Assembly: GCA_964571635.1 (NCBI GenBank)
Contig: CAZNCN010000003.1
Location: forward strand, 28,007-92,006
Direction: 5' to 3'
Source of the DNA: an uncultured Ruminococcus sp.
GTDB lineage: Bacteria; Bacillota; Clostridia; Oscillospirales; CAG-382
Length of the DNA stretch: 64,000 bases
Shown here: piece after piece, positions 1-64,000 of the stretch
Numbering within the stretch: position 1 is the first letter of the stretch
Layout: every line of letters begins with the position of its first letter
Program-made: the position numbers and the translations under genes
Notes under the pieces: generated by a model
Database searches by the model: none
What the model was told of the DNA's origin: nothing
The model's input: only the letters and a program-made list of their open reading frames with translations

Positions 1-1412
1 ATATCGCCATGGACGGCTATGCCGCTCTCGGCAAGGTTCTCACCGAAATGACCCCTCAGCAGGTCATCGACACCATACTCGCTTCGGGTCTCCGTGGCAG
101 AGGCGGCGGTGGCTTCCCCACCGGTCGCAAGTGGCAGTTCGCTGCTGACCAGACTCTCGAGAACAACCCGAACGCAGACAAAAAATATGTCGTCTGCAAC
201 GCCGACGAGGGTGACCCCGGCGCATTCATGGACAGATCGGTCCTCGAGGGCGACCCCCACGCAGTTCTCGAATCCATGGCTATCGCAGGCTATGCTATCG
301 GTGCTGACCAGGGCTATATCTATGTCCGTGCAGAATATCCTATCGCAGTCGAGCGTCTGCAGATCGCTATCGATCAGGCACACGAATACGGTATGCTCGG
401 CAAGAACATATTCGGCACAGGCTTTGACTTTGACATCTCCTTGCGTCTTGGCGCAGGTGCATTCGTCTGCGGCGAAGAGACCGCACTGCTCACCTCTATC
501 GAGGGCAACCGCGGCGAGCCCAGACCCCGTCCTCCGTTCCCTGCAGTCAAGGGTCTGTTTGGACATCCCACCATCATCAACAACGTTGAGACATATGCAA
601 ACGTTGCACAGATTATACTCAAGGGTGCTGACTGGTTCGCTTCTATGGGCACCGAAAAGTCCAAGGGCACCAAGATCTTTGCTCTCGGCGGCAAGATCAC
701 TCACACAGGCCTCGTTGAGATCCCCATGGGCACTCCCCTGCGCACTATCATCGAGGATATCGGCGGCGGCGTTCCCGGCGGCAAAAAGTTCAAGGCTGTT
801 CAGACCGGTGGCCCTTCGGGCGGCTGCATTCCCGCACACCTGCTCGACACCCCCGTTGACTATGACACTCTCGTCGCAATGGGCTGCATGATGGGCTCGG
901 GCGGCATGATCGTCATGGACGAGGACAACTGCATGGTTGACATCGCAAAGTTCTTCCTCGAATTCATCGTTGACGAATCCTGCGGCAAGTGCACACCCTG
1001 CCGTGTCGGTACTCGCAGAATGCTCGAGATACTCACCCGTATCACCGAGGGCAAGGGCGAAGAAGGCGATATTGAACGTCTCGAGGAGCTCGCCAACATG
1101 ATCAAGACCAACTCGCTCTGCGCGCTCGGTCAGACCGCTCCCAACCCCGTTCTTTCGACGCTCCGCTTCTTCCGCGACGAGTATGAAGCTCACATCAAAG
1201 AGAAGCGTTGCCCTGCAGGCAGCTGCAAGGCTTTGGCACAATACGTCATCGACCCCGAAAAGTGCAAGGGCTGCAGCGCATGCTCGCGTAAGTGCCCCGT
1301 CGGTGCTATCTCGGGCGAGATCCGCAAGCCGTTCGTCATCGACCAGAGCAAGTGCGTCAAGTGCGGCACCTGCGTCGATGTCTGCAAGTTCGGCGCGATA
1401 AGCAAGAAATAA
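1..1412 (+). CDS. hydB: Bifurcating [FeFe]-hydrogenase flavoprotein subunit HydB (NuoF/51 kDa-like), 5' end cut by window edge
   Basis: The frame is open back to nt 1. Motifs seen: [10 protein letters not shown] (FMN/NADH site), [10 protein letters not shown] (4Fe-4S) and two C-terminal CxxCxxCxxxCP ferredoxin motifs. It ends 14 nt before hydA. Confidence 0.9.
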
Positions 1413-1426
1413 GGAGGAACATATAA

Positions 1427-3172
1427 ATGAAAACTGTAACGCTCACAATTGACGGCATTCAGGTAACCGTTCCCTCCACCTACACCATACTCGATGCCGC
1501 GAGAGAAGCTCATGTCAATATTCCCACGCTTTGCTATCTCAAGGACGTCAACGAAATAGGCGCATGCCGCCTGTGCGTTGTCGAGGTCGAGAGAGCCAGA
1601 GGCCTGCAGGCTGCATGTGTCTCCCCCGTAGGCGAAGGCATGGTAGTTCACACAAATACACCCGCTCTGCGTGAATCGCGCAGACTTAACCTTGAGCTTT
1701 TGCTCTCTAACCACAACCGCGAATGCACCAGCTGCATCCGCTCGGGCAATTGCGAATTGCAGAAGCTCTGCCAGGAGTACGGCGTTGACCGCTATGGCTT
1801 TGAGGGCTGCAAGACTCATACCGAAGCACCCGACGCAGTTTCGCCCTCTATCGTTCGCGACAACAGCAAGTGCATCAACTGCCGTCGCTGCATCGCAACC
1901 TGCAACAAGGTTCAGGGCATCGGTGCTATCGGCATGTCCAAGCGTGGTTTCAAGTCGACTGTCGGCTGCATCTATGGCAAGTCGCTCGCAGAATCACCCT
2001 GCATCAACTGCGGTCAGTGCATACTCGCCTGCCCTGTCGGCGCTCTGCATGAGAAAGAGTCGATCGACGAGGTCTGGGCAGCTATCAAAGACCCCACAAA
2101 GCATGTTGTCGTTCAGCCCGCACCCGCAGTGCGTGCTACCATCGGCGAAGAATTCGGTCTGCCCATGGGCACGGCCTGCACAGGCAAGCTCGTTTCCGCA
2201 CTCCGCAGGCTCGGCTTCGACAAGGTGTTTGACACCGATTTCGCCGCAGACCTTACTATTATGGAAGAAGGCACCGAGCTTATCCACCGCCTCACCGAGG
2301 GCGGCGCTCTGCCGATGATCACCTCGTGCTCGCCCGGCTGGGTCAAGTATTGCGAGTCCTTCTATCCCGAATTCATACCCAACCTCTCGAGCTGCAAATC
2401 TCCTCACGAGATGCTCGGCGCCGTCATCAAGAGCTATTATGCTAAAAAAGCAGGCATCGATCCCAAGGACATCTATGTTGTTTCTGTCATGCCCTGCACG
2501 GCAAAGAAGTATGAGGCTAAGCGTGAAGAGCTCTCTGTCGGCGGTCTTGCAGACATTGACGCAGTCCTCACAGTCCGTGAAGCTGCCCGCATGATGAAGG
2601 CAGCAGGCATCGACTTTGCACGTCTGCCCGACGAAGACTTTGACTCTGTTCTCGGCGAATCGACCGGTGCAGGTGTCATCTTCGGCGTCACCGGCGGTGT
2701 TATGGAGGCTGCTCTCCGTACCGTTTATGAGAAGGTCACAGGCAAGACTCTCGAAAACATCGACTTTGTCGCTGTCCGCGGCATCGAAGGTGTCAAAGAG
2801 GCCGAGATCGATCTCGACGGCAAGAAGATCACCGTTGCAGTCGCAAGCGGCACAGGCAACGCAGGCAAGCTGCTTGACGCTGTCAAGAGAGGCGAAAAGG
2901 ATTATACATTCATCGAGATCATGGGCTGCCCCGGCGGCTGCGTGACCGGTGGCGGCACACCTATCGTCGACGCTACCACAAAGTGCTATGTTGATCCTCG
3001 CGTTGAGCGCGCAAAGGCTATCTACGGCGAAGACGCAGGCAAGGCAAAGCGCAAGTCCCACGAGAATGAAGAACTCAAGACGCTTTATGCAGAGTTCCTC
3101 ACCGAGCCGGGCAGCCACCTTGCACACGAATTGCTGCACACCACCTATACTGCACGCAAAAAATATAACTAA
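1427..3172 (+). CDS. hydA: [FeFe]-hydrogenase catalytic subunit HydA (581 aa)
   Basis: It has an N-terminal 2Fe-2S/4Fe-4S ferredoxin region. H-cluster motifs TSCSPGW, MPCTAKKYE and EIMGCPGGCVTGGG are present. An AAGGAGG RBS lies upstream. Confidence 0.95.
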   Translation: MKTVTLTIDGIQVTVPSTYTILDAAREAHVNIPTLCYLKDVNEIGACRLCVVEVERARGLQAACVSPVGEGMVVHTNTPALRESRRLNLELLLSNHNRECTSCIRSGNCELQKLCQEYGVDRYGFEGCKTHTEAPDAVSPSIVRDNSKCINCRRCIATCNKVQGIGAIGMSKRGFKSTVGCIYGKSLAESPCINCGQCILACPVGALHEKESIDEVWAAIKDPTKHVVVQPAPAVRATIGEEFGLPMGTACTGKLVSALRRLGFDKVFDTDFAADLTIMEEGTELIHRLTEGGALPMITSCSPGWVKYCESFYPEFIPNLSSCKSPHEMLGAVIKSYYAKKAGIDPKDIYVVSVMPCTAKKYEAKREELSVGGLADIDAVLTVREAARMMKAAGIDFARLPDEDFDSVLGESTGAGVIFGVTGGVMEAALRTVYEKVTGKTLENIDFVAVRGIEGVKEAEIDLDGKKITVAVASGTGNAGKLLDAVKRGEKDYTFIEIMGCPGGCVTGGGTPIVDATTKCYVDPRVERAKAIYGEDAGKAKRKSHENEELKTLYAEFLTEPGSHLAHELLHTTYTARKKYN

Positions 3173-3193
3173 AACAGTATATTAACTGCAAAA

Positions 3194-3231
3194 AGCGGGC
3201 GCAGATCCTCTGCGTCCGCTTGACTTTTTTT
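3194..3231 (+). terminator. Intrinsic terminator after hydA
   Basis: A 12-bp stem AGCGGGCGCAGA/TCTGCGTCCGCT (one G-U pair) has a 3-nt loop and is followed by a T-run at 3224-3231. Confidence 0.8.
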
Positions 3232-3287
3232 ATAAATACTATTATAATGCTTTTATATTTATCAAAACCAAAACAAGGAGTGACGTT

Positions 3288-4079
3288 ATGGGATACGTAT
3301 TCATCAGCTATAGCTCTGCCGACAAAGATGCCGCCGAAGCTGTGCGTGCAAGTCTTTTGAGCCGCAATATCAAATTGTGGATGGCACCCTACGACATTCC
3401 CGCAGGTCAGCGCTATGCCGCAGTTATCACCAACGCTATCAAAGAGTGCGAGTGCCTGTTGCTGTTGCTCTCGAATCAATCTCAGGCATCGACTTGGGTC
3501 GACAAGGAGCTTGAGCGTGCACTGACCTATCGCAAGCCTGTTTTCCCAATGAGAATAGACAGATGCGAGCTTGCGGGTAGCTTTGAGTTTTATCTCGGCA
3601 ACCAGCAGATCGTCGATGTTGATTCGATAGAAAACGGTGACGCAGGGTTTGAAAAAATAATCAGCGCACTAACCCCTTATGCATTTTCCGCCGCTGCCTC
3701 GCCGCAGCCTGCCGTGCAGACCGCACATATCGAAGCCACGCAGACCTCGCAGCCCGAAATAGGCTATGGTGTGCTTTTGCACACAGACACAGATATAGAT
3801 ATACATACTGATGAGCAAGCCTCGGACGGCTATGGTGCTGTCCACGGACAGCAGCACGAGCCGGAGCCCTCGCACGCTGACGAAGGGCCCGCAAAGATAG
3901 GCTATGGCGTTTTTGTCGGAGAGCATAACGCCACCGACAAATATGGTCGGATAGTCACTCATGACGAGGAGCTGCAACCGCCTGCCACTCATACTCAGGC
4001 AGAACCCCCCTCCGAGGGTGGATACGGTGCTTTGACAGGTGTGCCGTCAGAGGACGGATATGGTGCTCCGGTGGGCTAA
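3288..4079 (+). CDS. Stand-alone TIR-domain protein with low-complexity GYG-repeat C-terminal tail (263 aa)
   Basis: The N-terminal ~130 aa are TIR-like: YVFISYSSADKD, then LLLLSNQSQASTWVDKELERAL. The tail carries five [IDG]GYG[AV] repeats. An AAGGAG RBS is present. Confidence 0.8.
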   Translation: MGYVFISYSSADKDAAEAVRASLLSRNIKLWMAPYDIPAGQRYAAVITNAIKECECLLLLLSNQSQASTWVDKELERALTYRKPVFPMRIDRCELAGSFEFYLGNQQIVDVDSIENGDAGFEKIISALTPYAFSAAASPQPAVQTAHIEATQTSQPEIGYGVLLHTDTDIDIHTDEQASDGYGAVHGQQHEPEPSHADEGPAKIGYGVFVGEHNATDKYGRIVTHDEELQPPATHTQAEPPSEGGYGALTGVPSEDGYGAPVG

Positions 4080-4100
4080 TATTTATTTATATTTTATACA

Positions 4101-4129
4101 TTGACAATTACTTGTTTTAGTGGTACAAT
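4101..4129 (+). promoter_or_regulatory. Sigma-A type promoter for the ABC uptake operon
   Basis: TTGACA, 17-nt spacer, TACAAT, with TG at the extended -10 position. Confidence 0.55.
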
Positions 4130-4172
4130 ATCCCGCATATAAGACAGCGGTGCATAAATATGCACATTTCAC

Positions 4173-4218
4173 CTGCAATTGACGCATTTTTTGCAGTGAC
4201 GTGCATGACGCACTTTTT
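4173..4218 (+). promoter_or_regulatory. Leader with two mutually exclusive hairpins (terminator-like plus candidate antiterminator)
   Basis: CTGCAA/TTGCAG (4173-4196) overlaps the 5' arm of hairpin 4195-4214, which is followed by TTTTT. A direct repeat TGACGCAyTTTTTG occurs at 4180 and 4207. Confidence 0.35.
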
Positions 4219-4249
4219 GTCAAATCGCCAATTGGCAGGAGGAATCATT

Positions 4250-5227
4250 ATGAAAAACATCAAAAAAGCTTTATCGCTCGTTCTCGCACTTGCAATGCTC
4301 GCAGTTTCGTGCCTTGCATTTGCCGCTTGCTCTGACAACACGAGCAAAAAGTACACCATCGGCATATGCCAGCTCACACAGCACGCAGCGCTTGACGCCG
4401 CAACGCAGGGCTTTATCGACGCAGTCATCGCCGAGCTTGGCGAAGAAAATGTCGACATCGATATGCAGAACGCTTCGGGCGACACCAACGTCTGCACAAC
4501 TATAATCACCAAATTCGTCAACAAAAACGTTGACCTCATCCTCGCTAACGCAACGCCTGCACTTCAGGCTGCATACAGCACTACTGTTTCCAACCCCATC
4601 CCCGTGCTCGGTACTTCTATCACCGAATACAGCGTTGCGCTCGACCTCGACAACTTCAACGGCACCGTCGGCAGCAATGTTTCGGGCACTTCCGACCTTG
4701 CACCGCTCGACCAGCAGGTTGACATGATCCTTGAGATCTGCCCCGATGTCAAGTCGGTCGGCATAATCTATTGCTCGGGCGAAGCAAACTCCAAATATCA
4801 GGTTGAGAAGGTCACCGAATACCTCACAAAAAAGAATGTTGTCGCCAAGGCATACCCCTTCTCTGACTCCAACGACATCATCGCAATAACCAACGCTGCC
4901 GCAGCAGAATGCGACGCAATTTATATTCCCACCGACAACACTGCTGCTTCGTGCGCAGAGACCATCGGCAACATCGTCCGTGAAAAGAAGGTGCCCACAT
5001 TTGCAGGTGAAGAAAACACTGCCAAGGCTTGCGGCATCGCATCGCTTTCGATAAGCTATTATGACCTCGGCGTGCAGACAGGCAAAATGGCTGCAAAGAT
5101 CCTGAAGGGCGAGGCAAACATCTCTGAAATGCCCATCGAATATGCCCCCGCAACCAAAAAATACAATGCCGAAATGGCTGAATTGCTCGGCATAACCATT
5201 CCCGAGGGCTATACCGCGATCGAGTGA
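4250..5227 (+). CDS. ABC transporter substrate-binding lipoprotein (ABC_sub_bind/PF04392-like)
   Basis: The internal ATG at 4250 has a GGAGG RBS. The signal peptide has a lipobox (LAFAAC). The motif YTIGICQLTQHAALDAA is typical of this family. Confidence 0.85.
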   Translation: MKNIKKALSLVLALAMLAVSCLAFAACSDNTSKKYTIGICQLTQHAALDAATQGFIDAVIAELGEENVDIDMQNASGDTNVCTTIITKFVNKNVDLILANATPALQAAYSTTVSNPIPVLGTSITEYSVALDLDNFNGTVGSNVSGTSDLAPLDQQVDMILEICPDVKSVGIIYCSGEANSKYQVEKVTEYLTKKNVVAKAYPFSDSNDIIAITNAAAAECDAIYIPTDNTAASCAETIGNIVREKKVPTFAGEENTAKACGIASLSISYYDLGVQTGKMAAKILKGEANISEMPIEYAPATKKYNAEMAELLGITIPEGYTAIE

Positions 5228-5283
5228 TCGTTATATCTGTTATTTTATAAAAGCATTATTCTTAAAATCAAAAGGAAACTGGC

Positions 5284-6201
5284 ATGGAACAACTCTTAGG
5301 CTCGCTGCCCGGAGCGATATCTCAAGGTCTCATCTGGGGTATAATGGCGATAGGATTATACATTACATATAAAATACTTGCTATCTCAGATCTGACGGTT
5401 GACGGAACGATCATTTTGGGCGAAGCCGTATGTGCTGTTCTCATCACGTCCGGCGTCAATCCGTGGGTTGCTATGCTCTGTGCAACCGCCGCAGGTGCGC
5501 TGGCAGGACTTGTCACAGGTCTTTTGCACACTGTTCTGGATATTCCCGCGATACTTTCGGGCATATTGACGCAGATGATGCTGTGGTCTGTATATCTCAA
5601 GGTGACAGAGGGTCAGGCAAACGTAAGCCTCAACCCGAGAAAATATCAGCTCGTGCTCACCACGGGCGACTCGCTGAACGTCATTCTGACGCTGCTCGCT
5701 ATATTGGCGGTCATAATCGGCATACTTTATTGGTTCTTTGGCACTGAGCTCGGCTGCTCGATCAGAGCAACAGGCTGCAACAACAATATGGCACGTGCCC
5801 AGGGCATCAATACCGAGTTTAACAAGGTGCTGGGACTCGTCATTTCAAACGCTATCGTCGCTTTGTCGGGCTCGTTGCTCGCTCAGTATCAGAGTGCCGC
5901 CGACATCAACGCAGGCAAGGGCGCAATAGTTATCGGACTTGCCGCCATCGTCATCGGTGACGTAGTTATGCAAAAGGTCGCACGCAATTTTGCCGTCAGA
6001 CTTTGCGGAGTTCTGGTGGGCGGCGTGATATATTATATGATCTATCAGATAATAGTTTTTATCGGCATAGATACCGACCTGCTCAAAATGCTTTCGGCAA
6101 TCGTCGTCGTGATATTCCTCGGCGTACCCAACCTGCGCGCAAAGTATTTCAGCGGCATTCATGCAAAGACCAAAAAGAAAGCGGGTGAAAACAATGCTTG
6201 A
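5284..6201 (+). CDS. ABC transporter permease
   Basis: This is a 305-aa polytopic hydrophobic protein lying between the SBP and the ATPase. It overlaps the ATPase start by 8 nt. Confidence 0.85.
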   Translation: MEQLLGSLPGAISQGLIWGIMAIGLYITYKILAISDLTVDGTIILGEAVCAVLITSGVNPWVAMLCATAAGALAGLVTGLLHTVLDIPAILSGILTQMMLWSVYLKVTEGQANVSLNPRKYQLVLTTGDSLNVILTLLAILAVIIGILYWFFGTELGCSIRATGCNNNMARAQGINTEFNKVLGLVISNAIVALSGSLLAQYQSAADINAGKGAIVIGLAAIVIGDVVMQKVARNFAVRLCGVLVGGVIYYMIYQIIVFIGIDTDLLKMLSAIVVVIFLGVPNLRAKYFSGIHAKTKKKAGENNA

Positions 6202-6988
6202 GATATGCGGAATTTCCAAGACCTTTCATCCCGGCACGATAAACGAGAAAAGAGCACTGCAAGATCTCTCTCTCACGCTCGAGGACGGCGACTTTGTCAC
6301 TGTCATCGGCGGCAACGGCGCAGGCAAAAGCACTCTTATGAACGCTATATGCGGTGTTTGGAGGCTCGACAGCGGCAAGATAATCATTGACGGCAAGGAT
6401 GTCACATCAATGCCCGAGCACAGACGTGCAAAATACCTCGGCAGAGTGTTCCAGGACCCTATGATGGGCACTGCCGCAGATATGGAGATCAAAGAGAACC
6501 TTGCGCTCGCCAAGCGCCGTGGCAAAAGCCGCGGGCTCAGATGGGGCATCACAAGTGCCGAAAAAGCCGAATTTCGCGATATGCTCGCATCGCTCGATCT
6601 GGGACTTGAGGATCGCATGAGCAGCAAGGTTGGACTGCTTTCGGGTGGCCAAAGACAAGCTGTCACGTTGTTGATGGCTTCGCTCTCAAAGCCAAAGCTG
6701 CTGTTGCTCGACGAGCACACCGCAGCGCTTGACCCCAAAACCGCCGAAAAGGTACTCGACATAACAGACAAGATAGTCTTTGAGAACCGCCTCACAACGC
6801 TCATGATAACCCACAATATGCGTGACGCCATCAATCACGGCAACAGGCTGATCATGCTGCATCAGGGCCAAATAATTCTCGACATCAGGGGCGAGCAAAA
6901 AAGGAGCCTCACTGTCGAGCAATTGCTCGAGCTTTTCTCGAATGCGAGCGGCAAGGAATTTGCCAGCGACAGAGCGGTGCTCAATTAA
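6194..6988 (+). CDS. ABC transporter ATP-binding protein
   Basis: Walker A GGNGAGKST, signature LSGGQRQ and Walker B LLLLDE are present. The start is taken at MLEICGISK. Confidence 0.9.
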   Translation: MLEICGISKTFHPGTINEKRALQDLSLTLEDGDFVTVIGGNGAGKSTLMNAICGVWRLDSGKIIIDGKDVTSMPEHRRAKYLGRVFQDPMMGTAADMEIKENLALAKRRGKSRGLRWGITSAEKAEFRDMLASLDLGLEDRMSSKVGLLSGGQRQAVTLLMASLSKPKLLLLDEHTAALDPKTAEKVLDITDKIVFENRLTTLMITHNMRDAINHGNRLIMLHQGQIILDIRGEQKRSLTVEQLLELFSNASGKEFASDRAVLN

Positions 6989-6994
6989 ATTGCA

Positions 6995-7030
6995 TTAAAA
7001 AAAGAACCTTTCCAGCAAAGGTTCTTTTTG
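6995..7030. terminator. Bidirectional intrinsic terminator between convergent genes
   Basis: A perfect 11-bp stem AAAGAACCTTT/AAAGGTTCTTT has a 5-nt loop, with an A-run upstream and a T-run downstream. Confidence 0.8.
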
Positions 7031-7042
7031 TGTTTTGGAAAA

Positions 7043-7882
7043 TCAGAATTCTATCTGCATTCCGTCATAGGAAACGAGGAATCCGTCCGCCGCAGCGACA
7101 GGCACGAGCTCGTCGTATATCAGCTTGCCGTTGTGCGAAAAATGGTTGATGACGTTGATCGTTTTGTCGTCGACGACGCCTATTTCTCTAAGCTTTTCTC
7201 TCACGACAGGGCAGGAGTCGAGCCCCAGATGTCCGCCGCCGCTAGGCAGAGCGCCATAGGTGCAGTCATAGCTGACAAGGTCGGCTCTTATGTGGTTTTC
7301 GGCAAGATAAGCATACACCTCATCAAACAAAAGTCCGGTGTCGTGCAGGTACAAAAGCGTGCTCTTGCCGTCGGTGACGATATAGACATATGCATCCTGA
7401 GGCTGTGCGTGGTTTGCTTTCATGGCGGTGACCGTATAATTGCCAAGCTCAGTGGGCTTATATGCTTCGATAAGATGCATATGCGTGCCGTCGACGGCTG
7501 CCTCGTCATAATCGGTCTTGCGTATCATCCTTTCGTATTTTGCAACAACATCCTTGCTGCCGTATATGTCGACCACATCCGATGTGCGGTTGTGGCAATA
7601 ATAGTCGGGATGCCTGAAATGCATGTCAAGCGGCTCAAAATGATCGAGGTGTGCGTGAGTGACGATTATGTTCCTTATTGCCGAAAGGTCAAAACCACGC
7701 AGAAGCTCGTGCATATAGGTATCGCCGGGATAATCAATCAGCATATCGTCGTTGATAAGTGCCTGCGAGCGTGTGCGTATATTTTTGCCGCCAGCCTTGC
7801 GTGCTCTGACACAGTGGTCGCAATTGCAATAAACGGCGGGCCAGCCCTCTGCTGCAGCTGTTCCGAGATAGGTAAGTTTCAT
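7043..7882 (-). CDS. MBL-fold metallo-hydrolase (PhnP-like)
   Basis: The HxHxDH motif is present (VTHAHLDH), along with an N-terminal CNCDHC cluster. The 291-aa ORF on the opposite strand has no motifs. Confidence 0.8.
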   Translation of the reverse strand: MKLTYLGTAAAEGWPAVYCNCDHCVRARKAGGKNIRTRSQALINDDMLIDYPGDTYMHELLRGFDLSAIRNIIVTHAHLDHFEPLDMHFRHPDYYCHNRTSDVVDIYGSKDVVAKYERMIRKTDYDEAAVDGTHMHLIEAYKPTELGNYTVTAMKANHAQPQDAYVYIVTDGKSTLLYLHDTGLLFDEVYAYLAENHIRADLVSYDCTYGALPSGGGHLGLDSCPVVREKLREIGVVDDKTINVINHFSHNGKLIYDELVPVAAADGFLVSYDGMQIEF

Positions 7883-7962
7883 AAAAATGCGTCCTCTCTG
7901 TAGTTGATGCCTCTATTATACTAAAAAAACGCAAAAAACGCAAGGATTTTAGAAAAAAACTA

Positions 7963-7991
7963 TTGCAAAACACAAAAATGTGTGCTATACT
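7963..7991 (+). promoter_or_regulatory. Sigma-A promoter for rpmE
   Basis: TTGCAA, 17-nt spacer, TATACT, with TGc at the extended -10 position. Confidence 0.55.
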
Positions 7992-8027
7992 TTCCCTGTT
8001 GACTACGAAAGTGAGGTAATATGCAAA

Positions 8028-8228
8028 ATGAAGGAAGGCTTACATCCCGAATACAAGCAGACAATTGTCAAATGTGCTTGTGGCGAAGAGTATGTTACTA
8101 TGTCTACCAAAGACAATATAAAGGTTGATATCTGTTCAAAATGCCATCCGTTTTTCACCGGCAAACAGAAGCTTGTCGACGTTGGCGGTCGTGTTGATAA
8201 ATTCAAAAAGAGATTTAACCTTCAGTAA
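8028..8228 (+). CDS. rpmE: 50S ribosomal protein L31
   Basis: The product begins MKEGLHPEY and has two CxxC pairs ([15 protein letters not shown]). The start is moved to the internal ATG at 8028. Confidence 0.95.
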
Positions 8229-8243
8229 TCTATTCTACAGAAG

Positions 8244-8275
8244 CGGCGGTGCCTTTGCACCGCCGATTTCTTTTG
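8244..8275 (+). terminator. Intrinsic terminator after rpmE
   Basis: A 9-bp stem CGGCGGTGC/GCACCGCCG with a CTTT loop is followed by a T-rich tract. Confidence 0.75.
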
Positions 8276-8306
8276 CCTCAACGCACACGAAAAGAGAGGT
8301 GTAGAT

Positions 8307-9566
8307 ATGACCGAACAAACACAAAACCAAAATGTTTCATACGCCGTGCTGGTCACAGTCACGGCAGAACGCACTCAGGCAGAGTGCGACAGATCGCTCG
8401 ACGAGCTCGAAAGGCTGCTTGATACCGCAGGCGGTATAGCTGTCGCACGAGTTATACAGCCGCGTATATCGCCGGACAAGGCAACCTTTATAGGCAGCGG
8501 CAAGGTCGAGGAATTGCACGAGTTTATACGCTCTGACGAGCGCATAGATCTGTGCGTATTTGATGATGAGCTGACGCCGTCACAGATATCCAATCTCGGC
8601 AAGGCACTCGGCATAAGAGTCATCGACCGAACCATGCTGATACTGGATATTTTCGCATTGCACGCCGCAACAGGCGAGGGCAAATTGCAGGTCGAGATCG
8701 CCTGCCTGCGCTATACTGCGCCGAGACTAAGCGGTCACGGCAAGGATATGTCAAGGCTCGGCGGCGGCATCGGCACAAGAGGCCCGGGCGAAAGCAAGCT
8801 CGAGATAGACCGCAGGCGGCTCAGAGCACGCATCGCACTTTTGCAGCAGCAGATTGCAGAGCTCGAGAAGAACCGCTCTGTCAGGCGTGCCGCAAGAGAA
8901 AGGTCAGAATTGCCCTCGGCTGCCATTATAGGCTATACCAACGCAGGCAAGTCGACGCTTATCAATTATCTGACAGGCGCAGGCATACTCGCCGAGGACA
9001 AGCTGTTCGCAACGCTTGATCCTACGACAAGGGTTATGAAATTGCCCGATGGCAACGACATACTGCTGACTGACACGGTCGGATTTATCGACAGACTGCC
9101 GACGCACCTCGTCAAAGCGTTCAAGTCGACGCTCGAGGAGCTCGTTTATGCCGACATATTGATAATGCTGACAGATTTCAGCGAGCCCGAGTCAGAGCGG
9201 GCACGCAAGCGTGCTGTTACGCAACAAATGATAGCAGACCTCGGAGCGGGCGACAAGCCGCTTATAGAGGTGTATAACAAAAGCGATTGTAAGATCGATG
9301 AGGGCTATTTGCCTGTCGACGCGGTATGCATAAGCGCAAAGACGGGCGAGGGCGTCGAGGACCTTTTGACAAGGCTGCAAACGCTGATCGCAGAGGGCAA
9401 AAAGATCGCGAGATACTTCTTTGCACATTCGGACGGTGCAAAAGCCGCTGATATGTATAGATTCGCCCGCGTCATCGAGTGCGAATACACCGATGAGGGA
9501 CAGATCATTACCGCCGAATGTGACGAACGTGCACGCGGCATGTTTAAAAAATATATCATAGAATAA
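8307..9566 (+). CDS. hflX: GTPase HflX
   Basis: An HflX N-terminal domain is followed by G1 GYTNAGKST, G3 DTVGF and NKSD. Confidence 0.9.
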   Translation: MTEQTQNQNVSYAVLVTVTAERTQAECDRSLDELERLLDTAGGIAVARVIQPRISPDKATFIGSGKVEELHEFIRSDERIDLCVFDDELTPSQISNLGKALGIRVIDRTMLILDIFALHAATGEGKLQVEIACLRYTAPRLSGHGKDMSRLGGGIGTRGPGESKLEIDRRRLRARIALLQQQIAELEKNRSVRRAARERSELPSAAIIGYTNAGKSTLINYLTGAGILAEDKLFATLDPTTRVMKLPDGNDILLTDTVGFIDRLPTHLVKAFKSTLEELVYADILIMLTDFSEPESERARKRAVTQQMIADLGAGDKPLIEVYNKSDCKIDEGYLPVDAVCISAKTGEGVEDLLTRLQTLIAEGKKIARYFFAHSDGAKAADMYRFARVIECEYTDEGQIITAECDERARGMFKKYIIE

Positions 9567-9576
9567 ACAGAAATAA

Positions 9577-9611
9577 CACCCCCGACAGATATTCCGCATC
9601 TATCGGGGGTG
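9577..9611. terminator. Hairpin between convergent hflX and hom
   Basis: CACCCCCGA/TCGGGGGTG stem with inner AGAT/ATCT pairs. The flank is T-rich on the minus-strand side. Confidence 0.5.
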
Positions 9612-9795
9612 CTTGCTATTCTGCTGTATTCAAATGGTTGCAACCATTTCGTCGGGAGCAAGCCCCCGCCCTACGACAATGCGTGATCTTGTGTGCATAT
9701 CGTGATAAAATACGAACCCACAGCGCTATAATCATAATCGTCAAGACGTGGATGCTTTTGCTTTGGCAGATCATTTTCTTCAACAATTTCATTCA

Positions 9796-10857
9796 TCACC
9801 CAAAGACCCTCATGGCTTTGCCTGTTGCAAGGGTCACGGTGTCGGAATTATCGGGTGTTTCGGTCAGAACGGCAATATCGCCCGTGCGAGATGCAGGTAT
9901 CGGATGCACCGTCAGCGCTTCGATGACATCAGACAAAACGGCGTTTGCCGTCGGCAGGCTGCCTGCTCCCCTGCCGTAAAGCACGACCTCGTCGGCGGTT
10001 TCGCCGAGTATGCTGACTGCGTTATACGATCCGCCGACAGAGGCGAATATATGCTCCTTATGCACCAGCATCGGGCTTACAGAAAGAACTATTCCGTTAT
10101 TCCTGCGCTCTGCCATTGCTATAAGCTTGACGGCATATCCGAGTGCATCGGCAGCTGCGAGATCTTCGTATGACACCTCTGTAATGCCCTCGACGTGCGA
10201 TATTTGGTCATAGCCGATAAATCTGTCCCATGCGATGCCGCCCAGAATGCATATCTTGCGTGCCGCATCGTGTCCGCATATATCCGCTGTGGGATCGGCC
10301 TCTGCAAATCCGAGCCTTTGCGCCATGGCGAGTGCCTCATCGAACGGCAATTTGCTCTCTGCCATCCTGGTCAGAATGAAATTCGTCGTGCCGTTGAGAA
10401 TGCCTGCAACGCGCCTGATGTTGCCCCATGCAAGGCAATTCCGCAATGTGTGCACGCACGGAATGCCGCCGCCTGCTGATGCCTCATAGAGGTACGAAGC
10501 GTTATTCCTGCGTGCCTCTGCCTCAAGCTCCTCGCCGTATCTTTCGACGCACTCTTTGTTTGAGGTGACAACGCTCTTGCCTGCGCGAAGCGCCTTTAAG
10601 GTAAATTCGTATGCCGGATGCAGTCCGCCCATAGCCTCGACGACGACCTCTGTCTCGGGATCCGAGATCACCTTGTCGATGTCTGATGTAACTCTGTCAG
10701 CAAGCGGATGTCCGTCGAAGGTGCGCCTGTCAAGAATATGCGATATTTCTATACCTTCGTCACCAAGGCGGCTTTTGATCTGCTTTGAATTTATATTTAT
10801 GGCATCAAACACGCCGCCACCGACAGTGCCGAAGCCGAGAATTGCTATTTTGCGCAT
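9796..10857 (-). CDS. hom: Homoserine dehydrogenase
   Basis: The start is taken at MRKIAILGFGTVGGGV (Rossmann motif). A C-terminal ACT-like region is present. Confidence 0.9.
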   Translation of the reverse strand: MRKIAILGFGTVGGGVFDAININSKQIKSRLGDEGIEISHILDRRTFDGHPLADRVTSDIDKVISDPETEVVVEAMGGLHPAYEFTLKALRAGKSVVTSNKECVERYGEELEAEARRNNASYLYEASAGGGIPCVHTLRNCLAWGNIRRVAGILNGTTNFILTRMAESKLPFDEALAMAQRLGFAEADPTADICGHDAARKICILGGIAWDRFIGYDQISHVEGITEVSYEDLAAADALGYAVKLIAMAERRNNGIVLSVSPMLVHKEHIFASVGGSYNAVSILGETADEVVLYGRGAGSLPTANAVLSDVIEALTVHPIPASRTGDIAVLTETPDNSDTVTLATGKAMRVFG

Positions 10858-10957
10858 AATTATCCTCACAAAAATGATTTTTATATATTTTACCATATCA
10901 AGACGCTGTTTGCAAGTCAAACCTTAAGCACATATACTGTTAAAAAAGAGGTGTATT

Positions 10958-11182
10958 ATGTTTGTTATATTTGTTTTGACTTCGGTCACCTATGCAATGA
11001 AAGGGCAGGAATTATTGGAAAAGCACAGCATCGACGCAAAACTCACGAGGCAAGCGGCAATAAAAGCGGTCAAAGGCTGCGGATATGGGCTCAAGGTCGA
11101 TGCGACGGCAGAGGGCACGGCGCAGAGAATACTCGAGGGTGCCGAAATAAAAATACTGGGCAAGGTGATGGTGCGTGAATGA
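10958..11182 (+). CDS. DUF3343-like small protein (putative S/Se carrier-like)
   Basis: The 74-aa product shows the pattern VIFVLTSVTYAMKGQELLEKHSI...GCGYGLKVD. It has an AAGAGGTG RBS and an ATGA overlap with the next gene. Confidence 0.55.
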   Translation: MFVIFVLTSVTYAMKGQELLEKHSIDAKLTRQAAIKAVKGCGYGLKVDATAEGTAQRILEGAEIKILGKVMVRE

Positions 11183-12306
11183 TATATTTTGACAATGCGG
11201 CAACAGGGTTTCCAAAGCACCCTGCCTGCAAAAAGGCTATTTGCGATGCGCTGATTACTTGTGCCAACAGCGGCCGCAGCGTATACAAGGCGGCTGACGA
11301 GGCGGCGAGAGTGCTGTTTCTGGCTCGAAGCAGGCTTGCAGAATTATTCGGTGCAAAGCCCGAAAACGTCGTTCTGACACAAAACGCCACGCACGCCCTC
11401 AACCTCGCTATCAAGGGCGCTTCAACCCGTAATTCAACACGCAAAAGAGAGATCATCATCAGCAACTTCGAGCACAATGCGGTGATCAGACCGTCTTTTG
11501 CGGCGTTCGAGAGTGTCAAAACCTTTGAAGTCGACCTGCACGACGACAAAAGGACACTTAAAAACTTTGCTTCGACACTCTCAAATCGCACCTCACTCGT
11601 CTGCTTTACCTATGCCTCAAACGTCTGCGGCAAAGTATTGCCTGTCAAAAAGCTGACAGAGATAGCCAAATCGAGAGGCTTGACGGTGATAGTCGATGCT
11701 TCGCAGGCAGCAGGACATTTCAAAATAGACCTCGCCGAGCTCGGTGCAGATATTTTGTGCCTGCCATGCCACAAGGGGCTTTATGCTCCGACAGGCACAG
11801 GTGCACTGATAGCGGCAGACGGCGTTTCGATTGCACCGCTCATCGAGGGCGGCACAGGCACTGCTTCAAGAGAAAAAAACATGCCAAAGTTCCTGCCCGA
11901 GCGGCTCGAGGCAGGCACGATGAACATATGCGGAGCTGCGGCGATAGCTGCCGCTTGCAGTGATTTTGTTTATCCCACAAACGAAAAAGATATATTCCGC
12001 TATCTTTTGTCCTCGCTCAAAGACACAGGTGCAGTTCTCTACGGTGCACCCGAAAGAGAGAGCGAAAACTATCTGCCGCTTATTGCGTTCAATAAGCCGG
12101 AGTTTCAGCCCGAGCGGCTCGCCGAATTATTGGCGATACACGGCATTTGCGTCAGAGCCGGGCTTCACTGCGCACCGACGGCACACAGTGCGCTCGGCAC
12201 AGGCAAAAGCGGCTGCGTCAGGCTGAGCATCGGCAGGTATAACACTATGGATGAAGCAGAGGAATTTATGCGAATACTCCGCTCGATCGCAGGCGATAAA
12301 TCTTGA
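11179..12306 (+). CDS. Class V aminotransferase-fold PLP enzyme (cysteine desulfurase/selenocysteine lyase family)
   Basis: The PLP-lysine context is LPCHKGLYAP. The overall pattern is class V and the C-terminal region is RLSIGRYNT. Confidence 0.8.
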   Translation: MIYFDNAATGFPKHPACKKAICDALITCANSGRSVYKAADEAARVLFLARSRLAELFGAKPENVVLTQNATHALNLAIKGASTRNSTRKREIIISNFEHNAVIRPSFAAFESVKTFEVDLHDDKRTLKNFASTLSNRTSLVCFTYASNVCGKVLPVKKLTEIAKSRGLTVIVDASQAAGHFKIDLAELGADILCLPCHKGLYAPTGTGALIAADGVSIAPLIEGGTGTASREKNMPKFLPERLEAGTMNICGAAAIAAACSDFVYPTNEKDIFRYLLSSLKDTGAVLYGAPERESENYLPLIAFNKPEFQPERLAELLAIHGICVRAGLHCAPTAHSALGTGKSGCVRLSIGRYNTMDEAEEFMRILRSIAGDKS

Positions 12307-12392
12307 CACAGGCAAAGGTTTATGGTATTCTTTAAAAATAAGCTTTGATTCGTTTTTTATGTTCAGGGCAATCATCAAAGGGAAGTTTTATC

Positions 12393-14672
12393 ATGGAAAA
12401 TGCGACACGTTTAATAGCCGAGCGTCTGCACATGGCGCGTACAAATGCCGACAAGACCGCTGCCGAAATGGCTGCTGCGGCAGGCATTACCGAGCAGGAA
12501 TATTTGAGGCTCGAGCAGGGCGACAGCGACTATTCGTTTACCTTTTTATACAAATGTGCGACCGCACTCGGCATGGACATCGCCGAGCTCGTAAGTGGCG
12601 AAGACCCAAAACTGAAGTTTTACAACATCAACCGCAAGGGCGATGGTATGCCTATCAAGAGGCGTGTCGGCTTTAATTACCGCCACATCGCACCGATGCT
12701 CAAAAACCGTGCGGCAGAGCCGTTTATCGTCACGGCAAAATACGATGCTTCAGAGCAGGATCAACCCATACGCTGCTCTACGCACAAGGGTCAGGAATTT
12801 GACTATATCATCAGCGGTCAGCTCAAAATAAGGCTCGGCGACCACACCGAAGTGCTGAGCGAAGGCGACAGCGTTTATTATGACTCGTCACATCCTCACG
12901 GAATGATCGCCGTCGGCGGCACAGACTGCGTGTTTATGGCGATAGTATTCAAGTCGGCGGGCGAATCCGAGCTTGACATTGAGCCTGTCGCCATTGACGA
13001 GCAGCAGGCAAAAGTCAGAGAAAGAGAAAGCATATATGACGACCTGATATATCACGATTTCTGCATCGAGACCAAGGACGCAGAGGGCAGGCTCGTAGGC
13101 TTTGATATTACCCCTCCCGCAGACTTCAACTTTGCCTTTGATGTCGTCGACAGGCTCGCAGTCAAATGCGGCAATAAAACCGCTATGGTCTGGGTGGATG
13201 ACGACATGACCGAAAAGCGCTTTACGTTCCGCGACATATCGCGTGAATCCTCAAAGGCGGCAAGCTTCTTTAAAGAGCTCGGCATCAAAAAGGGTGACAG
13301 GGTCATGCTGGTGCTCAAGCGCAGATATCAATTCTGGTTTGCGATGCTCGGTCTGCACAAGCTCGGCGCAATCGCTATTCCTGCGACAGATCAGCTCGTG
13401 CAGAAAGATTTTGAATACCGCTTCAATGCCGCAGGAGTTTCGGCGATAGTCTGCACCTATGACGGCGAATCGTCGGCGGAGGCTGCAAAAGCGGCGGCAA
13501 ATTGCGACACGATGAAGCACCTCATCATAGCAGGCGGCAAAAAAGACGGCTTCATCAGCTTTGACGACGGCATAGCAAACGCTTCCGAAACATTCGAGCG
13601 CAAAGATACCTCAAAAAACGACCCCCTGCTCATGTTCTTTACCTCGGGCACGACGGGCTACCCAAAGATCGCACTTCACAAGGCGACCTATCCGCTCGGA
13701 CACATCATCACAGCGCGCTATTGGCAACACGTCGACCCCAACGGTCTGCATCTCACCACATCGGACACCGGCTGGGGCAAAGCGCTCTGGGGCAAGCTCT
13801 ATGGTCAGTGGCTGTGCGAGAGTGCAATATTCGTATACAACTATGAACGCTTCAGCGCCGCAAAAATGCTGCCGATGTTTGCAAAATACGGCATAACCAC
13901 ATTCTGTGCTCCTCCGACGATATACAGATTTCTGATCAAAGAAGATCTCTCGCAATACGACTTTTCGTCACTCAAGCATGCGGCTACGGCAGGCGAAGCG
14001 TTGAACCCCGAGGTGCTCGTCAGATTTTATGAGGCAACAGGCCTGACAATAACCGAGGGCTTCGGTCAGACCGAAACTACCATGACCATAGGCAACCTCT
14101 ACGGCGAGCCTATCAAGCCGGGCTCAATGGGCAAGCCCTCACCTGCATACAAAGTCATGCTGCTTCGTGAGGACGGCTCTGAATGTGCCATCGGTGAAAC
14201 GGGCGAGATAGCGATAGATGCTTCAAAAGATCCGTGCGGGCTCTTTGACTGCTATTACAGGTCGCCCGAGCAGACGAACGCCGTCAAGCACGACGGAATA
14301 TACCGCACAGGCGATACCGCGTGGCGTGACGAGGACGGCTATTATTGGTTTGTCGGACGTGCCGACGACGTCATCAAGTCGTCGGGCTATCGCATAGGCC
14401 CGTTTGAGATCGAAAGTGTCATTATGGAATTGCCTTATGTGCTCGAGTGCGCCGTAATAGGCGTTCCCGACGACATCCGCGGACAGGTCGTCAAGGCGTT
14501 TATAGTGCTCACAAAAGGCAAAACAGGTGACGATGCGACTGTCAAAGAGATACAGGACTATGTCAAGTCGCACACCGCACCCTATAAATATCCTCGCAGG
14601 GTCTGCTTTGTTGAGAGCCTGCCAAAGACTATCAGCGGCAAGATCATTCGCACTGCGCTCAAGAATATGTGA
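12393..14672 (+). CDS. Fusion protein: XRE-type HTH + cupin + AMP-forming acyl-CoA synthetase
   Basis: The N-terminal HTH is AAEMAAAAGITEQEYLRLEQG. The cupin region is GQEFDYIISGQLKIRLGD...HPHGM. The adenylation motifs are FFTSGTTGYPK and YRTGD, with a C-terminal SGKI. Confidence 0.85.
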   Translation: MENATRLIAERLHMARTNADKTAAEMAAAAGITEQEYLRLEQGDSDYSFTFLYKCATALGMDIAELVSGEDPKLKFYNINRKGDGMPIKRRVGFNYRHIAPMLKNRAAEPFIVTAKYDASEQDQPIRCSTHKGQEFDYIISGQLKIRLGDHTEVLSEGDSVYYDSSHPHGMIAVGGTDCVFMAIVFKSAGESELDIEPVAIDEQQAKVRERESIYDDLIYHDFCIETKDAEGRLVGFDITPPADFNFAFDVVDRLAVKCGNKTAMVWVDDDMTEKRFTFRDISRESSKAASFFKELGIKKGDRVMLVLKRRYQFWFAMLGLHKLGAIAIPATDQLVQKDFEYRFNAAGVSAIVCTYDGESSAEAAKAAANCDTMKHLIIAGGKKDGFISFDDGIANASETFERKDTSKNDPLLMFFTSGTTGYPKIALHKATYPLGHIITARYWQHVDPNGLHLTTSDTGWGKALWGKLYGQWLCESAIFVYNYERFSAAKMLPMFAKYGITTFCAPPTIYRFLIKEDLSQYDFSSLKHAATAGEALNPEVLVRFYEATGLTITEGFGQTETTMTIGNLYGEPIKPGSMGKPSPAYKVMLLREDGSECAIGETGEIAIDASKDPCGLFDCYYRSPEQTNAVKHDGIYRTGDTAWRDEDGYYWFVGRADDVIKSSGYRIGPFEIESVIMELPYVLECAVIGVPDDIRGQVVKAFIVLTKGKTGDDATVKEIQDYVKSHTAPYKYPRRVCFVESLPKTISGKIIRTALKNM

Positions 14673-14693
14673 CAGCAAAAGAGGAAACACAAA

Positions 14694-16154
14694 GTGAAGA
14701 CTCTATTTTCAAAATTCGTGACCGTCTTTGCGCTGCTGCTCGCCTTCTGCACATTGCTGATTGTGCTGGTAACTATCTCGTCACTGACCGATTCTAACAT
14801 CGACAGGCACTATCAGACTGTTAGGCAAACTGCAGAAGCGGTCAACCTGCTGTCCGAAGCATCTAATTACAGGACTGCCGCCGACGAGGCGCTCAAAGAG
14901 CGGTTTTACAGCTCGGTAGGTCGCGTGTGCGCAAGCTCGGTGTGCAATGTCTGCATAGCCGACAAGGACGGCTTGATATTATTCTCTACGCTTTCGTCCG
15001 AAATGTGCGGCAAGACTATCCCCTCTGATTATTTCACTTATGTTTATTCAGATGGATTCATGCGCGATGCCGATGACCTGAGCGGACTGCTCGGCACAAA
15101 GAGCCTTTATATATGCAGATATATCACAGGCAGCGATGCGGTTCTGCTCGTGTTTGACACGACAGTTGAAGGCTCTGAGCTCGACGAGCGCATGGTCAGC
15201 TCGCTCATCATAACCGCACTATGGCTTCTGGTGCTCGCAACGACGATATTATATTTCGTAACAGAGCGAGCAACGTATGAGATACGCGAGATAGCGCAGG
15301 TGTCAGAGGAGTTTGCAAACGGCAATTTCACGTCACGAGTGACTATCCCCGACAACGCCGAGATAGCGCGTGTGGCGACGGCGTTCAACAAGATGGCAGA
15401 CTCGCTCGAGGCGCTCGAAACGATGCGATCATCGTTCCTTGCCAACGTCAGCCACGATCTGCGCACTCCGATGACTATTATTGCAGGATATGTCAATAAT
15501 ATGCTTGACGGCTCTATTCCGCCCGAAAAGCACGAGCATTACCTCGAGATAATACTCGGCGAGATACAGCGACTTTCGAGGCTCGTCAGCACGCTTTTGG
15601 ACATCTCAAAGCTCGAGGCAGGCACAGGTGCTTTGCGCAGGTCTGATTTCTGCTTTTCCGAAACGGCACGGCTTGTGCTCATCTCGTGCGAGGAGCGCAT
15701 AGAGCAAAAGAAGCTCGACATCATTTTTGACAACGACGTCGACGTGTATGTCAACGCTGATCAGGATGCGATACACAAATGCCTGTTCAACCTGCTTGAC
15801 AACGCAATCAAATTTGCGCCCGAGCGTGGCTTTATCAGGATCTCAATCTCAGAAACACATACCGACGGTGTGCGCAAGGCACGCTTTGCGATATGCAACA
15901 ACGGCGAATGCGTGCCGCCGGACGAGCTTTCGCACATATTCGACCGCTTTTATAAGAGCGACAGATCGCGTAACCTTGACAAAACAGGCACCGGACTCGG
16001 ACTTTATATCGTTCGCACGACAATCGTCGCTCATGGTGAAGACATCGTTTGCACGTCCTCGCAGGAGGCGGGCACAGAATTTGTTTTTACATTGCCTGCT
16101 ATCGACTCGCCCAAAAAATCGCACGGCAAGCAAATAATCGATATAGACACCTGA
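14694..16154 (+). CDS. Sensor histidine kinase (2 TM, HAMP, HisKA, HATPase_c); no response regulator in the window
   Basis: It has a GTG start with an AGAGGAA RBS. The H-box is FLANVSHDLRTPMT, the N-box LLDNAIKF and the G-boxes GTGLGL. Confidence 0.9.
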   Translation: MKTLFSKFVTVFALLLAFCTLLIVLVTISSLTDSNIDRHYQTVRQTAEAVNLLSEASNYRTAADEALKERFYSSVGRVCASSVCNVCIADKDGLILFSTLSSEMCGKTIPSDYFTYVYSDGFMRDADDLSGLLGTKSLYICRYITGSDAVLLVFDTTVEGSELDERMVSSLIITALWLLVLATTILYFVTERATYEIREIAQVSEEFANGNFTSRVTIPDNAEIARVATAFNKMADSLEALETMRSSFLANVSHDLRTPMTIIAGYVNNMLDGSIPPEKHEHYLEIILGEIQRLSRLVSTLLDISKLEAGTGALRRSDFCFSETARLVLISCEERIEQKKLDIIFDNDVDVYVNADQDAIHKCLFNLLDNAIKFAPERGFIRISISETHTDGVRKARFAICNNGECVPPDELSHIFDRFYKSDRSRNLDKTGTGLGLYIVRTTIVAHGEDIVCTSSQEAGTEFVFTLPAIDSPKKSHGKQIIDIDT

Positions 16155-16212
16155 TTCTTTAAGCGTTTTTTAAGAGAAACGGATTATAATTGTTTCAGAA
16201 ACATAGAAAGGA

Positions 16213-17634
16213 ATGATGACTATGTCAGAGCAAGATAACAACTTCGGCAATCAGTCCGAACAGGGTCAGTATCAAGCACCCGAAACGCCGCAGCAAAATG
16301 CAGCGCCGACAGAAAATCAGATACCCAGACCACAATACAACCAATATAACCAATACAGCCAATACCAGGCGCCGCAATATAATCAGCAATACGGTCAGTA
16401 CGGCACACAGGGACAGGGCTATAACTATCAGTGGCAGAGCGGACAAAAGCCACCCAAAAAGAACGGCGGCTTAAAAGCCTTTGCCATCGCCGCGACCGCA
16501 TGTCTGCTGGTCGTGCTGATACTCGTCACTGCGGTGCTTTATAACAGCGACAACAGCGGCGACACGTCGGCCGTTCCGTCTGCATCGGGCACTTCTTCAA
16601 GCGAAGGTGTGCTCAGCACACCCGACAAGGATGATGTCAGCTATACAGAGTTTATCTCAACGGGCGACATGGCACAATTGCCTGCGTCGGAGTACAGTGA
16701 GATATACGAGAAATGCTCAAAATCGTGCGTTTCTGTCATCACAAACAGCGCACTCGGCAGCGGCTTTGTCATCGATAATAACGGTCACATAATGACCAAC
16801 CACCACGTCATCGAGGGCGCAAAGACCATCAAGGTCAGATTTTATAACGGCGACGAATACAGTGCCGAGCTTATAGGCAGCGACGATGCAAGCGACGTTG
16901 CAGTGCTCAAGATAGATGCAAACGACCTCGTTCCTATCGAGATCGGCAATTCAGACGCAGTCAAGGTCGGTGATTCTGTCTCAGCGATAGGCACACCTTA
17001 TGACCTTTCATTGGCAGGAACTATGACCCCCGGCATAATCAGCGGCATAGCGCGTGATGTCGACGTCACCAACGATTATGGCACGGTAGTCAAGACCATG
17101 ACACTTTTGCAGACCAGCACACCTATCAACCCGGGCAACTCGGGCGGGCCGCTGATCAACATGGCAGGTCAGGTCATCGGCATAACCACCTTGAAGCTGA
17201 TGGACGAATATGAGGGTCTCGGATTTGCAATCCCCATCAACAATGCAGTCACTATCGCCAACATCATTCTCACGCACGGCGAGGTGATAAACAGACCCGA
17301 CAACGACATCGTCACCGTCACCCCCAAGCTCAACATCACGATAATCAATTCCGATTACGCTGTCGAAGCAGGCTATTTCACGACAACTCCGCCCGAGGGC
17401 GTAATGGTCGTCGAGATCTCGCGCAGATCGGCAATATATCAGGCAGGTCTCGAGCTTTATGACGTCATTTATGACTTTAACGGCACAGAGATAAAGACCA
17501 AAGAGGATCTCGCAGCCGCACTCAAAAAATACAGTGCAGGCACAACTGTAACCGTCAAGGCATACAGATCGGACCGCCGCGGCGAAAACTGGCAGACAGT
17601 CGAGATCTCATTCAAGCTTGAATCGGCAAGCTGA
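16213..17634 (+). CDS. htrA: HtrA/DegP-family serine protease with PDZ domain and Q/N/Y-rich N-terminus
   Basis: The catalytic triad contexts are TNHHV, DVAVLK and GNSGGPL. A TM segment and a C-terminal PDZ-like region are present. Confidence 0.9.
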   Translation: MMTMSEQDNNFGNQSEQGQYQAPETPQQNAAPTENQIPRPQYNQYNQYSQYQAPQYNQQYGQYGTQGQGYNYQWQSGQKPPKKNGGLKAFAIAATACLLVVLILVTAVLYNSDNSGDTSAVPSASGTSSSEGVLSTPDKDDVSYTEFISTGDMAQLPASEYSEIYEKCSKSCVSVITNSALGSGFVIDNNGHIMTNHHVIEGAKTIKVRFYNGDEYSAELIGSDDASDVAVLKIDANDLVPIEIGNSDAVKVGDSVSAIGTPYDLSLAGTMTPGIISGIARDVDVTNDYGTVVKTMTLLQTSTPINPGNSGGPLINMAGQVIGITTLKLMDEYEGLGFAIPINNAVTIANIILTHGEVINRPDNDIVTVTPKLNITIINSDYAVEAGYFTTTPPEGVMVVEISRRSAIYQAGLELYDVIYDFNGTEIKTKEDLAAALKKYSAGTTVTVKAYRSDRRGENWQTVEISFKLESAS

Positions 17635-17651
17635 TCAATAAAAGCTATATT

Positions 17652-17678
17652 AAAAAGCGCCTCGATGGCGCTTTTTTT
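17652..17678. terminator. Bidirectional terminator between htrA and the MFS gene
   Basis: AAAAAGCGCC/GGCGCTTTTT hairpin flanked by an A-run and a T-run. Confidence 0.75.
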
Positions 17679-17694
17679 AATTGCTTAATATGCT

Positions 17695-18885
17695 TTATTT
17701 ACCCTTTTTGATCATTGGCAGCGTGGCGATGGCGAGCAGTGTTCCGGCTATTCCGACGGCTGCCCAGATGACTGTGACAGAATGCCAGCCTATGCGGTCT
17801 GATATTTCTGAGATACCATAAGTCGAGATCGCCGCACCGACATACGATGCAAAATTAAGCAGTCCCGAATAGAATGCCACTCCCCCGCTCTTGCCAAACC
17901 TCGCAGGAACGGCGGCGGTGAGCATACAGTTTGTGCCGTGCATACAACCGACGACTATTGCAGGCAAAAGCACGGCGGCAAAGCGTGACGAATCAAAGAC
18001 ATACGGCAGAATGCAGAGCGCTATGGCGGCTATGCCAAATTCAACGGCGACACAAAGCATCTCGTTCTTAAAACGCTTGCCGTAAAGCCTTGCGGTCAAT
18101 TCATAGCAGACGACGCTGAATATGGGCAATACGACGCTCGACATTATCGAGCTGCTGCTCGAAAGCTCGAAGGTGTCCATTATATAAACAGGCAGCCATG
18201 TGGTTATGCCGTCACGCAGCATTCCCATAGCGACTATGCACAGCATAATTACAGCGATAGAGGCAGGCATCTTGGGCACTGCGAGCTTTTTGCCGACAGG
18301 CTTTGGCACACTCTCTGCCTCGAGCCTTACACCACGCATCGAGATAAACCAGATCGCTGCGGCAACTATGCCTATCGTAAACGAAATATAAAACACAGTC
18401 TGCCAGTTAAAGTATTTTATTACCACAGGCGAAAGCAGATAAAGCAGCATCGTGGCAAGGCTGCTGCCAAAGAACACGTGTGCGCACGACCTCATATATC
18501 TGTCGCCCAAAAGCCTGATCATTATTCTTGCCATCGGAGGCCACAAAAGTGCCTGGCAAAAGCCGTTTATGCACCACAGCACGCATAACAATACTCCGCT
18601 CGTGACAAACGGTACAAAAAGGTTTATCGTTGCCGAAACAGACAGTCCGACACCCATAAGCATAACGGGGTTTATCCTGTCGCCCAGCCAGCCGCTGACT
18701 ATCTGACCTGCGCCGTAAACTATAAACAGTCCTATCGTGCAGGCGGTAAGCTCCTGCTTTGTAAACGCCTCTGCGGCTATCATTTCGGCAAGGCAGACGG
18801 TCACGCCCTGTCTCGTCATATATCCCGCAAAATAGACCGCCGCACACAGCAGGGTCAATTTTGTTCCGTTCATCTGCTTCATCAC
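17695..18885 (-). CDS. MFS transporter
   Basis: The 396-aa product has about 12 hydrophobic segments and the MFS-like loop motif GWLGDRINP. Confidence 0.8.
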   Translation of the reverse strand: MMKQMNGTKLTLLCAAVYFAGYMTRQGVTVCLAEMIAAEAFTKQELTACTIGLFIVYGAGQIVSGWLGDRINPVMLMGVGLSVSATINLFVPFVTSGVLLCVLWCINGFCQALLWPPMARIMIRLLGDRYMRSCAHVFFGSSLATMLLYLLSPVVIKYFNWQTVFYISFTIGIVAAAIWFISMRGVRLEAESVPKPVGKKLAVPKMPASIAVIMLCIVAMGMLRDGITTWLPVYIMDTFELSSSSSIMSSVVLPIFSVVCYELTARLYGKRFKNEMLCVAVEFGIAAIALCILPYVFDSSRFAAVLLPAIVVGCMHGTNCMLTAAVPARFGKSGGVAFYSGLLNFASYVGAAISTYGISEISDRIGWHSVTVIWAAVGIAGTLLAIATLPMIKKGK

Positions 18886-19012
18886 TCGACTCCGTTCAAA
18901 ACATCAAATCAGATCGCTAAAAATAATAACATTATATTATAACATACAAATATGAACAAGCTGTTATTGACACGAAATTGTTTTTGTGCAATAATAAGCG
19001 AGAGGTGATGAT

Positions 19013-19918
19013 ATGAGCAGGTTTATAGATATTTCCGACGGCGGCATAGAGTGCCGCATTTTAACCTACGGTGCTGCGCTTGTTTCGTTTAAAAAACACG
19101 GCTTTGACTGCGTGCTCGGCTATGATAATGTCGACGGCTATAAAAACGGCGACTGCTATTTCGGTGCGGTGATCGGCAGGGTCTGCAACAGGACAAGTGA
19201 CGCCGCCGTTATTGTCGCAGGCAGGCAATATGACATATCAAAAAACGACGGCGCAAACAGCCTTCACGGCGGTTTTGTCGGGTTCGACAAGCGAGAATGG
19301 ACGATAAAAAGCTCTTCGCCGTCGCATGTAGCTCTGACGCTTTATTCAAAGGACGGCGACGAGGGCTATCCCGCAGACGTCAATGCATTGGCAGAATATT
19401 ATATTTCAGACGGTATTTTGCATCTGCACCTGCACGCCGAATCAAACCGTCCGACACCGATCTGCATGACGGGACACAGCTATTTTAATCTCGGCGGCTG
19501 CGACGTGAGGCAATACAGCTATATGATAAGCTCTGATACCTACTGCGCACACGACACGCACGGAATATCCTCGCTGCCGACCCCCGTCGACGGCACACAG
19601 TTTGATTTCAGGCAATTCAGCAAGCCGACCTGCGACTGCGACAACCATTTTGTTTTTCGCAAGGCCAGTGCTTTTGCCATTGCCGAAAGCGATATCGCAA
19701 GTCTTAAAATGACGACCGATATGCCCGGAATGCAGTTTTATGACGGCAACTCGATAACCGAGGGAATGCCACTTAAGCACGGCGAGACATCAAAAAAATA
19801 TTGCGGCTTTTGCTTTGAGCCGCAATATGTGCCGTCATTCGCATCAGACGGCATTATACTCTGCACACCGCAAAAGCCGTTCGACTCGCACATTTCATAT
19901 AGGCTTGACTTAAAATAG
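19013..19918 (+). CDS. galM: Aldose 1-epimerase (galactose mutarotase family)
   Basis: Family pattern: GR.CNR, NSLHGG, F..REW, HSYFNL and a C-terminal FCFEPQ. Confidence 0.8.
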   Translation: MSRFIDISDGGIECRILTYGAALVSFKKHGFDCVLGYDNVDGYKNGDCYFGAVIGRVCNRTSDAAVIVAGRQYDISKNDGANSLHGGFVGFDKREWTIKSSSPSHVALTLYSKDGDEGYPADVNALAEYYISDGILHLHLHAESNRPTPICMTGHSYFNLGGCDVRQYSYMISSDTYCAHDTHGISSLPTPVDGTQFDFRQFSKPTCDCDNHFVFRKASAFAIAESDIASLKMTTDMPGMQFYDGNSITEGMPLKHGETSKKYCGFCFEPQYVPSFASDGIILCTPQKPFDSHISYRLDLK

Positions 19919-20319
19919 CAAAAGCAAAGACCGTATATTACAAAACAACTTTCAAAAGTCAAAAAGGCGGTAATGAAATGTTTGAAAACAAGCAGGACTA
20001 TTGTATAGGATACCTGATTGTTGCCGAATATGTGGTTGCATTATCTTCGAACGACTCGATCTCGGTTTTTGTGTCATACCAACCATGTATAGCAAATGTT
20101 TCTTTATGGTCAATTTCATTTCGAAAATTTCCGTTATTTTGTGCGAGTCAAAAAAGCGCATAAGTCGTCAATATGGCGACCTATGTGCTTAAAAAATAAA
20201 CAGCAATCTATGGTTTGCAATTAACCTGTGCGACATGATAAGCACCTCTTTTGATGATATATCGCCCTCAAAGCGTTTCGTCAACAAGGTGCCTGTTTTT
20301 TTGATTTTTTGCTGTGTTT

Positions 20320-21315
20320 TCAGTTGTTTGCGGAAGAATTATCGAGCAGCTCCTTTGCTCGCTCAAAATACTGCCGACGCATACTTTCGGGCGAAACTAT
20401 GTGCATATCCTTGCCGAACTGGAATATCCAGCCCCAGAAGGTCGGTGAAACCTGCACTCTGACTGTTGCAACGCAGGTTTCGCTGTTGATGCGCGACATT
20501 CTGACCTTTTCGCCGAATTTGTCATAGACAGCGCCTATGAGATGGTTTTTAAACCCGAGCTTGACTGTCGTCGGCTCTCCGCCGTACATCTTGAACGCCT
20601 CGTTGGTAAAAATGCCGAGCGCGTCACGCTGTGTCAATGCTTCGCTGCCCACAGGCTCATCAAGCATCGTGACAGAATCCATCCTGTCGACACGATAATT
20701 CGCCGTCTTGCCGTGCTTTGCGCTGTATGCTACGAGATAATAATTATCCTCGTGGAATACCAAACCGACAGGCTCGACAATATATGCTCCGCCGTCCTTG
20801 CGATAATTCTTTTTGCCGTGCTCATCGAGGTCAAAATACCTGAATGAGACTTTTTTCTTTTGATAAAGCGCATCCTCAAGAGAGTCGACGCTGTAATATA
20901 TCAGCTCGTTGCTGTGCTTGCGAGTATTGAACGAAACCATATTCCTGCTGAATATGCTCGCCCTGTGGCTGCCGCCGAGCTCTGCGATTTTTTTGATAAG
21001 CTCGTCGGTCTTTTTTTCGGTAATAAAGCTCGACGCCTGAACCGCATCTATTAATATCTTTAATTCCGGCACAGAAAACGACCTGTCGAGGACATAATAG
21101 CCCTTTTCTTTGCCGACACGCCGCGACAGAACCTCATAGCCCTGTTCGTTGAGCACATCAATGTCCTTGGCAAGCGTGCGCCGCTCGCATGAGATGCCCA
21201 TTGCCTCGAGCCTGTCGATTATGTCGGCAGTCGTCAGCGGATTTTCTTCATCTGTTTCTTGGCAAAGCAGCTCATAAAGCTTGAGCAATTTGATCTTTTG
21301 GCAATTGTCCTGCAT
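20320..21315 (-). CDS. WYL-domain transcriptional regulator (wHTH + WYL + C-terminal WCX-like)
   Basis: The N-terminal wHTH is TTADIIDRLEAMGISCERRTLAKDI. The WYL core is VGLVFHEDNYYLVAYSAKHGKTANYRVDRM. Confidence 0.8.
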   Translation of the reverse strand: MQDNCQKIKLLKLYELLCQETDEENPLTTADIIDRLEAMGISCERRTLAKDIDVLNEQGYEVLSRRVGKEKGYYVLDRSFSVPELKILIDAVQASSFITEKKTDELIKKIAELGGSHRASIFSRNMVSFNTRKHSNELIYYSVDSLEDALYQKKKVSFRYFDLDEHGKKNYRKDGGAYIVEPVGLVFHEDNYYLVAYSAKHGKTANYRVDRMDSVTMLDEPVGSEALTQRDALGIFTNEAFKMYGGEPTTVKLGFKNHLIGAVYDKFGEKVRMSRINSETCVATVRVQVSPTFWGWIFQFGKDMHIVSPESMRRQYFERAKELLDNSSANN

Positions 21316-21599
21316 AAAAACACCTCACACATTTTTAAGGCGAATATACCGAGCGGCGAGAAAGAACATTCACAAAACAAAAAAACAAAAATTGAAGGCA
21401 AAAAAAGATAAACCAAAAAGAGAAAAGCATACAACAACAGCAGAGGCAATGCCGCTCGGTCGCATATCGCCGTTGTATTTTGGCAGGCACGGTCGGCGCT
21501 GACCGCCCTGCCGATGTGTTTATTATACAACAGTACAATGCCTTTTGCAACCTTTGCACAGATCCTATCGGCATCTTGTCACTTTTTTGTGACAGCAAA

Positions 21600-22334
21600 C
21601 TACTTTTTTTGTATTCTGGCAAGCACCTGAATTATGTGCTTATCCCAATAATTCCACGAATGCGTGCCGCTGTCGCTGACAGACTCATACTCGATGCCAA
21701 GCGCATCGAGGTGCGCCTTAAATGAAATATTGTCGTCAAGGCACAGCTCGTCCTCTGTCCCGCAGGGAATATAAAGCCGTGGCAGATCTTTATCCTTTGC
21801 ACGCTCCGCAACGGCAAAAAGATCGTTTTGACTGCCCGAAAACTCGTTCTCATCGCCGCAGGCGGCCTTGACCGTGGCGTGCGTGGAGATACGCTTTTTG
21901 AGGTCGAACGAAGCGGAAAGTGCACCGCAGAACGAATAGCGCTCGGGATATGTGAGTGCCGCTTTCATCGCACCATAGCCGCCCATCGAAAGCCCTGCGA
22001 TATAGTTATCCTCGCGTTCTGACGACAATTGCGGAAAATAGGCGTGCATCAGCCTCGGCAATTCGTCGGTGATATAAGTAAAAAATCTGCCGAAAGCGCC
22101 GTCGATATACCAGCTCGTATATCCGGACGGCATTATGACGCACAGCTTTTCTGTGCCGAGATAGCGTTCGAGCGACGTGCGGCGAGTCCACGCCGTGCAG
22201 TCGTCAGAAAATCCGTGCAACAGATATAGCACGGGGACTTTTTCGCCCTCCTTCAGTCCGTCGGGCATCAATACGACGCACTCGGTCATCTTCATAAGTG
22301 ACAGCGAATAAAAATGCATGTTTATATATGCCAT
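21600..22334 (-). CDS. Esterase family protein (alpha/beta hydrolase)
   Basis: It has the nucleophile elbow GLSMGG, the motif LLHG, and a C-terminal H in GTHSW. Confidence 0.8.
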   Translation of the reverse strand: MAYINMHFYSLSLMKMTECVVLMPDGLKEGEKVPVLYLLHGFSDDCTAWTRRTSLERYLGTEKLCVIMPSGYTSWYIDGAFGRFFTYITDELPRLMHAYFPQLSSEREDNYIAGLSMGGYGAMKAALTYPERYSFCGALSASFDLKKRISTHATVKAACGDENEFSGSQNDLFAVAERAKDKDLPRLYIPCGTEDELCLDDNISFKAHLDALGIEYESVSDSGTHSWNYWDKHIIQVLARIQKK

Positions 22335-22356
22335 GATATTTCCTCTCGATCGTTAT

Positions 22357-23073
22357 TTATTCGGGGTATTTATATCTGCCTCGCAGCTCGGTAGATCTGC
22401 CGCGCTGGATAATATTATTGGGGCAAAGGTTTATGCAGGCAAAGCAGCCTGTGCAATATGGCTTGACCCACGCAGGCTTGCCGTCACGCATGATAATGGC
22501 GTGTGCGGGGCAGGCTTTGACGCATTTGCCGCAGCCTATGCAATCGCCCTTGAGATAAAAGCGCTTTGTCTTGCACGCATAATAGCGATAAGCAGGCTTT
22601 AGCACCTTGGCAAGAGTGCTATACCAAACAGATGCGTTTTGCCTGTTTGATTTTTTGTCTGCTATGGCGCTAAGTGCCGTTTGGATATCCTCATCGGCTT
22701 TGGCAAGCACTTCGGTGCAATCCTTCGGCGGGTCGTAAAGCACTATAAAATTATCGGGCATCGTAATATTGAACACCGCATCTGCCTGTCTGCCCAACGC
22801 TTTTTCGGCGATATTGGCGGCAGAGCCGGCATCACCGCCGCAGGTGGTGATGATATAAACATACGGCGATGCCGACGCATCGATGCTTTTCAAAGCGTCG
22901 AGCATAAGCAATGGTACACTGTAAAAATGCACAGGAAACAATATGCCGAGCGGCTCTTTGACCTCGGACGGCAGGTCGTCAAAGCCCACTCTGACTATCT
23001 TGTCGCCTAATAAATCGCAAGCGGCGCGGGCAACGTGCATGGTGTTGCCCGTGCCGCTGAAGCACAGTATCAT
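22357..23073 (-). CDS. EFR1-family ferredoxin (flavodoxin-like N-terminus + 2x 4Fe-4S)
   Basis: The N-terminus is MILCFSGTGNT. The cluster motifs are CIGCGKCVKACP and CTGCFACINLCP. Confidence 0.8.
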   Translation of the reverse strand: MILCFSGTGNTMHVARAACDLLGDKIVRVGFDDLPSEVKEPLGILFPVHFYSVPLLMLDALKSIDASASPYVYIITTCGGDAGSAANIAEKALGRQADAVFNITMPDNFIVLYDPPKDCTEVLAKADEDIQTALSAIADKKSNRQNASVWYSTLAKVLKPAYRYYACKTKRFYLKGDCIGCGKCVKACPAHAIIMRDGKPAWVKPYCTGCFACINLCPNNIIQRGRSTELRGRYKYPE

Positions 23074-23075
23074 AA

Positions 23076-24047
23076 TCAGCCTGCCGCTTTTACGCCGTTG
23101 TAAGAGCGTGTAATAATGTTGCCATAGAATATTTCGCCGTCCTCATAGCGGACATACGGCATCGCCAAAATGTCTTTGGATGCCTTGTTTTTGAGACCGT
23201 CAAAAGTGACGGTATAAACAAAGGTTTGATATTTTTCGAAGCCCTGATATTTGACATAGCCTGATTTCTCAAGCTTTTCTGCCACGAGCTTGACTGCTTT
23301 TGAGCTCTTGACTATGTTCGAGGCGGTAGCACTCTTGCCGCCAAGGTCGCTCTCGAAAATGACATACATGCCTATCTCGCTGACCTTTTTGCCATCGACT
23401 TTGACGAACTTAGTGCCGAATTTGAGGCTGTCGCCGTCGCTGTTATACTTAGCTCCTATCGCACTGACAGGGTCAACCGCAAGCGTTGAAACGGCATAGC
23501 TGCCGAGTCCGACAAGATAATCAAGGTTTTTATCTGCGGCGTTGTTATCCGCATCGTCGTGTCTGACATAAAAAACTATGTCGCCCTCGACGTTAGCCTT
23601 GACCTTAAAGCCTATCTCTATCTGCAAGCCGCCGTCTTTTATGGCACTCTTGCTCTTGATGTCGGTTATTGCGATATTATAAAAGCCCTTTGTTTCGTCG
23701 AGCCAGTTGAGAATATCCCAGTCTGTCGGCTTAATGATAAATGCCTCCATCTCTTCGTTCGCAGAGTCCTCGTTGGTCTTGACTATCGGCTCAACCTTTG
23801 TCTTGTCGTAGAACAGCTTGAAATCGAGCAGATCAACAGGGGTCTTGACATCAGAAATGCCGACCGTGACCTTGATCTCTTTGCCGGGCTTATATTTTGA
23901 ATCGACGCCTACAACAAGCTTATACTGCGGATCTGACGTTTTGTCGCCGAGCAACGAGCTGTAGTCTGCGCCCGAAACATTCAATCCTATGACACACGCC
24001 GACAGAAGCATGACGGCGACAAGGGCGAATATGACAGATTTTTTCAT
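23076..24047 (-). CDS. Secreted hypothetical protein with cohesin-like N-terminal domain
   Basis: The start is at MKKSVIF with a GGAGG RBS and a signal peptide. The pattern KEIKVTVGISDVKTPVDLLDFKLFYDKTKVEP resembles a cohesin fold. Confidence 0.45.
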   Translation of the reverse strand: MKKSVIFALVAVMLLSACVIGLNVSGADYSSLLGDKTSDPQYKLVVGVDSKYKPGKEIKVTVGISDVKTPVDLLDFKLFYDKTKVEPIVKTNEDSANEEMEAFIIKPTDWDILNWLDETKGFYNIAITDIKSKSAIKDGGLQIEIGFKVKANVEGDIVFYVRHDDADNNAADKNLDYLVGLGSYAVSTLAVDPVSAIGAKYNSDGDSLKFGTKFVKVDGKKVSEIGMYVIFESDLGGKSATASNIVKSSKAVKLVAEKLEKSGYVKYQGFEKYQTFVYTVTFDGLKNKASKDILAMPYVRYEDGEIFYGNIITRSYNGVKAAG

Positions 24048-24167
24048 TTTTATACCTCCGAATGATCTATTTAAAAGCGATCTTAAACGCAAAGCTCATA
24101 CCAAGCTTTTATGACATGATAATACCATTTTTGACGGCGATTGTCAACAATTATAAAGGCGAAGGCG

Positions 24168-24201
24168 CAAAAAATGCCGACGGGAAATTATCCCGTCGGC
24201 A
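24168..24201 (-). terminator. Intrinsic terminator after pfp
   Basis: An 11-bp stem TGCCGACGGGA/TCCCGTCGGCA is followed by a T-run on the minus strand. Confidence 0.8.
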
Positions 24202-24215
24202 AACGCTTGTTATGC

Positions 24216-25472
24216 TTATTTGGAATCTCTTGCGAGAACCTTCTTGAGTTTGACGAATCTGGGCAGGCCGTCCTCTTTCTTGACGTCGACATCGCCCTGA
24301 ATGAGCGGCAGTGCGTAGTCAATATAAAGCTGGTTGAGGCCGTCCTTGGTTTCGTTGAACCATTCTGCGGGAACCTTCTTTTCGGTATTGGCGACAACAG
24401 AGAGGTCCATAAGTGCGATGTTGCACATATATCTGCCGTCGAGATAAGAGCGCTCAAAGCCGACCATCTTGTCGGTGATGCCCTGGGTTGCAAACTCAAC
24501 AGCGGCTCTGCCTGCCGAGAAAGACTCTTCGACGTCGGTAGCCGATGCGCAGTGTGCAGCGCAGCGCTGAAGCAGTGAAAGCTCTATGCCGCGGGTCTTT
24601 GCGCCGGTTTCTTTTCTGAGATAAGCAGCGAGGAACGAAGCGAGTCCGCCGAGCTGGCTGTGGCCGAAGCTGTCCTTGCTCTGAGCGAGGTCTGCGCCGT
24701 ACTCTGAAATATATCTGCCGTCTTTATCCTTGATGCCTTCGCTGACTGCGACGATGCACTTTTTGGTTTTGCCATAGATCTCTTTGACCTTTGCGGTGAA
24801 CTCGTCGAGGTCAAAGACGTTCTCGGGGCAATAGATGAGGTCGGGGCCGCAGCCCTTGTAGGAAGCGAGCGCTGCAGCGGCGGTGAGCCAGCCTGCGTTA
24901 CGTCCCATGATCTCAACGACGGTGATCTGACCTGCGTCATAAACGCGAGCGTCGTGATATATCTCCATCATAGAGGTAGCGATATATTTTGCAGCCGATG
25001 CATAGCCGGGGCAGTGGTCGGTTGCTGCGAGGTCGTTGTCGATAGTCTTGGGAATGCCCATTACGCGGCACTCATAGCCCTTTTTGAGCATATACTTGCT
25101 GATCTTGTTGCAGGTATCCATCGAGTCGTTGCCGCCGTTGTAGAAGAAGTATCTGATGTTGTATTTTTTGAATATCTTGAGTATCTCCTGATAATCAGTC
25201 TCATCCTCGTCGGCATCGACAAGCTTATAACGGCAAGAGCCAAGAGCCGATGACGGGGTCTGCTTCATCAGAGCGAGATTTTCGGGATCCTCTGCGCCCA
25301 TGTCGATGAGGTTGTCATGGATAACGCCGAGAATGCCGTTGAGTGAACCATAGACCTTTGTGATGTTTTCGTTTTCGAGAGCGGTCTTGATGCAGCCGTA
25401 AGCAGATGCATTGATGACCGAGGTAGGGCCGCCGGACTGACCGATGACCGCTGCGCCTTTAAGAGTGCTCAT
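24216..25472 (-). CDS. pfp: 6-phosphofructokinase, pyrophosphate-dependent type
   Basis: The N-terminus GQSGGPTSVINAS, the motifs GGNDS and PKTIDND, and the 418-aa length fit the PPi-PFK class. Confidence 0.8.
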   Translation of the reverse strand: MSTLKGAAVIGQSGGPTSVINASAYGCIKTALENENITKVYGSLNGILGVIHDNLIDMGAEDPENLALMKQTPSSALGSCRYKLVDADEDETDYQEILKIFKKYNIRYFFYNGGNDSMDTCNKISKYMLKKGYECRVMGIPKTIDNDLAATDHCPGYASAAKYIATSMMEIYHDARVYDAGQITVVEIMGRNAGWLTAAAALASYKGCGPDLIYCPENVFDLDEFTAKVKEIYGKTKKCIVAVSEGIKDKDGRYISEYGADLAQSKDSFGHSQLGGLASFLAAYLRKETGAKTRGIELSLLQRCAAHCASATDVEESFSAGRAAVEFATQGITDKMVGFERSYLDGRYMCNIALMDLSVVANTEKKVPAEWFNETKDGLNQLYIDYALPLIQGDVDVKKEDGLPRFVKLKKVLARDSK

Positions 25473-25546
25473 TTTTGATATGTCCTTTCGTTTTCATTAT
25501 TAATCAATTTATCTTATCACATTATCGTCGCAAAATCAACTGTTTT

Positions 25547-27295
25547 TTACGATTCAAACTGGCTGTTATACAGTTTGTGATAGAATCCGCCGTTTTTAAG
25601 CAGTTCTTCGTGCCTGCCCTGCTCAATTATATTGCCGTCCTTCATGACGAGTATCACGTCGGACTCACGAATCGTCGAGAGCCTGTGCGCAACGATAAAC
25701 GACGTTCTGCCCTGCATGAGGCGTGCAAACGCATTCTGTATCTTCATTTCGGTTCGCGTGTCTATAGACGAGGTCGCCTCGTCAAGTATCAGCATAGGCG
25801 GCAGCCTGAGCATTATGCGTGATATGCACAAAAGCTGCTTTTGGCCCTGTGACAACCCATAGTCATCACTTATGACGGTATCATAGCCCTTAGGCAAGCG
25901 CCTGATGAACGAATCGGCATGCGATGCCTTTGCCGCTGCGATTATCTCTTCGTCGGTGGCGTCGGGCTTTGCCATTGCGATGTTTTCACGGACGGTGGCG
26001 GTAAGCAGCCATGTCTCCTGCAACACCATACCGTACGACTGTCTGAGCGAGGCTCGGGTGACATCTCTTATATCCTTGCCGTCAACTGAAATACTGCCGT
26101 CGTCAACATCATAAAACCGCATCAAAAGGTTGATAAGCGTTGTCTTGCCGCAACCTGTCGGGCCGACTATCGCAACTCTCTGACCGGGCTTGACCGACAG
26201 CGAAATATCTGTGAGCAGCGTGCGTGACTTGTCGTATGAAAAACTGACGTTGTCGAGTCTGACCTCGCCGTCAGCCTCGGGTAATATCAACTCGCCATCC
26301 TTTGGCTCGTCCGGCTCATCGATAAGATCGATCACCCTCGTAGCGCAAGCGATAGCGTTCTGAAACTCGGTTATAACGCCAGAGATCTCATTAAACGGCT
26401 TTGCAAACTTGCCCGCATACTGCAAAAGCACCGAAAGGCTGCCGACGCTGAACGCCGCCGCCGTTCCCGCAGTAGCGATACAGGTAAATCCGCCGCAAAG
26501 CACAACTGCCGCATAAACGACTGCGTTGACAAATCGTGTGCTGGGGTTGGTGAGCGAGGAAAAGAATATCGCTTTCAATGAATTTTCCGAAAGCTTATCG
26601 TTAGTCTTGTCGAATATTTTTATTGCATCGTTCTCATAGCCGAACGCTTTGACAGTTCGAATGCCGCCGATATACTCATCGATGACGGCAGTCTGCTCGC
26701 CGCGTGACTCTGTCTGTGCCTTAAAGAAGCCATAGGTGCGTGAAGAAATATATTTTGCCACCAAAAACGACATCGGTGTCAAAATGACGACGACTGCCGC
26801 AATTGTCGGGCTGAGCACAAACATCACGACGAGCGTGCCGATTATAGTCGCTACACCACTGAAAAGGTTTGAAAATCCGAGCAGCAGACCATCCGAAAGC
26901 GTTTCGACATCGGCAATGACCCTGCTGACCGTTTCGCCGGACGGGTGCGTGTCGAGATACGACAATGGCAATCTGTGCAATTTGTTAAATGCATCACGCC
27001 TCACATCACGCATTACGCCAAAAGCTATGCGATTGTTGAGCGAGCCGGATATCCATTGAAACAGCGATGCCGCTCCTGCACACACAAGCCCTCTCACGAA
27101 CAAATGCATCATATATTCGAGGTCGACCTCGCCGACACCGACCATCAGGTCTATCATATCGCCTATGACCATAGGAACATAAAGCGTAAACATGACGGTG
27201 AGTGCCGCACATATTATCGAAAAAACGACTGAAATGCGGTAGGGCTTTATATATCTGAGAATCTTTTTGAGTGACTTGCCTTTCATTTCTTTCAT
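25547..27295 (-). CDS. ABC exporter, fused permease/ATPase (heterodimer partner B)
   Basis: It has six N-terminal TM segments, Walker A GPTGCGKTT, signature LSQGQKQ and Walker B ILILDEATS. Confidence 0.9.
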   Translation of the reverse strand: MKEMKGKSLKKILRYIKPYRISVVFSIICAALTVMFTLYVPMVIGDMIDLMVGVGEVDLEYMMHLFVRGLVCAGAASLFQWISGSLNNRIAFGVMRDVRRDAFNKLHRLPLSYLDTHPSGETVSRVIADVETLSDGLLLGFSNLFSGVATIIGTLVVMFVLSPTIAAVVVILTPMSFLVAKYISSRTYGFFKAQTESRGEQTAVIDEYIGGIRTVKAFGYENDAIKIFDKTNDKLSENSLKAIFFSSLTNPSTRFVNAVVYAAVVLCGGFTCIATAGTAAAFSVGSLSVLLQYAGKFAKPFNEISGVITEFQNAIACATRVIDLIDEPDEPKDGELILPEADGEVRLDNVSFSYDKSRTLLTDISLSVKPGQRVAIVGPTGCGKTTLINLLMRFYDVDDGSISVDGKDIRDVTRASLRQSYGMVLQETWLLTATVRENIAMAKPDATDEEIIAAAKASHADSFIRRLPKGYDTVISDDYGLSQGQKQLLCISRIMLRLPPMLILDEATSSIDTRTEMKIQNAFARLMQGRTSFIVAHRLSTIRESDVILVMKDGNIIEQGRHEELLKNGGFYHKLYNSQFES

Positions 27296-29010
27296 TGCGC
27301 GCCCTCCTTCTTAAACTGCGAATCGTATATCTCGCGATACACCTCGCAGGAGTCGAGCAAAGCGTCATGAGTGCCGATGCCGACTGCCCTGCCGTCGTCG
27401 AGCACGATTATCTTATCACAGTGGGCGACCGACGAGGTGCGCTGCGAAACAATAAACACAGTCGTCTTGAAGTCAAGCTCTCTGAGTGCTTTTCTGAGTG
27501 CCGCATCGGTGGCAAAATCGAGTGCCGAAGCACTGTCATCAAGTATCAACACCTCGGGCTGACCGACGAGCGCACGCGCTATCGTGAGCCTTTGGCGCTG
27601 ACCGCCCGACAGATTTCTGCCGTCCTGCTCGATCTCGGCATCGAGTCCGCCCTTGGCTTTGGCAACATCGAGTGCCTGCGCCGCCTCAAGTGCCTTATAC
27701 AATGCCTTGTCGTCCGCCTCTCTGCCAAAGCAGAGGTTCTCTCGCATAGTGCCTCTGAAAAGCTTTGCTTTTTGGGGAACGATGCCGATCCTGCCTCTCA
27801 ATTCAGCCGCATCAAGACCTCTGACATCTTCGCCGTCGATATAGACACTGCCCTCTGTTGCCAGATAAAACCTCGGTATCAGATTGACGAGCGAGCTCTT
27901 GCCCGAGCCTGTGCCGCCGATGATGCCGATGCTTTCGCCGGGCATCGCCTTGAATGATATGTCAGCAAGCGAGTTATCTCCCGCACCTCCGTAGCAGATA
28001 GAAACGTTTTTAAACTCGACCTTGGCATTTCTGTCGCCCTCGGGCAGCCCTTTTGTGACCTCCTCACCCGTGGGAATATCGAGGAGGTCTGCGACCCTGT
28101 CTGCGCAGGCGACCGACTTTGTTATATTGATTATCAGGTCTGCCAGCTTTATCAGCTCGACAAGTATCTGCGACATATAGTTGTAAAGCGCAATGACCTG
28201 TCCCTGCGTGAGCACGCCCGAATCAACGCCCTTGCCGCCGCTGACTATCAGCACAAGCGTGGCAAAGTTGATAAGCACGAGCGTCACGGGATTGAGCAGC
28301 GCAGAGATCCTGCCGACCAGCTTTTGCAGTCCGAGCAATATTTTGCTCTCGCCGTCAAAGCGGTTCTCCTCTGCCTTTTCTCTGCCGAAAGCTCTTATCA
28401 CCCTCGCACCTGCGAGGTTCTCTTTGGTGGTGAGCAAAACTCCGTCGAGCGCATGCTGCACCTTTTTGTAAAGCGGAATGCACGAAAGCATTATGCCGAA
28501 CACAACGACCGCAAGCACAGGTATCGCAACAGCGAATATCAACGCCGACTGTACATCGATGGTGAACGCCATGATCATGGCACCGAACACCACGAACGGC
28601 GAGCGCAGCAGCAGTCTGAGTGCAAGGTTCAGACCTGTCTGTATCTGGTTTATGTCGCCTGTCATGCGTGTTATAAGCGTTGCAGAGCCGAGCGTATCGA
28701 GCGTGCGATAGTCAAACCCCTGTATATGCTCAAACACAGAATGCCTGAGCTTTGAAGCAAAGCCGACAGACGCCTTTGCCGAATAATACTGCGCCAAAAC
28801 GGTACAGCCGAGCCCCAAAAGCCCGAGCAATACCATCAGAAGCGCCATTTTTAATATATAGCCTTTATCCTCAGCGGGAATGCCGATGTCGATTATTTGG
28901 CTGACGACCAGCGGAACGAGCAATTCGAGAGATGCCTCGAGCAACTTCAGCAACGGGCCGAGGCAGATCTCTTTTTTATAGCCCTTAAGATATTTTGCAA
29001 GTCTTTTCAT
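27292..29010 (-). CDS. ABC exporter, fused permease/ATPase (heterodimer partner A)
   Basis: It has Walker A GGTGSGKSS, signature LSGGQRQR and Walker B VLILDDSAS. There is a 4-nt overlap with the downstream partner. Confidence 0.9.
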   Translation of the reverse strand: MKRLAKYLKGYKKEICLGPLLKLLEASLELLVPLVVSQIIDIGIPAEDKGYILKMALLMVLLGLLGLGCTVLAQYYSAKASVGFASKLRHSVFEHIQGFDYRTLDTLGSATLITRMTGDINQIQTGLNLALRLLLRSPFVVFGAMIMAFTIDVQSALIFAVAIPVLAVVVFGIMLSCIPLYKKVQHALDGVLLTTKENLAGARVIRAFGREKAEENRFDGESKILLGLQKLVGRISALLNPVTLVLINFATLVLIVSGGKGVDSGVLTQGQVIALYNYMSQILVELIKLADLIINITKSVACADRVADLLDIPTGEEVTKGLPEGDRNAKVEFKNVSICYGGAGDNSLADISFKAMPGESIGIIGGTGSGKSSLVNLIPRFYLATEGSVYIDGEDVRGLDAAELRGRIGIVPQKAKLFRGTMRENLCFGREADDKALYKALEAAQALDVAKAKGGLDAEIEQDGRNLSGGQRQRLTIARALVGQPEVLILDDSASALDFATDAALRKALRELDFKTTVFIVSQRTSSVAHCDKIIVLDDGRAVGIGTHDALLDSCEVYREIYDSQFKKEGAQ

Positions 29011-29026
29011 TGTCTTTTATGACCCT

Positions 29027-29953
29027 TTATTTCTGCGAAAGGTCGAGCAATGCCGCACCGATAAGTCCTGCCTCGTCGGCAAGCGCCGAGGTTTCGATCC
29101 TGCACGGAGTTTCACCTATCAGCTTGCGAAGCGGCGCAAGCAATGTGTCGCCCTCTTTGCTGACGCCGCCGCCGATGACAAGCATCTGAGGTCTGAACGC
29201 CTCTAAAATGTTGATTATGCCGACAGAAAGCATCTCGATATATTCGTCGAAAATATCCATCGCGACTCTGTCGCCTCGCTTCAATGCGGTAAACAGCGTT
29301 CTGCCGTCGATCTTGCCGCCGTTTTCGTTGACAACCTCGGCGAGCAAGCCATATGGAACAGCCATTACCTCCTGTGCGACACGCTGTGAAAGTGCCTTGG
29401 TCGAGGCAACGGTCTCCCAGCAGCCGACCCTGCCGCAGGGGCAGCGCTTGCCGTGAATATCAATGACCTGATGTCCGAGCTCGCCTGCGTGGTTCTCCTG
29501 CCCGTGCAGTATCTTGCCGTCGATGATTATTCCGCCACCGATGCCTGTGCCGAGCGTAACCATAACCATGTCGTGAAGTCCTTTGCCGTGACCCTCACAA
29601 AATTCGCCCCAGGCGGCGCAGTTTGCGTCGTTGTCGAGATAGGTCTTTATGCCGTATCTGTCCTCGAGCAGTATTTTAAAGCAGGTGTTTCTGACAGGCA
29701 GATTGCCTGCGCTGACAGCAGTGCCGGCAGCGACATCCGTCCTGCCCGGAACGCCGATGCCTATCGACGAGATCTCGCTTTTGCTTATGCCGCTTTCGGC
29801 AAAAAGTCTGTCGAGCGTCGCAAATACCGTGTCAACGAGCGCCTGCTCGCTCTTCATGCCTGCCGTAGCAGAGCGTTGCTTAAAGCTGACGGCAGCGCCG
29901 TCGACCAGTGCGGCGGTCATGGAAGTGCCGCCTATATCAATGCCAATCCTCAT
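29027..29953 (-). CDS. ROK-family sugar kinase (glucokinase-like)
   Basis: The ATP site is GIDIGGT and the ROK zinc motif is CPCGRVGCWE. Confidence 0.85.
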   Translation of the reverse strand: MRIGIDIGGTSMTAALVDGAAVSFKQRSATAGMKSEQALVDTVFATLDRLFAESGISKSEISSIGIGVPGRTDVAAGTAVSAGNLPVRNTCFKILLEDRYGIKTYLDNDANCAAWGEFCEGHGKGLHDMVMVTLGTGIGGGIIIDGKILHGQENHAGELGHQVIDIHGKRCPCGRVGCWETVASTKALSQRVAQEVMAVPYGLLAEVVNENGGKIDGRTLFTALKRGDRVAMDIFDEYIEMLSVGIINILEAFRPQMLVIGGGVSKEGDTLLAPLRKLIGETPCRIETSALADEAGLIGAALLDLSQK

Positions 29954-29962
29954 TTTTGCTGA

Positions 29963-31045
29963 TTATCCTCTGTATTTTTTGACTATCGCCTGCATAGCGC
30001 CTATTTTGCGCTCCATGTCGCTCACCAGCTTGATCTGAGTGCGTGCACGGTCGAGGTTCTGACCCTCGTAATGCAGAGAAAAATATTTGTCGCCGTCGAT
30101 GTGGTCTGCCAAAAAGCGCATACCGCATTCGAGCGTCATCATTATAGCACCTATCGGCAGCATATCGAGCTCGAGCTCTGTGAGCGATGAGCCCGCCTCA
30201 GAAATAAAGCCGTCGACGTATTCTTCAAAAAGGTCGAGCGACATAGACACCTTTGACAAGTCCTTTTCGTCCTCTGCGGCAGTCGAAGCACCAAATCTGA
30301 TGCTGTCGCCGAAATCATAAAGCACCGAGCCGGGCATGACCGTATCGAGATCGATGACGCAGATGCCCTCGTGCGTGTCGTTGTCTATCATGACGTTGTT
30401 GAGCTTGGTGTCGTTGTGCGTGACTCGCATAGGCAGTTCACCGCTGCCGAGCTTTGAAACTATCTTGCTGCAAAAATCCCTGCGTGCATAAAAGAAGCCA
30501 ACCTCGCCCAAACATTCGGAAAGTCTGCCCGAAGCATTTGCCATGACAGATGCTTCGAGATCACGCATACGCTTTGGCGTGTTGTGAAACATCGGTATGG
30601 TTTCGTGCAAGCGCTCTGCGGGAAAATCGCTGAGCAACGTTTGAAATCTGCCAAATGCCCTTGCCGAGCTCTTGAAAAGCCCCTTTATCTCTGCGGAATT
30701 ATAGCATGTGGCGTTAGAAATGCATATGTACATTCTATAAAACGCACCGTCGTTTTCAAAGAGATAGCCACCGTTTTTGAGAGGAACGAGCGTCATTGCC
30801 TCACGCTCTCTGTCGCCGCCACGCGCAAGAACGGTCTTGCCGAGGTGCTCTGTCACGGCGAGAATATTCTCGGTGAGCGCATACGGATCTTTAAAGATGC
30901 CGGTGTTGATTTTTTGCAGAATATAATCGGTGCCCATATCGCACGAGATCCTGTGAGTCTCGTTGATATGGCCCATGGTTATTTTTTGAATGTCTGTTAT
31001 ATTGCCCCTGATCTCAAAGGCGGATGCGATCGCTTTTAATTCCAT
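29963..31045 (-). CDS. nahK: N-acetylhexosamine 1-kinase (NahK/LnpB-like, APH fold)
   Basis: The start is at MELKAIAS. There is a long recalled match to Bifidobacterium NahK: RVTHNDTKLNN, IDLDTVMPGS, FDFGDSIRFGASTAAEDEKDLSKV, ECGMRFLAD and RTQIKLV. Confidence 0.8.
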   Translation of the reverse strand: MELKAIASAFEIRGNITDIQKITMGHINETHRISCDMGTDYILQKINTGIFKDPYALTENILAVTEHLGKTVLARGGDREREAMTLVPLKNGGYLFENDGAFYRMYICISNATCYNSAEIKGLFKSSARAFGRFQTLLSDFPAERLHETIPMFHNTPKRMRDLEASVMANASGRLSECLGEVGFFYARRDFCSKIVSKLGSGELPMRVTHNDTKLNNVMIDNDTHEGICVIDLDTVMPGSVLYDFGDSIRFGASTAAEDEKDLSKVSMSLDLFEEYVDGFISEAGSSLTELELDMLPIGAIMMTLECGMRFLADHIDGDKYFSLHYEGQNLDRARTQIKLVSDMERKIGAMQAIVKKYRG

Positions 31046-31929
31046 AATGCTTCGGGGTATGCTCCTTCCCTTTGTAATGCTTTGATGGCGTCGACAACAA
31101 TCGATCTGTCCTCGCGGTATGTCACGCCGAACCATTTTGCGTTTGTTTTTAACACCTTGACCGTTGCGCCGTTATCCATCTGCTCTCTGACTGCAGAGGG
31201 CAGATAATATTCGCACTTTGAGAGGTCGGCACGGTTTGCGTTCAGAAACGCCCGGAATCCGCTTTGCAGACTATCTGCAAAATCATGCGAAAAGCCCCAG
31301 CAGTTCATAGACACGACAGTTTCGCCGCTGACGGGATGTATATCGCCGTCATCCGTCCACGCCGCACCGTCGTCGGTCTTGATTATCTTGGTGCGCTCTG
31401 TAATGTCGGTCAAAAAGCCGCTGTCGTCAATATTGCATATACCGCGTGCGACAGAGCCGTTCTCTGTCAATGTGTTTTTGAGCACAAAGCCTGCCATGCA
31501 ATAGCGCATTTTTTCGTCGCTCTGCTTTAAGTGATTTGCTATCAATGCAAACGATTCTGCACCGTAAAAATCATCGGCGTTTATGGCGGCGAACTGCCCG
31601 TCTATATGTTCCTTTGCCGAGAGCACCGCATGTGCCGTGCCCCAGGGCTTGATTCTGCCGTCGGGAACGGCAAAGCCTTTCGGCAGGCTATCAACGCTCT
31701 GAAAAGCATATTCAACGGCGATCTGACCCTCAATGCGCTTGCCCACGGTATCTCTGAAAAGCTCATAGTTTTCTTTTTTAATGACAAAAACGACCTTTTC
31801 AAAGCCTGCCTTTATAGCATCGTATATCGAAAAGTCTATGATAAACTCACCGTTTTTGCCTATAGGATCGAGCTGCTTGAGCCCACCGTATCTGCTGCCC
31901 ATGCCGGCAGCCATGACTACCAATGTCAT
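31036..31929 (-). CDS. Sugar-1-phosphate nucleotidyltransferase (NTP_transferase family)
   Basis: The N-terminus is MAAGMGSRYGGLKQL. The gene overlaps the nahK start by 10 nt. Confidence 0.75.
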   Translation of the reverse strand: MTLVVMAAGMGSRYGGLKQLDPIGKNGEFIIDFSIYDAIKAGFEKVVFVIKKENYELFRDTVGKRIEGQIAVEYAFQSVDSLPKGFAVPDGRIKPWGTAHAVLSAKEHIDGQFAAINADDFYGAESFALIANHLKQSDEKMRYCMAGFVLKNTLTENGSVARGICNIDDSGFLTDITERTKIIKTDDGAAWTDDGDIHPVSGETVVSMNCWGFSHDFADSLQSGFRAFLNANRADLSKCEYYLPSAVREQMDNGATVKVLKTNAKWFGVTYREDRSIVVDAIKALQREGAYPEALWN

Positions 31930-32723
31930 TTTGTCTCTCCTCTGCCAATAAGATAACTGATCGGCGTTACGCCTGTTTCACGCTTGAATACAGTGTGAAA
32001 ATAATTGATGCTCGAAAATCCGAGCGCAAAAGCGACCTCCTTGATGCTTTCGCCATCCTGCAAAAGCTCGATCGCACGGCGTATCTTGAGCTTGTTGAAA
32101 TATTTCATAATGCCGATGTCACAATAGCGTGCGAACTTCTTTTTAAGCGTGCTCTCGCTCATATTGAGCTTTTTTGCCAGCTCGCTTAAGGTGATGTTGT
32201 ATGCAACATTGTCACGCATGACTTTAACAATCCTGCCAAATTCGCCGTCGGGCACAAGTGCCTCTGCCGCATCACGCACACAAAGCGACAGCAAAAAGTT
32301 CTCGAGTGCATTCTTTGCGACGTTTGATTTGATGCCGTCCGTACCCGAGATCACCTCTGAAACCTTGCGCTCTATTTCAATAAATTCATTTATCTGCTTT
32401 TGTGTGAGCTTAAACTGTCTGTTTTCAAACGCCTGCATCGCCTCACCGTGTGCGGCAAATGAAATGATCACGACCCTGTGCTCGCCCTCATCTGCCCAGA
32501 TCCTGTGAAACTCCATAGGCTTGTGAAACAGAATGTCACCCGACGACAATGCATATATACGCCCGTCGGCGGCAGCATTGGCCTGTCCCTCGACGACGCA
32601 GACCGCCTCCCAAAAATCGTGCATCTCACCGGTGAAATAAAACCCTGCGGGATGTACTGCGTCGAACGCAGTTATCGCCGCATCGACGCTCAAAACAGTT
32701 TCGAATGGTTTTAATTCGTACAC
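31926..32723 (-). CDS. AraC-family transcriptional regulator (cupin + HTH)
   Basis: The C-terminal AraC HTH is LAKKLNMSESTLKKKF...ALGFSSINYFHTVFKRETG. There is a 4-nt overlap with the downstream gene. Confidence 0.85.
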   Translation of the reverse strand: MYELKPFETVLSVDAAITAFDAVHPAGFYFTGEMHDFWEAVCVVEGQANAAADGRIYALSSGDILFHKPMEFHRIWADEGEHRVVIISFAAHGEAMQAFENRQFKLTQKQINEFIEIERKVSEVISGTDGIKSNVAKNALENFLLSLCVRDAAEALVPDGEFGRIVKVMRDNVAYNITLSELAKKLNMSESTLKKKFARYCDIGIMKYFNKLKIRRAIELLQDGESIKEVAFALGFSSINYFHTVFKRETGVTPISYLIGRGETK

Positions 32724-32851
32724 TTTTTTACCTCTTTCATAAAAATACCCAAAATCATAATAATAGTGACCCTTAGCGCATTTTAATTTAAAATTGGCTA
32801 TACTATAATTGTATCATAAGCGATATAAAAAGTAAAGAGGTACAAAAGAAA

Positions 32852-34075
32852 ATGGCAAAAAAAGTAAAGGCTTGTCTTATAGGACTCGGTGCTCGCGGCG
32901 AGTTTATGCTCAAAAACGTTTTTGTATTGATGATAAAGCAGGATATGCTCGACATAGTTTCTGTCTGCGACACCTATGACGACAGAATGCAGATGGCTGC
33001 GGATGTTATCGAGGAGGCTTCGGGCAAGCGTCCTGTCTGCAGCAGCGATTATAAGACCGCACTTGCCGCAGGCGTCGACTGCTGCATGATACTTTCGGCG
33101 TGGGAATCACACGTTGAGATCGCTCTCTATTGCATGGAGCGTGGCATCAAGGTCGGCACAGAGGTCGGCGGTGCATACAACATCGGCGACTGCTTTAGGC
33201 TCGTCGACGCTTATGAACGCACAGGCATTCAGTGCATGATGCTCGAGAACTGCTGCTATGGCAGGCGCGAGCTCATGGTTCTCAATATGGTCAAAAAAGG
33301 CTTTTTGGGACGTGTCGTCCATTGCTCGGGCGGATATATGCACGACCTCAGATATGAGATCGCCGACGGCAAAGAGAACCGCCACTACAGACTGCGCAAT
33401 TATCTCAACCGCTGCTGCGAAAACTATCCCACGCACGAGCTCGGCCCTATCATGAGCGTGCTCGACATCAACCACGGCAACAGGCTTATGACCCTGACCT
33501 CAGTCGCATCCTGCTCGGCAGGTATGAATGAATATCTCACGGCAAAGGGCTCGTATCTCGCAGACCGCCATTTCAACCAGGGCGATATAGTCACCACCAC
33601 CATCAAGTGCGCAGGCGGCGAAACGATAGTCCTCACGCTCGACACCACATTGCCCAGAGTCTATTCCCGCGGCTTCACGGTCAGAGGAACAAAGGGAATG
33701 TATAACCAGGATGCCGACTATGTATACGTTGACGGCAAGCCCGAGGATCCCATCACCACGCTCGCGGGCAACGCCAAGGAATACGAGGAAGAATTTGAGC
33801 ACCCCATCTGGCAGGAATACCGCAAGAACCCCATCGGCGGTCACGACGGCATGGACTGGCTCGTATACAACGCATTTCTCGATTATGTCGCAAACGACAG
33901 CTATCCCCCCATCGACACTTATGACACGGCAACTATGATGAGCATCTCGCTGCTTTCCGAGCAGTCGATCGCCACCGGCGGAATGCCGCAGGCAATACCC
34001 GACTTTACATCGGGCAAATGGCTCATCCGCACCGAGACACCCGTCGTCAGCACAAATCCGTATACACTCAGATAG
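32852..34075 (+). CDS. Gfo/Idh/MocA-family NAD-dependent enzyme, GH109 (alpha-N-acetylgalactosaminidase)-like
   Basis: It has an N-terminal Rossmann motif, LIGLGARG. Its 407-aa length and its position divergent from the HexNAc operon fit the family. The GH109 assignment is an inference. Confidence 0.55.
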   Translation: MAKKVKACLIGLGARGEFMLKNVFVLMIKQDMLDIVSVCDTYDDRMQMAADVIEEASGKRPVCSSDYKTALAAGVDCCMILSAWESHVEIALYCMERGIKVGTEVGGAYNIGDCFRLVDAYERTGIQCMMLENCCYGRRELMVLNMVKKGFLGRVVHCSGGYMHDLRYEIADGKENRHYRLRNYLNRCCENYPTHELGPIMSVLDINHGNRLMTLTSVASCSAGMNEYLTAKGSYLADRHFNQGDIVTTTIKCAGGETIVLTLDTTLPRVYSRGFTVRGTKGMYNQDADYVYVDGKPEDPITTLAGNAKEYEEEFEHPIWQEYRKNPIGGHDGMDWLVYNAFLDYVANDSYPPIDTYDTATMMSISLLSEQSIATGGMPQAIPDFTSGKWLIRTETPVVSTNPYTLR

Positions 34076-34207
34076 CATACACAAGGCGCTTTGGCAGTTC
34101 CAAGGCGCCTTATTTTTTGTGCATAGGCAAAAAAACGCAAAAAGGCTATTGACAAATCGCCCCATGTATGCTTTAATGTAAACAATGTTTACTTAAAGGA
34201 CACGGCA

Positions 34208-34783
34208 ATGCGTACCCCAAACCAACAAACCAAAACCAAATTCATACTCGCCGCGATAGAAGAGATGAAGCGACACGGCATATCCGACTTTTCGGTCAGG
34301 CGTGTTGCAGAGCTTTGCGGCACGTCGCCTGCTGCGCCATACAGACATTTCGGTGACAAAAACGGGCTCATCATCGCTGTATTCGAGTTTGTTAACGAGA
34401 GTTGGCGCGAGCGGCTCTCAGAGGTTCTCGCGAGCCTCGACAGCGACGACCCGAGATTGCAATTGACAGAGATCTCGATGGCGAACATCAGATTTATGTG
34501 CGACCATCCCGATTATCAGACTATTCTCGCCATCAACGACAGCTCGATGTCGCCCGAGCAATTAAAGGTCAAAGCGGGCATAACCACCGCCACGCAAGAG
34601 ATAATAACCAGATATTGCGAGTCGGTCGGTATGAGCGAGGACGACCGCGCACGCAAGACCTATGTCGTCAGATCACTGATGTTCGGTGCGGCGCTGATGA
34701 TAAACTCCGGCTATATGCCCTATGACGAAACCACCCTCGGTTATGCTCGCACCTGCATAGCGCGCGAGTTTGACCTTGAATAA
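34208..34783 (+). CDS. TetR-family transcriptional regulator
   Basis: The N-terminal HTH is FSVRRVAELCGTSPAAPYRHF. Confidence 0.85.
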   Translation: MRTPNQQTKTKFILAAIEEMKRHGISDFSVRRVAELCGTSPAAPYRHFGDKNGLIIAVFEFVNESWRERLSEVLASLDSDDPRLQLTEISMANIRFMCDHPDYQTILAINDSSMSPEQLKVKAGITTATQEIITRYCESVGMSEDDRARKTYVVRSLMFGAALMINSGYMPYDETTLGYARTCIAREFDLE

Positions 34784-34810
34784 ATCCTATTATATATAAG
34801 AGAGGCTAAT

Positions 34811-36454
34811 ATGCTCAACAAGAAAAACTATGAACCGCAAAAATTCGATTCTATACGTCATATGATGCAGCTCGCGGTCGAGCAGGCAGGCGACAAGGTC
34901 GCCTACATGTGGCGCGGCAGCGACGGCAGTGACAACAGTGTCACTTTCTCGGAATTTTATGACACCACCGAAAACCTCGGTGCGATGCTCACCAAGCTCG
35001 GCTATGGCAGCGCACACATCGCCTGCCTCGGCGAAAACAGCTATGATTGGATCTGCGTCTATCTGACAGCACTTAAGTCGGCAGGTGTTTTTGTGCCTAT
35101 CGACAAAGAGCTGCCCTCCTCAGGCAAGCTCCACGTACTCACCGACGGCGAAGCCGAGGTACTGTTCTTCAGCGGCAAGTATGAAAAATGGGTGCGTGAA
35201 AATATGGCGAACCTCCCCGGCATCTCGCTTTTCGTCTGCTTCGGCACAGAAGAGGATGACGGCAATATTCTTTCATACAAAAAGATGATAAGTGACGGCG
35301 CTTCGCTCGACAAGTCAGATTATGACGCATTAAAGGGCGATTATGACGACCTCAAGCTGCTGGTCTACACCTCCGGCACGACAGGCATCGCAAAAGGCGT
35401 TATGCTCACCGAGCACAACATCTGCTCACTCATCTATAACGGACTCAAGGTCAGCCAGGTATACGAGCGTGGACTTTCTGTCCTGCCCTATCACCACACA
35501 TATGAAGCGGTCTGCGACATACTCGTTTCGATACACTATCATTCGACGCTCTGCATCAACCGCTCACTGCGCGACATAGTCAAAGATCTGCAGTACTACA
35601 AGCCTCAATATGTCTATCTCGTGCCTGCTATCGCAGAGTTTATGTACGCAAGCATTCTCAACGGCATAAAAGAGCAGGGCAAAGAAGAAAAGCTCAAAAA
35701 AGGCCTCAAGATCTCAAGCAACCTGCTCGCAATCGGTATTGACGTTCGCAGGATGCTGTTTAAGGATCTGCACGAAATATTCGGCGGCAACCTCATCAAA
35801 ATAGTCTGCGGCGGTGCACCTATCAGACCCGAGATGGGCAGATTCTTTGCCAGCATCGGAATATATCTCACAGGCGGATATGGCATAACCGAGTGTTCAC
35901 CGCTCGTTGCAGTCAACCACGAGCGCACCATCAACCACGATACCGCAGGCCACCGCCTGCCCTGCATCGACTGGCGCATCGACGATCCCGATGCCGACGG
36001 CATCGGTGAGATCTGTGTCAAGGGCGAAACAGTCATGAAGGGCTATTATAAGCAGCCCGACAAGACCGCCGAGGTCATCATTGACGGCTGGTTCCACACG
36101 GGCGACTATGGCTATATCACCCCCGACGATCAGATCGTTATTACAGGCCGCAAAAAGAACATCATAGTTCTCTCAAACGGCAAGAACATCTATCCCGAGG
36201 AGATAGAGAACTATATCCAGAACCTGCCCGAGGTCAAAGAGGTCGTCGTCAGAGGCATCAAGAACGACAAGGGCAACGAAACCGGACTTATGGCCGAGGT
36301 CTGCCTCGCCGACAAGGTCGAGATAAGCGAAAGCGAGCTTTTGCGCATCATACAAAAGGCACTCTCTGAGCTGCCCTCGTATAAGGTCGTCAAGCAGGTC
36401 GTCATCCGTGACACTCCGTTTGAAAAGACCTCAACCAACAAGATAAAGAGATAA
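34811..36454 (+). CDS. Long-chain-fatty-acid--CoA ligase (AMP-binding)
   Basis: Adenylation motifs YTSGTTGIAKGV, GYGITE and HTGD are present, with a C-terminal NKIKR. Confidence 0.85.
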   Translation: MLNKKNYEPQKFDSIRHMMQLAVEQAGDKVAYMWRGSDGSDNSVTFSEFYDTTENLGAMLTKLGYGSAHIACLGENSYDWICVYLTALKSAGVFVPIDKELPSSGKLHVLTDGEAEVLFFSGKYEKWVRENMANLPGISLFVCFGTEEDDGNILSYKKMISDGASLDKSDYDALKGDYDDLKLLVYTSGTTGIAKGVMLTEHNICSLIYNGLKVSQVYERGLSVLPYHHTYEAVCDILVSIHYHSTLCINRSLRDIVKDLQYYKPQYVYLVPAIAEFMYASILNGIKEQGKEEKLKKGLKISSNLLAIGIDVRRMLFKDLHEIFGGNLIKIVCGGAPIRPEMGRFFASIGIYLTGGYGITECSPLVAVNHERTINHDTAGHRLPCIDWRIDDPDADGIGEICVKGETVMKGYYKQPDKTAEVIIDGWFHTGDYGYITPDDQIVITGRKKNIIVLSNGKNIYPEEIENYIQNLPEVKEVVVRGIKNDKGNETGLMAEVCLADKVEISESELLRIIQKALSELPSYKVVKQVVIRDTPFEKTSTNKIKR

Positions 36455-36473
36455 AAGCCAAATACAGCAAAAA

Positions 36474-36507
36474 AGCTCCTGCGCGATGCAAAACGCGGGA
36501 GCTTTTT
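36474..36507 (+). terminator. Intrinsic terminator after the acyl-CoA ligase
   Basis: AGCTCCTGCG/CGCGGGAGCT stem followed by TTTTT. Confidence 0.7.
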
Positions 36508-36557
36508 CTGTTTTGCCCAAGCCCTTTTCGGCAAAGGCACTGTATAGCTAAAAGCTG

Positions 36558-36755
36558 TTATTTGCCTGAGCGCATAGCGTTCTCGGCGTTCTCGATCATC
36601 TTCTTGACCATGTGGCCGCCGACCGAGCCTGCCTGCTTTGCAGTCAGATCGCCGTTATAGCCCTGCTTAAGATTGACGCCGACTTCGGTTGCGGCTTCCA
36701 TCTTAAACTTCTCGAGAGCAGCCTTTGCTTCGGGAACAAGACCCTTGTTTGCCAT
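36558..36755 (-). CDS. Alpha/beta-type small acid-soluble spore protein
   Basis: The product reads MANKGLVPEAKAALEKFKMEAATEVGV...AKQAGSVGGHMVKKM. The start is ambiguous because a TTG lies 9 nt upstream. Confidence 0.85.
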   Translation of the reverse strand: MANKGLVPEAKAALEKFKMEAATEVGVNLKQGYNGDLTAKQAGSVGGHMVKKMIENAENAMRSGK

Positions 36756-37130
36756 AAAAATCAAATATCTCCTTTTCGTTTTTGAGGCGTTTTGTTTCCT
36801 CGCTCATATTTTGCGCAAAGATGCAAAAAATATAGCTGCCAATTTTTGTATGTCGCAAAAATCACAACAGGCATCTCACAAAAAGAGAAATGCAGCGTCA
36901 TGCAAATGCGTTGACAATTCCCTTAATTCTCGATGTAACTTAAGGGAAACGGGACTGTGGTAATGGCAACAAAGAGAGTGTTCGATATTTTAGCAGGCAA
37001 GCAGATAAAATGCCGATTTGTCAAGCATCATAAAGCACTTACTGCGGAAACTGCTTTTGTTTGCCAAAAGAATGAAGAGCATATGTGACAGTGCAAATTC
37101 CATCTTTCTAAAAAAAGTGCAAAAAAGTGC

Positions 37131-37160
37131 TTGACAAAAGGGTATGTTATGTGTTATTAT
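37131..37160 (+). promoter_or_regulatory. Sigma-A promoter for tRNA-Glu
   Basis: TTGACA, 18-nt spacer, TATTAT, with TGt at the extended -10 position. Confidence 0.5.
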
Positions 37161-37179
37161 AATCCTCGCAAACCGCAAT

Positions 37180-37251
37180 GGCCTTTTAGTCAAGTGGCTA
37201 AGACGTCGCCCTCTCACGGCGAAGGCAGGGGTTCGACTCCCCTAAAGGTCA
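37180..37251 (+). tRNA. tRNA-Glu (anticodon CUC)
   Basis: A manual cloverleaf gives acceptor GGCCTTT/AAAGGTC, anticodon stem TCGCC/GGCGA with loop CTCTCAC, and T arm AGGGG-TTCGACT-CCCCT. No CCA is encoded. Confidence 0.85.
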
Positions 37252-37262
37252 ATCAAGCAGAT

Positions 37263-37294
37263 CCGCTGCAGCCTTTGGCTACAGCGGTTTTTTG
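37263..37294 (+). terminator. Intrinsic terminator after tRNA-Glu
   Basis: CCGCTGCAGCC/GGCTACAGCGG stem (one mismatch) followed by TTTTTT. Confidence 0.75.
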
Positions 37295-37325
37295 TTTACA
37301 TCGATATATTTGTATAAAAATCATA

Positions 37326-37354
37326 TTGCAAACAAGGCGACTCGGTAGTATAAT
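37326..37354 (+). promoter_or_regulatory. Sigma-A promoter for lysC
   Basis: TTGCAA, 17-nt spacer, TATAAT. Confidence 0.55.
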
Positions 37355-37401
37355 ATAAAATAGAGATATTTTTAAAGTTATATTTTTTCGGAGGCTTTTA
37401 A

Positions 37402-38730
37402 ATGGTTCCGTATTACGATCTTAAAGCAGTTAAATTCGGTGGCAGCTCTTTGGCTTCTGCCGAGCAGATAATAAAATGCGCAAACATAATCAAAAGCGAC
37501 AGGGCAAGGCGCTTTATCATTCCTTCTGCGCCGGGCAAACGCTTTGATGGCGACGAAAAGATAACCGACCTTTTGATAAAATGCCACAGGCTTGCCGTTC
37601 AAAAGAATGACATTTCAGAAATTTTCGGGCGCATCGCCGACAGATACCGCGAGATAATCAAGGGGCTCAGGCTGGAGCTCAACATAGAGCAGGAGCTCGA
37701 GACCGTCAAAGCCGACATAGAGGGCGGCGCAACGCTCGATTATGCCGCAAGCCGCGGAGAATATCTCTGCGGGCTCGTGCTTTCAAAATTGCTGGGCTTC
37801 ACCTTTGTTGACCCAAAGGGACTTATCATATTTGACGAAAACGGCGTTTTTCTTGCAAAAGAGACCAACACCTTGCTTTCGGCAAGGCTTTCGGAGCTCG
37901 AAAATGCCGTCATACCGGGTTTTTACGGCAGCACTGAGTCGGGCGAGATAAAGACCTTCAGCAGAGGCGGCAGCGACATCACGGGTGCGATAGTTGCGCG
38001 TGCGATAGATGCAGACCTTTATGAAAACTGGACGGACGTTTCGGGATTTTTGATGTGCGACCCGCATATCGTCAAGGATCCGAAACCCATCAAGAGCGTC
38101 ACCTATCGCGAATTGCGCGAGCTGTCATACATGGGTGCGACAGTATTGCACGAGGATTCTGTTTTTCCTGTCAAATTGGCAGGCATTCCCATAAACATAC
38201 GCAACACAAACTCGCCTCAGGACCCGGGTACGATGATAGTTCCGTCGGCAGGCCCGTCTGTTCCGCGCGACACGATAACAGGCATTGCGGGCAAAAAGCA
38301 CCTCGCAGTCATACGCATCGAAAAAGATCGCATGAATCAGGAGATCGGCTTTGGCGCAAAGGTACTTTCGGTATTTTCAGACCGCGGGCTGTCGTTCGAG
38401 CATCTCCCGTCGGGCATCGACACTATGTGCGTTGTCATATCCGAGGACGAGGTCGAAGGCAAAGAGCGTGAGGTCATGACTGCCATAACAAAGGCGGTCA
38501 ATCCTGACAGCATCGTGATGGAAAAAGGTCTTGCGCTGGTCGCGGTCGTCGGCAGAGGCATGATCAATGCACCCGGCACGGCATCACGCATATTCACCGC
38601 CATAGCGAGAGAAAATATCAACATTCGCATGATAGACCAAGGCTCGAGCGAGCTGAACATAATCATAGGCGTTGACCAGGAGGAGTTCGAGGTTGCAGTG
38701 CGTGCTATATATAAGGAATTTTTTGCATGA
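37402..38730 (+). CDS. lysC: Aspartate kinase
   Basis: The N-terminus is KFGGSSLAS, followed by an amino-acid kinase fold pattern and C-terminal tandem ACT-like regions. Confidence 0.9.
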   Translation: MVPYYDLKAVKFGGSSLASAEQIIKCANIIKSDRARRFIIPSAPGKRFDGDEKITDLLIKCHRLAVQKNDISEIFGRIADRYREIIKGLRLELNIEQELETVKADIEGGATLDYAASRGEYLCGLVLSKLLGFTFVDPKGLIIFDENGVFLAKETNTLLSARLSELENAVIPGFYGSTESGEIKTFSRGGSDITGAIVARAIDADLYENWTDVSGFLMCDPHIVKDPKPIKSVTYRELRELSYMGATVLHEDSVFPVKLAGIPINIRNTNSPQDPGTMIVPSAGPSVPRDTITGIAGKKHLAVIRIEKDRMNQEIGFGAKVLSVFSDRGLSFEHLPSGIDTMCVVISEDEVEGKEREVMTAITKAVNPDSIVMEKGLALVAVVGRGMINAPGTASRIFTAIARENINIRMIDQGSSELNIIIGVDQEEFEVAVRAIYKEFFA

Positions 38731-39350
38731 GTGACAGCTATATCACACTCGCCTCGGCAGCATCAAGCTCGTTCGTCGAGCGCAGAAGCGAGTTTATCGG
38801 CAATGTCATGCCGATAAAGGACGAGCAAGAGGCACTGAAATTCATATCAGAGATAAAATCAAAATATTCCGATGCACGTCACAATGTTTGGGCGTATATT
38901 CTCAGAGACAACAATATATCGCGTTTCAGCGATGACGGAGAGCCTCACGGCACGGCAGGTCTGCCTGTGCTTGACGTATTGCGCAAAAGCGGCATAACAG
39001 ATGCAGCGGTCGTTGTCACAAGATATTTCGGCGGTATTCTGCTCGGCGCAGGCGGTCTTGTGCGTGCTTATACAAAGGCTGCTTCGGATGCAGTCGCCGC
39101 AGCAGGCTGCAAGACTGTGCGTGAGCTGTGCCGCATGAATATCATTCTCAGCTATCAGGATAACTCAAAATGCGAGCAATTATTCTCGTCGGTCGAATGC
39201 CGCATGGCAGACAGGCAGTTTGCAGACAACGTCACCACCACCCTGCTTATAGAGCAAAATGACATTCCCGCTTTGCAAAAAAGGCTGACGGACGCAACGT
39301 CAGGCAGAGCAATATTTGAAATTTTGGGCAGCGAATATGGTGTAATATGA
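38727..39350 (+). CDS. YigZ/IMPACT-family protein
   Basis: It shows the pattern RSEFIG...DARHNVWAY...DDGEPHGTAG.P, and has an ATGA overlap with lysC. Confidence 0.8.
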   Translation: MSDSYITLASAASSSFVERRSEFIGNVMPIKDEQEALKFISEIKSKYSDARHNVWAYILRDNNISRFSDDGEPHGTAGLPVLDVLRKSGITDAAVVVTRYFGGILLGAGGLVRAYTKAASDAVAAAGCKTVRELCRMNIILSYQDNSKCEQLFSSVECRMADRQFADNVTTTLLIEQNDIPALQKRLTDATSGRAIFEILGSEYGVI

Positions 39351-39445
39351 CCAACATGCACAAAATAGTGACAAAAAGCACTTGCAAACAAGCAAGGATT
39401 GTTGTATAATACGATATAACGAAGTCCAAGGAGGGGTATAGTTTT

Positions 39446-39706
39446 ATGAACAACAAAAAGACAAAGACCACGGTGTTTAACGCTGCCGATGTCGCAAGCC
39501 TCGAAATGCACGCAAATATGCTCGAGGTCTATCACTCTTTGCTCGAAAAGGGCTATAACCCCATCAATCAGATCGTCGGATATATCCTGACTGAAGATCC
39601 GACGTATATCACCAACCACAAAAACGCACGTGTCACCATCAGCAAGGTCGACCGTGACAAGCTTTTGGCAGAGATGCTCAAAGAGTATCTGCAGATTGAC
39701 AAATAA
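39446..39706 (+). CDS. ireB: IreB-family regulatory phosphoprotein (UPF0297)
   Basis: The motifs [20 protein letters not shown] and [12 protein letters not shown] are present, with an AAGGAGG RBS. Confidence 0.85.
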
Positions 39707-39744
39707 GCATATCGTGGTTATTATTTATCAAGAAAGGATCTATT

Positions 39745-40032
39745 ATGGCAGAAATAAAGACATTGACATATCGCGGCAAGCCGCTCGTCAGACAAGGCAA
39801 CTTTTTGTTTTACGGCTTCCCCGATGACAAGGCAATATTATTCATGAGCGTTCTCGAGAGCAAAAAGGTCGGCGATGTCGACATCGCCACCAGAATTTTG
39901 GTGCAGATCCAGTCGACCGACGATTCGCTCAGCTATAACCAAAAGATTATCAAGCAGGTCGAAAAGCAAAATTTCTTTGACGCCTTTGAGATCGGTTCTA
40001 TTTGGCTCGAGAGAGAATTGAGCAAAAAATAA
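39745..40032 (+). CDS. Hypothetical protein (95 aa)
   Basis: The ORF has coding-like composition and a plausible RBS. I recognise no motif. Confidence 0.5.
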   Translation: MAEIKTLTYRGKPLVRQGNFLFYGFPDDKAILFMSVLESKKVGDVDIATRILVQIQSTDDSLSYNQKIIKQVEKQNFFDAFEIGSIWLERELSKK

Positions 40033-40084
40033 ATATATTTACAATTTTTACAGACATATGGATCTGCCGCCTGCATAAGATCAC

Positions 40085-40285
40085 GCGGCATTTGTGGGGG
40101 AAGTTCGGTGCAAACCCGACGCAACCGCCATTACCGTTACAGTCGGAATACCCACCCTTTTGTCTGCGGCAAGCCTTGCAGCATACGCTGCAACATTTTT
40201 GGGCATGAAGAGTGCAGCCGCTTAGTCATTACGCCGCCTTGAGGGTTTTGGGTCGACGCTTTTTTGCTGCAGCACTCCCCACATT
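40085..40285 (+). promoter_or_regulatory. Candidate cobalamin (B12) riboswitch
   Basis: The core GGGAAGTTCGGTGCAAACCCGACGC matches the GGGAA-GGTG-AA-CC-GC consensus. A B12-box-like AGTCGGAATACC is present. TGTGGG/CCCAC can close the core, and CCCCACA at 40276 offers an alternative pairing. DUF4430 genes lie downstream. Confidence 0.5.
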
Positions 40286-40405
40286 GCGGTCCTTTGGCTT
40301 GGCAGTCTGCGCTTTTTGTTATCTCGTTATGAGCATGACAAAAGGCGCTTTTTGATTTATAACTTTGATTTATAATTTTAATTCATAAAAAACAAGGAGC
40401 AAAAA

Positions 40406-41203
40406 ATGAAAAAAAACATTTCGATCATCTCGATCATCACGGCAGTCGTGCTGCTTGCGGCAATGCTTTCGCTCTCGCTGACGGTCAGTGCAGAGTCTGA
40501 CAGCATTTCGGTAACTGTCACGATTTCAAACGCAGGCGAGCTGGTGCTCACCGCAACACCTGTCACTGTGACAGATGCTGACGGCGACGGCAAGTTCACT
40601 GTCAACGACGCACTTCTTTGCGCTCATATCGCGCATTATAAGGACGGCGCAAGCGGCTATAAGTCTGAGGATTCGGGCTTTGGCCTGTCGCTTGCAACAC
40701 TTTGGGGCGTCAGCAACGGCGGCTCTTATGGCTATTATCTCAACAACAAGTCCTGCATGTCGCTTGCCGACGAAATAAGTCAGGGCGATTCGCTTTATGC
40801 CTTCAGCTATAAGGATCTCACCGCCTGGTCTGATATGTACGCTTATTTTGAATCCGAAAAGACCGCAGACGGCGTTACTTTGACACTCAAGGCAGCAGGC
40901 TATGACGAAAACTGGGCACCTGTCACGCTCGACGTTTCGGGTGCGGTCATCACCGTCGACGGCAAAGAGACCGAATATGTCACAGATGCAAACGGCAAGG
41001 TAACTGTTCCTTTCAGTGCAGAAAGCGGCAGGCATGTCATCAGTGCCGTTTCGGCTGACAAAACCATCACACCGCCCGTGTATGCCTATACTGTCGGCGC
41101 AACCGGCGATAACGGTATTGCTTTAGCGGCAATGCTCGCCCTCTTTGCCCTCTGTGCTGCATGCACTGCAGCAAAAGCGCTCAAAAGCACAGGCAGAGCA
41201 TGA
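40406..41203 (+). CDS. DUF4430-domain surface protein with C-terminal membrane anchor
   Basis: It has a signal peptide. The DUF4430-like pattern is GGSYGYYLNNKSCMSLADEISQGDSLYAFSY. A hydrophobic C-terminal tail is followed by basic residues. Confidence 0.65.
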   Translation: MKKNISIISIITAVVLLAAMLSLSLTVSAESDSISVTVTISNAGELVLTATPVTVTDADGDGKFTVNDALLCAHIAHYKDGASGYKSEDSGFGLSLATLWGVSNGGSYGYYLNNKSCMSLADEISQGDSLYAFSYKDLTAWSDMYAYFESEKTADGVTLTLKAAGYDENWAPVTLDVSGAVITVDGKETEYVTDANGKVTVPFSAESGRHVISAVSADKTITPPVYAYTVGATGDNGIALAAMLALFALCAACTAAKALKSTGRA

Positions 41204-42744
41204 AGCATTCAAAAGCTCTCATAGCTCTCACGGCATTATTAGCAGCAGTCTTGATCGTGCCCTTTGTCGTTCTGGCAGAGGGCACAATATTTGACAGCGT
41301 CAGGGGTGACAGGACGGTTGACGAATGGTTTGCGTCCGATGTCGTTCCAAACGCAGGCAAAGGCGCAGAATGGTATATTTTCGCCCTCAAAATGGCTGAC
41401 ATTGAAATAGACGGCGAAGCATACCTCGCGCGCCTTGACGATTATTTAAACAACAACACTTTAGGTGCAGTTGCTTATCAGCGCTGTGCACTCGCTTCGC
41501 TCGCTTTGGGCAAAGAGGATGATAATACAGTCGACAGCACGATAGGCAAGGGCGGCATAATGAGCCATGTGTTTGCTTTGCATCTGCTAAACAACGGTGC
41601 TTTGTCGGCAGAGCACACTGCAGGCTCTGTCGTGCAAAAATTGACAGAAATGCAGAACGAGGACGGCGGCTGGTCACTCGGCGGCAAAAGCTCGGATGTT
41701 GACGTTACGGCAATGACATTGCAGGCGCTGGCAATCCACAAGGCCGATATAAGCGAAAATATTGACAAAGCGCTTGATTTCCTCGCCGCCTCAAGATGCG
41801 ACGACGGCGGCTTTGCAAGCTATGGCACAGAAAACTGCGAGAGCGCTTCGATGGTCATGCTTGCACTCGCAGCACTCGAAATCGACGACGATATGCGCTT
41901 TGACAATATCGACGAGGTCATAGAGCGTTATGCGGTCGACGGCGGATACAGCCACACTGTCGGCGATGCCAAAAGCAGCATTGCCACTGTTCAGGCATTA
42001 TGTGCAAAGGCGGCACGAATATGCAGACAGAACGGCTCTAAACCGTTTATCTTTGAGTCAAAGGCAAGCGATGACGAAAGCAAAAATGACGAGAGCTCTG
42101 TGGCAAGTTCTGAAACTTCGAGAGTCATAGAATCGTCAGAAGTACCGGAAGTATCAGAAGTATCAGGAATATCTGACAATACGGATATTTCGGAAATCCC
42201 GGAATCTCAAGACAAAATGACCTTCAAGCAGGTTTTGTGCATAGTCATCGCCGGAATCTCGCTTTTGGCTATCACGGTACTGCTGATAAAAAAGAAATAT
42301 AAAAACGCGCTCGCCGTGCTCGCAGCCGCAATAGTCCTTTTTGCTGCCGTTTTGATATTGAACATCGAAACGCCCGACGAACATTTCAAGACAGAGTCAA
42401 GGCAATATCAATATTCTGCAACATTCGCGATATACTGCGATGCGATAACCATAGAGCCCGTTCCCTATGACGGTGTCGTGATCGGCGAGTGCATCATAGG
42501 CTTTGACGAAGGTGAATCTGTCTGCGACATATTAAAGCGTGCCGCAAAGCAAAGCGGCATAACAATCGACGGAACAGAATATGTACGCTCGATAGGCACG
42601 CTGTCAGAAATGCAGTATGGCCCGCTCTCCGGCTGGGTCTATTCTGTCGGCGGCAAATATCCTGCCGTGCCCTGCACCGAATATTTTCCTGCAGACGGCG
42701 ACGTGATAATCTGGCGCTATACCGTCGGCGAAATATTTGACTGA
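41200..42744 (+). CDS. Transcobalamin-like two-domain membrane protein (prenyltransferase-like alpha/alpha toroid + TM hairpin + DUF4430)
   Basis: It has an ATGA overlap with the upstream gene. Toroid repeats are NEDGGWS, CDDGGFAS and VDGGYSH. An S/E-rich linker and two TM segments follow. The C-terminal DUF4430 region is LSGWVYSVGGKYP...ADGDVIIWRY. Confidence 0.65.
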   Translation: MKHSKALIALTALLAAVLIVPFVVLAEGTIFDSVRGDRTVDEWFASDVVPNAGKGAEWYIFALKMADIEIDGEAYLARLDDYLNNNTLGAVAYQRCALASLALGKEDDNTVDSTIGKGGIMSHVFALHLLNNGALSAEHTAGSVVQKLTEMQNEDGGWSLGGKSSDVDVTAMTLQALAIHKADISENIDKALDFLAASRCDDGGFASYGTENCESASMVMLALAALEIDDDMRFDNIDEVIERYAVDGGYSHTVGDAKSSIATVQALCAKAARICRQNGSKPFIFESKASDDESKNDESSVASSETSRVIESSEVPEVSEVSGISDNTDISEIPESQDKMTFKQVLCIVIAGISLLAITVLLIKKKYKNALAVLAAAIVLFAAVLILNIETPDEHFKTESRQYQYSATFAIYCDAITIEPVPYDGVVIGECIIGFDEGESVCDILKRAAKQSGITIDGTEYVRSIGTLSEMQYGPLSGWVYSVGGKYPAVPCTEYFPADGDVIIWRYTVGEIFD

Positions 42745-42773
42745 CTTTGATGCGGCAATGAAGGCAATAAAAA

Positions 42774-42812
42774 CGAGAGTGCCAACAACTTTTGGACGCT
42801 CTCGATTTTTTT
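42774..42812 (+). terminator. Intrinsic terminator after the DUF4430 operon
   Basis: CGAGAGTG/CGCTCTCG stem followed by seven T residues. Confidence 0.7.
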
Positions 42813-42815
42813 GTC

Positions 42816-42844
42816 TTGACAAAATAGCCTCTCGGCGTTATAAT
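42816..42844 (+). promoter_or_regulatory. Consensus sigma-A promoter for tRNA-Arg
   Basis: TTGACA, 17-nt spacer, TATAAT (perfect consensus). Confidence 0.65.
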
Positions 42845-42861
42845 CACTGTTGCAGATAAAC

Positions 42862-42933
42862 GCCTGCATAGTTAAATGGATATAATAAACCCCTCCTAAG
42901 GGTTAGTTGTGGGTTCGATTCCCGCTGCGGGTG
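42862..42933 (+). tRNA. tRNA-Arg (anticodon CCU)
   Basis: A manual cloverleaf gives acceptor GCCTGCA/TGCGGGT (two G-U pairs), anticodon stem AACCC/GGGTT with loop CTCCTAA, and T arm GTGGG-TTCGATT-CCCGC. Confidence 0.75.
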
Positions 42934-42934
42934 T

Positions 42935-42966
42935 AAAAAACGGCTTGAATTTTCAAGCCGTTTTTG
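42935..42966 (+). terminator. Intrinsic terminator after tRNA-Arg
   Basis: CGGCTTGAA/TTCAAGCCG stem followed by TTTTT. Confidence 0.8.
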
Positions 42967-43106
42967 TATTATGCGGTTATAGAAGCGCCGTGCTTTGCTA
43001 TGAACACAGCGACAATATCAGCGCAGACAACAGGCACGCCGCACCGGACTTTTCTTTGTTCGATGCCGCTTGTCCGTTCTCATTAAGCAACCTCAAATAT
43101 ATTGCA

Positions 43107-43727
43107 TCAGGTATTCTTCATTATGACCTGAGTGATGACATCGGCGGCGTGCTCGCAGAGGTCGCAGCAATCCTCGAGTCCTTCATAAACTGCCTTGCCG
43201 CAGAGCAAGGTCTTTGCGTCTGCATCAGTACCGAAAAGCTCGTATATCGCATCGGTATATACATCGTCTGCCTCGCATTCGATGTCGTTGACCTTGACGA
43301 TCTTGCTGCGCAATGTTTCGGGCTTTTTAAAGTTCTTGAGCTCGTCGGTTGCCTCATAAAGTGCATTGACGCATTTGTTGACAAGGCGCGACATATCGGC
43401 AGTGCGTGCGGGAACACGATCGACACGGTACATATAGATGTCGAGTATGACCTCGTCGAGCGCGTCTGTGATGTCGTCGATTATCTGAACGAGGCGCAGG
43501 ATATCCTCTTGGTCGATCGGAGTAATAAACTCCGTCATAAGGCTGTTTAAAATATCGTGGTGTATCTCGTCACCTTTATGCTCAACAGCGTGCATCTGAG
43601 CGCGATATTCGGCGAGATCCTTGACATCAAACTTGCACAAGATCTCTTCGAGCAGGTTGGATGCCTCAACACAATACGAGGCTTGCTTTTTGATGAGTTC
43701 AAAATAGTTGTTGCTTTTTTTAGCCAT
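43107..43727 (-). CDS. DUF47-family protein (PhoU-like phosphate transport regulator)
   Basis: The motifs HAVEHKGDEIHHDI and FITPIDQEDI are present. It lies downstream of pit. Confidence 0.8.
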   Translation of the reverse strand: MAKKSNNYFELIKKQASYCVEASNLLEEILCKFDVKDLAEYRAQMHAVEHKGDEIHHDILNSLMTEFITPIDQEDILRLVQIIDDITDALDEVILDIYMYRVDRVPARTADMSRLVNKCVNALYEATDELKNFKKPETLRSKIVKVNDIECEADDVYTDAIYELFGTDADAKTLLCGKAVYEGLEDCCDLCEHAADVITQVIMKNT

Positions 43728-43748
43728 TTTAAATATCTCCTATGCAAA

Positions 43749-44795
43749 TCATGCAAATAATAACAGGAACAGCTTAGCCATCAAAAATCCGAGCAGGCCG
43801 CACCCCGGGAATGTGCATACCCATGTCAAAACGAGATCCTTTACGACGCTCCAGTTGACATTGCTGATACGCCTTGCAGCGCCGACACCCATGATGGCAG
43901 TCGTCTTTGTGTGGGTGGTGCTGACAGGAATGCCTGTCAACGAAGAAAGCAAGAGGCAGAGCGTTGCCGAAAAGTCTGCGGCGAAGCCCTGATACGGTTT
44001 CAGCTTGACCATGTCCATGCCGACAGACTTGATTATGCGATAGCCGCCTATCGATGTACCGAGTCCCATGACTGCAGAGCAGACCACCATCAGCCATATA
44101 GGAACGACAAACGTGACGTCGGCCTGTCCGTTCGCCATAGCAGCACCGAGCAGGAATATCGCCATAAACTTCTGACCGTCCTGTGCGCCGTGCATAAATG
44201 CCATTGCAGCACCGCCTGCGATCTGAGCACCTGCAAAAAAGCGTTCTGATTTTAATCTGTTTTTGTTGCGGAATATGAGCACCGTGAGCTTTGAGCACAA
44301 AAAGCCGAGTACAAAGCCGAGCACGGTCGAAAGCACTATGCCGTATACGACCTTGATCCATTCATCACCGTTGATGCCGTCAAAGCTGTTTTGAATGGCG
44401 ACCGCAGCGCCCGAAACGCCTGCGATCAGCGCGTGGCTCTCGCTGGTCGGTATGCCAAAATACCACGCCACCGTCGCCCAGATGACTATTGCAGCCATCG
44501 CCGCACACAATGCTATCAGCGCCGTACGCGGATCACCGCCGAAATCCACCATATTATAAATAGTGTAAGCGACCGAGGGGTTTATCGACGTCATAACAAG
44601 CACGCCGAGGAAGTTGAATATCGCCGCCATAACTATCGCGGCACGCGCTCCGATAGCCCTTGTCGAAACACACGTCGCTATCGCGTTTGGTGCGTCGGTC
44701 CAGCCGTTGACCAATATAACACCGAGCGTCAAAACAGTCGATATCAACAGCATGGGATTTTCAATCATCTGACTCAAAAATACGCCTAAATCCAT
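43749..44795 (-). CDS. pit: Inorganic phosphate transporter, PiT family
   Basis: PHO4 motifs GWTDAPNAIAT and GIPVSTTH are present. The product is polytopic. Confidence 0.9.
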   Translation of the reverse strand: MDLGVFLSQMIENPMLLISTVLTLGVILVNGWTDAPNAIATCVSTRAIGARAAIVMAAIFNFLGVLVMTSINPSVAYTIYNMVDFGGDPRTALIALCAAMAAIVIWATVAWYFGIPTSESHALIAGVSGAAVAIQNSFDGINGDEWIKVVYGIVLSTVLGFVLGFLCSKLTVLIFRNKNRLKSERFFAGAQIAGGAAMAFMHGAQDGQKFMAIFLLGAAMANGQADVTFVVPIWLMVVCSAVMGLGTSIGGYRIIKSVGMDMVKLKPYQGFAADFSATLCLLLSSLTGIPVSTTHTKTTAIMGVGAARRISNVNWSVVKDLVLTWVCTFPGCGLLGFLMAKLFLLLFA

Positions 44796-44958
44796 AATGT
44801 CCCTCCGTATAAAGCATTAAGGGTGTTCGTGCAAAATCCGACATTATACCTGATTATAGCATAGATGTTTGAAAAATACAACAAAAATATTCAGAGGTTG
44901 CAAAACACATCGTGCTATGGTATAATGATACAAACAAACTTAAAAAGGAGTTTATAAA

Positions 44959-46428
44959 GTGAAGAAAATTACCGCTATTCTTTTGACTCTTGTCATGTCT
45001 CTTGCCGTGCTTGCACTCGCAGCCTGCCAGCCTGCAGAGCAGAACATAAAGCAAAAGCTGCTATCAGACCTAAAAGAATACCAAAACGTCAACCTCACCG
45101 AAAGGATCGACTCGTCAAGCCTCTTGGGCACCGCTTATAACGCACAGCTCAATATAACCGAGCTCACCGCAGGCGGCGAAGAGAACCTTTTGCCCTCGGG
45201 TCTGACTCTCGGCTATTCGACAGTCACAGACACCAACGGCTCAAAGCAAAATATTACATTCGGACTTGGTGACGACGCCCTCAAGCTCGATGCCATAATA
45301 AGCACAGACAGCAAGATGTATATACAGCTTGACGGCAAATCAGAGTTTTTCAGCTACAGCACGCTCGAAAACACAGACTTCGACGCAGACATAAATACCG
45401 CATTCGATGCCAAGAACGATCTGCAGCCCATTTATGATGCGATACTCAAATACGCCATCGCATTCGCAGAAGCTATTCCCGACACCGCCATCGACACCGA
45501 AGACGGCTATAGCATCAAGATAACCGAGGCAGACGTCAAAGCGATGCTTGGCTCTGTCATCGACACCCTCAAGGTCGACGAAGATGTCAAAGCGCTCATC
45601 GTCAAGTATGCGGGTCAAGAGGGCTATGACAGCTTTATCGCAGAGCTTGATACCGAAGACATCGACCTCGGCGAGGTCGAGCTGACTGTAAAAGAGACAG
45701 AAGCCGACGGTGCCGAAGTCACCACCACGGCATTCAAATATGACGGCACGAAGCTCGAGATTGTTTCGACCGAAAAGGACGACCATTCCACCGTCACTGT
45801 CAAGTTCACCGACGAGGACGAAAACAGCTTTGAAGCCACCTACGGCAAAAAAGGCGCAAAGGGCGAGGAGCAGTGCGAGTTCTCGCTCAAGTCAGAGGAC
45901 ATAAACATCGATTACTCGTCCGACAAAAAAGCAGACAAGACAGCGCTCAAGCTTGACATAGGCGAAGCATTCACGCTCACCTATTCGCGTGACAAAGCAG
46001 CAATCAACGCAAAAATACTCGTAGGCGACGAGAGCGGCGAAAAATCAGAGATACTCAGCATGGTATCATCCTCAAAGACCGAGGGCGACATCATCACTGC
46101 AGAAACCACCGTCAGCATCAGCTCTGAGGGCGTGATACTGCCTGTCAAGATCATGAGCACCGTCAACACCAAGGATGGCACTCTTTCGGGCACGCTTGAT
46201 TTTGAAGCGCTCGGACTCAAGGCAGAGTTCTCTGCTTCGCAGAGCGAGAGCACCCAAAAGGTAACTATTCCCGAGAATGCAACCGAGATCATCGGCGAAA
46301 CGGGCGAGGGCATTGCGACATTCATGGAAGCACTTCAGGAAATGCTCGAAGATCACCCCGACATCGCCTTGTTCTTCTCTCAGTTCGGCGGTATTAAAGG
46401 CGACGCTCAGCCAGACACCGAGTTTTAA
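44959..46428 (+). CDS. Hypothetical lipoprotein (489 aa)
   Basis: It has a GTG start with an AAGGAG RBS and a signal peptide with the lipobox LALAAC. The mature part is acidic and T/E/D-rich. Confidence 0.7.
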   Translation: MKKITAILLTLVMSLAVLALAACQPAEQNIKQKLLSDLKEYQNVNLTERIDSSSLLGTAYNAQLNITELTAGGEENLLPSGLTLGYSTVTDTNGSKQNITFGLGDDALKLDAIISTDSKMYIQLDGKSEFFSYSTLENTDFDADINTAFDAKNDLQPIYDAILKYAIAFAEAIPDTAIDTEDGYSIKITEADVKAMLGSVIDTLKVDEDVKALIVKYAGQEGYDSFIAELDTEDIDLGEVELTVKETEADGAEVTTTAFKYDGTKLEIVSTEKDDHSTVTVKFTDEDENSFEATYGKKGAKGEEQCEFSLKSEDINIDYSSDKKADKTALKLDIGEAFTLTYSRDKAAINAKILVGDESGEKSEILSMVSSSKTEGDIITAETTVSISSEGVILPVKIMSTVNTKDGTLSGTLDFEALGLKAEFSASQSESTQKVTIPENATEIIGETGEGIATFMEALQEMLEDHPDIALFFSQFGGIKGDAQPDTEF

Positions 46429-47108
46429 TCGAGTAGGAAGCTAACCATTACTTGATCAGCTGTCCTCTCACACCACCGTGCGTACCGATCGGTACACGGC
46501 GGTTCAATCATAAACAGTGCAGAGACTTGTATGCCTCGGATATGTCATAGTATCCGCGGTGTGCAAGTCTTTTGTTTGTTATGGTGTGAGTTAATATCAT
46601 CCGCATACTCCTTCACTTTGAGGATTGCATCCTTTGCACTTCTGTGCGGTCTGTAGCCGTAGCTTGCTATGCAATTTACGGATTGTATGACATGATCAGT
46701 CGCATTAATCGTCCACCCCTTCCCTCCGTGGTGATTAGTCACTTCTTCGGTACTATGAGCGGAGCTGACTTCTGCAAGTTCAACCGCTGCCTTTCGACAC
46801 GGCTTACTCCTATGGGAAGTTAGGAGCGTACCTTGCAGACCTCCTCGGGTAAGCGTTACCACCTTCACCTCATATATCTGCTGCATTTACACCCTGAAAT
46901 TCGGGCAGTATCGGACTTCGTTTTGTACTGGAAACTCGTCCGTTTCAAAATGCCTTATATGCGATTTCTGTTCGTCAGACCGAGGTTTTGCCGCCGACTT
47001 CCTTCAGACTCCACCTCACGATGGACACCATTGTCTTTGGCTAACAGTTCCTACTGCCAAGTCTGTAGCGGACTTTCACCGCCAAGTGGTAACACATGCC
47101 AAGCGCAC
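46428..47108 (-). mobile_element. Degenerate class C (IIC) group II intron, about 680 nt, with the IEP ORF largely deleted
   Basis: The minus strand starts GTGCG at 47108, 6 nt after the U-tract of the tRNA-Leu terminator. Domain V (46480-46511) has 9 bp, a 2-nt bulge, 4 bp and a tetraloop, with a CGC triad whose G pairs with U. Domain VI has a bulged A 7 nt before a terminal AT. The 3' boundary is uncertain by a few nt. Confidence 0.75.
46545..46886 (-). pseudogene. Remnant of group II intron reverse transcriptase/maturase
   Basis: The ORF contains GGKGWTINATDHVIQSV...SYGYRPHRSAKDAILKV, which matches the RT0/RT1 region. The rest of RT, the X domain and the En domain are absent. Confidence 0.7.
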
Positions 47109-47114
47109 AGCAAC

Positions 47115-47152
47115 AAAAAAAATCGACATCGCGATGCGATGTCGATTTTTTT
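47115..47152 (-). terminator. Intrinsic terminator of tRNA-Leu (target site of the intron)
   Basis: A 10-bp stem TCGACATCGC/GCGATGTCGA with a 3-nt loop is followed by eight U residues on the minus strand. Confidence 0.85.
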
Positions 47153-47153
47153 A

Positions 47154-47237
47154 TGCGGGTAATAGGACTTGAACCTACACGAAGTCGCCCTCACTAGAAC
47201 CTGAATCTAGCGCGTCTGCCAATTCCGCCATACCCGC
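47154..47237 (-). tRNA. tRNA-Leu (anticodon CAG)
   Basis: The acceptor is GCGGGTA/TACCCGC. The anticodon stem CTAGA/TCTAG has loop TTCAGGT. It has a long variable arm and a GGTTCAAGTCC T arm. Confidence 0.9.
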
Positions 47238-47291
47238 GAATATATGCGTGCCGATCGTGAAAACAGTTGCTTCTCTTCACGGCGCTTTGCG

Positions 47292-47320
47292 ATTATAGCA
47301 CAAACGGCGGCGGTTGTCAA
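47292..47320 (-). promoter_or_regulatory. Consensus sigma-A promoter for tRNA-Leu
   Basis: On the minus strand: TTGACA, 17-nt spacer, TATAAT, with TGc at the extended -10 position. Confidence 0.65.
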
Positions 47321-47339
47321 TAGATTTTTGCCAATTCAA

Positions 47340-48104
47340 TCAAAAATCGATGCGAATAACCGCCTTATCGTCGGCATATGGCTTGTCGTACGGTGCGGAT
47401 GCGGTCAGCATCTCGTCTGTCGACATTGAAAGTATGCGCTCGACAGGCTCACTTTGCAGGAATCCCGCCAGTCCGTCAGAGCTGAGCAATATCGTATCGC
47501 CCGCCTTTATCTCTGTAAACGAGCTTTCGAGCAGGTCGGCAAGCTCGGGATCGCCGTTGAAAATGCCGTACGCCATATCACTCTCGGGGTGATTGCAGAC
47601 CTCGGCGTATATGCGCTCCTTGCTATAGCCGCTTTTTGCGACCGCAAGTGTCTGTTGTCTTGTTATCAGCCTGCGCTGACCGTTTGAAAAATGCAAGCCT
47701 ATGCAGTCGCCTGCCCAGACGCAGCACAAAGTGTTGCCCGACAAAACGGCGGCTATGCCGACCGCTCCGGGGGTAAAACGCCACTCTGCCATCGTTTTGC
47801 TGTTGCGATAAGGCATTATTGCGGCGTTGGCGTTCACAAGCACCTCACGCAAGGCAGTTTCGAGTGCCGTCGGCTCTAAGCCTGCGAGCCTTGGCGCTTT
47901 GGGCATAATGCTGTCACGCAATATCCTGTCGATTTGGCAGGCATAGCTGTCGCCCGAGCCGTCGTATTCCTCATGGGGGCGAGTTATGCCGTCGAGTATC
48001 AAAAACAATCCGCTTGCCTCATCGATACAGATAAGGTCCTCGTTGGGCTTGCCTATGTTTCTGTCGTTTATGCATGTTGATGTTGAAAGTTTAAAACCGA
48101 TCAA
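47340..48104 (-). CDS. PP2C-family (PPM/SpoIIE-like) serine/threonine phosphatase, 254 aa
   Basis: The TTG start lies 2 nt after the upstream stop, and a GGGAGG SD sits inside the end of the upstream gene. Motifs are KPNEDL, LFLILDGITR, VWAGDCIG, ILLSSDGL and DDKAVIRI. Confidence 0.8.
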   Translation of the reverse strand: MIGFKLSTSTCINDRNIGKPNEDLICIDEASGLFLILDGITRPHEEYDGSGDSYACQIDRILRDSIMPKAPRLAGLEPTALETALREVLVNANAAIMPYRNSKTMAEWRFTPGAVGIAAVLSGNTLCCVWAGDCIGLHFSNGQRRLITRQQTLAVAKSGYSKERIYAEVCNHPESDMAYGIFNGDPELADLLESSFTEIKAGDTILLSSDGLAGFLQSEPVERILSMSTDEMLTASAPYDKPYADDKAVIRIDF

Positions 48105-48106
48105 AA

Positions 48107-49624
48107 TTATACCTCCCGAGGCGCTATACCGAATTTGCGGCGAATAGCACCAACTATAAGCTCGATATGCTTTGTCGACGTTGGATCATCCGAACGCCTT
48201 ATAAAATCTCCCGCATCTGTAAAGGTCGATAAAAAGCTGACCATCTTTTCGCTGCCGAAATCTGCGCGATATATAGCCGACTCGTCGCTCTTCCTTATCG
48301 TATCTATCATTATTCTCGACGGGATCTCGCCCGTGAGATTGACGGCAAAAAACATCGAACTGATCATTTCGCCTGTCGACTTTGCCTTTGCGCACAAAAG
48401 CTGTATTTCTTTTGAAAGCGGTGCGCTCAAAACAGACTGCCAGCCGAGATAAAACATCACGCCGACGCAGTTTTTGTCGCGTATTCTTTCGGCGACTGTC
48501 ACATCCCAATCGTTGCCTGCGAGTACAGCACCGTGGTCATAGAGAAACGGAACGCGTCGCAAAGCAAGCTCGAGCATATCGCAATAGACACTCTTATAAT
48601 CACAACGGTTATAGCAGATAAAAACATATTTGCCGCCGTATGTGTTGGCAGGAGGAAACGACATCAGATCGTGCTCGCTCTCTGACTCAATTATTTCTTG
48701 CTTTAAAGAAAGAATATTGCTTTCGTTAACATCGGTGCCGACATAGGCTCGTGCCTCGTCGAGCTCATCCTCGAGGTCGAATATCCTCGATGATATCTCG
48801 TCACGCAGGCTTTGATAGTCGCCGACACGCGATATATAATCGCCCCTGTTGAGGTCCTCAAGATAGACGGCTTTTTCGCAATCATCGCGTGCATCATACA
48901 GCACTCTCAGCGTTTGCCCATTCGCATTTGATGTATCTGCAAGATAATAATGCAGCTTTGCACGAATGAAATAATATTTTGCATAATTAGAGTTGTATTC
49001 TATCGCAGACTCTATGGCATTGAGTGCAAGATCTCGGTCGTCGGCAGAAACACGCATATTCTTTGAAAGCATGATAGAAACCGTCGAGGCGAACGAGCAG
49101 CTCACGCCGACGTTCTCGACTCCCAGGCTTTCAAGCATTCTGATAGCACGGCGTGCATCGAACAGTGCAGCATCAAGATCATTCTTTTTTGCACCGCGCT
49201 TGTCACTGCGAGAGATGAGGTCATATACAAGCGGCATATCTCTGAATATTTCGGTGCACCTGTGCTCGCTGTCGTCAAGCAAAATATGCATTTCTTCGGT
49301 CTGCTTATCAGAAACATAATAGGTGATAAGGATAAAAAATGCCGCAAAGCCCCTGAGCCTTGTCTTGCTCGGAGGTGTCGTATATTTCTCGTCAAAGGCG
49401 GCATGGTATATGCGTTTTAATATATCCGCCATCTGCACACCATAGTTTGCGGCAAGCCAAGAGGCAAGATATGAAAACGAATAGTCATAAACGCCGTATT
49501 CTGTGACGAGCCTGTCAAGCATCTCGCAGACAGTCTCTTCGCTGACGGTGTTGCCAACCAAATGCTCTGCGTATATGCAAAACTCGACCACATTCGCTCT
49601 CATGGCTTCGAATGTTTCATTCAT
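48107..49624 (-). CDS. Helical-repeat (TPR-like) protein with C-terminal TIR-like domain, 505 aa
   Basis: The start is at MNETFEAM with an AAAGGAGG RBS. The C-terminal part shows a TIR pattern: KYVFICYNRCDYKSV..., PFLYDHG..., VGVMFYLGWQSVLSAPLSKEIQLL. No signal peptide or TM segment is present. Confidence 0.7.
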   Translation of the reverse strand: MNETFEAMRANVVEFCIYAEHLVGNTVSEETVCEMLDRLVTEYGVYDYSFSYLASWLAANYGVQMADILKRIYHAAFDEKYTTPPSKTRLRGFAAFFILITYYVSDKQTEEMHILLDDSEHRCTEIFRDMPLVYDLISRSDKRGAKKNDLDAALFDARRAIRMLESLGVENVGVSCSFASTVSIMLSKNMRVSADDRDLALNAIESAIEYNSNYAKYYFIRAKLHYYLADTSNANGQTLRVLYDARDDCEKAVYLEDLNRGDYISRVGDYQSLRDEISSRIFDLEDELDEARAYVGTDVNESNILSLKQEIIESESEHDLMSFPPANTYGGKYVFICYNRCDYKSVYCDMLELALRRVPFLYDHGAVLAGNDWDVTVAERIRDKNCVGVMFYLGWQSVLSAPLSKEIQLLCAKAKSTGEMISSMFFAVNLTGEIPSRIMIDTIRKSDESAIYRADFGSEKMVSFLSTFTDAGDFIRRSDDPTSTKHIELIVGAIRRKFGIAPREV

Positions 49625-49655
49625 ATTGTCGCCTCCTTTGAATACTCTACAAACT

Positions 49656-49684
49656 ATTATAATACACCGCAAAGCTTTTTGCAA
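49656..49684 (-). promoter_or_regulatory. Sigma-A promoter for the TIR-PP2C operon
   Basis: On the minus strand: TTGCAA, 17-nt spacer, TATAAT. An imperfect 8-bp hairpin overlaps the -35 element. Confidence 0.55.
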
Positions 49685-49747
49685 GCACAAAAAGCCTGCA
49701 ACCCGTCTTCTGTCAGCTTTTTGCACAACAAACGCACAATAAAACTG

Positions 49748-49776
49748 TTGCATTTCTGCATTCGTGATGTTATAAT
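49748..49776 (+). promoter_or_regulatory. Sigma-A promoter for the alpha-galactosidase gene
   Basis: TTGCAT, 17-nt spacer, TATAAT, with TGt at the extended -10 position. Confidence 0.55.
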
Positions 49777-49824
49777 CACATTGAGGCCAAGAGCCGCAAA
49801 CATATTATTACGGAGGATATTTTT

Positions 49825-50958
49825 ATGATAGTCACCAGACCGCCGATGGGCTGGAACTCATGGAACACTTTTGCATCCAACATCAACGAACAGCTTATCA
49901 AGGAAACCGCCGATATCATGGTCGAGAGCGGACTGCGCGACGCAGGCTATGATTATCTTGTTATCGACGACTGCTGGTCGCTGCCCGAGCGCGACGAAAA
50001 CGGCAGGATCGTCCCCGACCCTGCAAAATTCCCCAACGGAATGAAGGCCGTTGCCGATTATGTGCACTCAAAGGGGCTCAAATTCGGCATGTATTCCTGC
50101 AACGGCAACCTGACCTGCGCAGGTTTCCCCGGCTCATTCGAGCACGAATTTGTTGACGCAGAGACATTTGCAGAATGGGGCGTTGACTATTTAAAATACG
50201 ACAACTGCTTCAGACCCATGCATCAGCCCGGTGAGCTGCTTTACCGCCGCATGGGACTCGCATTGGCAAACTGCGGCAGAGACATATGCTTTTCTGCCTG
50301 CAACTGGGGCATTGACAACTCTCCCGACTGGATCAAGACCACAGGTGCGCACCTCTGGCGCTCGACCGGTGACATATTTGACAAGTGGGAGTCTGTCAAG
50401 GAGCTTTCTATGCATCAGCTCGAATTGCTCACACGCAACGGACAGGGCTGCTTTAACGACATGGACATGCTCGTCGTCGGTATGCACGGCAACGGACACG
50501 TCGGCATGGGCGGCATGACGTTTGAAGAATACAAGACACACTTCTCTATCTGGTGTTTCCTCGGTTCGCCGCTTATGATAGGCTGCGACATCCGCAATAT
50601 GGATGACGAAACAAAGCAAATACTGTTCAACAAAGAGATCATCGCCATCGACCAGGACGCTGCCTACCGTCAGCCCTTCACCATCGGCGACAGCTGGGGC
50701 AACAGAGAGGTATGGGTCATGGGACGTCACCTTGAAAACGGCGACATTGCCATCGGCATGTTCAACCTCTGCGACAGCGATTCGTGGCCTATCTTCTCAC
50801 TTGACGCGCTCGGACTCAACCGTTCAACAGGCATGACTCTCGAGATGACCGACGTCTGGTCGGGCGAAAAGGTCAAGGTGTCCAACGAAATGTTCAGACT
50901 CCCCTGCCTGCCTGCGCACACCTGCCGCGTATTCAGAGCCAAGGTCGTAAAGGCATAA
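49825..50958 (+). CDS. Alpha-galactosidase (GH27)
   Basis: The motifs PPMGWNSWN, YLVIDDCW and YLKYDNC are present, with a C-terminal beta-sandwich region. Confidence 0.9.
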   Translation: MIVTRPPMGWNSWNTFASNINEQLIKETADIMVESGLRDAGYDYLVIDDCWSLPERDENGRIVPDPAKFPNGMKAVADYVHSKGLKFGMYSCNGNLTCAGFPGSFEHEFVDAETFAEWGVDYLKYDNCFRPMHQPGELLYRRMGLALANCGRDICFSACNWGIDNSPDWIKTTGAHLWRSTGDIFDKWESVKELSMHQLELLTRNGQGCFNDMDMLVVGMHGNGHVGMGGMTFEEYKTHFSIWCFLGSPLMIGCDIRNMDDETKQILFNKEIIAIDQDAAYRQPFTIGDSWGNREVWVMGRHLENGDIAIGMFNLCDSDSWPIFSLDALGLNRSTGMTLEMTDVWSGEKVKVSNEMFRLPCLPAHTCRVFRAKVVKA

Positions 50959-51158
50959 TGGACTGCATCACCTGCGGCAAAAAGCTGACCGCAGACGACG
51001 TGGGCGCAACAAAAAAGCTCATCAACCGCGGAGCCACCGAATTTCTGTGCATCGACTGCCTCGCAAAGCGTTTTAACGTCACAAGAGAGCTGATCGAGCA
51101 GAAGATAGTCGCGTGGAAGCGCATGGGCTGCCTTTTGTTCCCACCCGAAAACAAATAG
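50958..51158 (+). CDS. Small zinc-ribbon protein (66 aa), hypothetical
   Basis: It has CITCG...CIDC (four Cys). Its ATG overlaps the TAA of the GH27 gene by 1 nt. Confidence 0.55.
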   Translation: MDCITCGKKLTADDVGATKKLINRGATEFLCIDCLAKRFNVTRELIEQKIVAWKRMGCLLFPPENK

Positions 51159-51234
51159 CAATAAAAAGCACCGCATCGTCGGTGCTTTTTTGTTTTGCCC
51201 TGCATATTCTGTAGCAAAAGGAGGATAAACTTTT

Positions 51235-52241
51235 GTGAAAGAATATTTCGCCGGAGGCAATACCGCCGACGGCTTTATAAATTACCTGCCGTATGCAGCA
51301 AAGGGCAAAAGCAAAATTTGGATAATGCGTGGCTGTCCGGGCTGCGGCAAAAGCACTTTTTTAAAAAAGCTGTCAAAGGCGCATTTGCCAAAGGGCTATA
51401 TCACGAGCTGATATACTGCTCCTCTGACCCGTCGTCGCTTGACGGAATAGTCATTCCCGAAATGAGCTTTGCGATATTCGACGGCACTTCGCCGCACACG
51501 CTCGAGGTCAGATATCCGCTCGCAGTCGAACGCGAGATAGACCTGTCCGCATTCTGCCGTGAGCCAACAGACAGCGCCAAAGCAGAGATAAAAGAGCTCA
51601 TAGACCGCAAAAAGCAATTATACAGGCGAGGCTATATGCTGCTTTCCGCCGCCGAAATGGTCAAAAATTCGTTTTATGAAAAGACAGACGAATATATTCT
51701 GCGCGGCAAGATAGCAAAATACGCAGCTCGTGTGTCGCAAAAGACGCTTCAGTCGGGCGATGACACATTCATGCAGATAACAGCCTTCGGAGGTGAAGGC
51801 ATACGGCGTCTTCATGGCGCGCTTGAAAGCGATGCAAAAACGATATATTATATCTCCGACATCGGCTTTGGCGTCAGAGAAAGGCTTTTTGAGGCGATAG
51901 TCAGCAGCACGGGAGGCAAAAAGAGGATATTGTCGTTTGATGCCTTTTCGTCAAAGCGCTGCACCGACATTCTGGTCGGCGACACACTCTTCACCTCATC
52001 AGACATCAAAGGTGCAAAAAAGGTGTCAGCAAAGCGTTTTTTGTCGCACGAAGCGATTTCAAAGCTCGGAAAAGAGCGCAAGCAGATATCAGAGCAGTAC
52101 GCCATACTGACCGAAAAAGCCAAAGTGCTTTTTGCCGCCGCTTCTCTCTTGCACGGCGAGATAGAGGCATATTATACCCCTCTCATCGACATCGAAGCAC
52201 TTAACGCCCATGAAGCAAAGCTTTTGGCAGAATTGCTTTAA
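51235..52241 (+). pseudogene. Uncharacterised P-loop ATPase requiring a -1 frameshift at 51363-51369 (frameshifted, sequencing error or recoded)
   Basis: A GTG start has an AAAGGAGG RBS. Frame 1 encodes VKEYFAGGNTADGF...GCPGCGKSTFLKK and then stops at 51409. The -1 frame continues AVKGAFAKGLYHELIYCSSDPSSLDG... to 52241. The junction is a T6A6 run. Confidence 0.7.
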
Positions 52242-52291
52242 CATAACCAAGCGCCCTCCTGCATATGCTTTTGCAGGAGGGCATTCTTATT

Positions 52292-52738
52292 ATGGATATG
52301 ACATTTTTAAAGGCTGTGCTCAAGGGAGCACTTATAGGGCTTGCGTGTATCGCGGCAGTTTCGATAATAACCGCACTCGCTCTGACCATGGTGACAGATC
52401 CGCTTGCATTGATAACCGCCTGTGCAATGATCGCAGATTTTGCAGGCGGAGCAGCAGCCGCCATTGCGGCGATCTCGTTCAGAAAGCAAAAGCCCCTGCC
52501 GACAGCCGTCTGTGCAGGAGCCGTTGTATGTCTTGTTTTGTGCATTCTTTCGCTTATATCGGGCTGTGTCGACAGACTTTGGTCTGCGCTTGCAATAACC
52601 CTGCTCGGCTCATTGATCGGTGCACTCGTACCCGCTATACACGGCAGCAAGAGCAAGCGCCCGAGATTGCAGCAGGCGCACAGAAAGGGAATGGCAAAAA
52701 GGCAACATCAGTCGCCGCTCAATATTCCTATGCAATAA
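52292..52738 (+). CDS. Small multi-pass membrane protein, hypothetical
   Basis: It has about four hydrophobic segments and a basic C-terminal tail. The start is uncertain (52265, 52292 or 52298). Confidence 0.55.
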   Translation: MDMTFLKAVLKGALIGLACIAAVSIITALALTMVTDPLALITACAMIADFAGGAAAAIAAISFRKQKPLPTAVCAGAVVCLVLCILSLISGCVDRLWSALAITLLGSLIGALVPAIHGSKSKRPRLQQAHRKGMAKRQHQSPLNIPMQ

Positions 52739-53373
52739 TCGCGGTATATCAAATAATGCTCGTGCAATGTTATGCCGTTTGACGAAAGCGACGAAATAAT
52801 GCGTGCTGTCGAATCAAGGTCTGATTGCGACGGTATCATAGGGCCGCTTGGATGGTTGTGTGCTATGATAACATTGTGGCTCTCATACATCAAAGCTCGC
52901 TCAGTGATGTCTCGTATTCTGAAATCCGCGCCGTTTATGCTGCCGCGATAAAGCATTGTGGCGTCAAGCATAAAGCCGTTTTCGTCAAGGCATAAGAGCA
53001 TGACGAACTCCTGCTTGAGCCCCTCAAAGCTGCTTATCAAAAATTTCGATGCCGCTTCGCTCTCAAAATAATTGACGTCTGTGCGTTCGTTTTTTGGCAA
53101 TACACGCTTTGACAGCTCGGGCAGCATCTTTATAAGCATTGCGGTATGAGCCGAAACGCCGCACTGCTCTGTAAGCTCGGTGGCGTCGGCACTTGCAATG
53201 CTTTGCAGATTGCCGTATTTTTCGATAAGTGCAGACGCAATAGGTCTTGTGTCACGCCTCGGGATAGCGTATGTCAAAAGCAATTCGAGCACCGTCAGGT
53301 CGTCAAATGCCGACGATGATTGCAAAAAGCGTTCTTTGAGGCGTTCTCTGTGACCGCTGTTTATATCATCCAT
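52708..53373 (-). CDS. radC: RadC-family JAB/MPN domain protein
   Basis: The start is at MDDINSGHRERLKERF. An HhH region and the JAMM motif HNHPSG...SQSD are present. Confidence 0.85.
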   Translation of the reverse strand: MDDINSGHRERLKERFLQSSSAFDDLTVLELLLTYAIPRRDTRPIASALIEKYGNLQSIASADATELTEQCGVSAHTAMLIKMLPELSKRVLPKNERTDVNYFESEAASKFLISSFEGLKQEFVMLLCLDENGFMLDATMLYRGSINGADFRIRDITERALMYESHNVIIAHNHPSGPMIPSQSDLDSTARIISSLSSNGITLHEHYLIYRDYCIGILSGD

Positions 53374-53549
53374 ATGATCTGCACGCCGAAACACGCACGG
53401 CAAATTTAAAGATAAATGACAAAAACATTTTATACGCCTCCCTTTAACATTATAATACACAAAATATGCCCTGTTGTCAATGCTAATTAATGCTTGCAAA
53501 ATTTGTGCCTATGTGCTATAATAATCGTGAATAATGGGGGTAGTTTGCC

Positions 53550-55919
53550 ATGAAAATTGACAATAAGTCCTTCGCTATATTAAAACGCAAGGCATTTGAA
53601 GCTTATTTTGCAAAACTTAACGATCGTCAGAGAGAGGCAGTATTTAAAACCGACGGTCCTTTGCTCGTGCTTGCAGGGGCAGGCAGCGGCAAAACGACCG
53701 TGCTTGTCAACCGCATTGCATGCATAATCTGCTTTGGCAATGCGTATGAGAGCGACCTTGTGCCCGAAAACGCGGCAGAGATCGCCGCACAGCTTGAATC
53801 TGCTATGCAAAAAGATGACCGCATCGCTCTGCGTGATGCGCTTAAACAATGTGCTGTTGCGCCGGCAAGACCCGATGAGGTGCTTTGTCTGACCTTCACC
53901 AACAAGGCGGCAGGCGAGTTTAAAGAAAGACTCGGCAAGCTGCTGGGCGACGACGCCCAGGGGATATGGGCAGGCACGTTCCATTCTATCTGCGTGCGCA
54001 TACTCAGGCGCTATATAAACAGGCTGGGGTACGATAACTCGTTTGCCATCTATGATGCCGAGGATTCAAAAAAGCTTATAACCGACATAATCAAGCGCAT
54101 ATGCTCGAGCAACGATGTTATTCAGCCAAAGGCAATAATGTCTGCCATTTCGCGTGCCAAAAACAACGGTATGTGCCCCGAGGCGTTTGCCGACGACATA
54201 GGCACTGACGAAAGGCTTCGCATCATCTCACGAGTTTATACCGAATATCAAAAATCGCTCAAAAACAGCAACGCGCTCGATTTTGACGATATTATCATGC
54301 TCACCAACGAGCTTTTATCGACAGATGCCAACGTGCTCGCACATTACCGTGAGCAATTCAAATACATACTCTGCGACGAATATCAAGACACAAACCCTGC
54401 GCAAAGCCGTCTGGTATATGCGCTGGCAGGCGACAGGCACAACATCTGTGTCGTCGGCGACGACGATCAGAGCATATATCGCTTCAGGGGCGCTACAGTC
54501 GAGAATATACTCAATTTCACAGACGAATATCCCGAAGCCAAGGTCGTCAGGCTCGAGCAGAACTACCGCTCGACAGGCAACATTCTGGGTGCTGCCAACA
54601 GCATCATAGCTCACAACGAGACAAGGCTCGGCAAAAACCTTTGGACATCGGCAGAGGACGGCGATCCCGTCGCTGTCAAGCATCAGTACACACAGAGCGA
54701 AGAAGCGTCATACATCATGAACTGCATTCGCAGCAAGGTCGCCTCGGGTGAATATCACTATCGTGATTTTGCCGTGCTTATGCGTATGAACGGGCAGAGC
54801 AACGCCATCGAGATCATTCTCAGCAAGAGCCGCGTGCCGTATCGCGTGTACGGCGGCGTGAGATTTTACGAGCGGCGTGAGATCAAGGATATTCTCGCAT
54901 ACCTCTCGCTGCTGGTCAATCCTGCGGACGATACGAGGCTTATGCGCATAATCAACCTGCCGAAGCGTGGCATAGGTCAGACCACCATCGACCGAGTCAG
55001 AGAACTTGCCATTCAGCACGGTATGTCGATGTATGAAACCATCAAGCATTCTGCGGCGATGCCAGATCTGCACAAGGTCGCACCAAAGCTTGGCGCCTTT
55101 GTTGACATTATCGAAGATCTGAAGTCCGACAGCACCAGCTTGCCGCTGGACGAGCTAATAAATTCGGTCATCAAAAAGACAGGCTATCTTGATATGCTCA
55201 AGGAAGAAGAGGACGGAGCTTTGCGTGAAGAGAACCTTGGCGAGCTTGTTTCGAGTGCTGTGATGTACTTAGAAACGACGCCAGAGCAAGAGCACACGCT
55301 CGCAAGCTTCCTCGAGGATCTTGCATTGGTCAGCGACGTTGACGATTATAACGCCGACGATGATGCAGTCACGCTCATGACTGTTCACTCGGCAAAGGGA
55401 CTTGAGTTCCCCGTCGTGTTCGTTCCCGGCTTTGAAGAGGGCATGTTCCCCTCCTCACAAAGCATCGGAGAGCCCGGCGGCATCGAAGAGGAGCGCAGGC
55501 TCGCCTATGTCGCCATAACACGTGCAAAAAAGCAGGTCGTGCTATTGCACACAACAACAAGGCTGCTTTACGGCAAAACGACCAACAATCCGCCGTCGCG
55601 CTTCATCGAAGAGATAGACAAAAAATATGTCGGTGATGCCGAGACATTCTCGCCTGTTCACACCACCGAATCAAAGCGCAGATACGCCGCAAGCCGTGAT
55701 TCTTTCAGGCAGATGACTGCTTCGGTCGCAGCACAAAGATCAGACAGTGCATCGGTTTACGCCGCAGGCGACAGGGTCAGGCACGCCGTTTTCGGCGTCG
55801 GCACGGTCGTCAGCGCAGAAATACTGAGTGGTGATGTGCTTTACGAGATCGATTTCGACTCGGTCGGCAACAAGCGGCTCATGGGCAATTATGCCAAGCT
55901 CACAAAACAAGAGGAGTAG
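53550..55919 (+). CDS. pcrA: ATP-dependent DNA helicase PcrA/UvrD (SF1)
   Basis: The motifs AGAGSGKT, DEYQDTN, VGDDDQSIYRFRGA, QNYRS, TVHSAKGLEF and VAITRAK are present. Confidence 0.95.
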   Translation: MKIDNKSFAILKRKAFEAYFAKLNDRQREAVFKTDGPLLVLAGAGSGKTTVLVNRIACIICFGNAYESDLVPENAAEIAAQLESAMQKDDRIALRDALKQCAVAPARPDEVLCLTFTNKAAGEFKERLGKLLGDDAQGIWAGTFHSICVRILRRYINRLGYDNSFAIYDAEDSKKLITDIIKRICSSNDVIQPKAIMSAISRAKNNGMCPEAFADDIGTDERLRIISRVYTEYQKSLKNSNALDFDDIIMLTNELLSTDANVLAHYREQFKYILCDEYQDTNPAQSRLVYALAGDRHNICVVGDDDQSIYRFRGATVENILNFTDEYPEAKVVRLEQNYRSTGNILGAANSIIAHNETRLGKNLWTSAEDGDPVAVKHQYTQSEEASYIMNCIRSKVASGEYHYRDFAVLMRMNGQSNAIEIILSKSRVPYRVYGGVRFYERREIKDILAYLSLLVNPADDTRLMRIINLPKRGIGQTTIDRVRELAIQHGMSMYETIKHSAAMPDLHKVAPKLGAFVDIIEDLKSDSTSLPLDELINSVIKKTGYLDMLKEEEDGALREENLGELVSSAVMYLETTPEQEHTLASFLEDLALVSDVDDYNADDDAVTLMTVHSAKGLEFPVVFVPGFEEGMFPSSQSIGEPGGIEEERRLAYVAITRAKKQVVLLHTTTRLLYGKTTNNPPSRFIEEIDKKYVGDAETFSPVHTTESKRRYAASRDSFRQMTASVAAQRSDSASVYAAGDRVRHAVFGVGTVVSAEILSGDVLYEIDFDSVGNKRLMGNYAKLTKQEE

Positions 55920-55931
55920 ATTTTAACCACT

Positions 55932-58547
55932 ATGAAGGAACTTGATAAAAAATACGATCCCTCACAATTTGAGGACAGATTATATAACGAATGGTGCCAA
56001 AAGGGCTATTTCAAGCCGAGCGGCAAGGGCGAGAGCTTCAGCATCTCGATGCCGCCGCCCAACATCACAGGACAATTGCACATGGGTCACGCACTCGACA
56101 ACACGATGCAGGACATTCTTGCAAGATACAAGCGCATGTGCGGCTATAACGTTCTGTGGGTTCCCGGCACAGACCACGCTTCGATAGCCACCGAAGCCAA
56201 GATCGTCGAGGCTATGCGCAAGGAAGGACTCTCAAAGTCTGATCTCGGCAGAGACAAATTCCTTGAACGTGCTTGGGACTGGAAGGCAAAATACGGTGGC
56301 CGCATAGTCGATCAGCTCAAAAAAATGGGTTCTTCGTGTGACTGGTCGCACGAGCGCTTTACTATGGACGAGGGCTGCTCTGAGGCTGTCAAAGAGGTTT
56401 TTGTCAGGCTTTACGAAAAAGGTCTGATCTATCGTGGCGAACGCATCATCAACTGGTGCCCACACTGCCACACCTCCATTTCAAACGCCGAGGTCGAGCA
56501 CCGCGAACAACAGGGACATTTCTGGCACATACGCTATCCGCTGGTCGGCGGTGGCGGATTTGTCGAGGTGGCTACCACCAGACCTGAAACATTGCTCGGT
56601 GATACGGCGGTAGCGGTCAATCCCGACGACGAGAGATACAAGGATCTCATCGGCAGATATGTTGTTCTGCCGCTGGTCGGCAGGCGTATTCCGATAGTTG
56701 CGGACATACATGCACAACTCGACAAGGGCACAGGCTGCGTCAAGATCACCCCTGCACACGACCCCAACGACTTTGAGGTCGGCAGACGCCAGCATCTGCC
56801 TATCGAGGTCTGCCTTACCGAAGATGCGAGGATCACCGAGAATTATCCCAAATATGCCGGCATGGACAGATACGAGGCTCGCAAGGCTATCTTGACAGAC
56901 CTGCGAGAGGGCGGATATCTCGTCGAAACAGAGGACATCACGCACGAGGTCGGCACCTGCTATCGCTGCGGCACTACTATCGAGCCGATGGTATCTCTGC
57001 AGTGGTTCGTCAGAATGGAGCCGCTTGCAGGCCCTGCTATCGAAGCAGTCAAAAGCGGCGATATAAAGTTTATTCCCGAAAGGTTTGACAAAAACTATTT
57101 TCACTGGATGGAGAACACGCAGGACTGGTGCATCTCACGCCAGCTCTGGTGGGGACATCGCATACCTGCCTTCTATTGCCAAAGCTGCGGGCATACCACC
57201 GTCAGCAAGGACGATATACACACCTGCCCCGAATGCGGTGGCGAGGTGATGCAAGACCCCGACACGCTTGACACCTGGTTCTCGTCGGCGCTCTGGCCGT
57301 TCTCGACGCTCGGCTGGCCCAAGCAGACAAAGGACCTCGAAACATTTTATCCCAACACAGTGCTGGTCACAGGCTATGACATCATCACCTTCTGGGTATC
57401 GCGCATGATATTCTCGGGTCTTGAATACACAGGCAAAAAGCCGTTCTCTGACGTGCTGATACACGGGCTCATCCGCGACTCACAGGGTCGCAAGATGTCA
57501 AAATCGCTCGGCAACGGTGTCGATCCGCTCGAAATAATCGACCGCTATGGCGCGGACGCCCTCAGGTTCACGCTTGCAACAGGCAACAGCCCCGGAAACG
57601 ATATGCGCTTCTATGAAGAGCGTGTCGAGGCATCACGCAATTTTGCCAACAAGATCTGGAACGCCGCAAGGTTCGTCATGATGAACCTCGACGAGGACAT
57701 CGTTTGCCAAAAGCCTTCGTTTGATTCTCTCGAAACAGAGGATAAATGGGTTCTGTCGCTTTACAACAAGCTGGTCGGCGAGGTCAGAGAGAATCTCGAC
57801 AAATATGAGCTCGGCATCGCCGTTCAAAAGCTTTATGACTTCATCTGGGACATATTCTGCGACTGGTATATCGAGCTTGCAAAGGCAAGGCTGTTCGACA
57901 AAGAGTCGGCATCAAACCGCGTTGCGCAGACAGTGCTTGTTTATGTGCTTTCCAACACACTCAAGCTCTTGCATCCCTTCATGCCGTTTATCACCGAAGA
58001 GATCTGGCGCACACTGCCGCATGACGGTGACTCGATAATGATCTCTCAGTTCCCCATGACAGATACTTCGCTCTCGTTTGCCGAGGACGAAGAGTCTATG
58101 AGCGACATCATCGAGTGCATCAGAGCGATACGCAACCGCCGCAGCGAAATGAACGTTGCGCCTTCACGCAAAGCGCATATCTCGATAGTCACTTCACGCC
58201 CCGAACTATTCACCGGCAAGGATGCATTCTTTATCAGACTCGCTTCGGCACAGTCTGTTGCGATCAATCCCGAATCATTGCCCGAGAACGCCGTGCAGAT
58301 CATCACGGGCTCTGCCGCAGTCTATCTGCCGCTCGCCGATATCGTAGATATCGAAGCCGAGACCGCACGTCTTGAGCGTGAGATAGCCAAAGCCGATGCC
58401 GAGATCGCACGCGGCGAAGCAAAGCTCTCTAACGAAGGCTTCGTTTCGCGTGCACCGCAGGCTGTCGTCGATGCCGAAAAGGATAAATTGCAAAAAGCAA
58501 AAGCGCTCCGCGAAAAGCTTGCCGAAGCACTGGCACAGCTCAAATAA
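55932..58547 (+). CDS. valS: Valine--tRNA ligase
   Basis: The HIGH-type motif LHMGHAL, KMSKS, a zinc-knuckle CP1 region and a C-terminal coiled coil are present. Confidence 0.95.
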   Translation: MKELDKKYDPSQFEDRLYNEWCQKGYFKPSGKGESFSISMPPPNITGQLHMGHALDNTMQDILARYKRMCGYNVLWVPGTDHASIATEAKIVEAMRKEGLSKSDLGRDKFLERAWDWKAKYGGRIVDQLKKMGSSCDWSHERFTMDEGCSEAVKEVFVRLYEKGLIYRGERIINWCPHCHTSISNAEVEHREQQGHFWHIRYPLVGGGGFVEVATTRPETLLGDTAVAVNPDDERYKDLIGRYVVLPLVGRRIPIVADIHAQLDKGTGCVKITPAHDPNDFEVGRRQHLPIEVCLTEDARITENYPKYAGMDRYEARKAILTDLREGGYLVETEDITHEVGTCYRCGTTIEPMVSLQWFVRMEPLAGPAIEAVKSGDIKFIPERFDKNYFHWMENTQDWCISRQLWWGHRIPAFYCQSCGHTTVSKDDIHTCPECGGEVMQDPDTLDTWFSSALWPFSTLGWPKQTKDLETFYPNTVLVTGYDIITFWVSRMIFSGLEYTGKKPFSDVLIHGLIRDSQGRKMSKSLGNGVDPLEIIDRYGADALRFTLATGNSPGNDMRFYEERVEASRNFANKIWNAARFVMMNLDEDIVCQKPSFDSLETEDKWVLSLYNKLVGEVRENLDKYELGIAVQKLYDFIWDIFCDWYIELAKARLFDKESASNRVAQTVLVYVLSNTLKLLHPFMPFITEEIWRTLPHDGDSIMISQFPMTDTSLSFAEDEESMSDIIECIRAIRNRRSEMNVAPSRKAHISIVTSRPELFTGKDAFFIRLASAQSVAINPESLPENAVQIITGSAAVYLPLADIVDIEAETARLEREIAKADAEIARGEAKLSNEGFVSRAPQAVVDAEKDKLQKAKALREKLAEALAQLK

Positions 58548-58570
58548 CTCCAAGCAAACCAAATATATGC

Positions 58571-58598
58571 AAAAAAGAGCCGATAACGGCTCTTTTTT
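58571..58598. terminator. Bidirectional terminator between valS and the pilus operon
   Basis: AAAAAAGAGCCG/CGGCTCTTTTTT hairpin. Confidence 0.8.
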
Positions 58599-58601
58599 AT
58601 T

Positions 58602-59189
58602 TCACTTTGCAGTGCAATAAAGCACTATATATTCAAAATCATAAACATTTTTGACGAATATGACAAGGTCGGCGGCATCCGAATATATCGCATCGCCCTC
58701 GGCGTGATCACGATATTTTATGTCACATACAGCATACGAAAATCGATTGCCGAGCATATCTGTCAGATAAACGCTGTCGCCGACAGAAATCTGCTTGACA
58801 AAATCAAACTGCCCTGCGGCATTAGATGTGCCGATTATCATCGAGCGGTCGTAGGCGTATCCGTCAAACCTGCAGGGAAAATATGCGTTTTTTATCCATT
58901 CAGAGCCGACCGGCAGACAAGCGTCACAGGCGGGCATTTCTATCAGCGCACAAAAATCATTGTCATCGATATTAAGCGACGGCATAGTGTTGTCGGTACG
59001 CTCCTCAAGCACCGCAGGGCGAGGCGTCGGAATGATCGAGCCTATGAGCTCTGCATACTCATCGTTGCGCTGCTTATTGCCGCCGAGCGAAACAAACCGC
59101 ACGACTATCAGGCAGACAGACGCTATCACGAGCAACAGCCCCAAAACAAGGCATATGCGTGAAATACAAGTCTTTTTATTGCTCGTCAT
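58602..59189 (-). CDS. Sortase-fold protein lacking canonical catalytic His/Cys/Arg (pseudo-sortase candidate)
   Basis: It has an ATGA overlap with the upstream pilin gene and an N-terminal TM segment. The sortase-like layout is IIGTSNAAGQFDFVKQISVGDSVYLTDMLGNRFSYAV...DLVIFVKN. T replaces the His and KN replaces the TLxTC Cys, and no downstream Arg strand is present. Confidence 0.5.
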   Translation of the reverse strand: MTSNKKTCISRICLVLGLLLVIASVCLIVVRFVSLGGNKQRNDEYAELIGSIIPTPRPAVLEERTDNTMPSLNIDDNDFCALIEMPACDACLPVGSEWIKNAYFPCRFDGYAYDRSMIIGTSNAAGQFDFVKQISVGDSVYLTDMLGNRFSYAVCDIKYRDHAEGDAIYSDAADLVIFVKNVYDFEYIVLYCTAK

Positions 59190-60124
59190 CTTGAGCCGAG
59201 CCTCTTTTTCATCGCAGTGCCGACGATTATCAGCACTATACCCGAAATGCACATAAGTGCAACATAAAGCCCTGCCTCAAACGTGTCGCCTGTCGGCGGC
59301 GGATTGGGCGAATCGGGGTCGGCGTTGACTATCGAAAAAGTCACATTGTGCTTATCGACAGTCACGACATAGCCGTCGGGAACATCCTTTTCGGCGACCT
59401 GCCATCTGTCGGTGTCATTGGCGGCGTTCCACGAATAAGACCAGTTATTCTGTGCCGAAAGAACAACTGTTTTGGCTATCTCACCGTTGCGCAAAATGTC
59501 AACGGTTATCTCTGTCGGGCGCTTGTGCTCGTTGCCGACGTCACGCCAGAGCTTGACGACCTTATAAGAATCAGATCCCCCTGTCGAAAGGTCGATATTG
59601 GGCTTTGGATTGGCAGTTATGTCATAGACCCACATGCCGTTCCCGTCAAGACCGGGCACGGCGATGAGCGCAGAATCAAAATAATATAATATTCCGTTGC
59701 CGTTGAGTGCCATCGGCATCACAAAATAAATCCCCGGTGTCAGTCCTTCAAATATGACAGTGCCGCCTGCAGACTTTTTTTGCACGGTGGGCTCGGGATG
59801 ATTTGCATCGACGAAACTTTCGAACGTAGTGCGCACCGTGTTCCATTCGCTGTCTGAAGCAATGCCGTTCAGCACGAGCGACGTCGGCGCAAAAGCATCG
59901 GTGAGCGTATATTGCATATCGGCGCTTACGCTTGCGACATGATATATCGCGAGGTCAAAATCGGCGAATGTTGTTTCGCTGTTCAAATAATTGATCGTCA
60001 ACGTGCACTCTCTCGAAGCATCTATCGGCAATGTCGCATCGGATGTCGAAGCGGCATCGCACGCAAAAGCAAAAAGGCAGGCGCAAATGCAGAATATAAC
60101 GGCAAAAGATATAATTCTCTTCAT
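59186..60124 (-). CDS. Cna-B domain pilin-like surface protein with PPPTG sorting signal (minor/basal pilin candidate)
   Basis: It has a signal peptide. The CnaB pattern is KVVKLWRD...RPTEITVDILRNGE...LSAQNNWSYSW...VPDGYVVTV. The C-terminus has NPPPTGD, a hydrophobic segment and KKR. Confidence 0.75.
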   Translation of the reverse strand: MKRIISFAVIFCICACLFAFACDAASTSDATLPIDASRECTLTINYLNSETTFADFDLAIYHVASVSADMQYTLTDAFAPTSLVLNGIASDSEWNTVRTTFESFVDANHPEPTVQKKSAGGTVIFEGLTPGIYFVMPMALNGNGILYYFDSALIAVPGLDGNGMWVYDITANPKPNIDLSTGGSDSYKVVKLWRDVGNEHKRPTEITVDILRNGEIAKTVVLSAQNNWSYSWNAANDTDRWQVAEKDVPDGYVVTVDKHNVTFSIVNADPDSPNPPPTGDTFEAGLYVALMCISGIVLIIVGTAMKKRLGSR

Positions 60125-60966
60125 TGTTCCTCCTTTGAAATAAGCGGCTTAGAGCCCTTGTCTCTGTATTTTATCATGAGCATTATAAGCAAAATAAGCA
60201 GCATGGGCGCAGCAACGACAGGTGTTGCGACGAGCGAATCGATCTTGAACGCATCTGAAGTAACATGCAGTGTCGGCTTGGCGTTCTCAATTCGAGCGCC
60301 TCTGACGAGCAGCCTGTGCGAATTAATGCCATAGGGCGTGCAGGTGAGCAGCGTGACGTGATCCTCGCCATCGATTATGCGCACGTCGTTTGTGTCGTCG
60401 GGGTTGACGACCTTGATCTGATCTATCTGATAGGTGACTGTGCGGTCAAGAATGGTTATTGTAAAAACATCGCCCAATTCGAGCTTGTCAAGATCTGTAA
60501 AAAGCTTAGCGTGAGGCAAGCCCCTGTGTGCCGAAAGCACTGCGTGCGTGCTCTCACCGCCGACAGGCAACGAAGTGCCCTCGAGATGTCCGCAGGCGAT
60601 ATTGAGCACCTCGGTCGAAGTGCCGTGATAAAGCGGCAGTTCAACGCCCAGCTTTTCGATGGTTATATAGCCCATAACGCCGTTATTGTTGATGTTGAGA
60701 ATGTCGTCATAGCCCTCGAGCGTGTTATAGTCATTCAGCGGCGAGCCGAGCTGCGACAGTGAATGATTATAATCATCGGCGGCATCAAAATATTTTGAGA
60801 AATCCTCTTTTTTGATAGAATCGAGCAGTTGTTGATAATCCTCGACCGCTCTCGTCTGGGTCTTATAGTTCCAATATTGGCTTATGCTGGGGTAAAGCAG
60901 CACACAGACACCTATGAAGAGCATCAGAACCAATATGATACTCACCTTGTCTTTTTTCATAGTCAT
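60121..60966 (-). CDS. srtC: Class C (pilin-polymerising) sortase
   Basis: It has an N-terminal TM segment, the motifs LSAHRG and TLLTCTPYGINSHRLLVRG, and a C-terminal TM lid anchor. Confidence 0.9.
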   Translation of the reverse strand: MTMKKDKVSIILVLMLFIGVCVLLYPSISQYWNYKTQTRAVEDYQQLLDSIKKEDFSKYFDAADDYNHSLSQLGSPLNDYNTLEGYDDILNINNNGVMGYITIEKLGVELPLYHGTSTEVLNIACGHLEGTSLPVGGESTHAVLSAHRGLPHAKLFTDLDKLELGDVFTITILDRTVTYQIDQIKVVNPDDTNDVRIIDGEDHVTLLTCTPYGINSHRLLVRGARIENAKPTLHVTSDAFKIDSLVATPVVAAPMLLILLIMLMIKYRDKGSKPLISKEEQ

Positions 60967-60986
60967 CTCTCCACTGCCTTGAATAG

Positions 60987-61017
60987 GCGGCGGCGGATAG
61001 CGTATATCCGCCGCCGC
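60987..61017 (-). promoter_or_regulatory. GC-rich intercistronic stem-loop between the major pilin and sortase genes
   Basis: A 13-bp perfect stem GCGGCGGCGGATA/TATCCGCCGCCGC has a 5-nt loop. No U-tract follows it. Confidence 0.5.
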
Positions 61018-61039
61018 AGTTTAGAACTAAACTTTAAAG

Positions 61040-62584
61040 TCAGTCCTCATAGACCGACATCTTTTTGCGGGTGATCATGAATACCACTGCGATCAAAGCG
61101 ACGATCGAGCCCAGGGTTATAAACAGAGTTGTGCCTGTCGAACCTGTCTCGGGAAGCTTGGTGCCGGACTGGTTGTTGACCTTGACAACTTTTGTTGTGT
61201 AGGTGAGCTGATTATCTTCACCGGTCGTTGCAGCCTCAACTTTAGCCTCTATATCCGAAGAAAGCTTGTTATAGCCGGCAGGAGCTTTGATCTCACGGAG
61301 ATGGTAGGTGTCAGCATCAAGACCGTCGATGCAGATTTTGCCGTCTGCACCTGTTGTGAGAACAGAAGCGGCATCCCATGTTTGACCCTCTGCAGGAAGT
61401 GCAATCCAAGATTTCAGCTTGCCGTTTTCAAAAGTTGCAACCTTGTCGCTTGTGCTGTTAAGCAAAACGAACTGTGCATCCTTAAGGACTGCGGTTTCTA
61501 CGCCATTAGCGTATTTGAGGACATCAAGATCCCAAGTGTAGGTAACTGTTTCGCTCGGCTCGGTGTATCTTGTATCGGTTGTATCTGCTTTTTCGCCATA
61601 GTCAAGCCAAGTCTTGTTGGGGTTGCCGGGAAGTGCAATAACCGCATCCTCATTGACGGTTGCGGTATAAGTTATAACGATATCGGTAGGTGTATTGCCA
61701 GTGCCATTCTTGATGGTGTCAAGGAATGCTTTGGTGAAATGAATCTCGAAATCGCAAACATTCTGGGGAATTATAAGAGTGCCGCCTTGACCGGACTGCG
61801 AAGTTGAATGCACAAAACTATGCTTAACGGTATAATCAGTGCCTTCAACAAGCGGAGTTTCGTCCACTTTGATCTCGATTGAGCCTCTATTAAAGGTCAA
61901 GCCTGCGGACATCTGGTCGTGAACAACATAATTTTCTGCGCCTTCATAAGCCTTGACGATGGTTTTGAACTCAACGGTATCGCCTATATCAGCGTCGTTG
62001 ATCTTGCCCCAAGCGTCATCACCTGTTTTGGAGTCCTCTTTGACATACTTGTCGATGGTAGGAACAGTGTTCTTTTCGGTGATTGTAACATTGCGGTCGG
62101 TTGTTTTCAGCGCGCAAAGAGTGCCGAGAGTGGTGTCGACTGCATAGTATCCGAGAGAAAGGTCATCAAACTTAACTGTCGTGCTTGTTGCCTTTATTGT
62201 CTTGTCGGGAGTGATCTCGGCAGCCTTTGCATATGCGATAACTGCCTTTGCAAACTCTGCAGCGTCAGCGTCCTTGACCCAAGTGACATAGCCATTTGTG
62301 TCGAACGTAACATATTTCTGCTGCGCTGTAGCCTTAAGCCAATTTTCCCAAGTATCGGTAGCGGTGTAGACATAAGCACTTGCCGTCGAATCATAGCTTT
62401 CGAGAACGAGCAACTGATAAATATCATAAGTCTCGCCTATAACAGCATTGCTGATGGTTATCGAACCCTTATCAGTCGATGTACCGGTGACAGGGTCAGA
62501 TGTTGTCTCTTCTTCTGCAAATGCGGTCATGCCGAGTGAGAGGAGCATGACTGCAACAAGAATGAGTGCGAATGTTTTTTTCAT
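61040..62584 (-). CDS. LPXTG-anchored major pilin candidate (SpaA/SpaH-like)
   Basis: It has a signal peptide and Ig-like repeats ending in TYHLREIKAPAGYNKL. The C-terminus has LPETG, a hydrophobic segment and RKK. Confidence 0.8.
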   Translation of the reverse strand: MKKTFALILVAVMLLSLGMTAFAEEETTSDPVTGTSTDKGSITISNAVIGETYDIYQLLVLESYDSTASAYVYTATDTWENWLKATAQQKYVTFDTNGYVTWVKDADAAEFAKAVIAYAKAAEITPDKTIKATSTTVKFDDLSLGYYAVDTTLGTLCALKTTDRNVTITEKNTVPTIDKYVKEDSKTGDDAWGKINDADIGDTVEFKTIVKAYEGAENYVVHDQMSAGLTFNRGSIEIKVDETPLVEGTDYTVKHSFVHSTSQSGQGGTLIIPQNVCDFEIHFTKAFLDTIKNGTGNTPTDIVITYTATVNEDAVIALPGNPNKTWLDYGEKADTTDTRYTEPSETVTYTWDLDVLKYANGVETAVLKDAQFVLLNSTSDKVATFENGKLKSWIALPAEGQTWDAASVLTTGADGKICIDGLDADTYHLREIKAPAGYNKLSSDIEAKVEAATTGEDNQLTYTTKVVKVNNQSGTKLPETGSTGTTLFITLGSIVALIAVVFMITRKKMSVYED

Positions 62585-62680
62585 CGTAGTTTTCCTTTCA
62601 ACTTTTGATAAAAATTTTTGATGTGTTCAAATGCGTTTTGCGCATCTACGGCGTATGCACCGTATGAGGGGCAAGCTAAA

Positions 62681-64000
62681 TCAACTCAGCCTCCCTTCGC
62701 GCTTACGCCGCCGAATGCATACAAAACGGTATATCACAGGCAAGGCTATCAAAGCCAGACCTGCTAATATAAAGGGAAGTTCGCCGCCCCCGCCCGTGCC
62801 GGGCAACTCGGGGCTGGTGAAGTTGGTTATTGTTTCGCCATCCCAATCTTCGTATGAAACATCACCATACGCAATAGTGATATGATACGGCGTGTTATCA
62901 ACAGCGTATCCGGGTGGCGCTTTGGTTTCTGTGAGAATGTATTTGTGTCCCGACGGAATGTTTTTGAATGTCACTTTGCCGTCTTGATCCGAAATTGCGG
63001 TGAAAGGATTAAATTTAACATAACTTTCTCCGTCGCCTCGGCAAATAGCACATTCTTTATCGTCGTGCACGAGCTTAAACTCTGCTCCGGCAAGAGACCT
63101 GCCGTCAGAGCCTTTCTTTTCGAACGTAAACTCGCCCAAATATCCGTGCACACGCGGGATTTTAAATTCAAGCGTGCGTGCTTCGGAGAGCGTCGTGTTG
63201 TCGTTCTCGGTCTTAAAAACGCGGTATGTTAAAGTTGTCTTGTCGTTGGTTTTATAGATTTTATCTTCAACAAACTCATCAACCTCATTTTTCAGCCTGA
63301 CACGGTATGTCAGTGAATAGGTGTAATAAGTTGTTTCGACTTCGTCCTTCTTCACGACCTCGGTTGTGTATCTCGATTTTTTCAGATCCCAATTGATTAT
63401 ATTTTGCTCATTGTCACTATTTTCAAGCTTACCAAGCTTGCAAGACGCTGTGTTTTCGTCTTTTTCGCTGTTGCTGACGCTAAGCTCATTGCCACTAAGT
63501 TTACTATTTCTATCATAGAAACCTATAAACTCAAGATATTCGGGTGTTGCCCAGGGCAACGGGTCGTTTGCGACCCAGTCGGCTTTTGAAGCAGCCTCGG
63601 TTGTCGTCTTGATCTCTTTGAATATGTCATCATAAGCCTTTTTTAGTCCTTCGGCATCTGTACTGTCATAGTAATAACCTGAGCCGATGGAATTTTTAAG
63701 CCAGTTTTTGTATGATTCATCGCTTGTCTCGTCACCGATCTCGTATGTTGTTCCGGTTCGGTCGACGATAGAAAAACTCTTGCCTTCCGAACTATCAATG
63801 TACTGTTGGATCGTCTGACCACCTACATCAACACCGATAGAAAAGATCTTTGTACCGGATTTTTTTATAGCAGTCGCCATCTCTCTGGCTCTTATCGCCG
63901 CTTCATCAGAGTAGCTTGTGCCATATAGGCAAGGGCTATTAAAAACATGGTCATAAAAATAATCGCCTTTTTCGTCATATGGGTCATAGCCCTTGTATCC
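62681..64000 (-). CDS. LPXTG-anchored pilus tip adhesin candidate (vWA-like end + CnaB/SpaA-fold domains), 5' end beyond window
   Basis: The frame stays open from the first Met at 63880 to nt 64000. The segment KIFSIGVDVGG resembles the end of a vWA domain. A further motif is GAEFKLV...GKVTFKNIPSGHKYILTETKAPPGY. The C-terminus has LPGTG, a hydrophobic segment and RRRKR. Confidence 0.75.
   Translation of the reverse strand, partial: GYKGYDPYDEKGDYFYDHVFNSPCLYGTSYSDEAAIRAREMATAIKKSGTKIFSIGVDVGGQTIQQYIDSSEGKSFSIVDRTGTTYEIGDETSDESYKNWLKNSIGSGYYYDSTDAEGLKKAYDDIFKEIKTTTEAASKADWVANDPLPWATPEYLEFIGFYDRNSKLSGNELSVSNSEKDENTASCKLGKLENSDNEQNIINWDLKKSRYTTEVVKKDEVETTYYTYSLTYRVRLKNEVDEFVEDKIYKTNDKTTLTYRVFKTENDNTTLSEARTLEFKIPRVHGYLGEFTFEKKGSDGRSLAGAEFKLVHDDKECAICRGDGESYVKFNPFTAISDQDGKVTFKNIPSGHKYILTETKAPPGYAVDNTPYHITIAYGDVSYEDWDGETITNFTSPELPGTGGGGELPFILAGLALIALPVIYRFVCIRRRKREGRLS

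Follow-up and report, generated by a model that had tools for sequence, protein, structure and literature searches.

A probable non-autonomous, mosaic group IIC intron behind a tRNA-Leu terminator in an uncultured Ruminococcus

Is the short intron-like element between a tRNA-Leu gene and a convergent lipoprotein gene of an uncultured Ruminococcus sp. the decayed remains of a group II intron, or one that may still splice or move with help? The stretch analysed (the window) comprises 64,000 nucleotides. The original prediction placed a decayed class C group II intron at 46428-47152 on the minus strand, with its ribozyme core preserved and its reverse transcriptase (RT) reading frame gutted, possibly still spliced, or mobilised by a protein encoded elsewhere in the genome. 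We consider it very likely that 47108-46428 (minus strand) is a non-autonomous group IIC intron, mosaic in make-up, deprived of its RT gene, precisely inserted and matched to its site through EBS1. Two sets of relatives are used throughout: an ORF-bearing lineage (A-type) and a lineage of ORF-less mini-introns (B-type).

Insertion site and target pairing

The features of the site are as follows.

47292-47320, minus strand: consensus sigma-70 promoter for tRNA-Leu (12/12 hexamer matches), TTGACA-17-TATAAT plus TG extension
47154-47237, minus strand: tRNA-Leu(CAG) gene
47115-47152, bidirectional: intrinsic terminator, A7 + hairpin + U8 (U8 at 47122-47115)
47109-47112, minus strand: predicted IBS1 (UGCU), the final 4 nt of the 5' exon, forming 4/4 pairs (one G-U) with EBS1 AGUA
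46428-47108, minus strand: predicted complete ORF-less group IIC intron, GUGCG to CGAU, 681 nt (Rfam, empty site, fold z -4.65)
46931-46924, minus strand: predicted 8-nt EBS1 loop, CCAGUACA, with EBS1 = AGUA
46427, minus strand: predicted IBS3, the first 3'-exon base, T
44959-46428, plus strand: lipoprotein-like gene, 489 aa, convergent, stop TAA at 46426-46428

A single terminator is common to tRNA-Leu(CAG) and the convergent lipoprotein gene, and the intron is oriented like the tRNA. The hairpin (47145-47123; 10 bp, 3-nt loop) folds at -21.9 kcal/mol with a z of -6.57 on the minus strand, and it is a structured 5'-exon motif of the kind targeted by IIC introns. The spacer GUUGCU separates U8 from the intron, which opens with GTGCGCTTGGC at 47108. 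The insertion had been placed 6 nt past the U8 of a 10-bp hairpin, just after the tRNA-Leu terminator, and a sister species whose site is empty at exactly this point, TTTTTTTATTGCT joined to TAAAACTCGG, confirms this position and upholds intron-like boundaries against relatives. The 5' ends lie directly after a hairpin in 23/23 siblings found. The range first given does contain the intron but also takes in the terminator; the intron itself is 46428-47108, and its 681 nt agree with the expected size of about 680. At the other end, it had been said to abut the lipoprotein stop codon, and indeed the third base of that TAA is the final base of the intron (46428). The insertion displaced the terminator of the lipoprotein gene by 681 nt. 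Because it is sited between two convergent genes, the intron would be harmless, spliced or not.

On the tRNA-Leu 5' exon, no sibling EBS1 attains 3/4 pairs, and B-type EBS1s form 1-2/4. Over 12 elements, EBS1-IBS1 pairs number 42/48, compared with 26.3 +/- 2.9 when exons are shuffled (0/20000 shuffles equal), in a register that was picked after inspection of the data and that falls in the terminal loop placed there by the Rfam model. The T at IBS3 is shared by 10/11 siblings with a 3' exon read, the exception (L054) having a degenerate 3' end; it would fit a fixed EBS3 = A. If spliced, the ligated exons would read UUGUUGCU followed by UAAAACUCGG, with 47109 joined to 46427. To reach this site, the intron may have reverse-spliced into the terminator DNA, guided by its ribozyme, and then been copied by reverse transcription. 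The tRNA-Leu promoter (47292-47320) is the likely source of intron-carrying read-through transcripts, and intron RNA would now be made only through read-through of the tRNA-Leu terminator.

Ribozyme domains and class assignment

46847-47108, minus strand: predicted domain I, A-type lineage (RF02001; 88% identical to L045, 69% to B-type)
46715-46850, minus strand: predicted domains II-III, B-type lineage (94% identical to L051, L054 and L058)
46473-46502, minus strand: domain V, CGC triad with its G in a G-U pair, 2-nt bulge, GAUC tetraloop
46428-46471, minus strand: domain VI, bulged A at 46434 (seventh base from the 3' end), 3'-terminal AU

All six RNA domains are present, and the catalytic motifs are canonical. 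An Rfam covariance-model scan, proposed with the original prediction, matched RF02001 (domain I) at 47025-46852 (144.1 bits, E 6e-31, full model covered), RF01998 (domains II-III) at 46806-46716 with 33.5 bits, just under the gathering score of 35 (model positions 1-84), and RF00029 (domains V/VI) at 46504-46428 with 44.9 bits, above the gathering score of 40 (model positions 1-77). The Rfam alignment and the fold of domain V (upper stem 3-4 bp, CGC aligned on the AGC columns of the model) bear out the predicted triad, G-U pair, bulge and tetraloop, and the domain VI bulged A and terminal AT were likewise found, the A being the seventh base from the 3' end. The distance from the 5' end to domain V needs correction, from about 570 nt to about 606 nt. 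Domain I carries an AGGAA motif (GCAGUAGGAACUGU, 47057-47044) that is kept in siblings, and in domains II and III the helices persist with compensatory changes.

The ribozyme parts appear free of excess decay, in agreement with the predicted preservation of the core. Covariance scores equal those of ORF-bearing copies, with domain I at 144 bits compared with 118-143 bits, and private changes in domain I number 3 among 118 invariant columns, compared with 2-5 in the ORF-bearing copies. A 113-aa ORF at 46545-46886 was also considered as a coding sequence; it has 0 protein-family (Pfam) matches and was set aside as a chance frame spanning domains II-IV.

By its RNA, the 681-nt element is assigned to class C (IIC). 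Class C introns are distinguished by a CGC instead of an AGC triad, a domain V upper stem 2 bp shorter than in IIA/IIB, an EBS1-IBS1 pairing of 3-4 bp, IBS3-EBS3, AGGAA in the epsilon-prime region of domain I, and a terminator hairpin in the 5' exon (PMC1702495). The intron has the CGC triad, the short domain V upper stem, a 4-bp EBS1-IBS1, AGGAA and the 5'-exon hairpin. The proteins of its closest ORF-bearing siblings match solved IIC maturases best (GsI-IIC, 4e-87; E. rectale/R. intestinalis, ~1e-80; compared with 4e-42 for LtrA), so that RNA features and sibling maturases agree with the class first proposed. The class C intron-encoded protein (RT + X/thumb, no endonuclease domain) has no counterpart here, as no protein is encoded; the IIC assignment stands nonetheless because the class is RNA-based and holds irrespective of the protein (PMC4424553).

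Loss of the maturase gene and mosaic composition

46837-46853, minus strand: putative A-to-B switch point, a 17-nt stretch (CTTACCCGAGGAGGTCT) common to both lineages, also the point where contigs C3 (the window's contig) and C5 diverge
46665-46707, minus strand: 43-nt filler in domain IV, not intron-derived, 95% identical to the antisense of a membrane-protein gene start (G057:C46)
46596-46664, minus strand: RT scrap of 23 codons, SYGYRPHRSAKDAILKVKEYADD, from the RT motif 2a region, 87% identical to L045
46508-46594, minus strand: maturase C-terminus, last 28 codons plus stop (LTHTITNKRLAHRGYYDISEAYKSLHCL, then the stop), 93-94% identical to A-type

The RT/maturase gene is missing from domain IV, which retains 23 RT codons and the final 28 codons next to the filler. 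The RT scrap matches TIGR04416 over positions 96-120 (25 residues, beginning SYGYRP, E 4e-4), and the C-terminal codons, out of frame with it, make up the 3' side of domain IV. Aligning the element with full-length siblings, 1875 and 1892 nt long, mapped the deletions. This map, the TIGR04416 scrap and the Pfam-negative frame establish that the RT ORF was gutted, as predicted. The description of the maturase scrap was right in part: SYGYRPHRSAKDAILKVKEYAD (46664-46596) is RT-derived and the 28 C-terminal codons (46594-46508) had been overlooked, while GGKGWTINATDHVIQSV, also read as an RT remnant, was rejected, being the translated end of domain III together with the 43-nt filler. Two deletions could account for the loss of the ORF, one of the microhomology type and the other accompanied by filler.

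The membrane-protein gene in G057 that matches the filler belongs to another family, and its matching N-terminus is not conserved in homologues, most of which match only at the C-terminal SHOCT-like end. A search of the host genome found no counterpart of the filler. The 5' part of domain IV, here replaced by the filler, normally bears the high-affinity binding site of the maturase.

The main new finding of this analysis is that the intron reads as a mosaic of two intron lineages plus foreign filler. Compared with A-type, identity is 88% in domain I and 87-93% in the 3' parts, while domains II-III are unalignable except for a 39-nt core. Compared with B-type, it is 69% in domain I, 94% in domains II-III and about 85% in domains V/VI. 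B-type members (L051, L054-L060; e.g., JAZULS010000048, USHL01000110, URSI01000038) are ORF-less IIC mini-introns of 558-667 nt found at many terminators in Oscillospirales MAGs, and they have a conserved ORF-free domain IV of about 150 nt that is absent from the window intron. The window intron is therefore not classed as a B-type member, since only its domains II-III appear to be B-type and its domains I and IV differ. L084, the contig from the largest cluster of A-type proteins, was considered as a closer ORF-bearing parent; its domain I shows 90% identity, but its domains II-III are A-type, and it leaves both the patch and the filler unexplained. The domain II-III patch could have been acquired by recombination or RT template switching at the 17-nt stretch, the donor being a mini-intron in the same community. 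Accordingly, the term 'decayed' in the original prediction is too simple as an account of the whole element.

A mosaic of this kind could also arise if C3 merged the reads of two introns from the community, the true element being plain A-type or B-type. Contig C5 duplicates 74,859 bases of C3 at 100% identity, and the two part exactly at the A/B switch inside the intron. C5 joins a B-type domain I end to the identical sequence from domain II to the 3' flank (the 426-nt 3' part of the intron is identical), and its head is 95% identical to B-type across the domain I end and domains II-III. Because C5 carries this alternative B-type 5' end, the 5' third attached at the site is ambiguous in the sample. 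Related gut bacteria commonly carry B-type mini-introns, and the runs of identical bases that these have in common with the window intron reach 58 bases. Against a merger, homology at the left junction is just 17 nt and the filler junctions have none, which is too short to confuse a k=55 assembly graph (k as read from the 55-nt contig-end overlap); the EBS1 in domain I of C3 pairs 4/4 with the 5' exon here, compared with 1-2/4 for B-type; and both contigs run without a break from the A-type 3' part into the lipoprotein flank. We consider an assembly artefact highly improbable.

Returning to a real mosaic intron that lost its RT gene, it may nevertheless be an inert fossil, that is, a full-length IIC intron that degenerated where it had landed, by deletions and a patch of gene conversion, and that neither splices nor moves, its good ribozyme reflecting recent decay. 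Differences between the ORF scraps and intact relatives are mostly synonymous, as expected if the deletions are recent, and splicing would be under no selection between convergent genes. Internal deletions have clearly killed two siblings: L047 (335 nt, most of domain I gone) and L048 (without domain III). The element is also single-copy, with RT absent from its bin, and the exact derivative was not seen elsewhere in the genomes and metagenomes searched. However, every rearrangement left all six ribozyme domains and the domain IV base intact, and the filler without a counterpart in the genome is easier to understand for a chimera that arose at another place and entered this site later. In addition, the second 5' variant with an identical 426-nt 3' part suggests recent exchange between copies, and the related ORF-less family is demonstrably mobile. 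Considering both sides, decay in place is a real possibility, although we lean somewhat against it.

Helper maturases, mobility and known ORF-less introns

Being non-autonomous, the intron would need a maturase from another source, acting in trans, either to splice or to move. We searched the 82-contig, 95%-complete bin for RT (TIGR04416) and found only the scrap in the window element; RF00029 likewise found no domain V besides that of the window element. The trans-acting protein proposed to be encoded elsewhere in the genome was thus not found in this bin, nor was a full-length sibling with an intact one, and these are weak negatives considering that the MAG is incomplete and repeats often go unbinned. 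A second copy of the derivative was found neither in the genome, nor in 460 genomes of the order, nor in JGI metagenomes. In metagenome scans, the second deletion junction (TATGCGGATGATATTAACTCACAC) gave 0 matches, and an element-specific 20-mer from domain II gave one chance match in an unrelated epimerase-like gene. In plasmid and phage collections no close relative was found; the matches, about 80% over domain I, were to full-length IIC introns of the ordinary kind, one of them on a Paenibacillus sonchi plasmid and annotated with ltrA.

The opposite of a fossil would be a chimera that came to the site already ORF-less, was mobilised in trans by an A-type maturase, and is still spliced and mobile given such a protein, for example on a conjugative element. 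The foreign filler lies inside an element whose boundaries are nevertheless exact and whose target pairing is matched, and the ribozyme is undecayed. At least 7 MAGs carry B-type ORF-less relatives, which have spread there to unrelated sites, and RT above the family threshold occurs in 1/8 of the B-type host bins (the 7 and that of L061). Furthermore, an A-type full-length sibling adjoins a TraG/VirD4-like gene. On the other hand, the searches above found neither a second copy of the chimera nor a maturase in the bin, and the 5' part of domain IV is filler. The A-type maturase-binding (DIVa) region was also sought in the domain IV of B-type and of the window element, with local alignments no better than noise. 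Overall, continued activity seems rather unlikely. A related and broader proposal is that the intron is a hybrid that arose by exchange between autonomous IIC introns and free-living ORF-less mini-introns, and that it entered the terminator gene-less, copied by a maturase borrowed from the abundant A-type. We regard this as unlikely, slightly more so than continued activity; if true, gut Oscillospirales would host a two-tier, SINE/LINE-like IIC community, with parasites and hyper-parasites exchanging ribozyme modules.

Decayed or hitch-hiking ORF-less IIC introns are a known category, and the window intron is a further example. It has the same small ribozyme, CGC triad and short domain V as the terminator-inserting IIC introns B.h.I1 (Bacillus halodurans), O.i.I1, GsI-IIC and E. 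rectale IIC (PDB 7UIM), and also shares with them the 4-bp EBS1-IBS1, a predicted single-base IBS3, AGGAA, the 5'-exon hairpin and a site a few nt past the U-tract. Its closest ORF-bearing siblings encode, as these introns do, maturases without an endonuclease domain. It differs in having no RT/maturase gene and in domains II-III that derive from another sub-lineage. Complete ORF-less ribozymes descended from ORF-bearing kin are known from the TeI3-type introns of Thermosynechococcus elongatus (PMC2882425) and from ORF-less entries in the Zimmerly database (PMC3245105, PMC4424553), but those introns, known or presumed to depend on a trans-acting maturase, are mostly IIB and multi-copy, whereas the window intron is IIC, single-copy and mosaic. 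ORF-less bacterial introns are rare and 'almost without exception' share a genome with a related ORF-bearing intron (PMC4424553, PMC3245105); in contrast, the bin of the window intron, an incomplete MAG, has no ORF-bearing partner. The B-type mini-introns have the same size class and the same terminator targeting. Inactivated or deleted copies in the Dai and Zimmerly surveys (PMC3245105) resemble it in ORF loss by internal deletion and in being single intergenic copies, although typical ones also lose ribozyme domains, as L047 and L048 did, while the window intron keeps all of them with a full covariance-model score.

The window intron is thus a well-bounded specimen, with an empty site, matched pairing, a full ribozyme, mapped deletions and a domain-level mosaic. 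It would illustrate the exchange of ribozyme modules between ORF-bearing and ORF-less IIC lineages in gut Firmicutes, and, together with the mini-intron family, suggests that MAG-era data may revise the picture of ORF-less introns as rare and always partnered. Separately, the maturase reading frame of the abundant A-type IIC lineage is split at a slippery heptamer, in the sequence CGA AAU UUC GGU, and this A-type partner appears to need a -1 ribosomal frameshift for its maturase domain.

The intron and its insertion site

The stretch from 47108 to 46428 (minus strand) is almost certainly a real ORF-less group IIC intron. It comprises a complete ribozyme, inserted precisely and in the manner of class IIC behind a bidirectional terminator, and encodes no protein.

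Features of the intron and its locus (window coordinates)
47320-47292, minus strand: consensus promoter upstream of tRNA-Leu
47237-47154, minus strand: tRNA-Leu(CAG)
47152-47115, minus strand: terminator of A7, a 10-bp hairpin with a 3-nt loop, and U8 (fold -21.9 kcal/mol, z -6.6)
From 47108, minus strand: intron start GUGCGCUUGGC, separated from U8 by the spacer GUUGCU
47025-46852: domain I (RF02001, full model length, 144.1 bits, E 6e-31)
46806-46716: domains II-III (RF01998, 33.5 bits, just below the gathering score of 35)
46504-46428: domains V-VI (RF00029, 44.9 bits, gathering score 40)

The intron is 681 nt long, with a minimum-free-energy fold at z -4.65 relative to shuffles. In domain V the triad columns read CGC, whose G is paired with U; a 2-nt bulge is present, and the short upper stem ends in a GAUC loop. 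Domain VI bulges an A at 46434, 7 bases from the intron 3' end. The final intron base also serves as the third position of the TAA stop codon in a convergent gene for a 489-aa lipoprotein-like protein (44959-46428). Considering the Rfam matches, these domain V/VI features and the abutted stop codon, the original prediction of a group IIC intron behind a terminator was essentially correct. Upstream of tRNA-Leu (47340-49753) lie two genes, one for a PP2C-like protein of 254 aa and the other for a protein of 548 aa.

Hallmarks of class IIC include a domain V CGC in place of AGC, a domain V upper stem shorter by 2 bp, an EBS1-IBS1 pairing of 3-4 bp, an AGGAA motif and a terminator stem-loop replacing IBS2 (Toor et al. 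2006, PMC1702495). The window intron shows every one of them: CGC, the short domain V upper stem, a short EBS1-IBS1, AGGAA and a terminator stem-loop, which would take the place of IBS2. For full-length siblings (related IIC introns) with the same Rfam architecture, the best solved protein relatives are IIC maturases: the L012 protein matches the E. rectale IIC RNP (7UIM) at 5.6e-150 versus 1.3e-43 for LtrA, and the L044 protein matches GsI-IIC at 4e-87 versus 4e-42 for LtrA.

An empty site was found in a congeneric species (G020), where an orthologous lipoprotein gene (83% amino-acid identity) adjoins the same tRNA-Leu(CAG). Its sequence, ...GCCGATTTTTTTATTGCT|TAAAACTCGGTGTCGGG, equals the window's 5' exon plus 3' exon exactly, without the intron and with the TAA retained. 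At the G020 locus (L066 1549-1750, G020:C13), ~190 nt separate tRNA-Leu from the lipoprotein stop and contain two terminators, both with hairpins starting ATAAAAAATC; the window has only one A7-hairpin-U8 terminator (47109-47153), immediately after the tRNA. Comparison of the two sequences indicates that an inter-terminator deletion probably occurred in the window's lineage.

A hairpin stands a few bases before each of the 23 sibling 5' ends collected from related genomes. Of the 11 siblings with a 3' exon that could be read, 10 have T as its first base; the remaining one, L054, is degenerate at its 3' end. The 8-nt terminal loop of subdomain Id, as placed by the Rfam model, includes 4 nt that pair with the final four exon bases. 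Over 12 elements with 7 loop sequences, 42/48 EBS1-IBS1 positions are paired, versus 26.3 +/- 2.9 with exons shuffled (0/20000 shuffles reach 42), in a register that was picked after viewing the data and that agrees with the 3-4 bp pairing described for IIC (PMC1702495). The window's EBS1 (AGUA) pairs with its own UGCU at 4/4 positions, and the loops of other siblings all score below 3/4 on this exon. With the insertion in place, 681 nt more separate the lipoprotein gene from its downstream terminator, and the mRNA of this gene is therefore predicted to carry an antisense-intron 3' UTR.

Mosaic ancestry and loss of the maturase ORF

The intron is very probably a true mosaic of two lineages, one ORF-bearing (A-type; L045 and L044) and one of ORF-less mini-introns (B-type).

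Identity of window intron segments to the two lineages
Domain I (intron nt 1-258): A-type, L045 88% and L044 80%; B-type, 69% (L051, L054, L058)
Domains II-III (intron nt 259-394): A-type, only a 39-nt core alignable; B-type, 93-94%
RT scrap, C-terminal piece and domains V-VI: A-type, 87-93%; B-type, ~85% over a 47-nt domain V/VI stretch, ORF scraps unmatched

The switch from A to B falls within a 17-nt stretch common to both lineages, CTTACCCGAGGAGGTCT (46853-46837). Domain II and domain III helices are preserved in the patch, with compensatory changes seen among members of the B-type family. Such a domain-level mosaic of autonomous and non-autonomous lineages exceeds the textbook picture.

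The assembly bears on this reading. In the MAG of 82 contigs, C3:1-74859 (C3 carries the window, at 28007-92006) equals C5:66-74924, with 100% identity over 74,859 bases; this redundancy is ~4.4% of the assembly, near its reported 4% 'contamination'. The two contigs diverge inside the intron, exactly at the A/B switch point: the first 65 bases of C5 are a B-type domain I end, and C5:1-211 matches B-type subfamily 1 at 95% identity, unbroken over the domain I end and domains II-III. The sample thus has molecules that join a B-type domain I to a domain II identical to the window's. It is possible that C5 represents a second intron copy with an identical 3' part, whose tip the assembler ran into the same path, or that this site occurs in two variants. 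A divergence at the switch point could also mean that C3 is purely chimeric, but this is unlikely, as the homologies at the mosaic junctions (17 nt; none) are shorter than the k-mer (a contig overlap of 55 nt is seen), and as the domain I of C3 bears an EBS1 fitting this exon, where B-type EBS1s fit at 1-2/4.

Turning to the ORF of this mosaic, alignment to the nearest ORF-bearing siblings, L045 (1875 nt, G386:C16) and L044 (1892 nt, G360:C1), bears out the claim that it had been gutted. Only two pieces survive, joined out of frame: 69 nt of RT (46664-46596, SYGYRPHRSAKDAILKVKEYADD) and the final 28 codons plus stop (46594-46508). In L045, a 7-nt direct repeat, GGGATAC, bounds the interval missing from the window, which suggests a deletion by slippage or template jump. 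The RT scrap is preceded by 43 nt of filler (46707-46665), which resembles no intron and takes up the 5' part of domain IV, and GGKGWTINATDHVIQSV, proposed earlier as a maturase scrap, is actually a translation of the domain III end plus this filler, not RT. The filler matches, at 95% identity, the antisense strand of a membrane-protein gene start in G057:C46, from a genome belonging to a different family; the window's own genome has no membrane-protein gene matching it. The filler-like N-terminus is not conserved among homologues of the G057 protein, so either sequence may be the source. The counterpart (L014 5073-5119) is antisense to codons ~13-30 of the G057 gene, whose product has 233 aa and ends in a SHOCT-like region.

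In the RT scrap, synonymous versus nonsynonymous differences from intact relatives count 7:3 and 8:4, while the C-terminal piece gives 6:1 (versus L044). They are mostly synonymous, so the deletions are recent relative to the divergence of the lineage. Two further derivatives, both of related IIC introns, L047 (1266-1600, G350:C2; 335 nt, most of domain I missing) and L048 (271-800, G208:C14; 530 nt, without domain III), arose by independent internal deletions, indicating that this is a common fate in the intron group.

Ribozyme condition and proposed history

The element had been described as decayed with its core preserved. The core is indeed preserved: domain I, at 144 bits, equals or exceeds ORF-bearing copies (118-143 bits), and domain V/VI (44.9) lies inside their range (42.5-47.8). 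At 118 domain I columns invariant in 12 siblings, the window has 3 private changes, ORF-bearing copies 2-5 and the degenerate L048 37. No decay of the ribozyme is measurable. L047 and L048, judging by the domains they have lost, are plainly dead; for the window ribozyme, we see about an even chance that it is still catalytically competent.

We propose that reverse splicing, directed by EBS1/EBS3 together with the hairpin, brought the element or its ORF-bearing ancestor to this site, that the ORF would have been lost via two deletions, and that domains II-III would have been swapped with a mini-intron at the shared 17-mer. Present RNA would come only from read-through transcription started at the strong tRNA-Leu promoter, and any splicing or movement would require a maturase in trans. 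The suggestion that a trans-acting IEP is encoded elsewhere in the genome found no support, as a bin-wide search returned neither an RT nor another domain V. That the intron arrived already ORF-less and is still mobilisable seems unlikely. ORF-less group II introns have been described as rare in bacteria and nearly always accompanied by a related ORF-bearing copy, and inactivated copies as numerous (PMC4424553; PMC3245105); the window intron falls within this known territory.

ORF-less and ORF-bearing relatives

An exact-word scan found the B-type family, ORF-less IIC mini-introns of 558-667 nt, in 8 Oscillospirales MAGs.

B-type elements in Oscillospirales MAG contigs
Complete elements (7): L051/L056, L054, L055, L057, L058, L059, L060
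Example contigs: JAZULS010000048, USHL01000110, CAUFXR010000089, URSI01000038, JBJEOJ010000159

Their domain IV (~150 nt) is conserved and ORF-free, and they form two subfamilies, with identities of 96-99.5% inside each and 85% from one to the other. Each copy sits behind a separate terminator with unrelated flanks and an EBS1 loop fitting its own exon; the ORF-less architecture is therefore older than many insertions, and the family is mobile. A search of the mini-introns for the A-type maturase-binding region gave noise-level similarity only. An RT over the TIGR04416 threshold was present in 1/8 host bins (seven plus that of L061), a count to be read knowing that MAGs tend to lose repeats. 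ORF-less IIC minis appear abundant in bins without RT, beyond the textbook picture. In L061 (SVUF01000047, Oscillospiraceae MAG; 700-4470, minus strand), B-type pieces flank 3.3 kb with three ORFs (366, 333 and 300 aa). In the piece upstream, a 5' part, domain I is internally deleted and domain VI ends early, and the downstream piece has a second domain III end plus domains V-VI; L061 represents a pair of broken copies or else an intron carrying cargo in domain IV.

In the A-type lineage, the maturase ORFs of L045 and L044 are broken by the same 1-nt gap at CGA AAU UUC GGU, containing a slippery A_AAU_UUC heptamer, where ordinary IIC proteins read RNFKFLGF in a single frame.

Split sites in the A-type lineage (proteins P0001-P0120)
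L045 (G386:C16), 2540-2660
L044 (G360:C1), near 1078-1150, minus strand

The -1-frame X/thumb part is open for 148 codons with dN/dS of 0.07-0.08 (dS about 1-1.2), so purifying selection acts on it as strongly as on the RT part. Almost all of the best 120 protein clusters (86-99% identical) are 334-341 aa long and so terminate within the frameshift tail; one of these clusters comprises 2566 members, and the window's RT scrap is identical to best-cluster proteins over 22 residues. This makes a conserved (programmed) -1 frameshift or split maturase a candidate feature of a very abundant gut IIC lineage; no report of it turned up among the papers searched. Directly after the L045 intron lies a gene for a TraG/VirD4-like coupling protein with the Walker A motif GGSGAGKT (3013-4101, G386:C16), and that intron probably rides on a conjugative element.

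Follow-up and report, generated by a model that had tools for sequence, protein, structure and literature searches.

Two genes, here called A and B, lie on the minus strand between positions 47340 and 49684 of the window, the whole 64,000-nucleotide stretch of DNA that was analysed. Gene A (48107..49624, minus strand, stop codon included) encodes a protein of 505 residues with helical repeats followed by a TIR domain. Its start is the ATG at 49624-49622 (MNETF...), inside a minus-strand open reading frame that extends from 48107 to 49753. A Shine-Dalgarno sequence, AAAGGAGG (49632..49639, minus strand), can be read 7 nt 5' of this ATG, and homologs of A share the position of the N-terminal Met. 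Because of this Shine-Dalgarno position and because the homologs start at the same residue, the 505-residue length given in the preliminary description stands, and a 5'-extended model of 548 residues is ruled out. Gene A ends with TAA at 48109-48107, and two bases (48106-48105) separate it from the TTG start codon, at 48104, of gene B (47340..48104, minus strand), which encodes a 254-residue phosphatase of the PPM/PP2C type belonging to a distinct subfamily. The Shine-Dalgarno sequence of B, GGGAGG (48112..48117, minus strand), falls within the final codons of A, with a 7-nt spacer to the TTG. The sequence thus agrees with the junction as first described, and the location of this site inside A, together with the 2-nt gap, supports the proposed translational coupling of the two genes. 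The promoter that had been proposed for the operon, TTGCAA-17-TATAAT (49656..49684, minus strand), is present as a candidate of the sigma-70 type, matching at 10 of 12 positions; it is weak evidence, because 11 promoter-like sites occur in the 2.8-kb region where 4.0 were expected from shuffled sequences.

The neighbors named in the preliminary description are confirmed: a divergent GH27 alpha-galactosidase gene (49825-50958; Pfam Melibiase_2, E-value 3.6e-74) on one side, and on the other a tRNA-Leu(CAG) gene (47154-47237, minus strand) and a group II intron lacking an ORF (about 46428-47025, found with Rfam). No direct repeats that could mark island boundaries were found flanking the pair, and with a GC content of 46.7%, gene A differs only mildly in composition from the window as a whole (50.1%).

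The first domain of A, residues 1 to about 320 (48665..49624, minus strand), consists solely of helices in the AlphaFold2 model and is predicted to form an all-alpha, TPR-like solenoid. The top Foldseek matches to it are the TPR proteins Ctr9, SPY, EMC2, and Acl4 (E-values 2e-3 to 6e-3, probability about 1.0), in agreement with the helical-repeat N-terminus originally suggested. The solenoid is the fastest-evolving part of the system, with a mean pairwise identity of 29%, as compared to 36% for the TIR domain and 42% for the PP2C domain, and we presume it to be a sensor or regulatory domain. In about ten clusters the same solenoid occurs without TIR, fused instead to a coiled coil and three transmembrane helices. 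These results mark the solenoid as a new helical domain, one that moves between TIR and membrane-spanning modules.

The second domain, residues 331-505 (48110..48634, minus strand), is predicted to be a divergent TIR domain of five beta-alpha units followed by a family-specific C-terminal extension. The strings KYVFICYNRCD, PFLYDHG, and VGVMFYLGWQSVLSAPLSKEIQLL are found in this part of A. The AlphaFold2 model, in which most of residues 331-500 have pLDDT values of about 80-89, gives the order bA (333-338), aA, bB (360-362), aB, bC (386-393), aC (401-417), bD (425-429), aD, bE (474-476), aE, the flavodoxin-like arrangement expected of TIR. Foldseek matches A to the TIR domain of RPS4 (4c6r/4c6t) with TMt 0.65, probability 1.00, and a modest E-value of 8e-3; a viral TIR/WD40 protein is matched at probability 1.00 as well by TIR-fold comparison. 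Direct searches of Pfam, NCBIfam, and PADLOC, and phmmer searches of PDB sequences, gave no meaningful match for A, which failed to hit any Pfam TIR model even at an E-value cutoff of 1. A hit to VpsP (E-value 2e-4, but 21 bits against a cutoff of 125) and hits to GATase_4 and LacI were dismissed as noise. The family around A is a different matter: Pfam TIR_2 (PF13676, STIR clan) matches 23 of the 29 members of the alignment of the C-terminal domain (best E-value 2.4e-12) and 23 of 25 fused relatives (best E-value 1.3e-13), and several relatives exceed its gathering score of 28 bits. These TIR_2-matching relatives are retrieved by the A-family profile at E-values of 1e-17 or lower, and the best match of that profile among PDB sequences is the Thoeris protein ThsB, 9uv0, at 0.0019. 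Through this profile bridge and the structural match to RPS4, the C-terminus of A is, by sequence profile and predicted fold, a divergent but genuine TIR domain, as had been supposed when the locus was first described.

The conserved TIR glutamate anticipated for A is Glu406 (codon GAA, 48407..48409, minus strand), found in the context G-x5-S-x5-E, a form of [S/G]-x5-S-x5-E, immediately past strand bC and at the start of helix aC. In the alignment to ThsB it falls on the Glu of "REEI". Of 143 family domains, 138 retain the residue, which is invariant both in the alignment designated A1 and in the 25 fusion proteins. The equivalent position is the catalytic one in SARM1, RPS4, AbTir, and ThsB, and the TIR domain of A would, by this comparison, cleave NAD+.

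All five PP2C motifs attributed to B are found, and its set of metal-binding Asp residues appears complete from sequence: NED (E22, D23), LILDG (D38, G39), AGDC (G132, D133), SSDGL (D210, G211), and DDKAVI (D245, D246), which supply the acidic residues of motifs 1, 2, 8, and 11 plus the GD of motif 5. None of the pairs E22-D23, D38-G39, G132-D133, D210-G211, or D245-D246 varies among 18 homologs or among the 25 fusions. In an HMMER alignment to tPphA, whose reference residues are D18, D34/G35, D193, and D231, NED falls on SNQD (18), LDG on ADG (34-35), GDC on GDS, and SDGL on SDGL, while the last motif, DDK, lies beyond the aligned stretch and was assigned by position. The B family profile finds tPphA (2j82) among PDB sequences at an E-value of 2.9e-10, and PstP, Stp1, and others at about 1e-5. 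Taken singly, B scores below cutoff against Pfam PP2C (PF00481; E-value 0.02, 15.0 bits, cutoff 20.3) and NCBIfam Stp1_PP2C (E-value 1.1e-5, 25 bits, cutoff 230). PP2C_2 (PF13672) matches 17 of 25 fused relatives and PP2C matches 16, and the B homolog P0017 carries PF13672. The fold was examined in a fused homolog, P0023: its PP2C part shares 46% identity with B and, when modeled, adopts the PP2C fold, matching PppA (6jkv) in Foldseek with TMt 0.79 and an E-value of 3.5e-10, and tPphA, MspP, PstP, and Stp1 all at probability 1.00. The subfamily is marked by DGITR in place of DGxGG, by CNHP and YGIFNGD motifs, and by additional invariant residues near the active site that are absent from classical PP2Cs (R42, E46, Y47, C170-N171, and N183-G184-D185). 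A weak PADLOC match of B to PDC-M21C (E-value 0.006, 13.8 bits) was rejected as pointing to a known candidate system, since no PDC-M21 component is matched by A or by any of the fused relatives.

Homologs of A and B are consistently found together. In 14 of 14 independent loci examined, the domains are encoded on one strand in the order helical, TIR, PP2C. These loci are the window with L010; L001, L004, L005, L006, L008, L011, L012, L015, and L022; and L014, L017, L020, and L021, in which the genes are fused. Where A and B are split, the gaps between them range from -8 to +34 nt; among the best 150 representative clusters, at least 26 carry the three domains on one polypeptide chain. Split and fused clusters together number about 55. 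The ED, DG, GDC, DG, and DD motifs of PP2C, like the Glu of the TIR domain, do not vary among 25 fusions, and by the measure of these sequences both enzymes are under selection. Across 36 locus pairs, the identities of A and B co-vary (r = 0.86). All-against-all BLAST of neighboring genes found no third conserved gene across the 14 loci, the sole extra sharing being one-off genes in two single pairs of loci; the neighbors of 755 and 753 residues in L004 and L005, the 426-residue gene in L001, and the 218-residue gene in L012 are not shared between loci and match nothing in Pfam or PADLOC. Because of this synteny and fusion, the pairing is far beyond chance, and A and B are a conserved, self-contained two-gene unit. 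The synteny across genomes on which the preliminary description had staked its proposal is thus observed, the TIR fold is present, and no conserved core synteny is seen; the fusions, the co-evolution of A and B, and the effector-swapped variants described below strengthen the case beyond what could be seen from the window.

The module is rare and patchy in distribution, with flanks that differ in every lineage. Word-indexed searches returned only five relatives of A, and again only five when the fusion alignment was the query; the wider family came to light in an exhaustive search of representatives. Scans of loci by sequence pattern had low sensitivity, yielding one genome locus and one metagenome locus, and the TIR alignment designated A3 was too diverse for deriving search patterns. 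In the AlphaFold2 model of a fused protein, pTM is 0.44 and the arrangement of domains relative to each other is not confident, so the model gives no clue as to the residue that the phosphatase would face.

Variation around the module is informative. In some variants three transmembrane helices replace the TIR domain, and exchange of TIR for transmembrane effectors is typical of CBASS, Pycsar, and Thoeris. Others have an N-terminal SMEK_N domain (Pfam E-value 2.7e-46; PADLOC Aga_REase, 2.5e-34) and keep the PP2C gene downstream, as in L015; SMEK is listed as a nuclease domain of partner proteins of short pAgo (PMC10810196). By analogy, the two kinds of variant, along with the rare and patchy distribution and the differing flanks, suggest a conflict-system flavor. 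The same TIR subfamily, C-terminal extension included, also heads many proteins with MORN, LRR_5, or Sel1 repeats, and its fusions to MORN or LRR repeats are widespread in Clostridia. These results define a distinct TIR subfamily, in which a conserved extension about 70 residues long follows the TIR core.

The preliminary description placed the pair in accessory-gene territory and proposed a possible defense role. That part of the account is mostly not borne out by the genomic context. Around the 14 loci, most flanking genes have housekeeping roles (ribosomal proteins, MetRS, RNase J, an Opp transporter, CoaX). Relative to such genes the pair occupies no fixed position. Conflict-like neighbors occur in just two of the 14: L004 has a TIR_2-Sel1 protein (1134 residues) near the module and an AAA-protease, and L005 has a giant DUF4062 protein. 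Recurrent co-location with known defense genes is not seen across the 14 loci, and in a sample this small the scarcity of defense neighbors does no more than lower the probability of the defense reading. Searches of phage and plasmid collections by tblastn with A, and of viral contigs by pattern scan, returned no copies. PADLOC matched no system to the pair, nor was any described defense system found to match it. A literature search pairing TIR with PP2C, Thoeris, anti-phage, or NADase turned up no publication that describes a TIR-PP2C system in bacteria, in line with the earlier statement that the pair belongs to no named system. In Kaur et al. 2020 (PMC7159879), the one mention of PP2C concerns an actinobacterial kinase/PP2C/vWA system rather than TIR. 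The module is apparently an undescribed TIR-based module, and its function is probably conflict- or stress-related. Because the neighborhoods are mostly housekeeping, we can only infer a role in defense, and an anti-phage role in particular would be one form that it might take.

We propose that A and B would act as a self-contained switch in which sensor, TIR-NADase, and phosphatase are three modules in fixed order, a model in which our belief and our doubt are about evenly balanced. The solenoid, the TIR domain with its catalytic Glu, and the metal-dependent Ser/Thr phosphatase would be the parts of one machine, of which A and B are two halves. Translational coupling, or a single polypeptide in many relatives, would provide the modules in roughly equal amounts, and they would act as a complex. 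The solenoid would serve as the input or autoinhibitory domain, and the TIR domain as the output, which on oligomerizing would hydrolyze NAD+ or make an NAD-derived nucleotide. The PP2C would keep the TIR protein, or a partner bound to it, dephosphorylated; as a brake or reset it would counter a kinase that is supplied in trans and belongs to the host (a Hanks-type kinase) or to an invader. The cassette encodes no kinase, so a phospho-switch would need a partner from elsewhere. The overall role might be that of an abortive-infection-like conflict switch, or of a stress switch, in Clostridia. The NADase activity, the target of the phosphatase, the direction of phospho-control, and the biological role are, in this model, what we infer.

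The occurrence of the same TIR subfamily and extension at the head of so many MORN, LRR_5, and Sel1 proteins raises a rather unlikely alternative, that the TIR domain is a non-enzymatic scaffold. TIR-TIR contacts would bring the PP2C to such proteins, and the output would be dephosphorylation in physiological signaling rather than defense. Repeat proteins of this kind do occur near the module in L004 and in L021, where an LRR_5 protein is encoded directly downstream, and the mostly housekeeping flanks would suit such a role. A pure scaffold, however, would not need the catalytic-position Glu found in 138 of 143 domains, and MyD88, one of the animal adaptor TIRs, lacks it in our alignment; no TIR-repeat partner is conserved beside the module, and none is encoded within the 64-kb window. 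The missing kinase, together with the obligatory fusion or coupling of two catalytic domains, could instead mean that the two catalyze successive steps in one nucleotide pathway, with PP2C acting on a small molecule that TIR makes or consumes, such as NADP-derived 2'-phospho-ADPR or a phosphoribosyl-nucleotide. The invariant extra active-site residues of the B subfamily fit that idea, as does a Metallophos/5'-nucleotidase gene ending 7 nt upstream of the fused gene in L017/L018. Still, this neighbor is restricted to one lineage, the extra residues could equally bind a phosphoprotein, and we know of no PPM-family enzyme that uses a nucleotide substrate; we consider the idea improbable.

Least credible by far is the view that the C-terminus of A has some other flavodoxin-like fold and that B is a housekeeping phosphatase of the Stp/PrpC type that happens to lie by an unrelated protein. 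The failure of direct sequence searches with A and the modest Foldseek E-value would leave room for it. Set against these are the family profile, which ties A at E-values below 1e-17 to proteins that pass the TIR_2 gathering score, the TIR order of secondary structure with its S-x5-S-x5-E-type motif, and the synteny, fusions, and absence of a fixed housekeeping position. The non-TIR reading is effectively refuted already. A bolder proposal, and a long shot, is that the module represents the first bacterial pathway to wire TIR chemistry or TIR-TIR assembly directly to phospho-signaling, beyond abortive infection by NAD+ depletion. Either the PP2C would process a phosphorylated nucleotide made by TIR, or TIR-TIR recruitment to MORN, LRR, or Sel1 TIR "receptors" would give a receptor-adaptor-phosphatase cascade like TLR-MyD88-IRAK.

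Bacterial regulatory PP2Cs reset or brake kinase-driven switches. B is predicted to share the PPM fold and the full metal-binding Asp set with PppA of the T6SS threonine-phosphorylation pathway, with Stp1/PrpC/PstP, with tPphA, and with the TerY-P triad defense system (vWA, PP2C, and kinase), and the best structural matches of its family are PppA, tPphA, MspP, PstP, and Stp1. Unlike those systems, A-B has no cognate kinase, FHA, or vWA gene, and B is always linked to TIR; no Pkinase, vWA, or FHA domain was found among called neighbors that would place the pair with TerY-P, PpkA-PppA, or Stk1-Stp1.

Several immune systems of bacteria have TIR enzymes at their center, but only for a few architectures is it known how these enzymes are kept inactive and reset. 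With Thoeris ThsB, the TIR effectors of CBASS and Pycsar, and the TIR-APAZ protein of SPARTA, A shares a TIR domain with a conserved Glu. Relatives of A give weak PADLOC matches to the SAVED_TIR, Aga_TIR, and ThsB models, and the SMEK variant echoes effector domains of short-pAgo partners. What sets the cassette apart is that it lacks ThsA (SIR2/SLOG or Macro), a cyclase, SAVED, Argonaute, and APAZ, and that the partner of A is a PP2C, which is part of none of these systems. As for Thoeris itself, neither A nor B matches ThsA or ThsB in PADLOC, and no third gene is conserved in the 14 loci. Here TIR is obligatorily coupled to PP2C, and cyclase, Argonaute, STAND NTPase, and ThsA are all absent. 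Should the proposed switch be real, reversible protein phosphorylation would join the known controls of bacterial TIR domains, and the module would offer a compact system of one or two genes for testing such control.

There is also a likeness in architecture to SARM1 and C. elegans TIR-1, in which ARM repeats and SAM precede a TIR NADase. Like A, these proteins have a helical solenoid N-terminal to a TIR domain with a catalytic Glu, and TIR-1 (8p2m) is among the Foldseek matches to the whole model of A (E-value 0.022). A differs in lacking a SAM oligomerization domain and in having a TPR-like solenoid with no detectable ARM homology, and A-B is bacterial, with a dedicated PP2C coupled or fused. 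The SARM1 solenoid autoinhibits and senses metabolites, and SARM1 is also modulated by phosphorylation. By analogy, the resemblance may point to a possible mode of working rather than to membership in the same group; should the model hold, phospho-control of the A-B module would echo the way in which phosphorylation regulates SARM1 and the TIR adaptors of animals.

Genes A and B lie consecutively on the reverse strand of the window. Gene A, encoding 505 aa, reads from an ATG at 49624 to a TAA at 48109-48107, with a Shine-Dalgarno sequence, AAAGGAGG, 7 nt 5' of the ATG. Gene B, encoding 254 aa, starts with a TTG at 48104, 2 bases past the gene A stop, and ends at 47340; its ribosome-binding site, GGGAGG (48117-48112), falls within the last codons of gene A. 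Gene coordinates, TTG start and embedded GGGAGG all agree with the preliminary description, and every peptide motif quoted there was found in the sequence. A longer mechanical ORF for gene A, extending to 49753, was rejected; five homologs begin at the same MNETF/MQETF residue, and the 505-aa model is therefore correct. The element TTGCAA-17-TATAAT, previously taken as the pair's own promoter, was located by motif scan 5' of gene A (49684-49656, reverse strand), but it is weak evidence because promoter-like matches are common in the region, with 11 found around the pair vs 4.0 expected.

Searches with gene A against Pfam, NCBIfam, PADLOC and PDB sequences returned noise only, and a word-indexed search of 5.8 billion proteins returned just five relatives (45-92% identity), all of them unnamed and lacking any Pfam domain. 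A profile of gene A and these five, searched exhaustively against 1.84 billion representatives, retrieved 839 proteins with E <= 1e-3, of which 50 reach E <= 1e-30. The two halves of this profile re-map separately onto the best 150 representatives, so the protein is bipartite. A region matching its C-terminal ~195 residues stands at the N-terminal end of many multidomain proteins that also carry MORN, BspA-type LRR_5 or other repeats; these proteins exceed the Pfam TIR_2 gathering score (e.g. P0054, 49.9 bits; P0095, 101.6 bits). When 29 such domains were aligned, with the gene A sequence first, 23 matched TIR_2 (best E 2.4e-12), five TIR and four ThsB_TIR. The best PDB match of the 29-domain profile is ThsB structure 9uv0 (E 0.0019), followed at weak E-values by the TIR domains of MyD88 and RPV1.

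An AlphaFold2 model of gene A (mean pLDDT 78) is exclusively helical to residue 320 and then forms a five-fold beta-alpha domain. In Foldseek, the TPR solenoids Ctr9, SPINDLY, EMC2 and Acl4 match the helical part (E 2e-3 to 6e-3), and the TIR domain of RPS4 matches the C-terminal part (TMt 0.65, prob 1.00, E 8e-3). Residue E406 sits at the start of helix aC, right behind strand bC, with the spacing [S/G]-x5-S-x5-E, and aligns to the Glu within the 'REEI' motif of ThsB; Glu is kept at this position in 138 of 143 family domains. In TIRs that cleave NAD+, the catalytic Glu occupies this position (SARM1 E642, RPS4 E88, AbTir E208, ThsB E85). In a family-specific C-terminal extension, an NLT motif and a His (H486) are conserved. 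By profile and predicted fold, gene A is a TPR-like solenoid joined to a divergent but genuine TIR domain of putatively enzymatic type, in keeping with the helical-repeat N-terminus and TIR C-terminus first proposed for it. The same TIR subfamily, a TIR core with a conserved ~70-aa extension ending in a conserved His, also heads MORN, BspA-type LRR_5 and tandem-TIR proteins (e.g. P0087, P0088, P0103, P0060 and P0055, among P0054-P0131), and appears sizeable and little characterised.

Taken alone, gene B scores 15 bits against Pfam PP2C (cut-off 20.3) and 25 bits against NCBIfam Stp1 (cut-off 230). A profile of its family, which includes 17 homologs at 36-91% identity, gives E 2.9e-10 for tPphA, a PP2C from cyanobacteria, and about 1e-5 for enzymes such as PstP and Stp1. 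In the tPphA alignment NED falls on D18, LDG on D34-G35, GDC on the GDS motif and SDGL on SDGL; all 18 family sequences keep these residues, and a terminal DDK, without exception. The PP2C part of P0023, a helical-TIR-PP2C fusion, superposes on PppA, tPphA, MspP, PstP and Stp1 (TMt <= 0.79, E down to 3.5e-10). The subfamily is marked by DGITR in place of DGxGG and by invariant E46-Y47, C170-N171 and N183-G184-D185. Profile matches, invariant metal-binding motifs and the P0023 fold together indicate that gene B, originally called a PP2C phosphatase, very probably encodes a PPM phosphatase that is active and forms part of a separate subfamily.

Four independent lines of evidence, synteny, fusion, co-evolution and self-containment, establish genes A and B as one system. 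The order helical, TIR, PP2C on a single strand, by three domain HMMs or gene calls, holds in 14 of 14 independent loci (the window counted together with its 92%-identical relative L010; then L001, L004, L005, L006, L008, L011, L012, L015 and L022, plus the fused L014, L017, L020 and L021), with gaps of -8 to +34 nt between split genes. Twenty-six of the best 150 representative clusters are one polypeptide of ~740-900 aa with the three domains in the same order; over 25 fusions Pfam matches TIR_2 in 23, PP2C_2 in 17 and PP2C in 16, and neither the TIR Glu nor any PP2C metal-binding motif varies. Pairwise identities of A and B correlate across nine split loci (r = 0.86). An all-against-all comparison of every ORF from 13 loci found no other recurrent gene, the sole further matches being one-off genes shared within two single locus pairs.

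Flanking genes differ lineage by lineage: an Opp transporter and MetRS; polysaccharide genes; HSP90 and SpoVT; a two-component system and CoaX; RNase J and EPSP synthase; rplJ-rplL; an AAA-protease, TPR protein and TIR_2-Sel1 giant, and separately a DUF4062 giant, both conflict-like; and, in the window, GH27 and tRNA-Leu. Because linkage holds while flanks change, the module is neither a chance adjacency nor a conserved housekeeping operon, and it behaves as a small mobile cassette. We hold its parts list and its physical and functional coupling with high confidence; the fusions, co-evolution and effector-swapped variants strengthen the structural and genomic reading of the preliminary description, which was right.

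The three parts evolve at different rates, with the solenoid averaging 29% pairwise identity, TIR 36% and PP2C 42%, so that the solenoid, the least conserved, is the most plausible specificity or sensor element. Some proteins (L015, 354-3338; P0044; P0047) carry an extra SMEK_N domain (REase-like, short-pAgo-partner type) ahead of the helical-TIR protein (Pfam E 2.7e-46; PADLOC Aga_REase E 2.5e-34); a passage of PMC10810196 places SMEK among the nuclease domains of short-Argonaute partner proteins. The PP2C gene of L015 lies 34 nt downstream of the SMEK_N-bearing protein. About ten clusters (335-458 aa; P0132, P0135, P0138, P0143, P0146, P0153, P0167, P0169, P0170, P0171) have the solenoid without TIR and continue into a coiled coil plus three predicted transmembrane helices. 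Abortive-infection effectors of CBASS, Pycsar and Thoeris typically exchange TIR for membrane-spanning segments while the regulatory scaffold stays constant.

Two loci extend further, L004 (10529-16240) and L005 (5122-10724), where the pair is followed by a ~755-aa protein with no Pfam or PADLOC match and then by a giant protein, of 1134 aa with TIR_2 and Sel1 in L004 and of at least 1364 aa with DUF4062 in L005; the two ~755-aa-class proteins show no mutual similarity at E 1e-8. In L017/L018 (6303-10436), a 563-aa Metallophos/5'-nucleotidase-C gene stops 7 nt before an 811-aa helical-TIR-PP2C fusion; it may be an operon partner that hints at nucleotide metabolism, and is seen in this lineage only.

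The neighbours first named for the pair in the window are all present: a divergent GH27 alpha-galactosidase gene upstream of gene A and, downstream of gene B, tRNA-Leu(CAG) and a group II intron. A perfect, extended tRNA promoter, TTGACA-17-(TG)TATAAT (47320-47292, reverse strand), begins 20 nt past the gene B stop, and a predicted terminator, a perfect 17-bp hairpin with A/T runs on either side, lies 3' of the tRNA (47116-47152, reverse strand); between gene B and the tRNA there is no terminator. The ORF-less intron (46428-47116, reverse strand) directly follows this hairpin, and insertion just past terminator hairpins is a known habit of class C group II introns. Rfam matches comprise group-II-D1D4-3 (46852-47025, 144 bits), D1D4-1 (46716-46806, 33.5 bits, slightly below its gathering score of 35 bits) and domain V/VI (46428-46504); the segment has no reverse-transcriptase ORF, and a 113-aa ORF inside it (46545-46886) has no Pfam match. 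Since L010, a Ruminococcus MAG locus, has ~165 bp in place of this ~690-bp segment, the insertion is recent. Nearby are a 489-aa protein with a lipoprotein-like signal (…LALAAC; 44959-46428, forward) and a 66-aa Cys-rich ORF with a 348-aa ORF (50958-52241, forward), all without Pfam matches, and a RadC-like JAB protein (52708-53499, reverse); none recurs beside the module in other loci.

A simple defence label is argued against by several observations. Module neighbourhoods are mostly housekeeping genes, with other conflict-like giants only in L004 and L005, contrary to the accessory-gene setting initially envisaged; PADLOC recognises no system at the module; no copies were found in phage records, plasmid records or viral contigs; and the pair is only mildly atypical in base composition, with no island boundaries found around it. 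Defence-island context and an anti-phage role, unsupported by the data at hand, stand as hypotheses. The family is rare and, by source names, confined to uncultured Clostridia (Ruminococcus sp. MAG; 'Clostridia bacterium').

To an overall model of solenoid-controlled TIR output with a PP2C brake or reset we give about an even chance. The solenoid would sense a trigger or autoinhibit, as does the ARM domain of SARM1; the TIR domain would be the output enzyme; and PP2C would keep the TIR protein, or a bound partner, dephosphorylated, setting a threshold or resetting the switch against a kinase, be it one from another locus or one supplied by an invader. The TIR domain might instead be a non-enzymatic adaptor targeting the phosphatase to other TIR-repeat proteins, an unlikely reading that the strong conservation of Glu disfavours. 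A two-enzyme pathway, with PP2C dephosphorylating a TIR-related nucleotide, would suit the unusual conserved residues near the PP2C active site, the lack of a kinase in the module and the 5'-nucleotidase gene that, in one lineage, lies right next to the fusion, but to our knowledge such activity is without precedent in the PPM family, and we consider it quite improbable. That the gene A C-terminus is not TIR, and that A and B are chance neighbours, is effectively refuted.

PADLOC and literature searches for TIR with PP2C or related terms yielded no bacterial TIR-PP2C system, in line with the initial claim that a PP2C partner falls outside every named TIR system; the sole PP2C mention in the conflict-systems survey of Kaur et al. 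2020 (PMC7159879) concerns another, actinobacterial kinase/PP2C/vWA system. The module has no ThsA, which sets it outside Thoeris; no cyclase, which sets it outside CBASS and Pycsar; and no Argonaute or APAZ, which sets it outside SPARTA. With neither kinase nor vWA, it is not a TerY-P triad either. Within the limits of these searches it is undescribed, although it belongs with TIR-based systems and is not categorically new. The closest in working would be SARM1/TIR-1, a solenoid-controlled TIR NADase, and by analogy the phosphatase may recall PppA of the type VI secretion threonine-phosphorylation pathway, a switch reset by PP2C.
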